This document shows, piece after piece, positions 1 through 64,000 of a stretch of DNA of 64,000 nucleotides; the stretch's first letter is position 1, and each line of letters begins with the position of its first letter. A model generated the notes under the pieces. It had not been told where the DNA came from, searched no databases, and saw nothing but the letters and a program-made list of their open reading frames with translations. This stretch comes from Laetmonice hystrix. Taxonomy: Eukaryota. The DNA lies in contig OZ249448.1 of assembly GCA_965235115.1 (NCBI GenBank), positions 17,422,001-17,486,000 of the forward strand. Direction: 5' to 3'. The position numbers were made by a program, and so were the translations under genes.

Positions 1-145
1 CCGATGATGCTTAGCCTTAGCTTAGCTTAGTAAAATACTTTACGCCTGACTTTGCAAGGTTTGAAAACAGGACGCTATTTTTTAATCCGACCTTATCAAA
101 TTTTCTTACCGATAAATTATGGGCTGTTTGGTGTTAAACGGACAC

Positions 146-310
146 ATGGAAACTAGTCCACTGGAAAATTCCTCAAAACGGAACCGTCAAAACGGAGAAC
201 AGAAACGGACACATGGTGTGACATGGAAACGAGTCCACTGGAGGATTCCTCAAAACGGAACCGTGAAGTGGAAACGGATAACAGAAACGTATACACAATC
301 ATGGAAACAG
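146..310. repeat. Degenerate tandem repeat, about 76-bp period, about 2.2 copies
   Basis: catggaaactagtccactggaaaattcctcaaaacggaaccgt (146) vs catggaaacgagtccactggaggattcctcaaaacggaaccgt (222); third start catggaaac at about 299. Confidence 0.7.
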
Positions 311-632
311 GCGCGTGTCCAGGGGAGTCCAGGGGTTCGCCCACTCCTCCCCCAGACCATAGTTTTTTCTTTTAGATTCGAAAGAAATAACGTTGAAAGA
401 GCAAGTGCGAAGCATTCCCGCCCAAACATCTTTCATTTGCCTACAGTAACTAAACTGGAACTCTTCAGTAAATTCGTCTCCGAACTTTGCACTGAGAAAG
501 TAATCATGATATTTGCCTCATTGTGTCTTTGAATCGGTGAAATCAAATAAAGTGTTAAAACGGCGATTTCTTCCGAATACCCCGTGCAATACTTTGTAAG
601 GTAACCGATTCGTATAAAATTCGATGACTTAC

Positions 633-740
633 CTTGAGATTTATTATCTAGGGGCAGTGTGCCTGGGGTGTAGCCGAGAGAAGCCAGCCTGTCATGACAC
701 CAATGGGAGAACTGCTCCGCGATTGCTGGCAGTGACGAGT
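633..740 (-). other. Candidate exon of an unidentified minus-strand gene extending left of the window
   Basis: Consensus donor CAAG|GTAAGT at 633/632, possible acceptor TTATTGACAG at 741, 108-nt open phase-1/phase-1 frame (D)SSLPAIAEQFSHWCHDRLASLGYTPGTLPLDNKSQ(G); product not recognised. Confidence 0.25.
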
Positions 741-2400
741 CTGTCAATAACCTCGCTTCGACCCACTGCCGCCATCTATAGGTCTGTTAGGCGTGCTTGG
801 AGATCACATCTCCCGCTCCCCCACCGTTCTGTTGATTCATCCGTGTAGACCTAGCCTACCTGTTATTTACATATAATTATTGGCCATAAACCATCTGTCC
901 CTCATTTTACATATTTATTTAAAGCGTTTTGCTTCTTTTTCTTTGTTTATTCCCCCCCCCCCCCCCCAGATTGCACCACAACAGTATGAGGGATTTATTT
1001 CCACGGAAATATGATCTTGAAGGCATTCAAGGGGAAATTTTATATCTAATGAATTAAACTCCAGAAGATAATTATGCAGATAAGCCACAACCCCCCCCCC
1101 CCCCCCCCTCCAATTTTAACATAAGAGGCCAAACATCGTTCCTACTGGATTACCTTACACACACACCCCTTCCGGTCCAGGTTAAGAGTTAGATCTCACA
1201 TATTAACTCAAGGAGATTCCATAACACATGTCATGAAATATTCACCAAAAAATCATTCCTTCCCCAGGTTCAGCGAATCCCTGTTATGTAAATATGACAA
1301 AAGCACATACTGGCCGCGGGAAGGCGCTCATGATAAGTCAGAAAAAAATGTCCGAATACACAGAAGGATGTTCTGAATCCACAGAGGGACAAAGATGGAC
1401 TTCGATTGTCTGTGATAAATGCACGTGTACCAACAGCAATGTAAACGGAGACATCTGACATGCCTTCCACAATATCACACATAATATAGTGATGAATTGC
1501 GGCGACTTTGTCGTCGGTAAATTACCCAAGGGAATTGACGCAATAGGCCTGACATGATGCTTACGCATACATAGGGCGCAATCCAGCATTATTAACGTTA
1601 TTTATTTGTATAGGTTGGTTATACAAAGCCGCGATTTTGACGTTATTGAAAAGCGGTCGTATGGGCCAGTTTAGGAAAACCAGTTATTTTAAATCGTACT
1701 TTTCATCCTCAAAATCCACTTAAACTAGACAGTGTAGCCATAGGCCCTACATCTTATGAATACCGAAATAATTCTTCCTCAATATACATTACTTTGGATA
1801 TGTATACCTATTAAATAAAGGTTTAATAAAACATATTTTACTTGTATGGCTACTTGATAGGAGAAAGGCGATAGGCTTATCTTATCTGTAAGCCCGGTAT
1901 CTTCAGGGTCTATATATTTCTGGTTTTAGCTGGCTAGTGTTGGCCTCACAAGCAAAAAAAGATTCTTTCGATTATATACAGGGTGTTTCCAAAGGTTCGA
2001 CTGGATCGAAATTCCCGTTTACATTAATTCAATATCTTCCATCTTTTCCAAACTGCTCTTTGGGGGGGGGGGGGCTACTGGCCACGATTTTTGAAAGGAC
2101 ATTGGCTGAATCTCTAACCCCGATAGAAGTGTACTTTGGTAACAGTCTAATTCCCCCACATGGGCTTAGCCTGGTCCCCAGCTCTATATTGACTACGTAT
2201 ATTGCCTGGTGAAGGCTAATCGAAGCGAGCATTGTGATTGGCCCATCGAAAACATGGACGCAAACGGGTACGGGTAGTTCCGTACCCTCCGTATTTCTCC
2301 AACAAGATACATTTTCGTCAATCCCTTTAAAATACAAGTGTTAAATGTCCTCGCTTTTCTGGATGTAAACATAGCGTCATCGGTCCCCACACCTGCGGTC

Positions 2401-2520
2401 TGCATACGCATGAGCATGATGGCCACTCCCGGCCACGCCCAAAGCAGAAGTCGGTCACTCTGTTAAACCAACGGAACGGAAGCGGAAGTGTTTGGAGTTT
2501 AATTACTTCCATTTCGCGGC
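2401..2520. promoter_or_regulatory. Housekeeping-type promoter motif cluster with no assigned gene
   Basis: NRF1-like tgcatacgcatgagcatg (2401), GC box ggccacgccc (2431), tandem ETS cggaagcggaagtg (2477), E2F-like tttcgcggc (2512). Confidence 0.4.
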
Positions 2521-2808
2521 TTTTGGTCAGCCAGCACCTGGCCTAACATAGCGGATGCGTCTGGTAGGCAGAGGGGACCAGGCTATAATTCCCTAACACC
2601 GACATTGAAAGAATGTGTTGAGAACGTCCATGATTGCATAAGGAAATATTACTTTACTTTATAATCTTAAAATATAATTCCACAGGCCTCATTTTCAGCA
2701 GCAATTATAAGTATCTCTCCTTTAAAGTCCGACTCCTGTTTTGAAAAAGTTTATGTTCTTGGAAGCATTTCCAGGTCGCAGATCCCCTGAATAGCCGTTG
2801 CCCATCAG

Positions 2809-3816
2809 TTACTTTTGCGTATACACGTGGTTTGCGAGGAAGTCGGCGATGCCCTTGCCGATTTCATGCGGAGAGTCTTCCTGTATAAAGTGAAGACCTT
2901 TTACTGTAATTGTTTTCTGATTAGGCCAGTCGGCAACCTGACGCTGAATGATCGGGCTAAAGAACCCAGGCTCAGCATCGACGAACAGCTTCGGTATGGA
3001 GTGCGTTTCTTTCAGCCATGAATAGTACGTCTCTACGATGTCGACCATGTCTTCTGGCCCGGCCGTTTTGACCGGTATGGCCCGGGGCCAGGTGAGTGTT
3101 GGCCGCCGAGACTCGCCCTCCATCCGATACGGTAGACGGTATTCCTCCATCTCCAGCTCTGACAACTCCCGGAATATGGAGCGCGGGAAAAGTACCTCAA
3201 CAAAGAAATTATTCTTCAGAACCATTTCTTCTCCTTTGGGAGTTCTAAGGGTTTGAAAGACACGACGCGCGATTTTAGGCCAGTCATCCCAGGAGGGAAT
3301 GGGGGCGACGAAGGTTTCCATGTAGACGATAGCCTCTACCCTTTCCCTGTTCTCGTAACACCAGTTGAAGCCTAACGCCGAGCCCCAATCATGGCCAACG
3401 ATCGTCACCTTTTCTGGCAGCTGGACCGTTTGAAACCACTCTTTCAGGTAGCGATAGTGATTTGTGAACGAGTAGTCATTATTGGCGAGTTTTGATGAGT
3501 GACCCATGCCGACTAGATCCGGGGCCAGGCAGCGCGCCTGGCCGACCACGTGAGGCATAATGTTCCTCCACAGGTAGGCAGATGTAGGGTTCCCGTGAAG
3601 GAAAATGACCGCCTTGTCCGCCGCCTTGTCGCCAGTGTCCAGGTAACTCATCCGGGCATCGAGAACCTCCACAGACGTGCGCGTGTTGAGGACGGCGTTG
3701 GCGGCACTGGAGCAGGGCGCAGACCGTACCCCTCCCCAGCAGGAGACGCCCACCAGATCACTGACCTTCACATGCCCTCCTAACAGACGACAAGACGCTC
3801 GGAGCACGGCCATCAT
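2809..3816 (-). CDS. Haloalkane dehalogenase / Renilla luciferase-like alpha/beta hydrolase (HLD-II type), single coding exon, 335 aa from the first ATG
   Basis: Motifs FLHGNPTSAYLWR, APDLVGMGHS, VGHDWGSALG (nucleophile Asp plus halide-binding Trp), YMET (acid Glu), RRPTLTWPR and KGLHFIQEDSP (base His). Asn-Asp and Asp-Glu spacings (67 and 24) equal RLuc N53/D120/E144. The ORF-track start at 3885 is GTG; the first ATG is at 3816. Confidence 0.93.
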   Translation of the reverse strand: MMAVLRASCRLLGGHVKVSDLVGVSCWGGVRSAPCSSAANAVLNTRTSVEVLDARMSYLDTGDKAADKAVIFLHGNPTSAYLWRNIMPHVVGQARCLAPDLVGMGHSSKLANNDYSFTNHYRYLKEWFQTVQLPEKVTIVGHDWGSALGFNWCYENRERVEAIVYMETFVAPIPSWDDWPKIARRVFQTLRTPKGEEMVLKNNFFVEVLFPRSIFRELSELEMEEYRLPYRMEGESRRPTLTWPRAIPVKTAGPEDMVDIVETYYSWLKETHSIPKLFVDAEPGFFSPIIQRQVADWPNQKTITVKGLHFIQEDSPHEIGKGIADFLANHVYTQK

Positions 3817-4287
3817 GTTCTCAACCTCAAAACCAAGCGATACTGAAGTGAACGTCCGCAGAAGGACGCCTTTTGCACTTTGCACCTCCTTTACCGGTCG
3901 ACTGATAGGCGCGACAGCCTACAAACTAAGTCGAGGCCTACAAGTACATGTCTTAACCAAGCTCTATAGGTAACATATCGTTTCGATAAAGACCTACTTG
4001 GGTAGCAGCTCCTTCTAGACACATATATACGCACCCCCCCCCCCCCCCCGTCCGCCCCAGATATAGGCCTCGGCCTTTTTTGATACTGAATTGCATGGTC
4101 CCGTTTATAATATGGGCGAGAATGGGTCTCAATTAACAATTATTAGTAATTGTTGAATCTATCCTACGGTTTATTGAAGGCCGCTATATAGGCCACTATT
4201 TTCATGGTAACGCCTCCCATTTTCTCACGTTTCTTTAAATCAGTGCAGGAATATTAACTCAGATTAATCATTGAACTTCCTATACAT

Positions 4288-4580
4288 GCTTTGTGACGAG
4301 AAGATCGATCACTGAACTCCCGCTTTTTGACAGGAAAGATCGATCAACGAACTCCCTGCTCAGTGGCGGATCCAAAGGGGGGGGGGGGCATTGGGGGCAC
4401 GTGCCTCCCGGCAAAACTGAGAACCCCCTTCATATTTACCGGCAACACCCGCACCCCCCCCCCCTGCAACGACCCCTTTGGATCCGCCCCTGCTGTTTTG
4501 TGACAAGAAAGATCGATCACTGAGCTCCCTTCTTCGTGACAAGAAAGATCGATCAATGAACTCCCCGCTTTGTGACAAAA
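4288..4580. repeat. Minisatellite, 34-36 bp unit (gctttgtgacaagaaagatcgatcactgaactccc), about 4.3 copies, interrupted by a MITE
   Basis: Units at about 4288, 4322, 4493, 4530 and a partial copy at 4566. Confidence 0.85.
4361..4492. mobile_element. MITE-like non-autonomous DNA element, 132 bp
   Basis: Terminal inverted repeats CAGTGGCGGATCCAAAGGGG / CCCCTTTGGATCCGCCCCTG (19 of 20 match), internal G- and C-runs, no ORF. Confidence 0.85.
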
Positions 4581-6041
4581 ATTCAACTGCTGTTGTAAAA
4601 TGATTAGGTATAGCCTATACAGAATCTGTCAAGACTTAGTGCAGAGATGCCCAGGCCAGCGCTTATCTTACAACGTCTTGAGGAATCCCGGACACGGATC
4701 TCGAAGGGAGTGGGGCGCCCAGCAGGAAGAACCTAAATACTAGATCTAGGCTAGGCCTATAGTGTATAAGTGGGGGATACCACATGCATGGAAAGCTGAA
4801 AAAGGGCTCTCACAGGGGCTAAGCCAGGAACTGGTAATTATATGCAAATGAAAGTACATTTGTAGAACAGCAAGAACAGCATAGCCGATAAGGCCTACTC
4901 ATGAATTCCAATCACTGCCCCTGGAATAATTAGCGATTTTTCATATCTAGCCTATAAGGGAGGGGGGACTGAACCAAGAAAACATCAAGATAGGTCTAGT
5001 ATTACAGATATAACATAGAACTACAATATAGAATGCCAAAAACGCTATTTCCCGGTACCACTGGAGATCATAATGATGTTTAAAAAGCATGCATGTAGAC
5101 CATGCCGAGCGCAGAGCCGTTTCCTCTTGGGCGCCCACATATTGAATGAAAGGGGAATGCCCCACAATAAATCATGACGTGAACGAGAAAGTGTCAGTGG
5201 GTTTCCCTCACCAGTGGCAGTGGAAGGGTAGATGAGAGTTTCTGTCGACAGTCACTCGCAGAAAGGCAACACCAGCTCAGCTAGCCTAGAGTGATGGGAG
5301 GGGGGTTAGACACGGCTTGTAGACTAGCGGGGACTTTTTATACCGTAAATCTAGGCCTGCTCCTAAGCCCGGAGACAAAAAGTGTGTTCTGGAGCAATTA
5401 AAAAGCTGGCGTAGCGAATTAAATCGCTGATTACTTTTCTACCCTCATCCCTCATCAAACTTTTTCAGTCTATATATACCCCTACCCAGATCGAGGTAGT
5501 TATAATCCTTCCTGTAGGTATTAATGGTATGGGTCCTAAAGGCTTAATTACCTACCATAGATGGTGGCGACGTCTTGCGGTGAAACATCGATCGAATCAG
5601 TTTCGTTGCACATCCATCAGGTCTGCCAAAACGAAATTTTCGCTGTGTTACTGGCCCTTCCAGTTTGATAAAGTTTTTTCCGCAGGCCAGGTCCTCTGAA
5701 TCTTTCAAATCTGCGTCAAATTTTAATGCGTGTTTCAGACGCTTGAAGACCGCGCCATCGTGAACGAGAGCGAGGCGTTTCTGTGACGTAGGCCTAATGG
5801 GCGGAGCGTAGACCTACAGCCACACAGATTCTCAATTAGTTTGGAACCTGAGAGTGGAGAGATTTTTTTATGCCGGATTGAGAGATGGTACCTTAATAAT
5901 GTCGCACGTCTTTTTCTACTTTTTAATACTAGTAAAAGGTACAGCTGATATGAATTTGTAGTTTCAAAGTGATATCTATCGATTCCCTTGTACACAACCA
6001 TTCTTAGTTTGGTTTTCCCTTTGACCGCTAGGGAGAAAGTA

Positions 6042-6183
6042 AGCTGTTTCCCGGTTCCCTCGCTTGGGGGCTCTGTGGTCGACGTCTCGCGTCCAACCGC
6101 TTGGGGCTCTGTGGTCGACGCCTGTGGCCTCACGTCTCACGTCGACCACAGAGCCACCAAGCGAGGGAGCCGGGAAAGAGCTA
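6042..6183. repeat. Foldback (long inverted repeat) element
   Basis: Arms 6047-6085 and 6139-6177 are reverse complements with 2 mismatches in 39 nt; a third direct copy of part of the arm lies in the loop (6098-6120). Confidence 0.85.
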
Positions 6184-6535
6184 AGGTAGAAAGCTGAGCT
6201 TTAGACTGCCCAGTTGACCTGCAGATGGCGCCCGAAGTCAAATGGCAAAAAAGGCTTAACCTACCATCACCTACATTTGGAATAAAACATTAGCATTACC
6301 GCTCGAAGCCTAAAGTTTTGAGAGCCGTCATTTAATATTTTCCCTGCGGGTCACCAAAGCCCTCTACTGTGGACGGCTTTGGGGTCACTGAGTACAGCCA
6401 CATAGTAGGGCTATCGCATATGGACGAATAAACATATTTACTTTCTTTTCATGACAATAAGACTTATTACTTTCGATCTGTTCCTTAAGGACACTTGCAC
6501 AACAACACGAGAAAATGCATTAAAAGACAACATGG

Positions 6536-6541
6536 TTTATT
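6536..6541 (-). terminator. Probable MED13 polyadenylation signal (AATAAA)
   Basis: First canonical AATAAA I found downstream of the stop on the minus strand, followed by a GT/T-rich stretch (GTGTTGTTGTG); implies a 3' UTR of about 2.6 kb. Confidence 0.55.
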
Positions 6542-9159
6542 CTGTCTTGTCTGCTAGGATACATTAATGTCTCTGCACTATCTACGAAAAATAACTTACA
6601 TTTGGTCGTAGAGAATACCTAAAGTCTTGGCGACAGTGCTCAATTCGGAGTGGCTAGCTATAATTGTCTCACTGTATATACAAAAAACATCAGTCATAGC
6701 TGTCGATGTTGACGCCATCAACTTTTGTCATCTCCACGACCCTTTTAACTAGCTGACACGTCCACAGGACGTTTCTCTTCAGCCAGTCTTACATCCCTTC
6801 ACCCCTAAATATACTAGATGGACTCCCCCACAGTGCTTCGGGGAGTGACCATATCTTTTGTGCTGTCGGGGTGGCAGGTTCAATACATATAAATATAATT
6901 TACGCCTCTTTTTATCTGTAACATGATCATTAAAGGTGGTTGCATAACTTACCCTCTGTATATGTATAGTTCAATACGATTTCACTCTTGCAAATACCAC
7001 GACTTGTATAATTTACTGCTGGTCTATAGTGCAAGTCCCTGTGGATGGGCGACCAAGCAGACTTCGTTATGTACACTGCTCATCCAGGGAGGGCTGGACC
7101 TTTAGTGTTACAGCATTCACATTAACTTCCATCAATGTCCCCTTACTACATACAGCCCATTAGTCACTCCGTGCAGACAAGGTCTACTACTTCAAGTTTC
7201 AGAAGTAAGAAAGAAAATCCCCATTTCATATCAAAATCATTCAGTCAGCGTACAGAAAAGTACCTGCTGGGTCTGAATTGTAATTGTGACAGATCTTACA
7301 AGAAGGAGCTGTGTTGACTGGAGGTAGAAAATATGTCTGGATGGTTTGACCCGGTTTGTGAAAGAGGTCAGTTTGTCTCATTGTACCTGTCGCAAAACGT
7401 GAATGGGTTCCCAGCTGTGAGCGTCCCTTGTTTCCGAACTAGAACTAATCATTATACAAGATGGCTCGACCGACTGAGTCTAACAGTAATCTGCAGCGGC
7501 AGCAAGTTGAGGCAGCATAACGTATCGGGTTAGAGGCCACCATATCACAGCATGGCTGCCTCACAATCCAGCATCACTCACTGCCGACATCTCCAAACGA
7601 CAACCGTCAGTGGTATCAACACACGGGGCCGATCCCATACATCAGCCCTTCAATATGAACAGCTTACTTTCATCTAACACCTCACAACCCCCGGACCGGT
7701 TCTAGTACCCCCCCCCCCCCCCCCTCCCTCCACTACTCTCACTATCCCTTCCAACATCTGTGTGATCCTTAAACCCCAGCCATTATCTCCCAGTCAGTCT
7801 TATGAGATCCCACTACAAATCTTTCAGTGTTTATCTATCATAAAGAAAAGATGTAGAAATCAGACCAAATATTCAAGACAGAAGGAAAGGGAATGGGGGA
7901 ATTTCAGACTTCCCAATCTTTATATGTGTGTGAAGTACATAACACAATTGTGTGTTAAACGTTTACTGCAAGCACTGGCGCTTGCAATTGTAAACAAGCA
8001 GAATTTTCTCCCAACTTGTAGGGACAATAATTTGGCAGTTGTCATGAATGACACATACAGAAAAGTACAGAAGAAAACAAAACAGAATCTACAAATTATT
8101 TCATATTCCAAAGTCCCCGGTTATTGACCACAGTGAGTCTGTATTTTAACTGACCAAGACTACCTACACATGATCAGTTCCTGTATCTGATCTCAGTAAT
8201 TGACACGGGTCCTCCAACCAACACAACCACCTGTCTGAGGTGAAACTCCTGCTCGCTAACCTCTCTGTCCTCCTACCAATATCACTTGCTTCATTTTGCT
8301 TTATATGGTTTGATTACTAAAGATCCCTGATTGCAATGCTGTCCTTTGGCTCGTCTCAAGTCTCTATGTCCTCGCGCAGGCACTGCGCTCTGTGTGTGAC
8401 TTGTGTAGGTTTTGTGTACGTGTATGCATGTCGATGTGTGCTTGTCTGTTCTGTGCTTTGTTCTGGCGGAGGCCATTGACTTGTCCCATGTTGCACTGAA
8501 CCTCGTTGGTTTTTCTTCACACACAAATCAGTGACAGCTTGGCCCAATGTATGGGGTCATAACGTTCCGTCAACGAAGGCGGCAGAACGCAGGGAACTGT
8601 CACTGGCGTGCCCAGGGTGACACAATGTCCTCCCGGCGTTCCAGCCCCTGTCCTTCAATAGAAATCTTTTGCCATGAAGTCACTATGATGGTGGAAGCAG
8701 AACGTGTCGTCTGCCATTGCTGATGCCCATTTTAGCCACTAGGGGGCGACTGCTCCGTGCTCGTGTTTTCATCAGCCTATGGGCTGGCTTGCTGCTATAT
8801 GTACATATGAAAGATATCGGAATGCTGCCTTTCGTTTTTTTACTGAGATTGAGGGACGAATGTCGTTTCCTCTAAACATCAACGTGAGCCGGCCCTGTGC
8901 ACAGCTGGAACGGTAATACTGCATCGCTGTGCTGCCCTCTATGGCCACATACTGGAACTACTGTCCATGCCACCAAACCTCAACAGTAACAACGTGTCCG
9001 TCTGCTGTCAACCATTCAACATCACAGCCATATTTTGGGTGCTGGCAGCAGGCCCCACAGACCCCACTACTCCCCACACCAGTTGGTACCCTGAAGCGTT
9101 CATATAATTATCATAGAAAACTGTAGGTTGATGTGCTGTTTCGGCACAGCCGTTGGATG

Positions 9160-9292
9160 TTATACAAAGGCCTCGATGGCGTGGTAGAGCTGCATAAGCA
9201 CCATGAAGTGGGCGGGCAGGCACGACCGACGGTCGTTGGTTGTCGGGTCCACCGTCAACCAGGAGAGGGCGTTGTAGTTCTCCAGCACGTAC
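9160..9292 (-). CDS. MED13: MED13 terminal coding exon 28
   Basis: [43 protein letters not shown], stop TAA. Confidence 0.96.
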
Positions 9293-12200
9293 CTAGAAAT
9301 GAAACAAACAGCAACGGTTGAAATGGCACCAAGGTAAAGGGGATAAACAAAACAATCTGCAAACTAAAAGAAAGATATATAAATATGATTTGAATAGAGT
9401 TTGATTCTTCTTTTTTTTAAAGGAAATGACTTTCCTGGTTACATACATAGCCAAACCTTAAGTAGTCAAACATACCTGAGGACATCACAAGTGAACATTG
9501 AGTCAAGTGGGTGCGAGTTTCGACTATGTCGTGAATGTGTGAACTCATCTTGATTTTGCTGTACCGTCGGGCAGTGGATGTGTAGGGCCGCCTGTCAGGA
9601 AATAAACAATAAATTTAGTTTGTCTTTCTTCATTTTCAGCATTTCTCGGTACTACATGTACTCACAATTATAAGACACTGCTACCGCTGTTGAACATGGA
9701 CGAATTGCAACATATATTTCCTACCCAGTTATTGGGTGATTTTCTCAACAACTTACCTTGAAGCAAGTTGGGCACACATTCTCCCTATGTGGGCATGCTG
9801 CCCAGAACCAGCGGGGCAGAGGGCCAGTTGGTGAGGTGGACACATAGAAGCCCATGGCCAGAGGTTGCTGCAGCAGGTTGGGTGGGTCATCCTGCGGGTC
9901 AGAGATCTGGTTGGCTGAACCCAATTTGTTCTGGTTTTGTGTCGGTGAGTTGCGGCCACCTACTCCAGCCAAGGGGGAACCCGGGGCAGAGTTGTTCTTC
10001 GGCGATCCTGGGGAACCGACTGGACAGGTCAGGCCAAGAAGGTCGTTCAGCTCAGGCATCTCGTCCTCCGGAAATCCTTTGAAGAAGTCATCATCGAGGG
10101 CCATGCCAGCATCCAAATCGTTCTCCTGATGGTTTGGTGTTGTGTTTGGCTACAGAACAAAATGTGAAAGTTATGGATGATGTCATTATTTGATACAGAT
10201 TACATAGTGACTATAATACATTTATAGATGATAATTGAAAGAAACGAGCCTGCCAACAAGAACTAACCTGTGCCGTGGCTGAGGTGGGAAACACGAGAAT
10301 GTGTGTACAGGACGCGTCCCGTGGGGTGGACAGTGGCACGCTTGAGCTCATCTTCTCCTCCACCTTGATGGAGTCGGTCATGATATGGATGGACTGGTGC
10401 ACTTCCATGGACACAAGGCAGGCAGACATGATGCACGGCATCTCGCTCATACTCAGGAGGCCACACTGGTTACACATGTCTCGTAACTGTTGCGACGCTA
10501 ACCGCAGGTTCTTGCTGCTTAACAAACCTGCCCATCCTGCCACAAAACAAAAAAGGTTACATTACACTTTTTAAAAAAACATTTTTAGATGGGAAATCAC
10601 TTTTAAGAAGTACATAGAAATTCTTATCAAATCATGTTCCAGAAGATATGCATTCTTCCATTTCATCATGCTAAAAATGAAAGCATGCCAAAGCCAACAT
10701 ATCCTATAGGACAAGATAAATTATTACTGGCTGATTGAAAGTTTGTTGTTTCATTCCTAGCCGACTTGCTCATTAACACTTTTTGTTCACTTACCGGTGA
10801 GTTCGCCATGGCCCATGCGGCCAAACCTGCCAACGACCAACCTCCAAGGATGTACAGTCATACTCATCACGCCTAACACAAAGTCCCACAGTTTTCTTAA
10901 TCCAATCTTTCTGGCTGACGCTTTCTTCCGTCTATTTCTATTTGGGATCTCAATGTTGATGGTGCACGTTTCCATCAGTTCTCCACGGTCGTCGGTGACG
11001 ACAGCAAGTAACCACCTTTGATCCTCTGAGAGACAGTAGGCACAGAACATCACTCCGGCCCGCTCGGCACTTTCACCCCACATCTCCACCAGCTGCAGCT
11101 GTCGCTCTCGTTGTGGTGCCAGTACAAATGGTGGCGAAAATAGAGGACCCGTCAGCATCCTCCCAACCTAGAACAGGATCGTAAATATTAGCGCATCTTG
11201 TTTAATTATAAATGGTTTTAGAAATTAGCATCCTGTTTATCATGCAATTATAAACTTAAAACAAGAACATCATACAGAATGTCTCAGTGCCTTTACTGGG
11301 ATCTTTTCAATTCTTACCGTGTTGTCCTTAGATTTAATGATGGTATCAGCAGCGGCTGCAGGACCAAAGCCCGTTAAGGACCGTCCTAACAAAGATGGCA
11401 CTAGGTGGCGGCGGCACTGTGTGTAGACCGACATAGAAAGCTGCTTGAGGTAGGATGAGGTGGACGTCTCCCGGAAGTCCAGTATTGATTGTAATGGTAC
11501 TAACTGAAAATAGAATAAAATGGTCTAAGTGTGTGCAATCAAACAAAGATATACAATTTTTAATCCTTAACAACGAGTCAAATCAGATACAGGTTTTTCT
11601 CAATATTATCAAATTATGCGACAAATAATGAAAGAAAATGCTGACTGAGCATGTGTAACATGGATCTTACTTGAAGATGGACGTTATTGTGCATGTGTTC
11701 TGGCAGGTTATTGAGCATCTCGCGGTAGCAGCGGAGGAGACCAAGCATGGCCATACGGCGGAGGTGGTCCCAGTCAGCGGCGTACGTGAAAGGGTCTACC
11801 ATGTAGATGATGATTGATGGCCCGTCAGAGCTGTCCTGCTCCAGCTCTGCCTCCTGCCCTTCCTTCTGGGGTGGGGCCTCGTTTTCACCTGTCATACACA
11901 AACATTTAAGAAAGATCTTACTGGTTTCTTCATGACATAAGAGCCCTTGTGGAACTGTATTGCTTCTACCTGATCTGTGAAAATACTTCATAAACTAAAC
12001 AAAAAAAGGCAAGTTTTTCAGACATTTCACACAGCATCAAGATTTGGTAACGGCAAGTTCAAATCTCCTAAGTTATAGGTCTAAGATTAGAAATAGTATC
12101 GACGTCCAATCATGCACTTAGCAGAGAAAATCGTAGCAACCACCACTGAAGTGTATCATTTTCAGGCCAAAGTGACCGCTTTTTCTTACATTACATTTTA

Positions 12201-15200
12201 TATCAAACATATTGGAACAATGTATGAAACTAAACCCTTCTAGCACTATATCTTAACAGTAATGACGAGTTTTCTCGGATAATCTAGTCAAACTAATCTA
12301 TGATTTACCACAGAAGGTAGAATTAAATACAGTATCTTACCCTTTCATCTCGCAAAATACGACCTCGAACACGCATGCACGACTAACCCAAACCATCATG
12401 ATTACACCTAAGCACGACTACATCTATATACGAGACAACACCTAGTAAAATTTGTAGCTGCCTCGTACCATCCTCACCTTTCTCCTCGCTGTTGGGTGTC
12501 GGCGGCTGGCTGCCATCTTGCGAGTTAGGGAGAGGCTGCGGGGACGGCTCAGGGTGAGACTTCGGGGTTGCCTTTGACCCTGAACTACCAGAGCCCTCAA
12601 ACAGGCTTTTGTCCAGTGACTGTGTGGCCAGATATGGGGCTGCAAGAGACAACCAAGTTTAACTCAGCATCCTCTAATAACCTTCACGTATGTACCAGTA
12701 TATCTTGTGATCTAACTCTTTGAAATCTATTACTAAGACTGAAAATGACAGTTCACTTACCTAAGTGATATCTGCAGACTTGGGCATACAGTTTTAATTT
12801 CGACGCCATTGGACTATTACCTATTATGTGAAAATGAGAGACACAGTTAGGAAAGCCAGGGCAACACCTCCACAATGCTTCAGTGAATATCTTCAGCCCA
12901 TTTTTGCAATAAGGCACTGGAATGGCACTGACTAAGACCATAGTTTTGACCTAAGACATGAAATAGGTTGACTGGTTTTTAACCAGCCTACCAGTTCCCA
13001 CATAGTAAATTCTCATGGGACCAAGTCAGTGACATAAACTGAATGAAGAATATGAGAAATATTGAAGGAACATACCTAGAAAACTGAACCAATCATCGAC
13101 CTGCTGATCCACTAGTTTGGTTGCTGCAGTTTTACCAACCCGAATGACTCCATCACGAAGAACCTTACTAATGGGGCAGTGGCGACCAAGCTTCAGCAAC
13201 TCGTACATTGTGCTCATCTCCTTGAAGAAGCTGCGCACTTGACTCAATATATACTCGTTGTCAGGAGCCACTATGACATATGCAACGTCCCTTGGTCGAC
13301 CATAAGGTTCCAGTAACAACTTGTCCTGCAAAGTTAAAAGGTGATATATTCGGTCAAACTTTATCAATTTTATTGTATGAATGTCATCAGATTCACTGAT
13401 CAACATATTGTATTATATTTCTTGTGTTGCCAAAACCCCTTTAGTTATATTTTCATGCACCCCTCCACAAAAACCATCTTCTTGGTTAACCCTTTTCTAT
13501 TTTTTGGGTCAATCTAAGCAACTTTCAAATCTCTAATTGCAGTATAGTTAAAGCCTATAAGAATAATAGTATTACAAGATTAAAACTGACCTTGAGGTCT
13601 AACTTACCCAGAAGGTGAAGGCATAGGGTGAGAGGGAGAGCCAGTCCTTCTCATAGCCCAGCATGATGGAGGGGATGGGTTGAGGCTCACTCGCCTCGTC
13701 AGTACCTGCAACACACCACAAAATATTAGGAACAAGTCATTTTTGGGGGAAATAATAGGCGTAACCTCATTTCAATCTTGTCATGACAAAAAATTCCAAT
13801 ATATTAAATTGTGAGAATTCAAAATTCATGTGAGGAGGAAAAAAAATCAAAACAGGACAAGGCAGCGCGATTGGGAGGGAGGTGGGAAGGGTTATTACTT
13901 TAGATAATCAGGACGTGTCAGATTTTGTATGATAAGGTAATTCACTAAAGCCACAAACCTCTGCCAGCTAATAAATGGAAGTCCTTCCAGGTGAGAGGTC
14001 CCGACACTGTGTACACTGAGTCCCAGAACATGGTGCCACGTTTCTTCTGTATTGTGTCCTGTAGTAAAGGCTGCAGTGACTTGAGCAGTCGTACCACCAC
14101 CTGCGAGTTAGTTGGTATGGCAGCTGCTTCTGTAACCACAAACACTAGGTTCAAACCAAACACAAGATCCTTCAACTCTTTTATCTTTCAGATAATAATC
14201 CAATATTTCAACACTTCCAAGAAATGATTCAGGCTTCAAACATCACAGGTTACCAAATGTAAAGCCTGCTTCTCAATATAAAAGACATAACTTTGAAACT
14301 TGTTTAGAATGTTTAGAAATGTAACATGAATGCCCACCTTGGAGGTATGGCCACCTGTGCAGACACGTAGCTTTTAGTACCGGATCCTCCAGCTTGGTGG
14401 AGCCACAGTTTTCAACAACCCGTAACCCTGCCTCCAGGGCACAGTAACACGCCTCGCAGCCGTCCTGAATTTCCAACAAGTTCAGGAGGGGGGGCCGCGA
14501 TCCCAACTCCACTCGGTTACGGTAATAATTATGTACCACTGTTGCCGAGGGAAACAATGTTGAGAATTGAGAACGTAACAACATGAGAATATTGTCATTG
14601 ACATCTGAGATAAAGTTTCCGTCCTTGCTATGATCGCCAGTGCCATCCTTTCCAGCATGTTCTGGGGCAAGGAGGCTTGGTTTCCTCTGTTCTAACCGCT
14701 CATCTCGTACCGACGTTATGTCTACTTCATCTTCATAAAACAGACCTGAATTTGCACCGTACTTGCGGTTCATTACTGCACTGAAGCCACAAGTACACCT
14801 GTATTGTGGCTCATTAGTTTTGTCCGTGAGATACACCCCAACGTCTGATCCTTTGATGTTCATATTACACACACAGATGGTGCAACTGTCGAAGTTATGA
14901 TCTTTGAACAAGTTAAGGATAGAATCCGACAGCATGATGTTGACGACCAGGGAATGAACCTCTGGCATCTGACTGTTTGTGTTGGAATTGTCAACTGAAC
15001 TCATGTTCTTGTTTAGATATGATGATGCATTGGAGGCAGGGGATTGGAGCTCGTAGGACATGGGTGTGCGCTGGGTGGTCGTCATGAACATGGCAGGGGA
15101 CGGGGCTTCGGCAGGTCCCATACGATCCATCTGTAACTTGTGTCCACCTGCTCCGGCCTCCACAGATGGCACGTTTATATAGTGGCTGCTGCAATACAAG

Positions 15201-18200
15201 GCAAACCCAGTCAAAATAACGCAACTTTCTACTAATGTAACTACTTAATTTAGCAAGGTATTTAATTTAGCGACTGTGACATTTTCGCTGACAATATTTG
15301 CTGCTAAATTTTGACGATAAAATCTTCCATTCCAGAAATCTGTAAACTGACCTACAACATATTCCTTATTTACCTATGGAAGAATAAAACTGATCTTTTA
15401 GTAAACTTTTAGTACCCCCCCCCCCCGATTGAACACTGACTCTGCACACTGAGACATTATGACTGGGCAGATATTGAATGACTCTTGGTGTACCTTGGTG
15501 GAGGGAGGTGATGTTTCTCTATGTGTGGCAGGGGGTACTGCCATGAGGGCTTGTAGTTCATTTCTGGAGGGACGATCAGTGTTGTTAGTCGCGAGCTGGG
15601 CAGGTCAATGGGCGAGTACTTGGAAGAGCCGACTATCACTGCTTGTTGTGGAGGTTTGAACACATACGACCAGTCCTGAAAGTACAAAACAAAACCATGG
15701 ATAAAAAATATAGCCAGTTTTTAGCAGGCAATGTAGAACCCAACACTCTGTGACTTTTACATTTTGTGAAGGATTCAATACGCTATGATTCTTCAATGTC
15801 ACTTTATACCACAAAAATTAAAGAAAAGGAAAGTCAAAATTGTACTGACCTTTATGTTACTTAAGTATGCCTCATCCATGGGGGAGAGGGTGATCTCTGT
15901 CCGTGGTGCACATTGATGGTCCACGACTGTCTGGTCTGTTGGCATGTCTGCACTGGTGCTCGGCGACAAATTGTTGGCATCTGACGGTGGTGTTGGGAAC
16001 ATCCTCGACAAGTCTGTCGGTGTTGGACCCCCTAGTCAAATTAGCATTCACCATTCAATCTCAACCCCCACCTCAAATCTTACATGGGACCCACATGCAG
16101 AATACCAACTTAATTTATATGTAAAACGGATTAAAATCCAATACAGTTCAGAATTTAACCCATGTACAAATGCACTGTACCATTACAATACATTTCCTGT
16201 GACTTTACTGCAGTTCTGTGCTCTCTGTAATCAAGTGGGCCTCCCTAACTCTTTCTCACATCAAATTATTCATTTACATGTTCCAAGAAAATCTAGATCC
16301 TGTATTGGTTAGAATGACCTAAGTAACCACAAGTATACGCTAAGAACAGACCATAAGTTCGTACATACCCAACATGTCTAAACCACCCATTCGTCCTTCT
16401 TTGTTCATTCCTCCTTTTGGCTCTTCGTTCACTTTGTTGTTACCAGGGGGCGTCGGTGTCTGGTACTGGAAAAATACAGAACGCCAATGTATTCCGCCAC
16501 CAGGGGTCAGCACTTACGCTTGGTGCACTCAATCAGCACATGACAACACACTTGAGTAAATCGTTTCACACTGTCATCTCCATGATGGATTAGTTATGAC
16601 CCATTTCCCTGCCAACTTCCACTGCTAATACAGAGATCACTCATCCCCATTTCCATGGTAACCAAGAGCCAAATTAAGATTTAATAAAGGAGAAAAGCTT
16701 GCTAAATCACCTCTCTGGCTTCCTCCAGTTCAATTCATTATCTACATTCAGTGGCATATTGATTACCATCCTTCTCACTGACGTGGGTTATCAGTTTGGG
16801 AAGGCAGAATTTATAGCATATTGGTAATACTCACATCAGGCTCACTGGTTTCTGAGTCTGAGGATTCACACGACTCAAAAATCTTTTCCAGGTCATTGTA
16901 TTTTGGTATCAGGTCCGACTCATGTAGTAGTGGTCCGGTATTAGACTGTGGTACATCCTGGGGAGCTGGCGACGAATCTGTATAATAGACAAAACAACGC
17001 AGCGTATGTAATTAACCAACGCATTGTTAATCCGCACTGGTCATAATACTCAGTACCTTTATACAAACTTTCTTCCACTACTTTGTAGAGAGAATTCTTT
17101 AGGCATTCGAGAGCACGATTTCGGCTTAGTCTTCTTCAGCCTTGGCTGACAAATCTACGGTTCTCCTCCTCAACGTATTGAAGCATGAATTAGAATTCTA
17201 TTGCCATTTTTAATCAAACAATCCAAAGTTATCATGATACCTACCGTCATCACCTTTTATGCTGAAATTACTATCAGAACTGCGTCGTGACATTGTATCT
17301 TCCTGTACAAGAGAAGCAATGCCAAACATTAGTATAGATTTACATGGAACATGCAAAGAGAAAACAGTAAAATTCCTTAATAAAAAGATCATTTACAGTC
17401 TGCATACCGGTATCAAAAACTTTAGTCAGAGGAAAATAAATAACTACAACATAGAATAATCATTTACATTAAAGTATCAGACAACAAAGCCAGAGTACAC
17501 CAGTAATTATCCTTTTAAGAAAACCCAGAAAATCCTCAGGAACTTTGTCTCCACTAAACAGGAAATGACTTCGTGATTGCTACTGTACCTGTTTGCCTCC
17601 AGCTCTCGGGAAGCTGTCGTCTCGACTTGTTCTCAAGGACCGATTGGATAAGTTTCCAGCATTAGAGGCTTCGTCAGAGAATTCATATGGATCATGTGCC
17701 ACTGGAGGTGGACTATCTCGCGTTGCCCGCGATGTGTGTGAGGAAGAGTTATTGTTGGCAAGAGATGCTGATGAAGAGTCTCGAGAAGATTTGTTCAAAT
17801 CCAACTTGGACTCCAGTTTTTGTCGTTTTATTGGATGTTCCAACCTGCAAACAGAGTCCAAACAAAATATTTTACATTAAGGAAGCCTCTAATCAATTCA
17901 TATCCAATATCGAAGAAATGTAACTTGTAAAAAATTTTACTTTGGGTCTAGTTGGTTATCCAATTCCTGTATTTAGACTACGGGTACACAAATGCAACAA
18001 ATGCTACCAAGGAAACAACTATATATGAAAAAACGGTCATGCATATGGTCCCTACCTCTTCACTTAGAGCTGCACTGAAAGGATTTGGAAGAAGCAACAT
18101 GATGATTAGAAAATATACCTACCACGTTTGTAGTGTATCAAAGTCATATAGAGCCTCAGACTTGATTTCATCTTCACTATCCTTGTATGTTTTCATTGGC

Positions 18201-21200
18201 AACAATGGCCTTTTGAGGACAGGTACATCTGTAGGTTTTTGCATGTCAAGCCAATTATTTACTGTTTCTGTTTTGCTAGCCTCGCCCGCTGTTTCCTTCG
18301 CTTGATATGGCGAGGGAAAGTGGTCAGTCCGTGTTTGGGCTGAGGCAGATGGTGGATTGCGGTAGGAATCTCCAGCCGAAGTGCTGTTGGTGCTATTGCC
18401 AGGCGTCCCATTCCCCTGAGACTCCCCGTTCATGTTACTCATGTCTGAAACATCTGAACTTGGAGGCGGTGGACGTTGAGGGCTCAGTGTCGGCATCGTC
18501 GGGTCACCATTCTGACTGACCGATGGTTCCTTCGTTGTTGCGACCAGTGGTGAAGGTGCAGCAGAGTTTGGCGAGTCCATACTCTGGTCAAAGTTGGACT
18601 TGGGTAGTTGTGGGAGGGTTGGATTGGGTGGCGTAGGCCCCTTGAATGTCCCAAAAGCTGGTAGGACTCGGGGTACGACCGAATCAAGGTCGGCGTGTAG
18701 CATGTCTTCTTGTAGTGCTGTCCGCCGGTGGAATGGTGTTGATGGGCGATTGTGGCGGGAAGCAGACTTGTCAGCCTTCTCTCCACTCTTGGCATGCTTA
18801 TTCAGACCCGGCAGGCTACATTTGTTTCCTGAAGACAGTCCTGTCCGTCCTTTGCCTCCTCGAACCCTAAAACAAGTCAGTTACATTTCATTCCTAGGTG
18901 TTCTTTTTCCGCATGGAAAACTGAGGCTGCCTGAGATCATTTTTAAACTTCAATGAAGGAACCTTCCATCTGATGCCTCTTAAGGGTCTAGAAACCACTT
19001 AAGCTGAGAAAATTTTATTGAATAAATTTCATCTGGAAAACCAGGTAGTTGGGATGACTGAAAAGTAGTTTACTTACTTTGGGCATGTACAGTTGCTCTT
19101 TTGAGTTGTTTCACTGAAATCCCAGACACCTATTGCTGCTGCCTCATCGTTGTTGGTCACATCACCTCCTGGGGTATTGTGATGCCTAGAAAACAAAGCC
19201 AAACAATTCCAATATGACCAATAACAATTATTAGATTCTTACACAAAAGGTACAAAGTTTCATCAAAATTATGGTGAAAAATCCCAGAAATACTCATATG
19301 CCTAGGAACTACAGCAACTTTCAACATTATCAGTTAAATGCCTGACAGCTTCGCTCCACAAAGTAAATCCTGCTTCAACTGAGCACAAAATGTATAGGTA
19401 CCTTTGTGACTGGGGTGCTCCAGACACGCAGTTGTCTTGCCACACTTTCTCAATGACACGATGACTAATCGTCTCAAAACTTGCAGATCCAGCTTGTGCT
19501 GCACCGCTTGTATCTATTGAAGCCGGAGGTGCAGCTGCTTTGATAGGTGTGTCGTTGCCATACGTGATGTTGAGCGGGGACGAGGGTGGAGTGAGGGGCA
19601 TGTTACCGGGAGGCAAATGTGTGTGCATGTGTGAACCTAGCGGCAAGTTCCCATGGTTCCGTCCAAATATCTCGGTTTCCGTCTCCGCTGTCACCAAGAT
19701 GAAATTGGATGGATATCGCATTCGGACTCCAGCTAAAACAGAAAAAGAATGAACCGGATTATGTAATTGTGCAACTTACAGAGTATATTGATGAATATTA
19801 TTACTATTTCACAGTAAGAAAATGTTAAACACTTTACTCTACAGCTTCATCATAGATATATATCAAGCCTGGGTTGATTCATGGATATTTACTAGGTTAT
19901 TCCAATCATTAAAGGGAATGCCCTGTATTCCCGACCTCTAGTTAACAAACGGGTAAAAACACAATTAACACACGACCTATCAATCTTCAATCAGTGTCAA
20001 AGATCATGTATAAATCGCTCCTTCCCAGTCTGGCTGGTATGTGACACCAGACACTGTACTAGTAAAACTGCACGCCTAATGTGGTGATAAATCTGGCTCT
20101 GCTGTCAATATCAGAACATTCTGCCGAATCAGTTGGCATCATGGCGTTCAATATCCTTTAGGATAAGTTTATCCATGAAAGGCCATATGTCATCAATGCA
20201 AGCTCCTCATATTGCCAAGGCAATACTAGCAAGACTGAAGCAACTACACAGATGTAACCTTTGTATGATTATGAATAATATATACAGGTGGACCTGTGAT
20301 GCTAGTCTACAAGGGTTGAATTTATACAGATAAAATACAGACCGACACAGATGGGAGGAATTTGCTTTCTGAAAGGCAGGGTTCTATAACACCATTTCCC
20401 AACAGAAAATGTGGTATCTACTCTAGATCTCTGCCAAACATCATTATCAATACCTGCCACAACAATGACTGACAGATTCCGTCTCAGACTGGTAACAATC
20501 CTTGGTTATCAAGGTCAACTTTAACTGCTGACTGTACCTAGTGGTTATCTAGGTCAACTTCTGGGCAGGGTTACATGGACCAATTACTAGGCTCTACCCA
20601 TCTACCACACATTTAATCATATGTGCCTTAAATATAATCACACATCTTATCGAGGATCTCTGAAATTAGGCTGGCTTCATGCAGTTTGTCTCCCATTCAC
20701 AATTACCAAAATTACTGCCATTCTTGTTTTTAATGGCACTCATTCTCATGAATAAAAACCAGCGCAGGGAAATCTGAACTTTCACTGAAAAAATTTCCTG
20801 ACGCGATATTTTAAAAATGCTTACACTAACATTCTGATATTTCATAATCCGGATTGCATGCATTATTTGAAGGCTGGGTAGTTATTTAAAATTTCTTAAT
20901 TAGTGTGGATGCCCCCTGCGTGTCTGCTAACCTCAGCCGTCTACGTGTTGTAAATGGCCTTTAATATCACAACAGGAGCAGCGCCAGTGTCATGGCTGTG
21001 TGCTGACTTGTTACCTCCCAATCTCAGCCATCACAGCAGGAGACAGTTTTCTGCAGCGGTCGCAGTCACTGCCACCCGACCATTCCATTTCTCCTGTTAT
21101 CCTAATTCCACTGCATTAATTAGTGCTAAGTGTCATATTATATTAATGGTCTACCTAATCGTGTATGCCGTTTGCTGCATTACGGCTGCTACCATGGACG

Positions 21201-24200
21201 GGCACCTGCCGCCTCCCGATGTGGTTTCCCCAAGCTATGGGAACGAGGCACGCGTCCGTCCGCCGCCACACGACCCAACCAACAAAAAAAACTCTCAAGT
21301 ATTGACTCCTGCTCCACAGTGTCATAACTGCACTTGGTAGACCAGACAGCAAGCCTACCTGTTTTGCTAGATATCCATCTGCCCCACTTACCAAAGCCCC
21401 TGTTAATTTTGACGTGAATCACTATATTACATTAAGGACGATAAATCAGTATTTTCATGCCCTCAGTGATGCGATGCCATGAACTGGTTTAATATCCCAT
21501 CGCCATAAGTGCCGGCCCTCATGAAACAGGAGCCTGATAATCCTCCTGTAAGGGAAGCCGGGGGCAGGGGGTGGGAGAGGGGGGGGGGGGGCAAAGATAG
21601 TAACCACCCAATCTCCATGCCCTGATTCAGCTGGACACACGTCTGGCGACACCACGGCCACCACCGCCCTTCTCACCCTCTAATAACCTTTATTAATTTA
21701 TTTATTGAACCCCTATTGGCCAGGGCAGTACCATGCGAGGATCAGAAACGGCCCTTACAATGACTACTGTCGTTTACACTGCCAGACCGGCCTACAGACG
21801 GTAGCCGTGGCGACCGACCACCAGCGCCCCCTTGAGACCAGATCAGTTAGGGTCGGGTTTTTTTAAAACCCTTCCTTGGGTTGCGTGGGGTTCTCCTCCG
21901 TGTACCCGGGAGCGTGCTAGGTTCAGCGGGCGGTAGCTAAAGCAATTGGTGGCGTTGCCGACAAAAGGTGGGGCCTGTCGTGTGTAGGCAGGTCACACAG
22001 CCCGGCAATGAGCCGCATGCTGACGCTCTGCCTTTTATCCTCTAACCAGAATGAAGCGGCAGGATCCAGGACTGCCCAGACAGGAGCTGGCACTGCTATC
22101 TGTTACCGTGAAGGCAAACTGCCTTCTTCCCTGCTGCCTCACAGCCGAGCTGGGGAACCTTGATCTATCCATCAAAGCCCCCGCTAGCTGACCATCCAAT
22201 AAAGGAAGACTGTTGTTGAGGAACGTAGTTCTCAATGTGTCACACATAACTTAGAGATGGCACGCAAACTGAGCGCCGCGTGCATGTTGTTGTACTCAAC
22301 GTGGCACGTCCGCCAAAACACAATACACATTGATTGTTGGCGTGGCATACACACAACACTTGATACCTCCTTCACGTCACTGTTACCACCTCAAGGGGGG
22401 AGAGGTCGTACCCAGAGATGTTTAATGGGAATTTCAGGGCGGGTGGCACTAGACGAAAGGCCAAGGAGATGAGGAATCTTGGCGACACGGTGACCATAGA
22501 TAGCATGATTAGTTTATCTCTCTCGGTATAAACACCCTGTATATTGGTTGACACCAGCCCCCAAACCCTCTGCCCCGGAGGCCCCCAATGAAGCCAAAAC
22601 CTTGCGCCGCCGACCAGCAGGGTGTGTACTGAGAGTATTAGCTGCCATTGTGTGTGTCGGCACCTCAACTGCCCAGCACCCTTTACCATTGATATGCCTC
22701 CCTGCTCCATGTGGCCTCTAATCAATACACTTCTTACCGACAACGCCAACATCCTTCTGACCGCCCACCCATCCTGGAAATCAATGCTCATTCCCTCCAG
22801 GAAAACGGGATATGAATATATGGGACTGGGGTGAATCGGCAGCTCTCTCCGTCGGTCCGGCGCTGGGCAGCGGCTGGGCAGTGCGTGCAGGCGACCGCGC
22901 TAAGCCGTGTGTCGGCGTCGGTTCTGCCTGCCCCCAACGGCTGGTCATGATGCATATCATTTGTCGTCAATCCATAATTGATGTAGTCTACTGTTTATAA
23001 ATAGACATGTGTTTGCTACCGCAGGAAGGGGAAGGGGTTAACAGTAATGAGGCAAACAGAAGCATGTTCTCGATCTTACCCCCCCCCCCCTCCGCTCTTG
23101 CTAGGAACCACTACAGAGCACCATATCCCCTTCCTTTGTTTAATGCGACGATTACGGCACGGCACGTGGCCACCTGACGAGGCATCAAACCGTTACGGTG
23201 ATCGGGAAGGATCTTTGCCCTCCCATTGGCCGTATCCCGACAATGCTATCACTACCGCCGACCTCAGCTCTTGGTGGTGCTATGCCGCCATTGAATGGCC
23301 TCAGAACGAAACAGAAGCCTTCAAGTTGTCAGTTAAGGCATGCGACAATCCCCCATGTATTTGAGCAGCATTGCTCATGCTTACTTTATGAAGCATCAAT
23401 TCATATTCAGGGCCGGTGCGTGGCCCCGGACGGGTGCACTACAGCCGTTGTCGCAGGCACGTTTCGCCAGACCTGCTATTATGTTGATGCTGCAGTGAAA
23501 ACAGCTGGGCCAATCCCATGTAAAAACTGCCCCGCGATTGCCTCGCCTCTGTCATCCTATAATGACTGCCTCAGCAACCGCCACTCCCCGAACACCAGCG
23601 ACTCTATGTCTGCGATGCTCCCTGCTCCTTCTTTTTATCGGCGCGCCTGCCTCGGCCGACCACCATTTGGGGACTTGGCATGCTTGTTATTTTCTACCTC
23701 TGATAGAACGCCCACCGCGATAATTTAATCCATGAGGTATATGCGCAACCTTTTAAATACACATATTCAGATGTTTCTAGGCAGCCTTTATCAAATGAAC
23801 CAGATGCACCAATTGCATCTTGGTGCCGTTAACCGACTTCCCTTTGTAGTATCCATTAATGATTTGAGACCATAGAGGCAGGGAGCATGCTCTTTTTGAA
23901 TCAAATCGAGGCGATCTGGAGGCATCATTATTCAGCAGACGACAGCCTGAATCGTGCGCGGTATTTGGCTGGGTCCTGAGATGGTGCCACCGCAGTATTA
24001 CCAGCGCACCATTTAATGCACCGCAAGTCGCTAGCGTGCACATCAAGTAATCAATGGCGTTGTGCGACGCCCAAGCATCATGGCATTTGACTGATTGCCT
24101 TCAGGCGAGCAATGGCATCTGAATATGCAACCTGAAAGCGTTGTAATGTACAGCTTTGCTGTTGGAAATCCACTGTTTTGTGTGTCATCCACTGCAACTG

Positions 24201-27200
24201 ATTCAATAAAACGGATCCTCCAAGCTTTTCAATCACGTGCTTGAGCAACAACGATACTAAATGTTAACTATTCCTGTAATCTGTACCTCATAGCAGCAAC
24301 TCCCAACACAATTGTTAGAAGAGCCACACAGTAACACAGGCAATCAATTAACACTACGAGTGCTTTCCTAATTCTTAATATTAAATTACAAACATGCCAT
24401 TTAAAAAGGCAAGGAGGCCGCGTGGCAGAAAATAAAGCACCGCTGGCATCAGCCGTCGCTGGAAGCTGGCAGACGAGTCCGCCTCATCCATTTCAATCCG
24501 CGTGCTTCTTTTGGAGCGAGGGGATTTAGCCTCAAATAGGAAGCTCCGCGCGCGTGGTGAACACCACGAGAAAAACGTGCCACCATTTTACTCTGCCACA
24601 AGTAGCCACATTGGCTGAAATTATCAATGCCGCACCAAAAGAAACACAAACATTGCACTGTTGTACTGAACTCATCGATCAGACTTAACATGACTGAAAA
24701 ACATATACACACATTTCTGAATCTATTTAGGCGAAAAGGCGGCTTGGACCTCTAGCAGCAGGTCGGTGTATGTGTCAATAGTCGGAGGCCAGAGGCGTCA
24801 ATATCTGGAGGCGAGCAGCTGGATGGGCGATTTTTATTCTGCTCACTTTGTCAGCCCTATCAATCAACAGACTTGACCTTCTTTAGGGCCCACACCGTCC
24901 TCTACGATGCTGCAAATGTTTATTCCTCATAGCTTACATATAGATGCAGAATTATTAACCGTTTCAAACATGTCATTGACTGCAACTGTTTCCTGCAGCA
25001 CCTAGAAGTCGGCTGCGCATTAATCTCACACCACTGGGAGTCTCCTATCTTATTTACATCTGTCTCAAAACGAATGAAATACGACCGCATACACGGAAAT
25101 TCAATCTATGATCTGGGAGCGATTTTCACAACTATGGGATGGCAGTTGGCTGGTGTGGTTATCAGGGACTGCTGTAGGGGCTAATCGAGCTGACGATATT
25201 GTGGGAGGAGTAGCTCTAAGGTTGGTGTGTGCTGCAGCCAGCCGGGGCTATCATCACTGGGCAAGGTTAATTACACCTGACCAGATCACCTGTGGGAGAG
25301 CCGCCGTGGAGGGTGGGATGGGATTGAAGGTCAAACCATGGACAGCTGCCGTCTGTCTCCAGACAGTAGTTAACCCCCGTCACCACCCGGACACGGCCAC
25401 ACATCCATGGCCCCCAGACCGGGCCATAGAACATCCATGGCCCCCAGACCGGGCCATAGAACATCCATGGCCCCTAGACACAGTCACAGATCCATGGCCC
25501 CCAGACCGGGCCATAGAACATCCATGGCCCCCAGACCGGGCCATAGAACATCCATGGCCCCCAGACCAGGCCATAGAACATCCATGGCCCCTAGACACAG
25601 TCACAGATCCATGGCCCCTAGAGATCCATGGCCCCCAGACCGGGCCATAGAACATCCATGGCCCCTAGACACAGCCACACATCCATGGCCCCTAGAGATC
25701 CATGGCCCCTAGACACAGCCACAGATCCATGGCCCCGGACAGGGCCATAGAACATCCATGGCCCCTAGACACAGCCACAGATCCATGGCCCCGGACAGGG
25801 CCATAGAACATCCATGGCCCCTAGACACAGCCACAGATCCATGGCCCCGGACAGGGCCATAGAACATCCATGGCCCCTAGACACAGCCACAGATCCATGG
25901 CCCCTAGAGATCCATGGCCCCCAGACAGGGCCATAGAATCCATGGCCCATGGGCCATCCATGGCCCCTAGACACAGCCACAGATCCATGGCTCCTAGACC
26001 GGGCCATAGAACATCCATGGCCCCTAGACACAGCCAGAGATCCATGGCCCCTAGAGATCCATGGGCCCTTGACACGGCCCTAGAAGAGCCATGGCCCCTA
26101 GACACAGCCAGAGATCCATGGCCCCCAGACACGGCCACATAACTATGGCCCCCAACACAGCCACACATCCATGGCCCCCAGACGGGGCCAGCAGATGCAT
26201 GGCCCCCAGACAAGGCCATAGAAAACTGCTACCAAGGAGCAAATCAACAGATCTCATAGAGTATTTAAAATCTTTGCGTTTTCAACATTTCAGAGATATA
26301 CCCTCTCCCCCCCCCCCCCCATCTCCTCTCTCCTATGCTGAAGTACAAGAAGAAATTTTCCACGCTAAAGCTTGGTTAAGAATTACCTCCTGTGACGCAC
26401 AACCTCTATGCATCCAGTATACCTCAGACAATATGTTTTACAAGATTACATATCGTTCATTTGGAGTTTGTGACTTTTCCCATTAAATGTCAATACTCGT
26501 TTCAGCCTGCAGTAAATGAAGCTCGCCGAAACCCTGCTGAACATTACCTCTGGAAATTGGAAATCTTTCCCCATCTCCTCTGGAGCACCAAACCTTGTCG
26601 CATCTTGGTAATTCAATTTCTCATGGTCACCAAAGAACCTATCATCTGCTGATTACTATGAATCCTACTCTAAAATACTATTGCTATAGGGGTCCCGAGT
26701 AATACCAAACCAGCGCTCTGCCAAATTCCAGTTTTATAACATAAAGAGACCATTATTACCCGGAACATTTGATCCTGTTCATAGATAACAATTCCATTGT
26801 TCACATTCCGTTACATTTAAGGAGATACAGTATGTCGTTCTGGCCGTACGACTACCAGTGTATGTGGAGCCAACATAATGATTTACTTGTAGTAATTCAT
26901 TATTCACTCCAGCCTACACTGACCAGAACCTTCTCAATCTTATTCTGAATGCATTGCTTAGTTCAGACGAACCAATCTTTCCGCCGTTTTAATTAAAATC
27001 CACTAGAAATTTTGAAAAAAGATAGAATCCAGCAGAGTATGGAATCCTTACTAATGTTTGAAACCAAGAATGTTTCACAAGGATAAACGTATGATGAGCA
27101 TCGATAATGGCATAGACCTTGGAGCTCATTAGTTCTTGTCACCATGTCTCTAGGTTGAATTCAAATGAAGTAGAAAAGAACAATCCAGCTGCCAGCTGTA

Positions 27201-30200
27201 CTCTATAACACTCAGAAGGCCCCAGGTGTTTTGGATGTTGTACCTAAAGAATATTTAAGAATCGCCATCACCTATTCAATCTGAAAACACAATTTTTTAC
27301 TGTTCCATCAATGTCAACTTACCGACAATAACTTCGACGGCAGGGGGAACCCGGCTCTGTTCATGGCCCTCACTGAGGTTGTCTTTGAGGACGTAGAACT
27401 GTCGCCACTGATCCAGGAGACGCTGTGTCGTCAGGTCCATGTCCTTGTACGTCACACCCGTCAGAACACCCGAGAGTCCATACGGAGCGAGCACAACTAC
27501 AATGTGATATCACACAAAACAACTCTCAAAATAGGATTTGTTGTTTAGTCATACACCAACCAGATGATCCACACAACAGTTTAAAAACATTTTGCAAGTG
27601 TCTATTGCCAGAAACCAAGTCATTCTTACTTCAAAAAGCAACTATTATATTTTAGTTGAAGTGTATTTAGTGAGTTCTTTTCCTCTTGGCCATTCAACAA
27701 ATTACAATGCCATTTTATTTGCTATTTAATTGGAATATAATTTCTTTTTCAAAATATGCTGAAAGAAATAAAAAATGCGTTCGTTTTCCAGTTACTCACG
27801 AAATACCCTTGTTAAGAAAATAAACATCTAAATAACCCCGCAAACAATAACTTGACAGCGGAGGCTGTGACACCATGTAAGGGTAATTTACAGCACCATT
27901 ACAGTGTGAGTACTTCATTCTAAATCGCTGTCAGAGAGTAGACTTACCGTGAAGGCCTGTCGGTAGGGTGCCACTCTGCGCCCATGCCAAGTGGTCGGGT
28001 TGGAGCCGGCGGAGAGGTGTGTGTTGTCTGACATCGATACTGGCACACACCTGGCTTTCACCATGCAGGAAGAATGAGAACCGGATCGACAGGTGCGCCC
28101 TGTAAAACACAAACCCAGTCCACCTTTACTCACACAATCATCACTCAACAGTATGCTTCATTAAGGTGGCTTACAAGGGCTTCATAGGACCTTTTCATAT
28201 ACTACTACTGCTCCACGGAATTGCCTAGCTTTCCAGGCTTTGGGAACTGAAACAGGAGTATATTGGAGAAATTATTGAATACAGTTTGAATACAGATATC
28301 CTAAAACCTGAACATTGTTCTTTATCCCAACAAATGTCAAGGCCTGAACGTCCAAATACACGCGACTGTCTTGATAACAACGTCTTCTTAAATGCTAAGT
28401 CAGCTGTGAAGATAGTGACAAAGTCAATCAATGTAAATAGGCCTTTGATGTCATCTGTGCTTACAGACTGACACAGATGTCGCTGAGAGGTTCAACGGTC
28501 ACAGGAAAATCTGCGTACGCTACAGATAGTCCAATGGAGCTTGTAATGGTCTACTACTACCATCTACTTAACACCTATAAAACGTCTCTAACCACGCTTA
28601 AAACAGGTGACAAACCGTGAGGGGAATGGTGGGAGGGGGGAATTCATATTCAAGTCTTCAGTGATCTCATTACAACATCCATCACAAAGACTAATTCCAA
28701 CGGGATACTGAAAAATCATGGACTTCCCGACACCTTAGAATGAAGGGCCGTATCAGGTTGCTTCATCTTGTAATGTGGATCTATGGGACGCAGCGCGGCG
28801 CCATGCAGCAAGGTGAAGCCCACAGTGGGTGGGTGGGTGGGTGGGTGGGTACTGCCTGTTCCGATTGTCACTGCGAACAGTCTGCCGGGTTTAGCACACG
28901 ATACACCGGGATCATTTCTAGGAAAGACGGGGGCGGGCGGGCGGCGGTACTCCGTGGTTGGTGGTTTGCCGGGTCGGGTGGGTGGACTGGGAAATCGAGG
29001 CCCTGCTCTGGGAGGTTTGTGTAGGGAGAGGGGGCGCCCCAGAGGGCCTGCTGGGGCTGCCCGCTACAAGATGTCTGGTCTACATCAGGTTGCTCTTGGT
29101 AATTCAGCTGTTGTGTCCCTGATCAGTCCCCTCAGTCGTCACTCAGCCTTTGGAAATTCCTGCCAGTCAATGCGCTGTCTGCCACCAACCATTGCACACT
29201 TGGCCACTTAGCTGTCTGGCTAAGAGGTTTGGAACCCCGCAGCTGCTACCGGCGATTACCACACCTTGACACCAGCCGTGGACTATACGACCAACAATCT
29301 TATCACCCACAATCGTTAAACTCATCTCGACTACGTGTAATTATCCCCGTGTTATATATCAAGGTGCAAAATACTGAAAATTACATTAGCTAATCCATGG
29401 GGATAATCAACAAATAATTCAATAGAAAAATACTGCAAAACACTTTAATCTGAATCACAAAATATTTCAATTATAGTACAAAAAACGCCTTCTAGACCGT
29501 ACTGTGGACCACAAATTTATTTTGAGTGGAATTATTTGTGACTTGCTTAAAAATATTCATATCGACCCAAGATGTAGTTCCATGAGAACATGAGGTAAAG
29601 CATCCATCACTACCCCCTAGACTCTAATTCACAAATAGAAAACTCCGGTTGCTTTATGTGCTGAGGATGAAACGTGAAAGTGTGTTACAGACCACACTCA
29701 GAGCCGTGTTCTTTGTTGCTTTGATATGGATTCGAAGATCAGCAGGCAAACTGTAACCACCATTCTAAGAAAAGGTAATAAGTCTGGAAATCTTTAATCC
29801 TAGTTTTATGTGTAACCATGTTTTTTTCTATGTTCTTTAATTTAATGAAAGCTGCCTTTTCACTAATAAATCTATAGAGGAAAAACGAAATGTGAAAAAT
29901 AAAAAAGAAAAAAGGAATAAAGAACGTGACCCAGTTCCTAGAGTTGTGTGCAAACGCTAAGTAGGCCAACGTAAAGCGGTGATGGGTGATTTCTTACAAC
30001 CCACACTAGCGTTAACCTCACCTACTGTAGATCTCGCTGAGGTACAATTTTTTTAGACCCGTGCACCAGGCCGGTACAAGCGGAGTGATAAGTTCACGGC
30101 TTTCTTCGTAGTATCCATGTTCTTTGTCTGCTAGCACTTATTCATACAGACACTGAGTCACATCAATTACAAAGGTTTTTTTCTCAGAGTTTTGACGACT

Positions 30201-33200
30201 TTTCTATTTAGACATGCTTCTGACGCGGCTTCCCCTCTCAACGCTTATTTAATTTAATGACGTTTTTAACCAGAATTAGTGTTGAAGAACCAGAAATCAT
30301 TTAATGACCCGGTTAAAAGTTGCCTTCTTCCAACATGAAAGCATGCACTCAACGAAAACTGATTCTACTGACTGGTATGAAAAGTGGGCCTAGAAAAAAA
30401 AACCTCCTAAGATCACAAGTGCGTTTTTACGGGAAAACACGTTTTTGTGGTTGCTGCAGTAAAAGATTCTAACTATCTCCTTCAGACAGGACAACTTGAC
30501 AAAAACTACGACTGCAGTGAAGACTTCTTCAGTTCCCCTTGTTGCCAACATTTACGAGTGGTTTGCGACATTCCAGTGTCGACATTCTCACCAGTGCTCA
30601 ATTGGTTCTGGGACCCGCACTGGTAATAGAAGCCTGTCCTTACAAAATTTTAATCTATTTCAACATCACCCCCATCCCCTAAGCTCCCAAAACACACATC
30701 AGATTCGATTTTCTAAGCCGTGCAACTGCGGGCATGGCCCTGGAATGAACTACCGTACATGTAACTTACCATGTGACTGGGAACATATCATGTAAGTAAG
30801 ACTGGGACAATGTACGTGTATGTTCCAAGTGGTACATTGTACCAGTCTTATATAAAACTACAGTAACACTTGGAACATACATTTTACCAGTCTTATATAA
30901 AACTACACTTGGAACATACACTGTACCAGTCTTCTAAACTACACATGGAATGTATATTTGTAGATCTGTACAGTCACACTTGAAGTAGAGCGAGTATCAA
31001 TCTCTGTGCTAGGCTAGGAGAGAGCTATCACAAAAAGAAGTCTACAAGAGAACCTTCGCCAATTTCCCTTTTTTTCCACTAAATAAATTAATGCATGGCC
31101 TGGGGCTGTAATCAGGGCGACGTTTACTGACCTCTGCACGCAACCAAACATATATCTCCATTCTGATTCATCACCCGCCAACAACACACAAACTTCCATT
31201 CCTCCTGTTCCAACTTTAGCCCCCCCCCCTCCTTCCCCTGGTGACTTATGTGACCTTTCTGGTGCCTCCCTCCGTCCCTCCCTCCCTCCGTCCCTCCCTC
31301 CCAGCATCCATTCCACCATTCAATTCCTGTGCCTAATGAAGATCTCAGCCAACTGGAGACGGATTTCTTCCCCTCAGGGTCACCAATGGTGTTTTTCTCA
31401 CATAATCTTCGTGCTATCTTCATCAGCATGGCTTCAATGATGTTTGATTCGTTTTTTGAAAGTCTTTCCTATTAATGATTTTGAATTCATTACAGGGACA
31501 ACCTGGCAGTGTTAGAGCATGACATAGGGTAACCTTGACACCTCTCCATAAAGTAAAACAGCTCTCTGCACTGGTGTACAGGGGAAAAAGGAAATGCAAA
31601 TGAGACGACTTGAGAGAATTGATTGTTAGTGGACGTGATTTTGGTGCAGTCCTGAGTGGGAGGTTATGAGCAGCCAGTCAGATGCCACACGGTGCTAGTC
31701 TTCCGGTTTCCAATAGTCCTATTTAACATCCCAGCTTTGACCAGGTGAAAGCACACAGAAAGGCCATTTCGATTTCCTGGCACGAGTTCAGCAGCTTGGT
31801 GGGAAATTTTGCTGACCTAATCATTCTGCTCGTAGAAGTAAATCCTTAAATCAATGCCAGCAGATCAGACAAACTCCCCTAATCTTCTCTATTCCGGATA
31901 TTTTCCACCCAGTGCTTTTGTAATTACACAGAAATTATTATTTATTATTTAGCCAGTAATGAAAAGTACAAGAAAAGAGTATGGTACTTCCTTCCACCTA
32001 CAGAGATCAAAATACAAAATGCTATCCACATGATTACCGTAAATTTTACAGTGCACGATACAGAGTCAGGAAAGGTCATTACTATCTGGGTGGCCATGTC
32101 TCTCCCATCTAATAACCTCGGCACTGATTAGCCCAGCTTCCTTGAAAGTCTCCGAAAACAACAGATAGATGCCACAAAGCCGTAGCATCTCATGTCACGT
32201 ATGGGTTATCTTGTAGAAGCCGACCGATGGAACCATCTGGAATTTCTCCTAATTAATCATCAGACAAAGTGCATTTTCCAGCAGAAATATGGCGCTCATT
32301 TATCGCCATGGCAGGCGCAGCCAATGGGGCGACGGCGGCGGTGGAGAGAAAGCAAAGTGTTTCATTGGTAAAGCTATCCACGGCCGGCCAGCCGGGCGGG
32401 TGGGCGGGCACGCTGTTTGCGAGTGGGCTCACCCGGCCGCTGGCCCAGCACGGGCTGGCTACTGTGTGGGCAGGAGGCCACTGCCCACAGGTGATTGCCC
32501 ATCCCACCACTCGCCGACAACTGGAATCCCAGAGTTTGGGGCTTTTCATTAGGAACAAAGAGACTAGCAGGGTGAAAGAAAATGGCTTTGTTAGCAACAC
32601 CACCTGATGCTAAAAACATGACCTTTTCTGGCACAAAGGGGAGGATGGAACAAGTCATAATGGATCCAACATGCAGGCTACGATATGATATGCTGGTAAA
32701 AAGGGGGGAGGGAGGAATCCAGAAATCATTATCCTCCCCTACCCTACCCACCAATCTGAGGTGAAGTATAAGTGACTTCGACATTAATTAGATGAGGCGG
32801 GGGGGGGGTATAAAAAAAAATGTGGGTCCGTCTAGACCTCCTGAGTACAGTGGGCAGTTTGCCCCCAGTATTTCTTCTACTTATGAGCCGCCATGAGACA
32901 GCATTAAATACCATGATCACATTAAAGGTCAAAAGTCAAACATGGAACTGATAGGCTGCTGTTGGCGTCAAAGGCCTCTGGCCAGCCTGCTGTGATCCCA
33001 GATTTAAGAACTGATCCTAACAAAATACCTCAACTGACTTCAACACCTCTCACTTTCAATGAACTACATTCGTCCAACTATTTTACGAATCTCACTCGCA
33101 GCGGCTACATGAAGAATTTCATCCAGGAGAGCGGGGATCATTTGTCAATAGTAGATAAGTGCCAAAGGCTATTCTTTTATCTTCCACGGCCCTCACTTCC

Positions 33201-36200
33201 CCAAGGCAGTCAGAAAGGATGAGACGGAAGCCCTTTTAATCGGCGGCAGTTACTCTAACACTTCACCCTGAAATGATCGCAGTTCGTGATCTGCTGGGCG
33301 CGGATTTGAGGCCGACAATTCGCCACAAAAACACTAGATGGCAATAACTGGCCATGGCGCCGCCACCTCTGTGGTGGCTGGTGTAGCGGGGGAGCTACTC
33401 GAGACGGTCGCCATGACATCCAGGTGAGCGCCTTCCCTAGCTGGCGCCTGGCAGGCCGGGTAGCCGCCGCTCCGTCCGTCCGTCCAGGCACTCGCCGACT
33501 TCAGAGATCCACCTTCAGTGAGTCCGTGGACATGATTAACTTAGTACCCGACCCAGGGACTTTACACAATACTCACAGTTCTAACTACTTATCATGACCG
33601 ACTTCCACATTTGGTAAAACACTTGAAATATTACGAAAAGGACAAGGAAACTGGTCAGCCTGGGGAAAAATATACACTGTAGTAAGACTAAAAGTGTATT
33701 TTGTAGATCACACCGGATAAGGCCACCACTATGGCCAACTGGTCTGATATACAGTTGGTCCATTTCATACGCTTCTCTTGGATTAGTTCCCTAAACACCG
33801 CTCAAGGTATAAACGGGCTGAGCACACCTGCAGAAACGCAGTTGATGACAAACTCCAGCTAACCAAGCCATTAGAAGCAACATACCAGAACATGCGGTAG
33901 TGTGGATCCCGCTTGCTACTACCAGTAGACTACCGGAGGCCATGTGTCTTACTCCTGGCATACATACCGGTAACCAAAGTTTAGAGGTCAGACACATCGG
34001 CGTTCTGTATTGGGTCACCATATGGTGTGCCACATGCTGTAGATTATATGGTAATGGGACCTACACAAAAGTACGGCTGCCCAAGAGTACAACCCTCATT
34101 ACTCTGCTTCTCCAGTTTAAACTGACAATTGACGTTAACTGACAACAACCCTGCAAAACTATCCTTTCTTAGTACAAACTTTTCATATACCAACTGTCCA
34201 TAAACTATACAGACTATAGTATATAAATAATTGTTAAAATGGGTATAAATTTGTTTATTAGAGAAGCACCTAATATGACTGAAGAAATGACTAGTATCAG
34301 CCAGGTACTTGAGACCAATACACTGCTACCTTTGAAAATCTTTCCCTCGGGAAGGTCGTATTTGATATAGGATAATCCACCTATCGATGGGGCAATAGAG
34401 AAAGTTACACGTTCATCCCCTCGTCACTCATCACACACTGAGAGGTCCTTCTCCGGACTATATTGCAATCAGCCCCAGGGAATATCTAACCAGAAAAGAT
34501 AACTGTGCTAGATTAAGGCAAATTTCCCGGTAGTCCCATTGAGCTTCTGTACATTGGGTGGTGTTGAGTGCCAGATAGTTTACGAGATGCTGTTCACTCC
34601 CCAACCACTCCCCAAACAGGTGGTCCCCATACCTTCCTGACGAAGGTATCAGAATTCTTATCAGAACACTTGTCTTCACCAACCATAACGAAAAATTCAC
34701 TATCAATCCTTCCAACTTGTTTTTAGTCAATCTTAGAATGTTCAATAACTTTGATCCTATAAAAGATATGATAGGAGGTAACTAGAAGCTAACTAGATAC
34801 CCAGGTATCTATTATTCATAATAATACAGCGAGGACTGACTGATCTCATTTTATAAATTCAATCGCTGGATTACTGTGCCCTAAACCAGCCTAAAATGGA
34901 CTTTTTTGCCCATAGCCTGCGAGAACGCGGACCCAGCACATCTCAAGCTGCAAACCTTGTCATTCAACACCTCACATACACCAAGATTAATTCATGGTGT
35001 CCACATACAGGGATTCAGGGATCAGTTCTGGCCTCAAATCGATGCCCTTGGAAGTTGGAGGTGACACTGCAGGCAGGTTAGGTCCATCACTGAGCCTGGC
35101 TGCTCCCCCAGTGATGTCTCTCCGACAGGCGCCTGCCAACTTCTCCATCGAGTCATCTGGATATTTATGGGTTTCAATATGGGCGGGCCATCACTGTGGC
35201 CTGGGGTCAACGTGGACCGATTACTGAACACCGAGGATTCACGGGAACAAAGAGTGTAGGCGTCCAGCTGAAGCTACCTGCTGCCGCCTGGACATGCCCA
35301 GGCTACACGGGCGGGCACTTATCCCTGCTATGAACCCTGCCCTAGCAACCTAAGATGTCACACCTAGAGGTCGGCCACAGGGAACTAAGATGTTACACCC
35401 TGGGGTCTGCCCCAGCGACCTAAGATGTCACAGAGCAGTCACAAAGGTGCACGACCTGCACAACCTAGGAATGTCCCCTTCGGTTAACATTTACTATTGC
35501 GGCACCATCACCAAAATGTTGTTTCTAATATTATTCCTCAAGAGGGCATGATTGCATCATCAAATTAGTTACCCTGTTCTCAAACAACGCTTGCCTGAAT
35601 ATGGCAGCTTTCACCACCTGGCGGTATTTCTGCTGGGAAACTCGCATCATATTTTACAATCGAGTCCATGTACAATGTGAGGTAAATTCGAGAACTCTGT
35701 CGGGAGAAGAGATAATCTTACGTGAAAGTATACTTCTTCATTCTTTTTAAAAAGCTCTTTTTCCTTCTTGGAACTTTGGCCTTGAAAATGAAAGAGTGAC
35801 ATATGGTACCAAACAGAGAAAACGACTCTACCATGAAGCCTTCATGAGGTTCAGTTCAGCCTCAACCAATAATGATTTGTCCATAAAAATTAGAGTATCA
35901 GCAATTCCTTTTGACAAACAAAACTTACCCTTTGTTGGTGAAGGTGTTGGTGCTGCCCTGGTCGAATGGCTGTACAAACCAGCGGCCAACACGAACAAAG
36001 TTCTGGCTTAGTAAACATCTGTAAACAATCAAAAAGATACAATGGTTAGCACTTCAGCAGATTTTTACATACATGGTTAACAAGCGCCATGTACCATACA
36101 AATCTGTTTCATGACTACTCTTCAAGGTATCATGTCGGCTGACATAAATATCTGTGAAATATAGCTCAGTACAAGTGATGATATCCTAGCAGACTGTAGT

Positions 36201-39200
36201 CCTCAATATAAAAATTCTTGCCAATAGTAGTTTTCTTCTTTCCTTTTAAGAGCCCTCTTTAGTATTAGCAATTTAATGGACGCTTTAATCATAAGGAGAC
36301 AATTTGAAAAATTTCCTGTAATTAACGTTAAAGTCAAGACTCCCGAAACAATTACCATTACGTCCTTCTATTGACTCACTTGCTTTTCATTCATACTTCC
36401 TGTAGCCAAATATCAGAGATTACATTACCAAGAAACTAATGTTGACATGACCTGACTTTGTACAGCGGGAATGTCATCAAATGGTACATGACCTCAAGGA
36501 AGTGCTCTAATAATAGCCACAGTTCCCCGATGGCACGTGAGACGATTTCAGTAATCATCAGTCCCATACTTGAAGGCTGCTAACTATATACCCCGAAAGT
36601 GAAAAGATCCATCAATTTATGAATGCCCAGTGTGGCAGTTTGAATTGAATCGGTGAATTCAATAAGCACCCAAGTCTACCTTCTAGGAGTTAGTCCTTTC
36701 TTGAACTCACTGTGTAGAAGTTAGAACATTTCGTCTTGAGCATGGAGTTAGACCCTTATTGAATTCACCGATTCAATTGTAATTTTCGACAATCAGTGGT
36801 GTCTACCACTTGGAGTGGGGTGGCAGACCACAATCAGCTGATCCCCCAAGGTCAAGGCCACACAGGAGAGCCTGCTGTAATAGTACACGGTTCCTTGACC
36901 TAGTTTCCTAGTGCAACATGTGCACAGGCACAATACACTATTCTACTGGTCGGCCCGTGCCCCATGACAGCATGGAAGCAGATTGTCAGTCACTCAGACA
37001 CACCAGTATCCGTGTGATGCCACAGGCACGGACAAGTTTCTGGAAGGAGTCAACAGCCCTAGGCATGAAGGTCTGACACTGGGCCCCGCTGTTGGCCACC
37101 AACAGCGATCATACCTCAGCCGTACACAGCCCACAATATAAACAACACTATCCACTACAAAATGAATTGGTCATAAGAGGACTATCATCTCAGAAAGCTG
37201 CTTTCAGCAATGGTCTAAGTGCGCCACTTCAGTACAATAACGCGCCTGAAGCAGGTGCCCAGTTTTCTGGGTCAAACTGAGATCAGGCATGTAAAGGCAG
37301 TAAGGCAACTTGATCATGGATCAGGTTGACGATCAATAGATTCGCCACTCACACTGGGTCACTCCTGCTAACTGGGTCACTCCCTCACCATGGCCAAAAT
37401 ACAATTCTCAAGCCACGACTAACCTTTATTTTTGAAATACTGCGACTATAGTCCACTTGCTCATGATCACAGGGAACATGGGTAAATGGTGTACATTTTA
37501 CAAAGCTTTCTTTCTGCATGAATTTCGGTAAATAAGAGAGATTGCCAAGCAAATGATTAAACGTGTAGAACTCACCTTTCTATGAGATTATGCAGGGCCT
37601 TAAATAGAAGGGTGCGGCATTCGTATGGCAGCCCTCCTTGGTCCCAGGATCCCCGTTCCACCTCTGAAACACATCAAAACATGTATGCTGTACCAGTATG
37701 AAGCATACCTGCAAGGGTTGAAAATTATGGTGCTCTAACAACCTGGGTTGGATCCTCTCTACACACAATTCTATCTGTGAATCTTCAACCTGATCTATCC
37801 AAATAATCTTGTCTTTCAAAGTGGTCTATAATGTCAAAATATTTTCTTTGATTGGTGTTTTTCTTAGCACTTATGCTGGTAGTGCAAACAGCTAGAAGTG
37901 TGGCCTATAGGGGGCAGCACTGAACGGGCCTGTGTCCATGGGTTCAGTAAGCTCAAAGAACATGTGCTCTAGGTCTCATACACCAGACAATATGGGTCAC
38001 AATGACCTAGATAAACCTTCTGGACCTTTTTACTGACGCTAGATAAAAAATCTCTGTTCTTCATATACCAGTACGATAGGACAGTAGCCAATGAAAGTGG
38101 CTTTGTATAGTACTGACATATACGTAATTTTTTTTCATTAATTTTATACTGCCCCACGGGCTCCCATTCCGCCCTTTTTTTACATGGCAGAGGAGAGCTT
38201 CTCGAGCCAAGTCAAGTAGTGCGTAAACGTGTGTGCCTGACGAGTAGAGAAATTTCCTTATTCTCAGCGCTAGAAGTGGGTCAAACGAACTGCAGCCCTG
38301 ACTATGGGAAACAACAGACAGCTTCCCTACCCCTCAACAAGGGATATATAAAAATGCAGCTACATGTTGTCTGTTACATTGCTTACACGTGCGTCTTACC
38401 CTTATTGATTTTGACGGACAGGGAAAGCTGACGCACTCGCTGTCTGCTTATGATAGCAAACACTGTGATACAGAGAAAGTATTATATCAATACTACCTAA
38501 GGATACTTTAATATTCCGAGTTTACTGCTAAGAGTTACAGATTAAATTTGACAGAATATAACAGTAGTAAGTGTCATTAACTGTGTTTTCCGGTACCAAA
38601 GTACCGTATTATTTTCCTGGGGTCTCCTGCCCTCCCATTGTTCACCCTGCCCTCAATACACCTGCCTTATGTATCACCTATATCCATTCATTAACTTCCA
38701 TTTACTGAGCACCACTTCAAGTCATGCTCAGTGGTTGATATAATAACGTACTATACATATACTGCGATATTAGGCGATACTTCGTCTGACCTTGTTTAGG
38801 GGGGGGATAATGTTGGAAAGTAGCGATGTAAACGGGCACACGCACACATTGGGCCGTGACCCCTCGCCATTATTACTCGGGCTCTCTCTGAGTGCAGGAA
38901 GAGCAGGACTGTCTGCCTACAATGTCTGCAGCATTCCACTACATTCAGCAGTGGCGTGTGACGGTGGCATTCCCTCGGCAGCGTTCAACTATGCTGACCC
39001 CTGTCCGCTGCCAAGACACCGATGCTGCTGCTGGGCCCCGCGGCCACCGCTGCTATAGTATAGCAGGGCCTGCTGGCCTCTTCTTGTACCCAGGTTCAGA
39101 CTGACTGCCATGTAATCTAGGTCACCACCACTCAGCCCCCGCCACCACATGCTGTCCGTATACACTAGCTGGGCACATGGCTCCCAAGTGCCAGTTTTAT

Positions 39201-42200
39201 ATGCTATCACTGCCTCGACCCCGCTGGACTGCACATCAGACGCAGGTTGCAGCTCCTGTGTGCTCTATGCCGCGGCATACTTAAACTTCACTGGGAAACG
39301 CCAGGCAGACAATAACCTTGACATAACAATAGTCAGGAAGCTCAAGGGGAGCTGGGGGCGGGCACAGGTCTAAATTCATGATTAGATAATGAGACATTAT
39401 AGTGAGAACCCAGGCTCTGGAAGGTGTGGGGCCACATGAAAACTCACTCAAGTGACCTGCCCTAAATATGCTTCCAAGGGGTTCTTTGGCTATCCCACAC
39501 TGACCTAATTTATAAAGAGGGTATAAATATACTGTAACCGCACTTCCCTTGTACCACTCTAGAACAGTGGCTACTTCACTTTTGATTAGGCCTTTCTCGG
39601 CAGCAAAACTTCCACTTATCCAATATAGCCGTGTAAGGGCACTACAAATGAAAGCCTTGATACTCACTACTTATCATGAAATCTCATGTGAAACCAGAAC
39701 ATTTCTTTCAACTGCTTCAGATTATTCGTGGCACCGAATAACGGAACCACTCAAACTCATGCAGAAAATGGGTGGATCCTACTTCCTGTTCAGACATAAC
39801 CATCTGTTTGTTTCTCGGATGAGAGACAAAGTTTCTTTTAATGAGGTACAGCATCGCTATATACTTATGGTAAATCATGACTAAGATTTCTTGACATCGG
39901 TGGCCATCTCTTAATTAACTTTTGACTCTTAAAAGAGTTTTTTGCTCTTCTTTTTAAAGACTGTCAAAGATGGGACGCCCTACTCTCCTCTCTATGCCTG
40001 TGGAGGAAATGCAAATTGCACGATTCTTGCTCTAAAGATGGCCTTAGTTGCTAGAAAGTCGCAATTAATGGCCCCCGTGTATCATCTCTCCACAGGCAGC
40101 TGTTAACCTGTGATAATATACAGCAGTAGGAATTTTCCATGTCCATCTATGACCTTTTAATCCACCAGCCAGGGCCCCAGCGTCCTGCCCTGACCTAGTG
40201 TCATGCTCAGTCCTGCTGACCGGCGGTCCTGTCAACAACTGACCAGTCAGTGCAACCATGACCCCTAGACATAATGTGTTAACAGTGTCACTGTTGGTAA
40301 TGGGTGGGAAGGGGGGGGGCATTCAGCTGGTTCAGTGTCACTGTCATATGGTACACAACTCTAACTGTAAGATTTAATTCTTCCAAGGGACCTTCTCTGA
40401 TTCTGGTTGCCTCAAACCTTGTTGTGATGATTCCTAACCATTTTCAGTAATATTACAACCGCCCAAGGTCAGGCATGGTCGGTAATCCAAGTCAAACTGG
40501 ATGGCAGCACTGTCCTGGCCTGGTCAACATTATATATACGAGAGCTCTTACAAAAGTTCTATACTTTTTGGTTTGGTTTTTTAAACCAGTATCATTTATT
40601 GTAAACACAAAAAAAAATCTAGATCTGAAGTCGAGGGATCGCCGTAAAGATGGCCTTAGAATTAGATGCCGACATGGCGTAAAACCACCATTACTCACTC
40701 AGAGTCGAGGGAAATATATGCATGTCTGACAATTGTCTATCCGTAACGGCAATGCCACAAATATAACACCTTTACAAGTAATATTCACTTTGATTTCTAA
40801 TCAGGTTCAAGATAAAGGGATAAAGTTTCAAGATATTCACACTAATTTGGGATGGTTCAGGACCTTAAACAAAGTCAAAGATTTTGTTGCTTCTCTAGCC
40901 TTTGAGCTCTCTTTAAAGAGAAAGAGAAGGTAAACTGGCAGAAAAATCGAAAATTGGCAAAACAAATTTATAGATTCCTTAACTATAGAATGCTGGCTCC
41001 AAGTCCAATTACTTCATTTGGGTATATTTTCTTGCAAAATTTGTGGGCGAAATTGGATTTCCATTGAATTGAAAAAGGCAATCGTCTTTTACTTTTACAC
41101 AGTTCGTTTGGTCTTTTTTGGTCCTAAGTCAAGAGAAAACGATATTTGTGCCTAATTTAAGGTGTAAGATGAATATCTATCTGTGATGTGTTGGCCAACA
41201 ACCAGATTGCCATACATAAGAGTTTATATCTCAATACTTTCTGCATATTAACATATTTTACCTTCGCTGTTAGTGTAAAAATTATTAATTTTTTCACGCA
41301 TTGCAAATTGGCAGATGGCTCACAGCGTATAATAATAGAGCTATGATCATACATCATGTAACACTGTAGGCTACCAGAATAACAAATACCAGCATCACCA
41401 ATGGCCTCCGCACATGAAACATCACATGATAACACCGATACTCTGCTGGCCCTCAAACAAAGCCCTGGTTTCTAGGCTTGATCATATATATGCAGGAGGA
41501 AAAGGCTGTAGTACTGTAATATTACTGACATCCTGCACTGAATCGATGATTGTGGCCAGTAACATCAGTCAATTCAGGGCAACCGTAAGACATCCCAAAA
41601 CAGGCACTACCGGTATAATTGAAGGGGGGAATTGCCACTGTCTGTGGGTCCCTATGCCGCCATGATACAAAATAAGTGAAGAATTACATCAAGGAGACAA
41701 GGACTGGTGATTTAAAATGAAAAAATTACAATTCTCTCGAACAGTAATAATACTATACGACACCCCAGACCCCCATGACATTGACATACTAGTCGGTATC
41801 ATGAAACTGATATACTTTAGACAGTTGAACCCTATGATGACCCGAGATGTTGGCTCTATGACTCCACCTCTGACCACAGCCAATAATAGGATACATGGCA
41901 GCCCGGGAGAGCCGTCTTCTAATGCTAAGAATGTTGATCCATGACTGACACGCCAACCCAGTACTGATAAGGCCAGCTGAGATTAGTTCTAACCTACGAC
42001 TGTGCACCCAACATCTACCTTTCTCTCCTCGTCTTGGTATGTCGACTTTTTATCCTTGCCCCTCGTCTCAGCTGGCCCTAGACTCGCGAACAAAATCATT
42101 CCGACTCTGCCCTTGTTCCCTCTGCTGCTTGCCAATTCCCACACTAGGTTTAGTTTTACAAAGACTAGAGAATTCCCTGAATGCTATCAACACGCTATGA

Positions 42201-45200
42201 TGGCAGGCGAGGTATACGGAGTGGCACACGGCCTAATGAGCGGTAGCACATGTCTCACTAGACACTGTATTAACCATGACATGGGAACAAATATCATCTT
42301 CTATTGGTGAGGGAGGGTCCCATACGGTCAGATTCTAATAGACAACACTATCCGTGCTCTTACCTGCAATTCTTTCTAAACTATGCATGGCAAGATTTCA
42401 AGAACCGTTTCTTGAGCTGCAGCTCAAGTTGTTACTTAGGAATTAAATATCACAGGACTGAGGTTCCGGAAATCCAGATCAATCTTGAAAACTAACATTA
42501 TTGATTGACTCGTGGCAGCAGATATGGTTTTTGTGTGTTTTTTGTTTGTTTTTTTTTTGTTTTTTTTTTGGGGGGGGGGGGTTGAGGGAGGGGGATTTCT
42601 ACAGCTTTTTGTTGTCTTGGTGCACAGGGCGGACCCATGGCACATCTATGAAGACGATACCGGCAGTAGGCTGCCATTCTTGTAAAACTGAAGTTGATGA
42701 TTATGCTTATAAGTATAACAATGTATACATACTGATACCACTATAACTATGACAGGGTCAGCTAGCAGGTCATCTACCCAGCAGGACTGTTCAATTAGGC
42801 TGCAGACCAGACCGTTGCCCTTTCAATAGTCTTATAATAGTACTAAAGACTGTTCCCGTAATGCACTGAACACTTGCTCTACTTCCAACTAATTTCTACC
42901 GGCCCTCTGGCTTTATGCCATGTACATTTTATCAGTTGCGGCTGACATTATTGAGAACTCTAGAGCAACCATAAATAATGGAAGGATTTCTGCCCCAGAA
43001 TCACTGTTGCAGAACTCAGTCTGGGTCCCAAATAGAAAAGGTAGATTCTCTAAGGCATTATCATGAAGATCTACCGTCAGGCTATCTACCACTCTAGACA
43101 TGGATGCTCTGAGAACTTTGACATTTATCAAATTTCTAATGCTCAATCGGGGAAAGTAATTGGCACCTCGACTACACACTGTATATGACCCGCTGAATGC
43201 ATGTAATGTTGCTCAAGACAACCAAGGGCTTGACTCCTCCTCCCAATCACCTACAAATAAAATAACTTCCAGTTTTTTTTCACCTTACAAACGGTCTTAG
43301 CTGCCGTAATCTACCAATCACTCAGTCACATACAGCTTTCGTCAGGCCAGCCTTCTAATATGTTCTTGTAAAAATATCCTTTCCTTCACTCAGGTTATGT
43401 AAAATGAGAAATATACTGCAAGTCGTATGCTGCTGGAACATAAGATTGGAAATCAGAACCCTGGAAATGTTCCAACCACTTGATCAAAACCTGTAAGTTT
43501 GGTAACATACAGAGTTACGGCGCAGCTCAAGTCTGGCCTCCGGTGAACCCAACGGGTGACCCTAGCAAACCTTATTGACTCTATCTAACTCAGACTGAAC
43601 ATTGAAACAGCCACACGGATGTACTGCAGGGGCTGGTCAACTTTGACAGTGAGCTCTTTCTCCCGATAATCCACAGCCACTACTCCTGTTGCTGATTCAC
43701 CAACGCCAACTACAAGTATTGGCTGAGGACAAGGTTGTCCTTCCGCCCCGCCGAGGTTAAATACCACACGTGTTTAGACACCTTATAATTACGTTTCATT
43801 TCTTTAAGTACGGAATCTTGTCTGCAATTATCAGATCCATAATTTATTCATGTTGAGTAAATTCTGCCTTATAATATGAGAAAAAAATTAATAATGAACT
43901 GCATTATAGTGACTGTCATGATCTGATATTTCTAACTTTTGCCAAGTATATCAGGGCTCGAAAAATATAGATCTACCAACTTCACTTCCCATTCGGGCAA
44001 GCAGCAGCCACAAGCCACTTGCCTGACAGTATTTCACTTGCAAGCCCCAAAATCTTTAATTTCAACACTGTTGGTTTTACCGTTGAGTATAGCTCTTAAT
44101 TTGCATAGATCTGTATTTTAAACCGAATTTGTCATAATGATCGTATTTTCTTCAAATACTGTCCAGAGAACCTTATCGCTAAGCAGACGGTGGTATTTCA
44201 AGCCTATAAGCAAAGAGGGTCTATTTTTCTCAGGATCACAAAAGTGTAAAACATCCAGAAATCTATGATTTTGCGGTTTTCCATGAATATTAACTTCGTA
44301 ACACCTTATAAAAATGCCCTCAGATCTATAGAAACTTTCAAGCCATTATTTAGCCAAGGTTGCAGGGTAACCTAGCATGTTGTTATACTGAATTTTATCT
44401 TTCCTGTATTATTGGGTCAACCAGTGAAGGCGGCTGAACTCTGATTTACAGCTGATTGACTGAGTACACTTTTCGATAATCGTGCACCAATAAAAAGAGC
44501 ATCCTATCAATTATTCAGGGTCTAGAAACCTCAGTCGGCACTTATTAATTCGAGCAAAGGAAAATCTTTCCTCCAAGCCTCAAGCAAACAAAACTGATCA
44601 GTCAACCTGGGTAGGAGGTAGCCAAAACTTTCAACAAATAGGACATCTTATATTCTAAATCATAAAACCTGAATAGTCTGAATGAAAGAATGAATGAACG
44701 AAACAAACCTTTAAAAATGATTTTAAAAAGTCTGACTCCATTTCATTTTCAATGCAGAACCATACAGAATGTTGTCAAGTCAACTGGGTCAAGTCCATCT
44801 GAGATGGTAGAAGAAGATGCAGTGCTGCCACCATCATTCCGTTCTGGGGCCGTATATAATTTAGTACCCTACCGTCAGTGATCCAAGCTCCTGCTGTTAT
44901 TGTCCCACTTTCAGTGTTTGCACGGGACACAGCACAACATGTTTTGTGTACCAGAGTCAGTGTAAAGGGCAACCTCTGGCTGCAGTTACAATATCAGCAA
45001 ACGGCACTCTATGGCTCAGCAACTCCTCTCACCATTGCAACATAACATTGTAACAGAGAAGTAACCAAGGGGAGTATCAATAAATTTACTATCACAGAAC
45101 CTACACGGCTACAGTCAGCAATTAGCCCTGTAATCCATTAAATCTAGACACTATTTATTGTATTGACACTAACACTGGTAGCAGGATATTTTGCAGATCA

Positions 45201-48200
45201 ATTTAGTAATTTCAGCAAATCACGCAATATCTACTTTCTTTACAAACATGAAATTTCCTCATGTTCTCTAATTTCGACTTACACAATGTAATTGTTTAAT
45301 TATCGTGTATGACCAGTAGAAAGCATTCAGATTACGTGTTCATTCAAGCTTTCAATTCATTGTCCATGTTCAACTGAACGCCAGAAATGTTAAATATCTA
45401 CCTCCGATCATGATGCCAAAATTGCTGTCTTACTCTTAGACTGGTGTAGCATGATTTGATCTCAAGGTTCATCACCAGATCAATATCTGGGGCTAGACGG
45501 TGTCTAGGCTGAGAACAAGGCTGACACAGACTTGTCCTCATCCCACACTTGGGACCCGAAGACCACACCCACCTGGTCATCCCAGGTTGGGACACTTCGC
45601 AGAATCGAAACTTTCTAAGAACTGAGCAGGGTTCTGACTGCGTCAAACTTCCCACTTTTTATCCCAGGTATCCTTTGAACTTAACTTGACTGACGTTTAA
45701 TTGGGTGAAGTAACAACTTGCCTAAAATCCCCATCTGAATAATCAAATGGCAAGAGTTTAACACTAACAGTAACAAGCATGCATGTTGACCGGCTCTGTC
45801 CAAAACAACCTTGCTCATAAGATAAGTGAATGTTTGTATCTGCCGTGTTTTGCTGCCCTACAAATTACAATAGATAACCTGATAAGCGTGTACTGTATCA
45901 GTATCACCCCCTCTCTGCTGGTCTGCTATATATATTCCTTACGTTGGATTAATATTCATAATCATAGTGCTCAATAAATGAGTATGCCATGTCAGCATTA
46001 AAACTGACAATCAGGAAAAGCAATTGGCTACTCATTATTTGCTAAGTCATTCTGTCAATTGGTCAGTTTCTTGGGTCAAGTTGATATATAATTCTTGTTT
46101 AATATGTACGTAATAATATTTCCTAGAGGCAGCTTACGGTATCTTTAGGCTACTAAGTACTGTTATGGATCCATGAAAGCTCAGCCCTAGTATTACATAG
46201 AAACCTATTTAATCAAAATTCTGGTGGCACTTTTCTAAATTTACATCCAGGCCAAGCGTGTTGCCAAAGTTTTCAAATTGATGGAAGGTTTCAAGCGACA
46301 GCACTCTACCATGAATTCCTACACTTCTGAGTAAAACGAAAAGATCTGATGACTTCTCGGCAATGGAAGTGAGCGGTGGCCATCTCACGAAACTTGGCTG
46401 GCAGTCATCATATCAACCATGTTTTCATGCCATAGCTGACCTACAAAACACCACGCTGTAATGTTATCCCGCATGATCATAAAAAGTTGATAAACTTTGA
46501 ACGTATACTGTATAGATTTCATCGCATGAGCCTGTCATTATTACCTAACCTTTCTTCCCTGACTACGATAAAATCAGCTAAACGCTTCAATTTCCTTCTA
46601 TAAGAAAAAGGCAGTGACAATATAATCCCTATAAATTAGCAGTGTTCACAATGAGATCTAGCACTTGTGTACAACCAGTCGCAAGGTCACAAAATAATCT
46701 CATGATACATAGGAATGTTTTCCACCGTAAGCCTCTGCTTTATCATAGGCTAAAATATGCACTTTGGCCGCATGCCATGTGTTCTGCCATGTCAAGCTAA
46801 GGTTAACTATAGGCTCTGCAAGGTGAGCTATGACACTGTTGGAATACACATTAAATTTAAGCATACTTTGAAATTTAGTAGCTCTACATAACACACATTT
46901 TGTCAGACGTAAATTGCCATGCTAGATTAAATTAATTTCAGGCCTTTTGCCCCTCTTGGGTTAATAGAGCAGACCTAAGAGATTAGCGGCTGTGAAACAC
47001 TTGTTTAAGTTCAACAGACTGACAGCAACATGGCCATGACAAAAAGTGAGGTCAGTTTACTATTACACTTTGCCGTCGCGGCGGCCGACCTGCACCACTG
47101 GATACAGCTGGTGCAATATCTGGCAGCAAGGGGTGGTCGGCCAGCCGGTTCACACTGGCTTGGTCATCACATTCACATGGCCTTTGAGTGAATACTGACC
47201 ACCCCAAATGACTAGCTAAATGATACAGCCACCGCTCAACCTTTACAAGAAAAGAACTTCTATAATTTATATACCCCCTCCAGGCATAGACCGGCGCTGA
47301 CCAACCCCTAGTCTGGTCAACTTGCTCACCCTAACAAATACGGCCAGCCTGTACCTCTCCTTCCCAAGCCCTTCCTCCACTCACGGGGTCACACCGGTCA
47401 AAGGTCAGGGGTCACACTGGCAAACATTCAACCTGGGCGCCTGACAGGTTCACCGGTGGGAGCTGAACAAGGCTGAGCCTGTGGGTCAAGCCGGCCATTG
47501 ATTAAAACTACTGGTCTGCAATAACAGCAAGTCCCACCGACCACCTGATAGAGGTCTTAAATCTCTACCCTTGTACATACACCTCTTCACATAATCGCTA
47601 TCTTTCAATACACTGACCGCTCAATCTTTAGGCATTCAGTGCTTTCTGCAGTAATCTAGGTCGAATCAACACTGGGTTTTTTGTCAAGTGCACTTCGATA
47701 AAATTTACGTAGTGGGTGTTCATGCCACCTAGGTATTATTAAAACACAATCCGGCTCTGCCATCCACATGCCCTCTATACTTGTTATTAAGTCTATGTTG
47801 GCTCAGAGCACTAGCCATCAGGCTATTGTCTTTGGACTTGCCCGACCATGCAATCAACTTGCAGGGCGTTAGGAATCGGCCATCACTGCTCCTAGGTCTT
47901 CTGACCTCGTTTACAAACTGGCCACTGATTCTCATCAATACATAATGTCAGATCTAGACTTCCTCCCGCCAATATTTTTCTTTAGCTAGCCACTGTAAAT
48001 AACTTGTCACTGTCAGGCTAAATTCTTGAGCCACATCACAATTTCTAATCCATTTTCTTCACACCCCACTGTTCGTGTTGTTATCATGACCATCCTTGTT
48101 TTCCCAACTATTCAAGGTGTTCACCAGGCTGGCCAAACAAGGGCATATTTCCCTCTAAATAATGTCGTTCAACACTTTAGTTTCTAATTCACCAATTGAT

Positions 48201-51200
48201 GCAAATGTGGCAACAGTTAGCAGAAGCCCAAAGTGTTTTGTCCTAGAATGTATCAACAATGGCATTCCAGTGGATTTAAGGTAATGGATCCATGATTTCT
48301 TAAACACATCCCCGCATACACCGCATAAACTTCTTGGGGTAAACTTTACTATTCATAAAATCAAACTCCCTTTCTAGGGACTGTGCCACTGACGGTCCGA
48401 GGTAGGATCAGCCAAAACAGGCGGTGGGTTCTATTTTCACATTACATGGGAAGGACAAGGTAATCCCCAGGACAAATTGAAATTGGAATGTCCAAGAAAT
48501 GAAATGAAAAAAAAAAAGACCCGTGAAATGGACCGAGTGATAGAGTAATAGAAAGAACATTAGCCAGTTCATGTGCACATGAAAAAAAAGTTCTCTAAAA
48601 CAGTCCTAGACAGACCATTAGCCAGATCATGCATGAACAAAAAAGTTCTGTCAAACACAGTTTCAGTCTAGTGATCTGAAATTACTGAAAAGACCAAATT
48701 CCAAGGCTACTAACATGTTTTTGCTATGTATTTGGTTCAGTCCCCCCCCCCCCCCCAATCTTCCTGATTTCCTTTAAATGATCTAGATTCACGTTGCCCT
48801 GATTCACCATGATTAGTCAAAAAGTTGGTGGCTATAATAAATTTTAAACAATGAATTAACTCTATTCAATGTTGTAGTTTAGAAAAGCCATGAAGGGCAA
48901 TGCATGCAATGAAGCTTTAAAAAAACCTCAAGAATGCATGGTTCTGATGATTTTGTTTTTTTCAGTTCACGTTTACCTAGTAAACGGAAAGAGATTTACT
49001 ACTATTTATGCCTTCCACAGATCTACTTCTCGCAAAGAAATTCTGCTTGAATAATCATATCTTTTGTTTTAAGATAATATTAATCTCAATATCTTGAAAA
49101 AGTCAACAAGCAGAGGCAAACTAATCAACATATTGCCAGCTAAACTTGTAAAGTGTCAAATTGGGCTGTTTAAAAATATTCACCATTAAGAATTAATGAA
49201 CTTAATCAAGACTGCTAGAGTCATCAAATGAGGACAACATGCCTTCAGAACTTCTGTGTGGGCGATGTGGCATGTCTACTTCCTGTGTGATGTACAGATA
49301 ATAGAAGCGTTGTCAATTGTCAAACCTGCCACCTGAGTCACACACGTGTGTCACTCTCAACAATCAGAAACCTGTATATTCTCTGTCTCTCTTTTTTTTA
49401 TCCCAAATCCCTCCGTCTTTGTCTACTTCTCATTCTACTGAATCTTTCTGAATGAAACTGACAACAATTTTAGGCAAATTTAGAAACCAACAAGCTAGGT
49501 CGAAAATGTTAAACTGGAAAGTGTCCAGAATTACCTAAATTTTACATTATAAACCTTGGATTGACATTACTCTGAGCAGTACTATCCCTTGACTAGGATA
49601 GCAGTGCTCAGCTAAAACATCAAATTTAATCTGGATTATAGCTGGTTCAACTTCAACTTTCAACTTCAAAACAGCTAACTTGGTCTGAAAATATTTCTGA
49701 TCTAATATGTGAACTGAAGTCTGTCCCACTATGAACATTGTATTACTGACCACAGGGTAAACAACATGACTTATATTATAATGTTTACCAGAATCAGTTC
49801 TAATTTTCAAAATTAAAATTTTCCAGGAAACAAATCCAATTCCAGATTCTTTCCGGAAATCTGCCCAGATATTGATGCAATATGATGATGCCCCCAATTC
49901 AGCATCTAGGCAGGCCTATATTTCATAATGCAAACTTGTCAAGTAAGATATCATTGCAGTCAATATAAGGATCGGTGTCGGTATCAATTTATAAGCACAG
50001 CAAATCCCAGCACTAATGTTCTGATTCAATGGCACTAAAAATTTAATTGCGTTTTGTCACCGAATGACCACAGATGATATCAGTCACCTAGAAGTAGAAC
50101 TATGTTGGTTTCTCTTAGCCAGCAGCCCTGTTTGTATCAAATTGGCAAAATATATTTCCCATTAACTAAAATGAACTAATTTGCAAGTCATAGCTTGGAC
50201 AACCTGGACATGGCCACTGTCCTGGGTATGGAAAATCTGTCCTCAATCTTTTTTTAAGATCGCTGTGTTAACAGTATTCTGAGTGAGAGTGTCACTGACA
50301 CAGAATCTAGCAGCAGAACTAATGACACCGACCCACATGTACTGATGTAACATGTGTATAGCAGTCTATCCACTGACTTCAGCCATAACTCAACTGAAGA
50401 TTCATGTGCCATGTATTTATGTGGCCATTCTATACTGCATGTGAAAATTCACCAAGCAAACATCTAAATTTTGTTCATGTTCATAAGCAGGAAAGAGGTG
50501 TCCAGCACTTAGATAATTTTCTATGGGAGGGCATAAAGTATGCTTGTCTGCATTTCTATTCATACTATAGGTCCAGTTTCGAAGGCATGGGTGTATTTTG
50601 GACCCACCCTTTCTTACTCTCCGGGGCCGCGCCCGCTCACAGACGAATATTACTGTCCCTGCATCCTATGCTGTGTGCTCAGCTTGGGGGACTTGGCCAG
50701 TGAGTGGGAGGGTGCCTGAGCCAGCAATGGTCAGGCAGGCACACTGGAAGAGGCAGGGCCTACCATAGTATTGGTCATTGGTTTAAATTATGCTGTTTCA
50801 AGTTCCTCATTATTATGTGTCAATGGGGACTGCGACCATTAAACTATAGAGGAACCGCCTATCGTCAGGACGAAGTTGGGCCATGATCGATCTGGGGTGG
50901 GGTATCCTGTGTATCGTAGACATAACGGTAGAATATATTCAGGCCTCGAATTAGAAGCTGCAAGGGGCACGGCAAAAACTGCCGTCGCTACATAAGAATC
51001 AACATCAGATTTTTCCAGGGCATGGCGGCAAATTTACGATACACGGAAAAAGCATGATGGCAAATGCCATCGATGCCGTCGTGTAATTCGAGGCCTGGTA
51101 TATTTGTTTCGATTTGACATTTTTAACTATATTTTCTCTGCATACTTTGCTATAGACGTCTGCGTATTTATGCTGATATGCACACGGAAGCACTGGGTGT

Positions 51201-53203
51201 CTTGGTCTTTTCTTTAAAAATTGTGAGGATCTACAAACTTATAACTTGTTGATCAATACTTGTAGACCCAACAGAGTAAGCATAGCAGTGATGTGCCCAC
51301 GCTGGGCGGCACTGGGCGGGCCCACCCGGCACCGAGCGCAGCCGCTCTGCACAAAACTAAAAAGGTTCAAGTGCAGGAATTTTTAATAATATTAGGCCTA
51401 TCATCTGATAAATGTACATGTATACATATTTTAAACTTCTCATACTACCTCTTGTTCATTCATACCAAGGCGCTAACCAAACGGCCCCCACCCACGCCGC
51501 TTGCCAACTGAATAGCTTGGACTTTTGGTGCCAATGGAAAACTACCGCACGGCACCCAAGTTTTTCTGGGCACATCTCTGAGGGCAGTGAAGCTCAGTAG
51601 GGGTTATTCCCCTATGATAACTTCCCCACAAAATTTTTAGGCAGGGGTTCGAGGTAAGGTCAGGGATAGGATCTAGGGATTTATGTGTTTGGGAGGTGTA
51701 GCGGCTAGGGTTAGGGGTAAGGTCAGGGCTATGGATCTTTAATACTTTCGACCATATTTTGTGAGGTTTTAAGAATTTATCAAGGGCGATGTACCTGAGT
51801 AGGATAATCACTAATCAATGTGGTTTGGAACAAGAGAAATCTCAAATTCCGTGACTTTCCCTTGTTTTTCTATTTTCCAAGACTTTTCTAGGACTCAAAC
51901 ACCAAATTTCATTTTCCATGACTTTTCATGACCGTGGGAACCCTGTCTACTGACAAATTCTGGAGTACTGTTGAGGTCCCTGGCTAGTAGCAGGTTTGGG
52001 CTGGCCAAGCCACAGACTTTCATTAATTTCAAGACTTATAGATGTTGGTTTCCCAACTATTTCCCGACCTTCCGACTCCGTGGGAACCCTGTGTACTTTA
52101 GGATTTGACATATAATTTATAACTTTGAGTCTTTGTTTTAATTTCTATGAGCAAAAGTACAAATGATAAAAAACATCTTTTGGTAAGTAATTATAAACAC
52201 AAATCAAGTTTAATCTAACATTACTTAGATTTAAAAAATCTCTAAATCATACAGCCTTCTTTAAGTGTACTGGCTTGAGGAATACTCTACTAGTAGCAGA
52301 CACCTCCACGGTAAAGCCGTGTGTGGCAACTCTGGCATGCATGCAATATGAAGATCAATGAGAATAGCAGGAAGAACACAGACATTGGCATTGATGCCAG
52401 ACATGGCCGACAAATCACAGACAGTAGGAGTTCTGCCGGACTGGGGAGGGGGAATGTAGTATGGCTGCATGGGTGACAGGAAAGGGAAAGAGAGTTGAGA
52501 ATGCTTACCCCGGAGTTCTGGGGACAGAAGACTACGGAGAGAGTTTGGCTCCTCTCCATACCAGAAGATACAGAGCTCCTTATTGCAGCCTAGCTGGTCA
52601 GAAACAGGATTCCGCTGCTCTGAACTCCGCTGGACTTTTCTCCACACGCACAGTACATCAGCCTGGATGCACTTTGTGAACGACTGAAGCACAGGGTCGT
52701 TCAAAGGGTCCAGGAAAAACGCACTATCAGCGCTTAGTCTACGCCATTTAATCCCGTCTAAGTCGGTCTGAAACAATGAAAGAGTATTGGGTGGTGATGA
52801 CAAGCGTGGCAGACACCTCACACCGGTGGCGTGACCTTATCCTCCATTTACATTATGTACAGTTGTCAATATCGGTAAAAATAGTGGTGGACCTTTCACT
52901 TCTCGTTACAGTGCAGGTGACACCCAAAAATTATTTAGATGTAACGCGTGAGCGCCGATAGGAAATAAAGAACACAAGGAAGCTCACTAGTGAAATAACT
53001 TTGTGGAAGTGTTAGAATTATACACTCATGGGAGCATAAGAAATGGGTGATACGCATCTCCACAAATTCGCTTATCACACTCAACAAACAATCGTTACGC
53101 TAATTCACGCTGGTTCAAATGGATCACGACTTACCAGAGCAAATAAGTTGGTATGGCAATCCTCAAGACTACAGCCGTTTCCGTGCGTACTGGGATGGCT
53201 CAT
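9160..53203 (-). CDS. MED13: Mediator of RNA polymerase II transcription subunit 13, complete 28-exon gene, 6225 nt CDS (2074 aa)
   Basis: Exons 5'->3': 53203-53135, 52767-52509, 37663-37576, 36018-35929, 28099-27948, 27496-27323, 19732-19402, 19185-19078, 18866-18123, 17844-17589, 17302-17241, 16976-16835, 16465-16369, 16031-15850, 15675-15494, 15188-14338, 14129-13959, 13705-13608, 13325-13076, 12820-12761, 12639-12469, 11888-11671, 11503-11318, 11167-10795, 10536-10268, 10149-9757, 9591-9476, 9292-9160. All GT-AG with consistent phases. Hallmark peptides: [72 protein letters not shown]. Confidence 0.97.
9476..9591 (-). CDS. MED13: MED13 exon 27
   Basis: AALHIHCP...[13 protein letters not shown]; CAG/GTATGT. 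Confidence 0.95.
9757..10149 (-). CDS. MED13: MED13 exon 26
   Basis: [40 protein letters not shown]; TAG/GTAAGT. Confidence 0.96.
10268..10536 (-). CDS. MED13: MED13 exon 25
   Basis: [10 protein letters not shown]...[10 protein letters not shown]...[21 protein letters not shown]; CAG/GTTAGT. Confidence 0.96.
10795..11167 (-). CDS. MED13: MED13 exon 24
   Basis: [10 protein letters not shown]...[25 protein letters not shown]...[16 protein letters not shown]; TAG/GTAAGT. Confidence 0.96.
11318..11503 (-). CDS. MED13: MED13 exon 23
   Basis: LVPLQSIL...SVYTQCRR...[11 protein letters not shown]; CAG/GTAAGA. Confidence 0.95.
11671..11888 (-). CDS. MED13: MED13 exon 22
   Basis: [13 protein letters not shown]...[10 protein letters not shown]; CAG/GTAAGA. 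Confidence 0.93.
12469..12639 (-). CDS. MED13: MED13 exon 21
   Basis: [13 protein letters not shown]...[12 protein letters not shown]; CAG/GTACGA. Confidence 0.9.
12761..12820 (-). CDS. MED13: MED13 exon 20
   Basis: [19 protein letters not shown]; TAG/GTAAGT. Confidence 0.93.
13076..13325 (-). CDS. MED13: MED13 exon 19
   Basis: [24 protein letters not shown]...LGRHCPI...DGVIRVG; CAG/GTATGT. Confidence 0.95.
13608..13705 (-). CDS. MED13: MED13 exon 18
   Basis: [33 protein letters not shown]; CAG/GTAAGT. Confidence 0.95.
13959..14129 (-). CDS. MED13: MED13 exon 17
   Basis: [17 protein letters not shown]...[14 protein letters not shown]; CAG/GTTTGT. Confidence 0.92.
14338..15188 (-). CDS. 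MED13: MED13 exon 16
   Basis: [42 protein letters not shown]...[11 protein letters not shown]; CAG/GTGGGC. Confidence 0.95.
15494..15675 (-). CDS. MED13: MED13 exon 15
   Basis: DWSYVFKPP...GSSKYSP..LPS...YKPSW; CAG/GTACAC. Confidence 0.92.
15850..16031 (-). CDS. MED13: MED13 exon 14
   Basis: [11 protein letters not shown]; TAG/GTCAGT. Confidence 0.92.
16369..16465 (-). CDS. MED13: MED13 exon 13
   Basis: [11 protein letters not shown]...GGLDML; CAG/GTATGT. Confidence 0.85.
16835..16976 (-). CDS. MED13: MED13 exon 12
   Basis: ...[25 protein letters not shown]; CAG/GTGAGT. Confidence 0.9.
17241..17302 (-). CDS. MED13: MED13 exon 11 (donor choice ambiguous, see findings)
   Basis: [21 protein letters not shown]; only the AG|GTATCA donor keeps frame with exon 12. 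Confidence 0.7.
17589..17844 (-). CDS. MED13: MED13 exon 10
   Basis: LEHPIKRQK...HDPYEFSDE; CAG/GTACAG. Confidence 0.9.
18123..18866 (-). CDS. MED13: MED13 exon 9 (Pro/Ser-rich disordered region)
   Basis: 744-nt open exon ...PSTPFHRR...VLKRPLLP...[10 protein letters not shown]; TAG/GTAGGT. Confidence 0.9.
19078..19185 (-). CDS. MED13: MED13 exon 8
   Basis: HHNTPGG...[17 protein letters not shown]; TAG/GTAAGT. Confidence 0.88.
19402..19732 (-). CDS. MED13: MED13 exon 7
   Basis: [14 protein letters not shown]...PLTPPSSP; TAG/GTACCT. Confidence 0.92.
25389..26222. repeat. Compound minisatellite (about 30 units sharing core atccatggcccc; 30/29-, 27- and 17-bp variants) in MED13 intron 6
   Basis: Units such as acatccatggcccccagaccgggccataga (30), acatccatggcccctagacacagccac (27), agatccatggcccctag (17). 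Confidence 0.95.
27323..27496 (-). CDS. MED13: MED13 exon 6
   Basis: [14 protein letters not shown]...QWRQFY...PPAVEVIV; TAG/GTAAGT. Confidence 0.95.
27948..28099 (-). CDS. MED13: MED13 exon 5
   Basis: [26 protein letters not shown]; CAG/GTAAGT. Confidence 0.95.
28827..28850 (+). repeat. (GGGT)6 microsatellite / G-quadruplex motif
   Basis: gggtgggtgggtgggtgggtgggt. Confidence 0.9.
30798..30955. repeat. Short tandem repeat (39-45 bp, 3 copies) with an abutting inverted copy
   Basis: accagtcttatataaaactaca..cacttggaacataca units start at 30841, 30886, 30925; the reverse complement of these motifs lies at 30798-30831. Confidence 0.8.
35929..36018 (-). CDS. MED13: MED13 exon 4
   Basis: [18 protein letters not shown]; CAG/GTAAGT. 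Confidence 0.95.
36643..36778. mobile_element. MITE-like element, 136 bp, with a perfect 24-bp terminal inverted repeat
   Basis: aattgaatcggtgaattcaataag (36643-36666) / cttattgaattcaccgattcaatt (36755-36778); the outer AATT may be a target duplication. Confidence 0.8.
37576..37663 (-). CDS. MED13: MED13 exon 3
   Basis: [30 protein letters not shown]; CAG/GTGAGT. Confidence 0.95.
43952..44050 (+). mobile_element. Probable truncated end of a CAG-TIR non-autonomous DNA element
   Basis: Starts CAGGGCTCGAAA (similar to the TIR of the 50940 element), with internal cgggcaag/cacttgcc inverted motifs; no matching other end found. Confidence 0.3.
50940..51097. mobile_element. MITE-like element, 158 bp (hAT- or P-like CAG termini)
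   Basis: Perfect 14-bp TIR caggcctcgaatta / taattcgaggcctg, subterminal tgccgtcg repeats, flanks atatatt / gtatatt resemble a 7-bp TSD with one mismatch. Confidence 0.82.
51840..52091. mobile_element. Two same-orientation right ends of a CAGGGTTCCCACGG-type non-autonomous DNA element
   Basis: ccgtgggaaccctg at 51932-51945 and 52078-52091, each preceded by ttcc..gac(c/t)tt subterminal motifs; left ends not found. Confidence 0.5.
52509..52767 (-). CDS. MED13: MED13 exon 2
   Basis: [10 protein letters not shown]...ADVLCVWRK...[11 protein letters not shown]; CAG/GTAAGC. Confidence 0.95.
53135..53203 (-). CDS. MED13: MED13 coding exon 1
   Basis: [23 protein letters not shown], then donor GTAAGT. 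Confidence 0.93.
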
Positions 53204-53481
53204 GGTCACTCCATGACGTATTGCACCCAATCGGTGTTGTAGGAATCCAATGGGTAACTGTTTAGGCCATATATCAGGAAAAATTCAGCGAACGTTCAAT
53301 TTTTCAGATAAAATGGCGACAGTAATGGCGACTCGGTAAGAACAACAAGGCGGTAAGGATCCTTGATGCTGATTCGTCAATTAAGTCACGTGGCTAGATT
53401 GACCTAGAAAAATAAAGATGGCTGTGTTTGACGGGTGTGAGTGAAGCAAGCCACAAAAGTTTGTTGACAGTGCATCACACA
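53204..53481. promoter_or_regulatory. Shared (bidirectional) promoter / 5' UTR region of MED13 and BLTP2
   Basis: 278 bp between divergent ATGs. CCAAT at 53227 and 53247; YY1-like AAAATGGCG (53310), TAATGGCG (53323) and AAGATGGC (53415); E-box GTCACGTG (53385). Confidence 0.75.
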
Positions 53482-53540
53482 ATGCTCGAATTGACACTAT
53501 TAGCAGTAGGCTGCTTATTTGGCCTATGGTTCGTATGCAG
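53482..53540 (+). CDS. BLTP2: BLTP2 first coding exon (N-terminal hydrophobic membrane anchor)
   Basis: MLELTLLAVGCLFGLWFVCR, donor AG|GTTAGT, phase 2. Confidence 0.85.
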
Positions 53541-56500
53541 GTTAGTAGAAATAGTGGCTGTTAAGTCGCAGATTGCCCCATACATCCAATAGGTCTACGC
53601 CCCCCATACCGTCAACACAAGTCACAACACAGACTGCCAGAGCCTGGCACAGGCTTCAGCAGAGAGCAAGTGCAACTGCACTGCAGTACAAGCCAAGGCC
53701 AAGGGCAAGGGCTTACAACTACAACTGTCTTACAAGGGTAGAAGAGCTCTTTGCCTTTGCCCTTTAGGTTGTGACTTGGGTGGTTGAGCCACTAATATTG
53801 TGGTCTGTTCCTGTTAGGTTTTACTTGGCACACACCAAGTCAAGTGTACACTCTTTCTTTCCCGGCCTGTATCTGAGCATTCAACAAGAGTCAAGAGGCC
53901 TCTGGCCTGGCTAAATAAAATGACATTAAAACGAGACAATGTTAAATATTGATTTTATTTAGACAAGAGAAGAGCCTAGAGTCTCTATAGTCAGATTTGC
54001 CATAGATCTACTTAGGATATGGCACAAACTTAATTTTAGGCCAAACCTAGAATGTAACTTATCTAGATCCTTAGTCTTAGACCTAGTATAATCAGTGTTC
54101 ATGTTAGCAATTTTGAAATTGGGGTCCCAGGTACCCCTGGGACCCCAGTACCATCTAATATTATAGCATAATACATTTGAATTTTGCGTCCCCATTCCAT
54201 ATTATGTGTAAATGCACAGGGAAATTGTGTTAAGTTGTTAACGCAAATGCTGTCTTTAAGTACATGTAGTTAACTTAAAGTTTAGGACCCTCAACATTTA
54301 TTTGGTGTTTGTTATGCTTTTAATGTTCTTAAGTTTTACATAAATGCATTAATACATTGTATTTCATATTTTCGATCTAAGTTGATGTGAGATTTTAAGG
54401 GTTTCAGAAAATTGTCAAAACTGGATTTCAATGTAAATTATAAATACTATCAGGGGCGTATATGGCTATGTTTCCACATTGTCTTGAAACAAGTCCAGAA
54501 AATTTATATGTATAATGGAAATGAGGATCAAATAGAATAGCTTTCAGAATGAAAAAAGGCAAGTTGTACATTAGACCAGTAGGGTAGTCGGAGTCCTACA
54601 TCATGTGGCAGCTGGTCACCCCTGGAAGGGGGCCAGGTACCTAGGCCACTAACTACATGTTTCTGGTTGAGGGATTCAAGAACAAATATAGTGACATCAA
54701 CTTCTGTTTCTTTTTTAAATATTTAGATGTCTGGCATGGCTAGTTTGCTGGATTGTCAAGCATACATTGAAGGTTGATCTTCATATTGGAAAAATTGGCT
54801 TCTTTACCTTGGGTCATGTTTGCCTGACATTACGGAATGGATTTTCTGTGGTGAGTAGCTTCATTCATGGGAAATAATTTTCTGCTGAAATCTGTTCAGA
54901 TAGTTGAACTTGAACTTTGTCTGATTTTTGGAGTTTCTGAAAAACGTTTGTAAAACTAATAGAGTCAAAATTGATGCTTAAGCTTTTGGATCTTTCACAT
55001 TTTCAGCTAGTTTGACATAAAAATTCTTAAATTGGCAATGGCAGCCATCCCCATTAAAAGTAAAAGCCACTACATTGAATTGGCATTTTTTTGAGTTTGT
55101 AAAATTAAAACATAAACAAAATATGCCAGAGTTAGAGTAAGAAGAATTCTAATTTGCTTTTAAATCAGAGACTCAGAACGCTTTCTGAGCCTTCAATTCT
55201 TCTTGTTTGAATTCCATGTTAGTCGATTGTAGTAATAATATGCTAATAATGTGCAACTTTTCCAGGAGGTTGAACGGCTGTGGCTTTCTAGCAGCTTCAT
55301 CAACAGTGATATAAGGTAGCTGGATGAATTTATATTTTCCCTTTGTCAACCGTTTACTCAGACTACAACAACCGAGACTGTTTTCCACAGGATGATTGGT
55401 CACAATTTTGCAACAAATCATGGTTCTAATCCAAGTTTTTAGCAACACTTCATGGGGCCCAAGGGATGGAGCAAAAGCTTTAGAATTGTAAAGGGTTAAG
55501 GTGGGGCTTAATCTAAATCTAAATTAAATGTTTGGGTGGGATTTAACTTTATTGTAAATGAATTGAAAAGTTCTAAGAAGCACCTATGCATACTTTAGCG
55601 AATAGAGGTGAAACAGTTTGTAACAGTACTTTTTTGAATTGACACTCTGCAGGAAACCTTTAGCCATATGTGTAAATGATGTCCGAGTCCAGCTGGATTT
55701 ACCAGAAAAGTCATCAAGGTCTGTGGGGTCACAACATCAAGTTGGCCAACATGGGCTTCCAGTAGTATTTAGTTATGTTCAGGTGAGTAAATTATTTGGT
55801 GCTTAGAAACGATTTTACAAATTGGACATTAGACCTTGTGGCTCTGGAGGTGTGATGGCATTTGCACCCCTAAGTGTAGCAGAAACACTGTTCGGTGTGC
55901 ACATTCTCACTGCCTGAGCATTCAAATAATTCCTTTCCAGTGGCAGAGAATCAATCATTATTGGTACTGGTAGATCTATCTTGATGTGGACGTCTTTATG
56001 CTACCCCCCCCCCCCCGCCCAATGAAGTAAGGGTCAGATTTTGACATAAAATACTGGTACTCAAATTGTTGAAGAGGATATAGAAGAATAGCATATATTT
56101 CTCAAATGATCTAAGGGAGTGGTGAAGTGCTCCTGGGAAGAACTGTGACAATTTTATTGTAAATCATTTGTAAGCATTTAAAGTAAAAAAAACATTGATC
56201 AGAGAAGAAAGTGTAGTGCTGACAGACCTCAGGGTTGTGTGCCTGAGGTCGTGGGACCAGTGTGACAAACAACAGGTCTAAGGGCACTCACCCATAGCCA
56301 CTCATTCATAGTCACCAACTATGGTTACCAACCCATCGTCACAGGCTACCTATGCACCAGTGGATGGCCTTCACTTTGTTTGCAGTGGCCACACTTGTAT
56401 ATGACAAGTCTGGGAATTTCTTTATACCAAGGTAAAAAATGCCAAAGAACTTCAATCAAGGACTTTTATATAAATACCCAAGGACACACAGTAAATCTTT

Positions 56501-59500
56501 TAAGGATTTCAATAATATATTTTATGAGTGCACAGTTCTTCCCAAGATAATGCAGATTTAAAAGCCTGCCAAAAAAGATATATTGGTTTCTGTTTAAAGG
56601 TATGGGAATTGAAATGAATGACTGTTACTCATGGTGTCAGTTCTGTTTGTCCAGCCCCTGCCATACATACATAAAAATGTCCCTTTCCTTATTTAACAGT
56701 ATACTTATGGCAGATGATTTTTTTTTAAATCCAACATACCCATACTCGTACCCATCAGAATTTCAAGGAAATGAAAGATGTTAATAAGATAGGCCCTATG
56801 TTAAAGGCAATCTTAAATATATTTAATAATCAAAGCAACACACTTACTGGTAATTTAGTTGGGATATAATTTAAAGGTGACAATGAATTCTGCTTCATCA
56901 AATAACTTAGTAAGTTGCCATGAGAATGTACCACATAAATAAAAACTACCTCTAGGCAAGTGCCAATCAATCTTTTTATTTCCTAAAAGCATGATTTTGC
57001 CGTCATAATGTAGAGGTAGGGATAGACTATTAAATCAGCATTAAATAGGAAAAAAATGTAATAACATAAGCCCTTAAGTTTTCTTGGTGTGTTCAGGTGT
57101 TGCCAGCTATCACCACTGAGTGTCCATACAGGAAAAATAGAAGAATGCAATATATGCCTTTTTATTTGTCCCTAATGTTGCTACTAGAGAATAAAAATTC
57201 TCTGAGGATATTTTCTTTATGAAGCAGTTCAGTAATGTTTTCAAGCTCAAAGTGTTGTTCAGGCATTTATTTTACAGACTAAAACATAAGGATTAAAAAT
57301 ACAAATTGGGATTCTGCTTGCATGACTAAAAGATATAGGGTTTTATGGGCAAACAGTTTTTGCAGAATGAAAAAGATCCTGTTGTATGACTGTCTGTACG
57401 ATATAGTGTGTAGAAGCACATAAACTCAGACCAGTGTTCATTCCATGTATACTATTAGTACCACCAGTCTATGAGAGTGGAGTCTGCCAAGTGCTGACTT
57501 CCAACAAGACAGTCAAAGATTCCTCCTTAACTTCCTGGTACAGCACATCACAAAGTCCACAGAGAAGCCATTAGTCGCGTAGTGTAATTTATGCCCTTTA
57601 GACGAATAACAGCTTTGATTTATCTTTTAGTTCTGTGACTTAATAAAGAAAATCAAACGGTAGGTGAAGCCGATAGATTTTTGAATTTGGAGCACCATCA
57701 ATGAAAATAAAAGAACATGAAAATCAAGCGACAAAAAGCAAGCTACTGTAGTTTGTTTAAACGTGGAAACGTGAGCTGTCTCTGGCCTCCCACGGTCTGG
57801 CCTTTCTTTCTCCATGAATGTTTTATAACCTTAGCATCATGGAGGATAAATTATAAAGATATAAGATTTGTACCTATTCTCTGATTGCAGAGAGCTTTGA
57901 CTTCAGTCTGCTTACAATTACAATTAGGATTTAGTAAACAGGCGTGCATTATGTATTATGTATCTTCATCTGCTTGTCATTCCATTGCGATCCAACATTC
58001 AAATAATTCTTTGACACCATTCACTTCTTTCCAGTGGGAATACATTGTTTGGGGAGGGGGGGTTACAGTATTTTCTCCTCAACATCATAGAAGATGATGG
58101 ATTTGAGTGTACATAAATACATGACATTGCCCACAAAATGTCACTCCAAGGAGACACATACACCCGGCCTCAAGGTTAAACCCAGGATAAAAGACACGCA
58201 GTGATTGATGGTGTTAAGCCTTTGTGCTATTCAAAAGCATTGTCCGATTATAATGGTTGGGTAGCTCTGCCATTAGTTTTGTGAAACACAGATTGGCACT
58301 GGTCCCGGATATGCAGACCTCTGTCCTTGTCTGCTACTATCAACACCACTTGTACTCATTTGAAAAAAAGTTCCATCCTAAATAAAAGTGGTTTCACAAA
58401 TTTGGTTTAGTGGTGGGAGCAGTAACTGTCAGGTTGAGGATGATTTTGCAATGAGTGACAGGCAGAGTGTGTTCCGTGCTTTCAGGGATTCCTCAAACTA
58501 TTCTGAATGTGCTGTGTTAATGTATCTCCGATATAGTGCCCTGTTGTATATGTATGTTGGTGATATTGATTTCCTATTATTCTTGTAAGGTGTGATGGTA
58601 ACTGGTGCTTTGAGCAATTGTGCCAAACTGAGGAACTTTTTCTCCAGCAGGCACTGGCAGCTTGTTGATCAACTGAAATACATTTCTTATATCTTATGTG
58701 CCTCTGTAGTTACTCAAATTGTAAAATTCTGTATTGTGCAAATGAATTTATTGCTACCCTCAGTATCGAGTGAGTGAAGGAAAAAACTGTCATGACACTT
58801 AACACAGGATATGGCCTGCTTCAAGAAATACCAATGCATCGTTTATTTTAAAGGCTTAGAATTCTGGTGTGTGAAACCCTGATATAAGAAGAGATCAAAA
58901 AGCTCTGTTCATACCTGTATGCTTTTTGAACAATTCAAATTGCCTTTATATGGCCTATTGCTGTAGTTTGTCTGGACATCTTGTATTGTTTCAGACAAAA
59001 AGTAAAAAAATATTAAATATATTTTCAGTTCATTGGGCTGGTGTTGGACAATGTTCACATTATCCTGGTTCGGGGTTTACTACCTGGCTGCATGACCCAC
59101 CTGACTGTCCAAGAGGTGGTGGTGGACTGGACCATAGATTATACTAGGTAGGTTCTATCACCAGGGCCATGTCAAGGCTAACCATACTATCTTTACGAAT
59201 GTCATTCAACGTATAGACGTTTATTGGAATCCCAGCAATATTTTTGGTTGTGAAAATACAGCCTCTCGCCCAGTAGTACTTAGAGCTCTCTTGGGCTGAC
59301 TATTAAGGATGGCAATAAGGATTTATTTTGGAAGTGCAAGCAACATGTTGTGAATGTATGCGATAAGTAACATTTTGTCATTTTTTTCCTAGGGATGACA
59401 CCTGCTTGGACCTTTTGCTACAAGTCAAGAACTTCAGCACGCGTGTATTTTGTAGTTCCTCACACGATGGGGCCAGTGTTCCGTGTATTGCTGAAGTAAC

Positions 59501-62500
59501 ACTCAGCCATGCTCTGTACCTGAGAGTCGACACACACACAGCCAATATACAGGTGAAATGATCTGAGAGTATCGATACCTTTGGTGTCTGTAAGTGGCAA
59601 TTAAATAGTGTTAGGATCTCAAAGATATATTCCTCGAAACTTCTTTTTTTCATTTATGGTTCATGTTATAATTTTTAAGATGTGACAGTGAAATCAGAAC
59701 TTGAAATGTATTTCTGTAGTCAATATTTGTTGGTTAGGGGTGAGGAAGTTCTAAGACAGAATTGGAGAAAACCGTATTATTATTATTTATTATTTATTAT
59801 TATTTATTATTTATGAAGTTCACATGGAATTGAGGTATCTGTTGTTTTATCAAGGTGGCAAGATTGACAGTTGAGAAACCTCATATATTGATAACTGAAG
59901 GTAAGGTTTATTACTGGTATGTATGGTACTAAACTTACAGCTTTTCCTTCACTCAGATCTTACAAATGATGATCAAATATGATCAGAAGTTTGATTCCAT
60001 ATTAAATGTCATCTTTCATACAGCATGACCTACTGAAAATGGGATACGGTACTAGACCTTTGACTTTTATCTGTTTCTTGGCATGTTCTTATGACATTTG
60101 CTCAAGGTTGAAATCTCTAGACGTTGGTTGAAAAACATATTTTTCTGCTTTAATAAATAGGTCTAGTGAACCAGTTACAGCAAAGACAGCAAAGTGGCTC
60201 AGGACAATTTACATGTGAGTTGTCAGCTTGTATTCTGAAATAAATTGTCAGTACTTATTATCAAAGTGATTGTTGAAGAGTACCACTAGTCACTCTCCTG
60301 TCCAGTAGTATATTGACATTGAAATAAATCTTTCGTCTTTCAGCAGATAACCAAAGTACCTTGGTGTTAGGTCCTTCATGGTCTCCTGGACAGAATTTGG
60401 ATTCCTTTAGTCAGTATATACCTGAGGTATGTATACACTAGTTTTTGTTTATGTTATTTTGTCTAGATATTAGTAAAGATTTCATTGCATGTCGCATTGG
60501 TCCAGCATTTGATTAAAATGAATACTTTGCCCCTTTGTTGCCATTTCATAGTTTTGCATTATATCAGGTACAGAAAAGTATGAGTCGACCTGAACCTAGT
60601 TTCTGGAGTAGAAAACTTTCAAAGCTAAATCGTATGGTGAGAGTAAAAAAAGGGTTCATCATTTGTAATGATAACATTGGAAATTAATGTATTGACAGAA
60701 CTGTTCATTAAACAATTAAAAGAAACTGATCAAATTGTTTTTTGACAGGAGGTGTATGTGCAGTTAGAAGACAGCGAAGTTACCCTATTAAAAGAATCAT
60801 CTCAGAGGTAAGTTACACATACAGCAGATAAAGTTAGCTTCATCAAAGTACAAATTCCACACATTGTAAAATGATGCATTTTATTTTAGGAGACTTGCTG
60901 TGAATCTTCGAGATGTGTTGGTACACTTCAAGAAGCCTCCATCAGAAGGGGCTATGGCACAACCTATGGTGCTGTTAACTGTTAAAGGTATGTTATGTGT
61001 ATTGTACCGTAGTATGAGAGCATTTGTGGATCTCCATATATGGAGACTTGTGAAACATGGATCTGTGATGGGCCAAGTAGTGGCCATGTTGTGTCTGGTA
61101 AGTTTCTTTCAAATCAAAAACTTGCTTTATTCTCAGTCTACCCTTTTGTGTAATATTTCTTTTTTTACTAGATGCTATCGCTGGTTCTTCCCAAGTTAAA
61201 GTGGCCTGTTTGACAGAACTGAAGACGACCGTGAAGGTTGGTCCTATCATTATCATATTGAATCAGACATTTCTTTTAGAGAGAAACCTGTGAGAGGAAG
61301 ATTGAGCCAGGTTTGGTAATTCATGGGCCATTATTGTTATTATGTTTTGGTCCCAGTCGTACTGACCCAGTATTTTATAAAAGGGAATCTTCATAGTCTT
61401 GTTTTTGGAAATGATTTGCTTACTTTTTGGTACAGGTAGATGATTCCTCCATGACCATAACATCAAAGATTCAGGGTGGCTTCCTTGGTTACCATCATGA
61501 AGAGCTTCAGTACTGGTTGACTGTGGTTTCTGGTTCGAGGAGACTGACGCCATCCCAGGCGGGCAAGGGTCCGGACTTCGTTAGATCTGAACGAAAGTAA
61601 GTCAGAAATGACGTTACTAGGTATATGTCTGTCTGATCCAGATTAACCAGCCACAAAAAAAGGAAAGGAAATTGAGAATCGCCGTATAGAAGTTAAGAGC
61701 CATTTAGATACATAAGAGTTTACAATTCCTATTAAGGAGTGGTTATTTTTTAGTGTGATTGTAGATATTGTGGGACAGCGCCTTGTGACAGTAATTGTGG
61801 AGATAGAACAGGGAACATTAAGTATTGCCACGGCAACCTGTGCAGGCCTCAAAGGGGGAGTAGATGAAGCCAAGCTCACCTTTTCATTCAGTGTTAACCA
61901 CAGAGGTGAGTATATACTCAGGCAACACATTGTCTGTACGAGTATTTTAATTGTTTAGTATTTTATTGTATTCAAAATTATATACTAAGATAATTTCTCA
62001 TGTTGCTCGTAGTAAGTATTTGCCATTAAAGACAATTTTGTTGAATCATTACATTGTTTGGAGTGTGATATGAAAAGCTTATTGAGATCCCTTCATCCTG
62101 AGCAGAGAGTACCGACATCAGGGGAGAGGCAGAAGTCATGGGTCTCTACTGGCTGATAGACGGCGCCACCAGTCCTGAAAACTTCACCAGCAAACAGCAC
62201 CACTGGGGCAATGTTCTCTACCTGGGTATTCTCATAGCCAAGGTACTGCTGGCTGCGTGGCCGCCATGCCAGTTAGAGAAACATTGTACACAAATGTATT
62301 TTCTACTGCATCTGTCATTGGAAGGACCAGATATCAGAAATAAAGGCTGTTATACATGTTAATTATATAGTCAGAAGTGAAAAGGGATGGCTGGAATATT
62401 TCAAGGTCATGTTTTCAAATCTATCTTAAAAAAAGGGAGATGTTGTTTAGATAGAAAAGATGCTTCCAACACTTTTTAGGTTAGATAATCGTAATAGTCA

Positions 62501-64000
62501 GAGAATGGCAGCATTTTGATATCTATTTTTGTTCACCCAGATTCGACGTTTGTCCGACGATGTAATAATAGAAAGTATGCTGGACAGTGTCCAAGTGGAG
62601 TGGTCATCTTCCTTCGCTGGGATCGTCTCACAGTTTCTCCATGCTGTCACTAGAGGGCACTGCCTGGCTCTCCGAGATCCAATGACAACCACGGGACAAA
62701 ATAATGACATCTTATCAAAGCTAAATGTTTCAAGGATCAATATACAGTGTTCCAGTATAAATGCCTATGTCTGCAGTGACTACAATGGTAAGTGTAGGCA
62801 TGGGATTTCATTCCTTTCATGGTAATTGTTCCAAGTCATGCATGAGGTCTTCATAGTAAAGGTTTATCATTCAGTACTGTGTTTTCAGAGAATGTACAAT
62901 AATTGCTCTACATTCTATATCAATACTCAGTTGGGACCATGGTTAGGGTTGATTCCCTCGTTTGCCACCAGAGGTCAGGCGAGTTGACGTTTAAGTGCGT
63001 GGGAACTAAAATGGTCTATTTTCAACAATCTGATCAAGTAAGCATGCATTATCTTTCTCCACAAGTATATATTGTCAGTGATTTTGCAAATGATGTTACA
63101 CGTTTGGTGCCTTAAAGTGTGTAAAAAAGTGATGGATGAATTTCTCCATGCAAGAGAGTCGAGAGGAGCTGATGTAGAAATATTATAAAGTGATATCCTC
63201 GCGGTGATTGTTAAGTGAGTGCAGTGCTGTATCAAGACAAGTAATAATTTTGATCTGCATTCAGAGTCAAGCTGTAGCTCGGTCACACGACATCCATGAC
63301 TACTGCGGCCACCTTGAACACCTTGCTGTCACCTACACAGTGTCAGCCAGAAAGGTAAGATTGTTGGCAGAGAGAGCAGACTGACTTCTCATATACATTG
63401 CCAACTGATCTGGCTCAGGTCATCACATCGCCGTAGTATTATATGGGGTGCTCTACTAATAACTAGGCACAGGTTTACAGAGCAGGAAGTAATACTGCAC
63501 TATTTCTTTTAGTAGTTGACCATCAAATAATTAGTACCTTTTGTCTTTAAATGTAAGGGATGAGCCCTGTATTAACTATTGTTGTTATGAGGTTAAACGA
63601 TCTATCGATTGATTGATTGATTGATTGACAGGTGTCGGTGGAGGTGTGTGAGGAGGTGTACCTGGTATGGACGACAACTCTCCACATGTGTCTGTTCATG
63701 GCTGTACAGGACGTCAGAGATCTCAGTCATAAACTCCAAGGTCAGGCACTGTAGGCTTACAGTCAGCATAGATCACTCAGAACACCTAAAAAATCCCAAA
63801 GGAACTGAGAATATTATTGTATTCTTGCTTTATAATAAATGGGAGTAGTGGATATTGTAAAAAGGTTCACATTCAATTGATTCATTAATCTTACCACTAT
63901 AGTTGAAACTTGAAACTTGGTATTATTGATATCTGACCCTGTTACTTTAACAGGTGTTGGTGAGGGGCGAGTGGTATGGATGAAGCCACTGGGAGTTGGA
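53482..64000 (+). CDS. BLTP2: Bridge-like lipid transfer protein 2 (KIAA0100/hobbit), N-terminal about 699 aa; gene continues beyond the window
   Basis: Exons: 53482-53540, 54727-54850, 55266-55315, 55653-55782, 59029-59147, 59393-59552, 59855-59900, 60161-60214, 60344-60426, 60749-60807, 60890-60987, 61172-61236, 61436-61596, 61754-61905, 62106-62242, 62541-62787, 62931-63037, 63265-63354, 63632-63740, 63954-end. GT-AG with consistent phases. Collinear with human KIAA0100 as recalled: N-terminal TM helix, DLHIGKIGFF (~ELKIGSFRFF), EVERLWLSS (~EIDNLWISS), VACLTELKTTVK..YHHEELQYWL (~VCLNSLKASVQ..YRHQEFSHWL), HHWGNVLYL (~HVWGEALVL). Confidence 0.9.
54727..54850 (+). CDS. BLTP2: BLTP2 coding exon 2
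   Basis: CLAWLVCWIVKHTLKVDLHIGKIGFFTLGHVCLTLRNGFSV. Confidence 0.9.
55266..55315 (+). CDS. BLTP2: BLTP2 coding exon 3
   Basis: EVERLWLSSSFINSDIR. Confidence 0.88.
55653..55782 (+). CDS. BLTP2: BLTP2 coding exon 4
   Basis: KPLAICVNDVRVQLDL...FSYVQ. Confidence 0.88.
58440..58680 (+). mobile_element. Highly degenerate LINE (CR1/L2-like) reverse-transcriptase remnant in BLTP2 intron 4
   Basis: Broken-frame peptides SDRQSV, SGIPQTIL and LLYMYVGDI resemble the LINE RT motifs LSxRxQxV, SGVPQGSILGP and LLFxxYxNDI, in the right order; many stops and frameshifts. Confidence 0.3.
59029..59147 (+). CDS. BLTP2: BLTP2 coding exon 5
   Basis: FIGLVLDNVHIILVRGLLPGCMTHLTVQEVVVDWTIDYTR. Confidence 0.87.
59393..59552 (+). 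CDS. BLTP2: BLTP2 coding exon 6
   Basis: DDTCLDLLLQVKNFSTRVF...PCIAEVTLSHALYLRVD. Confidence 0.87.
59775..59814. repeat. AT-rich (TTA/TTTA)n microsatellite
   Basis: gtattattattatttattatttattattatttattatttat. Confidence 0.8.
59855..59900 (+). CDS. BLTP2: BLTP2 coding exon 7
   Basis: VARLTVEKPHILITE; AAG/GTAAGG. Confidence 0.8.
60161..60214 (+). CDS. BLTP2: BLTP2 coding exon 8
   Basis: GLVNQLQQRQQSGSGQFT; TAG/GTGAGT. Confidence 0.78.
60344..60426 (+). CDS. BLTP2: BLTP2 coding exon 9 (CAGCAG tandem acceptor)
   Basis: SDNQSTLVLGPSWSPGQNLDSFSQYIPE. Confidence 0.8.
60749..60807 (+). CDS. BLTP2: BLTP2 coding exon 10
   Basis: EVYVQLEDSEVTLLKESSQR. Confidence 0.87.
60890..60987 (+). CDS. BLTP2: BLTP2 coding exon 11
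   Basis: RLAVNLRDVLVHFKKPPSEGAMAQPMVLLTVK. Confidence 0.85.
61172..61236 (+). CDS. BLTP2: BLTP2 coding exon 12
   Basis: DAIAGSSQVKVACLTELKTTVK. Confidence 0.87.
61436..61596 (+). CDS. BLTP2: BLTP2 coding exon 13
   Basis: VDDSSMTITSKIQGGFLGYHHEELQYWLTVV. Confidence 0.88.
61754..61905 (+). CDS. BLTP2: BLTP2 coding exon 14
   Basis: VIVDIVGQRLVTVIVEIEQGTLSI...LTFSFSVNHR. Confidence 0.85.
62106..62242 (+). CDS. BLTP2: BLTP2 coding exon 15
   Basis: ...GLYWLIDGATSPENFTSKQHHWGNVLYLGILIAK. Confidence 0.87.
62541..62787 (+). CDS. BLTP2: BLTP2 coding exon 16
   Basis: IRRLSDDVIIESMLDSVQVEWSSSFAGIVSQFL...INAYVCSDYN. Confidence 0.88.
62931..63037 (+). CDS. BLTP2: BLTP2 coding exon 17
   Basis: VGTMVRVDSLVCHQRSGELTFKCVGTKMVYFQQSDQ. 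Confidence 0.83.
63265..63354 (+). CDS. BLTP2: BLTP2 coding exon 18
   Basis: SQAVARSHDIHDYCGHLEHLAVTYTVSARK. Confidence 0.83.
63607..63626 (+). repeat. (GATT)5 microsatellite abutting a BLTP2 splice acceptor
   Basis: gattgattgattgattgatt followed by gacag|GTG. Confidence 0.9.
63632..63740 (+). CDS. BLTP2: BLTP2 coding exon 19
   Basis: VSVEVCEEVYLVWTTTLHMCLFMAVQDVRDLSHKLQ. Confidence 0.85.
63954..64000 (+). CDS. BLTP2: BLTP2 coding exon 20 (partial, cut by window end)
   Basis: Acceptor TTTAACAG, then GVGEGRVVWMKPLGVG in the expected phase. Confidence 0.7.

What the first reader, a model, noticed from the sequence alone, without database searches (positions are those of the whole stretch)
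2809..3816. Intronless Renilla-luciferase-like haloalkane dehalogenase with an intact catalytic pentad in an animal genome
Seen: a complete single-exon CDS next to intron-rich genes, with N(GNPT), D-W(HDWG), E(YMET) and H(LHFIQED) intact at RLuc/LinB spacing, and cap-region text (PSWDDWP, GEEMVLKNNFFVE, GESRRPTLTWPR) close to RLuc. Established: RLuc is homologous to bacterial HLD-II dehalogenases; echinoderm homologs include an active dehalogenase (DspA, sea urchin) and a luciferase candidate (brittle star); Pro versus Ala after the halide-binding Asn (RLuc A54) is linked to dehalogenase versus luciferase activity. This copy has Pro. Inference: a dehalogenase or bifunctional enzyme of ancient bacterial origin, possibly detoxifying marine organohalogens; the lack of introns may mean ancestral structure or a retrocopy.
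Basis: partly seen in the sequence, partly recalled or inferred. Interest (0 to 1): 0.7.

Follow-up and report, generated by a model that had tools for sequence, protein, structure and literature searches.

The report
Annelid dehalogenase gene with decayed peroxisome tag
This is a real, intact, single-copy worm (annelid) gene for a haloalkane-dehalogenase / Renilla-luciferase-type enzyme, an already known animal gene family; the new point is that its extra N-terminal tail descends from a peroxisome-import signal shared by the animal members but decayed in this copy.

Summary
Confirmed. Window 2809-3816 (minus strand) is one uninterrupted 335-codon gene for a subfamily-II haloalkane dehalogenase (HLD-II) / Renilla-luciferase-type hydrolase. 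All five catalytic residues are present (N76, D143, W144, E167, H309).

It is a host gene, not a contaminant. It is single-copy on a chromosome-scale contig, 5.3 kb downstream of MED13, with a host dispersed repeat about 220 bp past its stop. Read depth equals the flanks, and 7 of 9 coding SNP positions are silent.

The host is an annelid, by mitochondrial gene order and HSP70 hits. Annelid RLuc-like genes are already published (Capitella, Hermodice, Polycirrus).

An intronless CDS is common in this family, so this is not a retrocopy. Residues linked to luciferase activity are mostly dehalogenase-type (P77, Y165, F169, R185, F187). I predict a dehalogenase with at most trace light emission.

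New observation: animal members carry an N-terminal extension that bacterial HLDs lack. In 18 of 49 it holds a classical PTS2 peroxisomal signal (shuffles: mean 0.7, max 6). The window's copy is degenerate (SCRLLGGHV). No paper in the held library links PTS2 with this family. No RNA data were available.

The parts
2809..3816 (-). Complete single-exon CDS of the HLD-II / Renilla-luciferase-type enzyme: 335 codons plus a TAA stop at 2809-2811
   Evidence: ORF; family assignment; only copy in the genome
3709..3816 (-). N-terminal extension, residues 1-36, absent from bacterial HLDs. It is basic, with one acidic residue. AF2 predicts a helix at 3-13 followed by a low-confidence linker.
   Evidence: alignment with animal and bacterial homologues; pLDDT below 50 for residues 1-29
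3769..3795 (-). Residues 8-16 (SCRLLGGHV). This is the degenerate counterpart of the PTS2 nonapeptide R-[LVI]-x5-[HQ]-[LAF] found in this alignment column in other animal homologues. The first dipeptide is lost, the central Leu and His are kept, and position 9 is Val.
   Evidence: consensus from PMC4585086 and PMC3573110
3712..3723 (-). SAPC motif (residues 32-35) at the end of the linker, shared with the nearest relative P0001. It may be a presequence-processing site; this is inference from recalled thiolase data only.
   Evidence: resemblance to the thiolase site is from memory and was not tested
2812..3708 (-). Alpha/beta-hydrolase core plus helical cap, residues 37-335
   Evidence: pLDDT mostly above 90; TM 0.96 to 6g75
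3586..3591 (-). Codons for halide-binding Asn76 and the following Pro77 (RLuc has Ala54 at the latter position)
3385..3390 (-). Codons for nucleophile Asp143 and halide-binding Trp144
3316..3318 (-). Codon for catalytic acid Glu167, in the HLD-II position
2890..2892 (-). Codon for catalytic base His309. It carries a silent C/T polymorphism in the reads.
3082..3315 (-). Cap region, approximately residues 168-245. It holds the specificity markers F169-V170, W179, R185, F187, L190 and F205.
   Evidence: alignment to AncFT; marker list
2653..2663 (-). TATAAA and AGTAAA hexamers about 145-150 nt after the stop. These are the only nearby poly(A)-signal-like sites, there is no canonical AATAAA, and they are unverified.
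2204..2586 (.). Copy of a dispersed host repeat of about 385 bp, lying about 220 bp downstream of the stop codon
   Evidence: 1744 first-look candidates; 39 of the 40 other scored copies 90-92% identical, on many chromosomes; read depth up to 3e5
9160..9363 (-). Last coding exon and stop of MED13, on the same strand. The dehalogenase ATG lies 5.3 kb downstream of it.
   Evidence: MED13 identity rests on recalled similarity to human MED13 and was not tested by a search.

Best explanation
A vertically inherited, selectively maintained nuclear gene of an annelid. It encodes an HLD-II alpha/beta-hydrolase of the animal 'RLuc-like' clade.

Most likely mechanism (inferred, not assayed): it works as a haloalkane dehalogenase. 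Asp143 attacks the carbon-halogen bond, Asn76 and Trp144 hold the leaving halide, and His309 with Glu167 activate water to hydrolyse the alkyl-enzyme. Pro77 is the residue type that permits this last step. Coelenterazine oxidation, if any, should be a trace side activity.

The 36-residue N-terminal extension descends from a PTS2 peroxisomal import presequence that the animal clade gained after acquiring the gene from bacteria. In this lineage the first PTS2 dipeptide is lost.

The protein's compartment is therefore open. My rough odds are cytosol 40%, mitochondria 30%, peroxisome 30%.
For: Family and fold:
-.
- Pentad intact and spaced as in RLuc and AncHLD-RLuc.

Host gene:
- Single copy on G000 contig C18, with no assembly gap in the window.
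- Short-read contigs from three runs of one study carry the whole CDS with both flanks. Depth is 46-50, against 28-68 in unique flanks.
- A host dispersed repeat lies about 220 bp past the stop.
- MED13 is on the same strand.

Selection:
- Of 9 SNP positions in the CDS, 7 are silent. One gives T251A in a loop. Two fall in codon 26 of the extension.

Vertical descent:
- The best homologue, P0001 (73% identity), comes from the same ENA assembly as the best HSP70 hit (88% identity).
- The animal clade has 100/100 support, and the gene's 10-member clade 100/96.

Dehalogenase-type residues:
- P77, Y165 (RLuc H142), T168 (S145), F169-V170 (V146-V147), R185 (D162) and bulky F187 retained.
- Animal relatives with the same pentad are proven dehalogenases: DspA and DafA.

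Extension:
- It is absent from bacterial homologues and present in most animal ones. Its composition is 4% acidic, 12% basic and 20% Ser/Thr.
- A classical PTS2 occurs in 18 of 49 animal N-termini. Shuffles give a mean of 0.7 and a maximum of 6 in 5000. The strict Petriv consensus occurs in 7 of 50, against a shuffle mean of 0.05.
- The motif falls in one alignment column in tunicates, amphioxus, hemichordates, echinoderms, octocorals and the window's own clade.
- A helix followed by an unstructured linker is predicted, as described for PTS2 cargo.
- The host's ACAA1-like thiolase starts with RARVIFGHL, so the PTS2 route is probably still in use.
Against: - No RNA run holds the stretch, so expression, transcript ends and a possible 5'-UTR intron are unknown.
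- An intact pentad does not guarantee activity on standard substrates. Among the brittle-star paralogues tested, only DafA dehalogenated 1,2-dibromoethane.
- The window protein keeps some residues said to mark luciferase-active enzymes: W179, F205 and the F285-F286 dyad.
- Its own nonapeptide fails the PTS2 consensus at positions 1, 2 and 9. The peroxisomal reading therefore applies to the family, not clearly to this copy.
- PEX7 itself was not looked for.
- Codon usage correlates only weakly with two host genes (r 0.25-0.37, against 0.68 between those two). GC3 is higher, at 0.65 against 0.55-0.60. With 335 codons this is inconclusive.
- The role of Pro versus Ala54 is recalled from Chaloupkova et al. 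2019 and could not be checked in the held library.
Confidence: 0.6

Rival explanations
1. The enzyme keeps the HLD fold and pentad, but its physiological substrate is not a haloalkane. It could be another hydrolase, or a cofactor-free oxygenase acting on an endogenous peroxisomal or mitochondrial metabolite. Dehalogenation would then be only an in-vitro side activity.
For: - Several brittle-star paralogues with the family fold showed neither clear dehalogenase nor strong luciferase activity.
- Family-wide organelle targeting suggests a metabolic role rather than a xenobiotic one.
- No natural substrate is known for any animal member, and the papers read give none.
Against: - All five residues needed for the two-step dehalogenase chemistry are conserved under purifying selection.
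- DspA and DafA do dehalogenate.
Confidence: 0.2
2. It is a coelenterazine-using luciferase or a truly bifunctional enzyme, as in Renilla or the brittle star AfLuc.
For: - The cap text is close to RLuc.
- W179 (RLuc W156), F205 (F181) and the F285-F286 dyad are as in luciferase-active enzymes.
- The closest solved structure is the bifunctional ancestor AncHLD-RLuc.
- Some annelids are luminous and express an RLuc-like gene.
Against: - R185 replaces D162, the residue that deprotonates coelenterazine.
- Y165, T168 and F169 replace H142, S145 and V146.
- The bulky F187 is retained, and this is linked to low luciferase efficiency.
- P77 replaces A54.
- The ancestor's own luciferase activity is about 7000-fold below RLuc8.
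- Polycirrus luminescence was found to be coelenterazine-independent.
Confidence: 0.07
3. An independent, more recent bacterium-to-annelid transfer rather than descent from the single ancestral animal gene.
For: - The CDS is intronless.
- GC3 is somewhat above that of host genes, CpG is not depleted, and the RSCU correlation with host genes is weak.
- Published trees have suggested multiple transfers into eukaryotes.
Against: - The gene nests inside the animal clade (100/100), not among bacteria.
- It shares the animal-specific N-terminal extension, aligned column for column.
- Its closest homologue is in the nearest relative's genome by an independent marker.
Confidence: 0.05
4. A retrocopy or decaying pseudogene.
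For: - The CDS is a single exon beside an intron-rich gene.
- There is no expression evidence.
- The PTS2 is degenerate.
Against: - The genome holds no other copy, intron-containing or not.
- There is no A-run or canonical poly(A) remnant after the stop.
- The frame is open over 335 codons, and 7 of 9 SNP positions are silent.
- Intronless CDSs are also found in Ptychodera, Anneissia and nine unnamed relatives.
Confidence: 0.03
5. Bacterial contamination or misassembly.
For: The family is mainly bacterial, and local GC (0.54) is above the window mean (0.43).
Against: - Read depth equals that of the unique host flanks in three runs.
- Single contigs span the CDS plus 250-400 bp of host flank on each side.
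- A host repeat with more than 1700 candidate copies lies about 220 bp away.
- The protein groups with animals and carries a eukaryotic-type presequence.
Confidence: 0.02

Closest known systems
AncHLD-RLuc, the reconstructed common ancestor of HLDs and Renilla luciferase (PDB 6G75)
   Same: It is the best sequence and structure match: E=3e-123, 281 residues aligned without a gap, 59% identity, TM 0.96. It shares the pentad, N-P-T after the Gly, the extra Phe in helix alpha4 and the FF dyad.
   Different: It is a synthetic protein without an N-terminal extension. It has Asp where the window has Arg185 (the RLuc D162 position) and His where the window has Tyr165. Its dehalogenase plus weak luciferase activity is measured; the window's activity is not.
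Animal haloalkane dehalogenases DspA (Strongylocentrotus purpuratus) and DafA (Amphiura filiformis)
   Same: They belong to the same animal clade of HLD-II and have the same pentad. Their dehalogenase activity is demonstrated, and DafA has only trace luciferase activity. Echinoderm paralogues carry the same kind of N-terminal extension, often with a PTS2.
   Different: They lie in the ambulacrarian subclade, whereas the window gene is in a separate 10-member clade. Identity to echinoderm members is 47-59%. I could not tell which hit ids correspond to DspA and DafA.
Renilla reniformis luciferase (RLuc / RLuc8, e.g. PDB 2PSD)
   Same: It has the same fold (TM 0.90-0.94), about 45% identity, the same pentad spacing, and similar cap motifs such as SWD-x-WP, NNFFVE and RRPTL-x-WPR.
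   Different: RLuc has A54, H142, S145, V146-V147 and D162. The window has P77, Y165, T168, F169-V170 and R185. RLuc has only about 25 residues before the aligned core, against 48 here, so it has no room for a PTS2 plus linker.
Bacterial HLD-II enzymes LinB, DmbA (Rv2579) and DhaA
   Same: They share the pentad type (Asp-His-Glu plus Asn-Trp). Identity is 47-48% to LinB and Rv2579, with TM 0.91-0.92. DhaA matches by sequence (E about 1e-74). The NCBIfam equivalog is matched.
   Different: They have no N-terminal extension. The cap differs: bacterial enzymes have Ala-Leu or Val-Leu where the window has Phe-Phe. They fall in the bacterial clade of the tree.
Published annelid RLuc-like genes (Capitella teleta ELT94308, Hermodice carunculata, Polycirrus sp.)
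   Same: Same phylum and same family, so the presence of this family in annelids is already on record.
   Different: Those sequences did not appear among my listed hits, so their relation to the window's clade was not tested. None of the papers read mentions the N-terminal extension or its targeting motif.
PTS2 cargo proteins such as peroxisomal 3-ketoacyl-CoA thiolase (ACAA1)
   Same: The N-terminus has the same layout: a short amphipathic helix carrying the nonapeptide, then an unstructured linker, then the folded core. Many family members fit [RK]-[LVI]-x5-[HQ]-[LAF]. The host's own ACAA1-like gene begins with RARVIFGHL.
   Different: The window copy reads SCRLLGGHV and lacks the Arg-Leu dipeptide. 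Its nearest relative reads RRTLLKAHF. Import has not been tested for any member.

Membership tests
Haloalkane dehalogenase subfamily II (HLD-II) | Alpha/beta-hydrolase core with a helical cap domain | tested here: met
   Pfam Abhydrolase_1 at 2e-27. AF2 pLDDT 89, with TM 0.91-0.96 to LinB and AncHLD-RLuc.
Haloalkane dehalogenase subfamily II (HLD-II) | Catalytic triad Asp-His-Glu, with the acid after strand beta6 | tested here: met
   D143, H309 and E167 align with the triad of 6g75, RLuc and LinB. They are invariant in 25 animal homologues.
Haloalkane dehalogenase subfamily II (HLD-II) | Halide-stabilising pair Asn-Trp | tested here: met
   N76 and W144.
Haloalkane dehalogenase subfamily II (HLD-II) | Score above the curated cut-off of the family model | tested here: met
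   NCBIfam NF002938 equivalog scores 360 bits against a cut-off of 241. The HLD-I and HLD-III type models score below their cut-offs.
Haloalkane dehalogenase subfamily II (HLD-II) | Hydrolytic release of halide from haloalkanes | not testable with these tools
   This needs a recombinant enzyme assay.
Animal 'RLuc-like' clade of HLD-II | Groups with animal sequences to the exclusion of bacterial HLDs | tested here: met
   The animal clade has support 100* (quick tree) and 100/100 (careful tree).
Animal 'RLuc-like' clade of HLD-II | N-terminal extension absent from bacterial homologues | tested here: met
   There are 36 residues before the core. Across 49 animal sequences the median is 41, and the bacterial sequences listed have 0-1.
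Renilla-type (coelenterazine) luciferase | Asp at RLuc position 162, which deprotonates the luciferin | tested here: not met
   Arg185 aligns with D162 (alignment to AncFT; role of D162).
Renilla-type (coelenterazine) luciferase | His142, Ser145 and the Val146-Val147 dyad | tested here: not met
   The window has Tyr165, Thr168 and Phe169-Val170.
Renilla-type (coelenterazine) luciferase | Ala rather than Pro after the halide-binding Asn (RLuc A54) | tested here: not met
   The window has Pro77. The functional meaning of A54P is recalled from Chaloupkova et al. 2019 and was not found in the held library.
Renilla-type (coelenterazine) luciferase | Phe-Phe dyad (RLuc F261-F262), Phe181, and Trp or Phe at position 156 | tested here: met
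   F285-F286, F205 and W179. These are also present in the bifunctional ancestors.
Renilla-type (coelenterazine) luciferase | Light emission with coelenterazine | not testable with these tools
   This needs an assay.
PTS2-targeted peroxisomal matrix protein | N-proximal nonapeptide [RK]-[LVI]-x5-[HQ]-[LAF] | tested here: not met
   The window reads SCRLLGGHV and fails positions 1, 2 and 9. In the family the motif is met in 18 of 49 sequences, against a shuffle mean of 0.7 and a maximum of 6.
PTS2-targeted peroxisomal matrix protein | Helical signal followed by an unstructured linker before the folded core | tested here: met
   AF2 predicts a helix at 3-13 and no regular structure at 21-36 apart from a short turn at 18-20, with pLDDT below 50 for residues 1-29. 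The core starts at residue 37. This architecture is described in PMC4585086.
PTS2-targeted peroxisomal matrix protein | Host has the PEX7 import route | tested here: inconclusive
   PEX7 was not searched, because no specific profile was available. The first exon of the host's ACAA1-like thiolase begins MDRARVIFGHL, which is a PTS2 except for Ala at position 2.
Processed retrocopy | An intron-bearing parent gene elsewhere, and a poly(A) remnant | tested here: not met
   There is only one match in the 627-Mb genome. There is no A-run of 5 or more within 700 nt after the stop.

The most novel reading that the evidence does not exclude
The whole animal HLD-II / Renilla-luciferase-type family is ancestrally a PTS2 cargo. 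After the transfer from bacteria, the gene gained an N-terminal PEX7-dependent presequence, and the enzymes work inside peroxisomes. The signal was later lost or decayed in some lineages. Renilla luciferase has no room for it. This annelid and its nearest relative have broken motifs, which may have re-routed the enzyme to mitochondria or the cytosol. This would add a new family to the very small PTS2 cargo set (fewer than 30 cargo proteins). It would also place the raw material of two independent luciferase origins in the same oxidative organelle that houses firefly luciferase.
Probability: 0.5. Interest if true: 0.65.

Novelty: new member of a known kind. Interest (0 to 1): 0.45.

Why it matters
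As a gene it is ordinary: one more animal member of a family whose sparse distribution, bacterial origin and dehalogenase-to-luciferase transitions are already under study, including in annelids.

It does supply three things:
- A clean chromosome-level annelid locus showing host integration and purifying selection.
- Evidence that an intronless CDS is widespread in the family.
- A testable cell-biological hypothesis. Nobody knows what animal haloalkane dehalogenases do in vivo. A conserved PTS2 would say where to look (the peroxisome). It would explain the N-terminal extensions in animal gene models. It would also give a natural series of intact, weakened and lost signals, this window being a weakened one, for studying how targeting signals decay or switch.

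Tried and rejected
- Expression. The run search found only three runs from one study, none on record as RNA. Laid on the window, they behave as whole-genome DNA with even depth across intergenic sequence. Nothing can be said about transcription.
- Earlier notes of the scan. These returned only this same finding.
- Rfam on the window. No match.
- ESM Atlas with a MED13 exon and with the enzyme. Neither was informative for taxonomy.
- Names for the nearest homologues. Cluster look-up gave none for the window's clade.
- DNA of the nearest relative's contigs.
- Host ACAA1 search. Thiolase hits on C11, C30 and C6 looked like other thiolases by recalled motifs and had no PTS2. The C12 gene was the ACAA1-like one.
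- Codon usage and GC3 as a test of foreignness. Inconclusive for a 335-codon gene.
- The A54P claim. It could not be verified in the held library.
- Retrocopy, contamination and independent recent transfer. Considered and rejected on the evidence listed under rival explanations.
- P0268. It was first taken for an animal sequence, but it groups with bacteria and was dropped from the counts.
Full report
**The object.** On the minus strand, window 3816 to 2809 holds one open frame of 335 codons plus a stop. There is no assembly gap anywhere in the window.
- The product matches Pfam Abhydrolase_1 (2e-27).
- It scores 360 bits on the NCBIfam haloalkane-dehalogenase equivalog NF002938, whose cut-off is 241. 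The models for the other HLD types score below their cut-offs.
- Against solved structures the best match is the reconstructed ancestor AncHLD-RLuc (6g75): E=3e-123, 281 residues aligned with no gap. Renilla luciferase follows at about 1e-93 and LinB at about 1e-83.
- An AlphaFold2 model built on 25 animal homologues has mean pLDDT 89 and pTM 0.88.
- That model superposes on 6g75 at TM 0.96, on RLuc8 at 0.90-0.94 and on LinB at 0.91.
- The five catalytic residues are N76, D143, W144, E167 and H309.

**It belongs to the host.**
- The genome has 627 Mb in 35 contigs and holds exactly one match, on contig C18.
- Contigs from three public runs of one study cover the whole 5.8 kb I laid. Depth over the gene is 46-50, and over unique flanks it is 28-68.
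- Single contigs carry the full CDS plus 250-400 bp on each side. The even cover of intergenic DNA shows these are DNA runs, not RNA.
- About 220 bp beyond the stop lies a dispersed repeat of about 385 bp. The genome search gave 1744 first-look candidates for it. Of the 40 other copies scored, 39 are 90-92% identical, and they lie on many chromosomes.
- MED13's last coding exon ends near 9160 on the same strand, 5.3 kb upstream of the ATG.
- The runs differ from the assembly at nine positions inside the CDS. Seven are third-position silent changes. One gives T251A in a surface loop. Two fall in codon 26 of the N-terminal extension.

This is the pattern of a gene under purifying selection.

**Which animal.**
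- The mitochondrial contig (C35, 16,826 bp) has all genes on one strand.
- Its order is cox1-N-cox2-D-atp8-Y-cox3-Q-nad6-cob-W-atp6-R-H-nad5-F-E-P-T-nad4L-nad4-C-G-M-rrnS-V-rrnL-L, then S-nad1-I-K-nad3-S-nad2. COX1 was identified by Pfam. The other genes were assigned by size, position and recalled N-terminal motifs.
- From my knowledge of Lumbricus and other worms, this is the dominant order of Pleistoannelida. A systematic study confirms that one order dominates annelids and that trnG, the only displaced gene here, is among the genes most often rearranged (PMC10405356).
- A large HSP70 exon finds its best named relatives among Lophotrochozoa at 77-79% identity: Alvinella, Owenia, a lineid nemertean, bivalves and Lingula.

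The host is therefore an annelid, not a deuterostome.

**Place in the family.**
- In a careful maximum-likelihood tree of 49 animal and 31 bacterial sequences, the animal sequences form one clade with 100/100 support.
- The window groups with P0001 (100/100) inside a 10-member clade (100/96). All its members are unnamed ENA, Logan or JGI sequences.
- That clade is sister (97/83) to a clade of octocorals, amphioxus, hemichordates and echinoderms. Tunicates branch outside (a quick tree agreed).
- P0001 is 73% identical. It comes from the same ENA assembly as the best HSP70 hit, which is 88% identical and has the same two-exon structure. The nearest homologue thus sits in the nearest available relative, as expected for vertical descent.

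The literature already lists this family in annelids: Capitella, Hermodice and a Polycirrus transcript. It also proposes one ancient transfer from bacteria followed by losses.

**Introns.** The CDS is also a single exon in Ptychodera flava (two copies 3 kb apart) and in Anneissia japonica. Nine unnamed relatives were called as whole ORFs by prokaryote-style gene finders. The Branchiostoma belcheri gene does span 2.7 kb. The genome has no second copy that could be a parent. No A-run follows the stop. The intronless state is therefore inherited, and the gene is not a retrocopy.

**Dehalogenase or luciferase.** A recent structural comparison lists residues that separate luciferase-active enzymes from plain HLDs (bioRxiv 10.1101/2025.09.13.676034). 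I read the window through its alignment to AncFT, which carries the RLuc cap segment.
- Dehalogenase-type residues: Tyr165 for RLuc His142, Thr168 for Ser145, and Phe169-Val170 for the Val146-Val147 dyad.
- Arg185 stands for Asp162, the residue reported to deprotonate coelenterazine.
- The bulky Phe187 is retained, and this is linked to poor luciferase efficiency.
- Pro77 follows the halide-binding Asn, where RLuc has Ala54. From memory, the A54P change gave RLuc hydrolase activity (Chaloupkova et al. 2019). I could not verify this in the held library.
- Shared with luciferase-active enzymes: Trp179, Phe205 and the Phe285-Phe286 dyad.
- Sea-urchin DspA and brittle-star DafA, from the same animal clade, are proven dehalogenases. 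DafA emits light four to five orders of magnitude below AfLuc and RLuc.
- The bifunctional ancestor itself is about 7000-fold weaker than RLuc8.

My reading is a dehalogenase with at most trace luminescence. There is a caveat: other brittle-star paralogues with the same fold were inactive on 1,2-dibromoethane, so the true substrate may be something else.

**The N-terminal extension.**
- Bacterial homologues begin about 35 residues before the HGNP motif. The window protein has 36 further residues, and 49 animal homologues have a median of 41.
- The extensions are poor in acidic residues (4%, against 13% in the cores) and rich in Ser/Thr.
- In the multiple alignment they share one conserved column block. 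It reads as the peroxisomal targeting signal type 2, whose consensus is [RK]-[LVI]-x5-[HQ]-[LAF]. The extended form is R-[LVIQ]-x-x-[LVIH]-[LSGA]-x-[HQ]-[LA] (PMC3573110; PMC4585086).
- Examples: RLHILGGHL, RLLAVGSHL and RLALLQRHL in the window's own clade; RVSILRSHL (Ptychodera); RVTVLASHF (Saccoglossus); RVSVMFGHL (amphioxus); RLLCLTGHL (Clavelina); RLNVLTSHL (sea cucumber); RLHTIANQL (Asterias); RLQTLSKHL (Amphiura); and RILTLAKHL in a sequence that groups with the octocoral Dendronephthya.
- The classical pattern occurs in 18 of 49 animal N-termini. Shuffled N-termini give a mean of 0.7 and a maximum of 6 in 5000 trials. The pattern occurs twice in 14,238 residues of the cores.
- The strict pattern occurs in 7 of 50, against a shuffle mean of 0.05.
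- The sequences are related, so these counts measure conservation, not independent events. The flanking residues have diverged freely while the two dipeptides and their spacing persist across phyla.
- The AF2 model puts a helix at residues 3-13, then a low-confidence linker up to residue 36. This is the architecture described for PTS2 cargo.
- No paper in the held library contains both 'PTS2' and 'haloalkane dehalogenase'. The two that contain 'peroxisomal targeting signal' concern tools. The two main evolutionary papers never mention peroxisomes, targeting or the N-terminus.

**This copy's signal is broken.**
- The window reads SCRLLGGHV. It keeps the central Leu, the Gly and the His, but it has Ser-Cys in place of Arg-Leu and Val at position 9.
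- Its nearest relative reads RRTLLKAHF.
- The host's ACAA1-like thiolase begins MDRARVIFGHL, so the PTS2 route is probably in use in this worm. PEX7 itself was not searched.
- A PTS2-destroying point mutation in rat thiolase is reported to create a mitochondrial signal (Osumi et al. 1992, cited in PMC4585086).
- The window's first 19 residues carry three basic and no acidic residues.

The compartment of this particular protein is therefore open. My rough odds are cytosol 40%, mitochondria 30% and peroxisome 30%; these are inference only. The SAPC motif at residues 32-35, shared with P0001, recalls the Cys-containing processing site of thiolase. That point rests on memory alone.

**Verdict.** Its interpretation is right in outline: dehalogenase-type, ancient bacterial origin, and ancestral lack of introns. 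It needs three corrections: the host is an annelid, bifunctionality is unlikely, and there is no conserved MED13 synteny in the three other loci read. As a gene it is a new member of a known kind. The finding worth follow-up is the family-wide PTS2-type presequence, with this window as a decayed example.

Noticed in passing
window 2204-2586: A dispersed repeat of about 385 bp. The genome search gave 1744 first-look candidates. Of the 40 other copies scored, 39 are 90-92% identical and one is 80%, and they lie on many chromosomes. Read depth here reaches about 3e5. Short-read contigs break at its edges. Its class (SINE or MITE) was not determined.
   Followed up: partly
window 25108-26486: A GC-rich stretch (0.57) inside a MED13 intron. 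It has tandemly repeated open frames on both strands, with a repeated '[10 protein letters not shown]' unit on the plus strand and '[13 protein letters not shown]' on the minus strand. It is probably a minisatellite.
   Followed up: no
window 4027-4050: A poly-C tract about 210 nt upstream of the ATG, next to a TATATA stretch. Short-read contigs of two runs end near here. It could lie in the promoter region, but there are no transcript data.
   Followed up: no
G000:C35 (L013 1-2100): The mitochondrial control region holds about four tandem copies of a 512-bp unit. trnG sits between trnC and trnM instead of between trnY and cox3. ARAGORN found 21 tRNAs; trnA and the second trnL were not found.
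   Followed up: partly
L018 about 3582-3860 (G000:C12:10291580-10291860): First exon of the host's ACAA1-like peroxisomal thiolase. Its N-terminus is MDRARVIFGHL, a PTS2 with Ala at position 2, followed by a Pro/Ala/Ser-rich linker.
   Followed up: partly
L002 10001-15245 (Ptychodera flava CM083790.1): Two intronless RLuc-like genes (351 and 354 aa) in opposite orientation, 3.1 kb apart, next to a PRP38-family gene. There is no MED13 nearby.
   Followed up: no
L006-L008 (G000 C13, C3, C7): Three HSP70 genes share a two-exon structure: about 108 aa and then about 540 aa. The nearest relative's assembly shows the same split.
   Followed up: no
P0247 (588 aa, ENA): The top profile hit is nearly twice the normal length and has a bacterial-style N-terminus. 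It may be a fusion or a tandem of two HLD domains.
   Followed up: no
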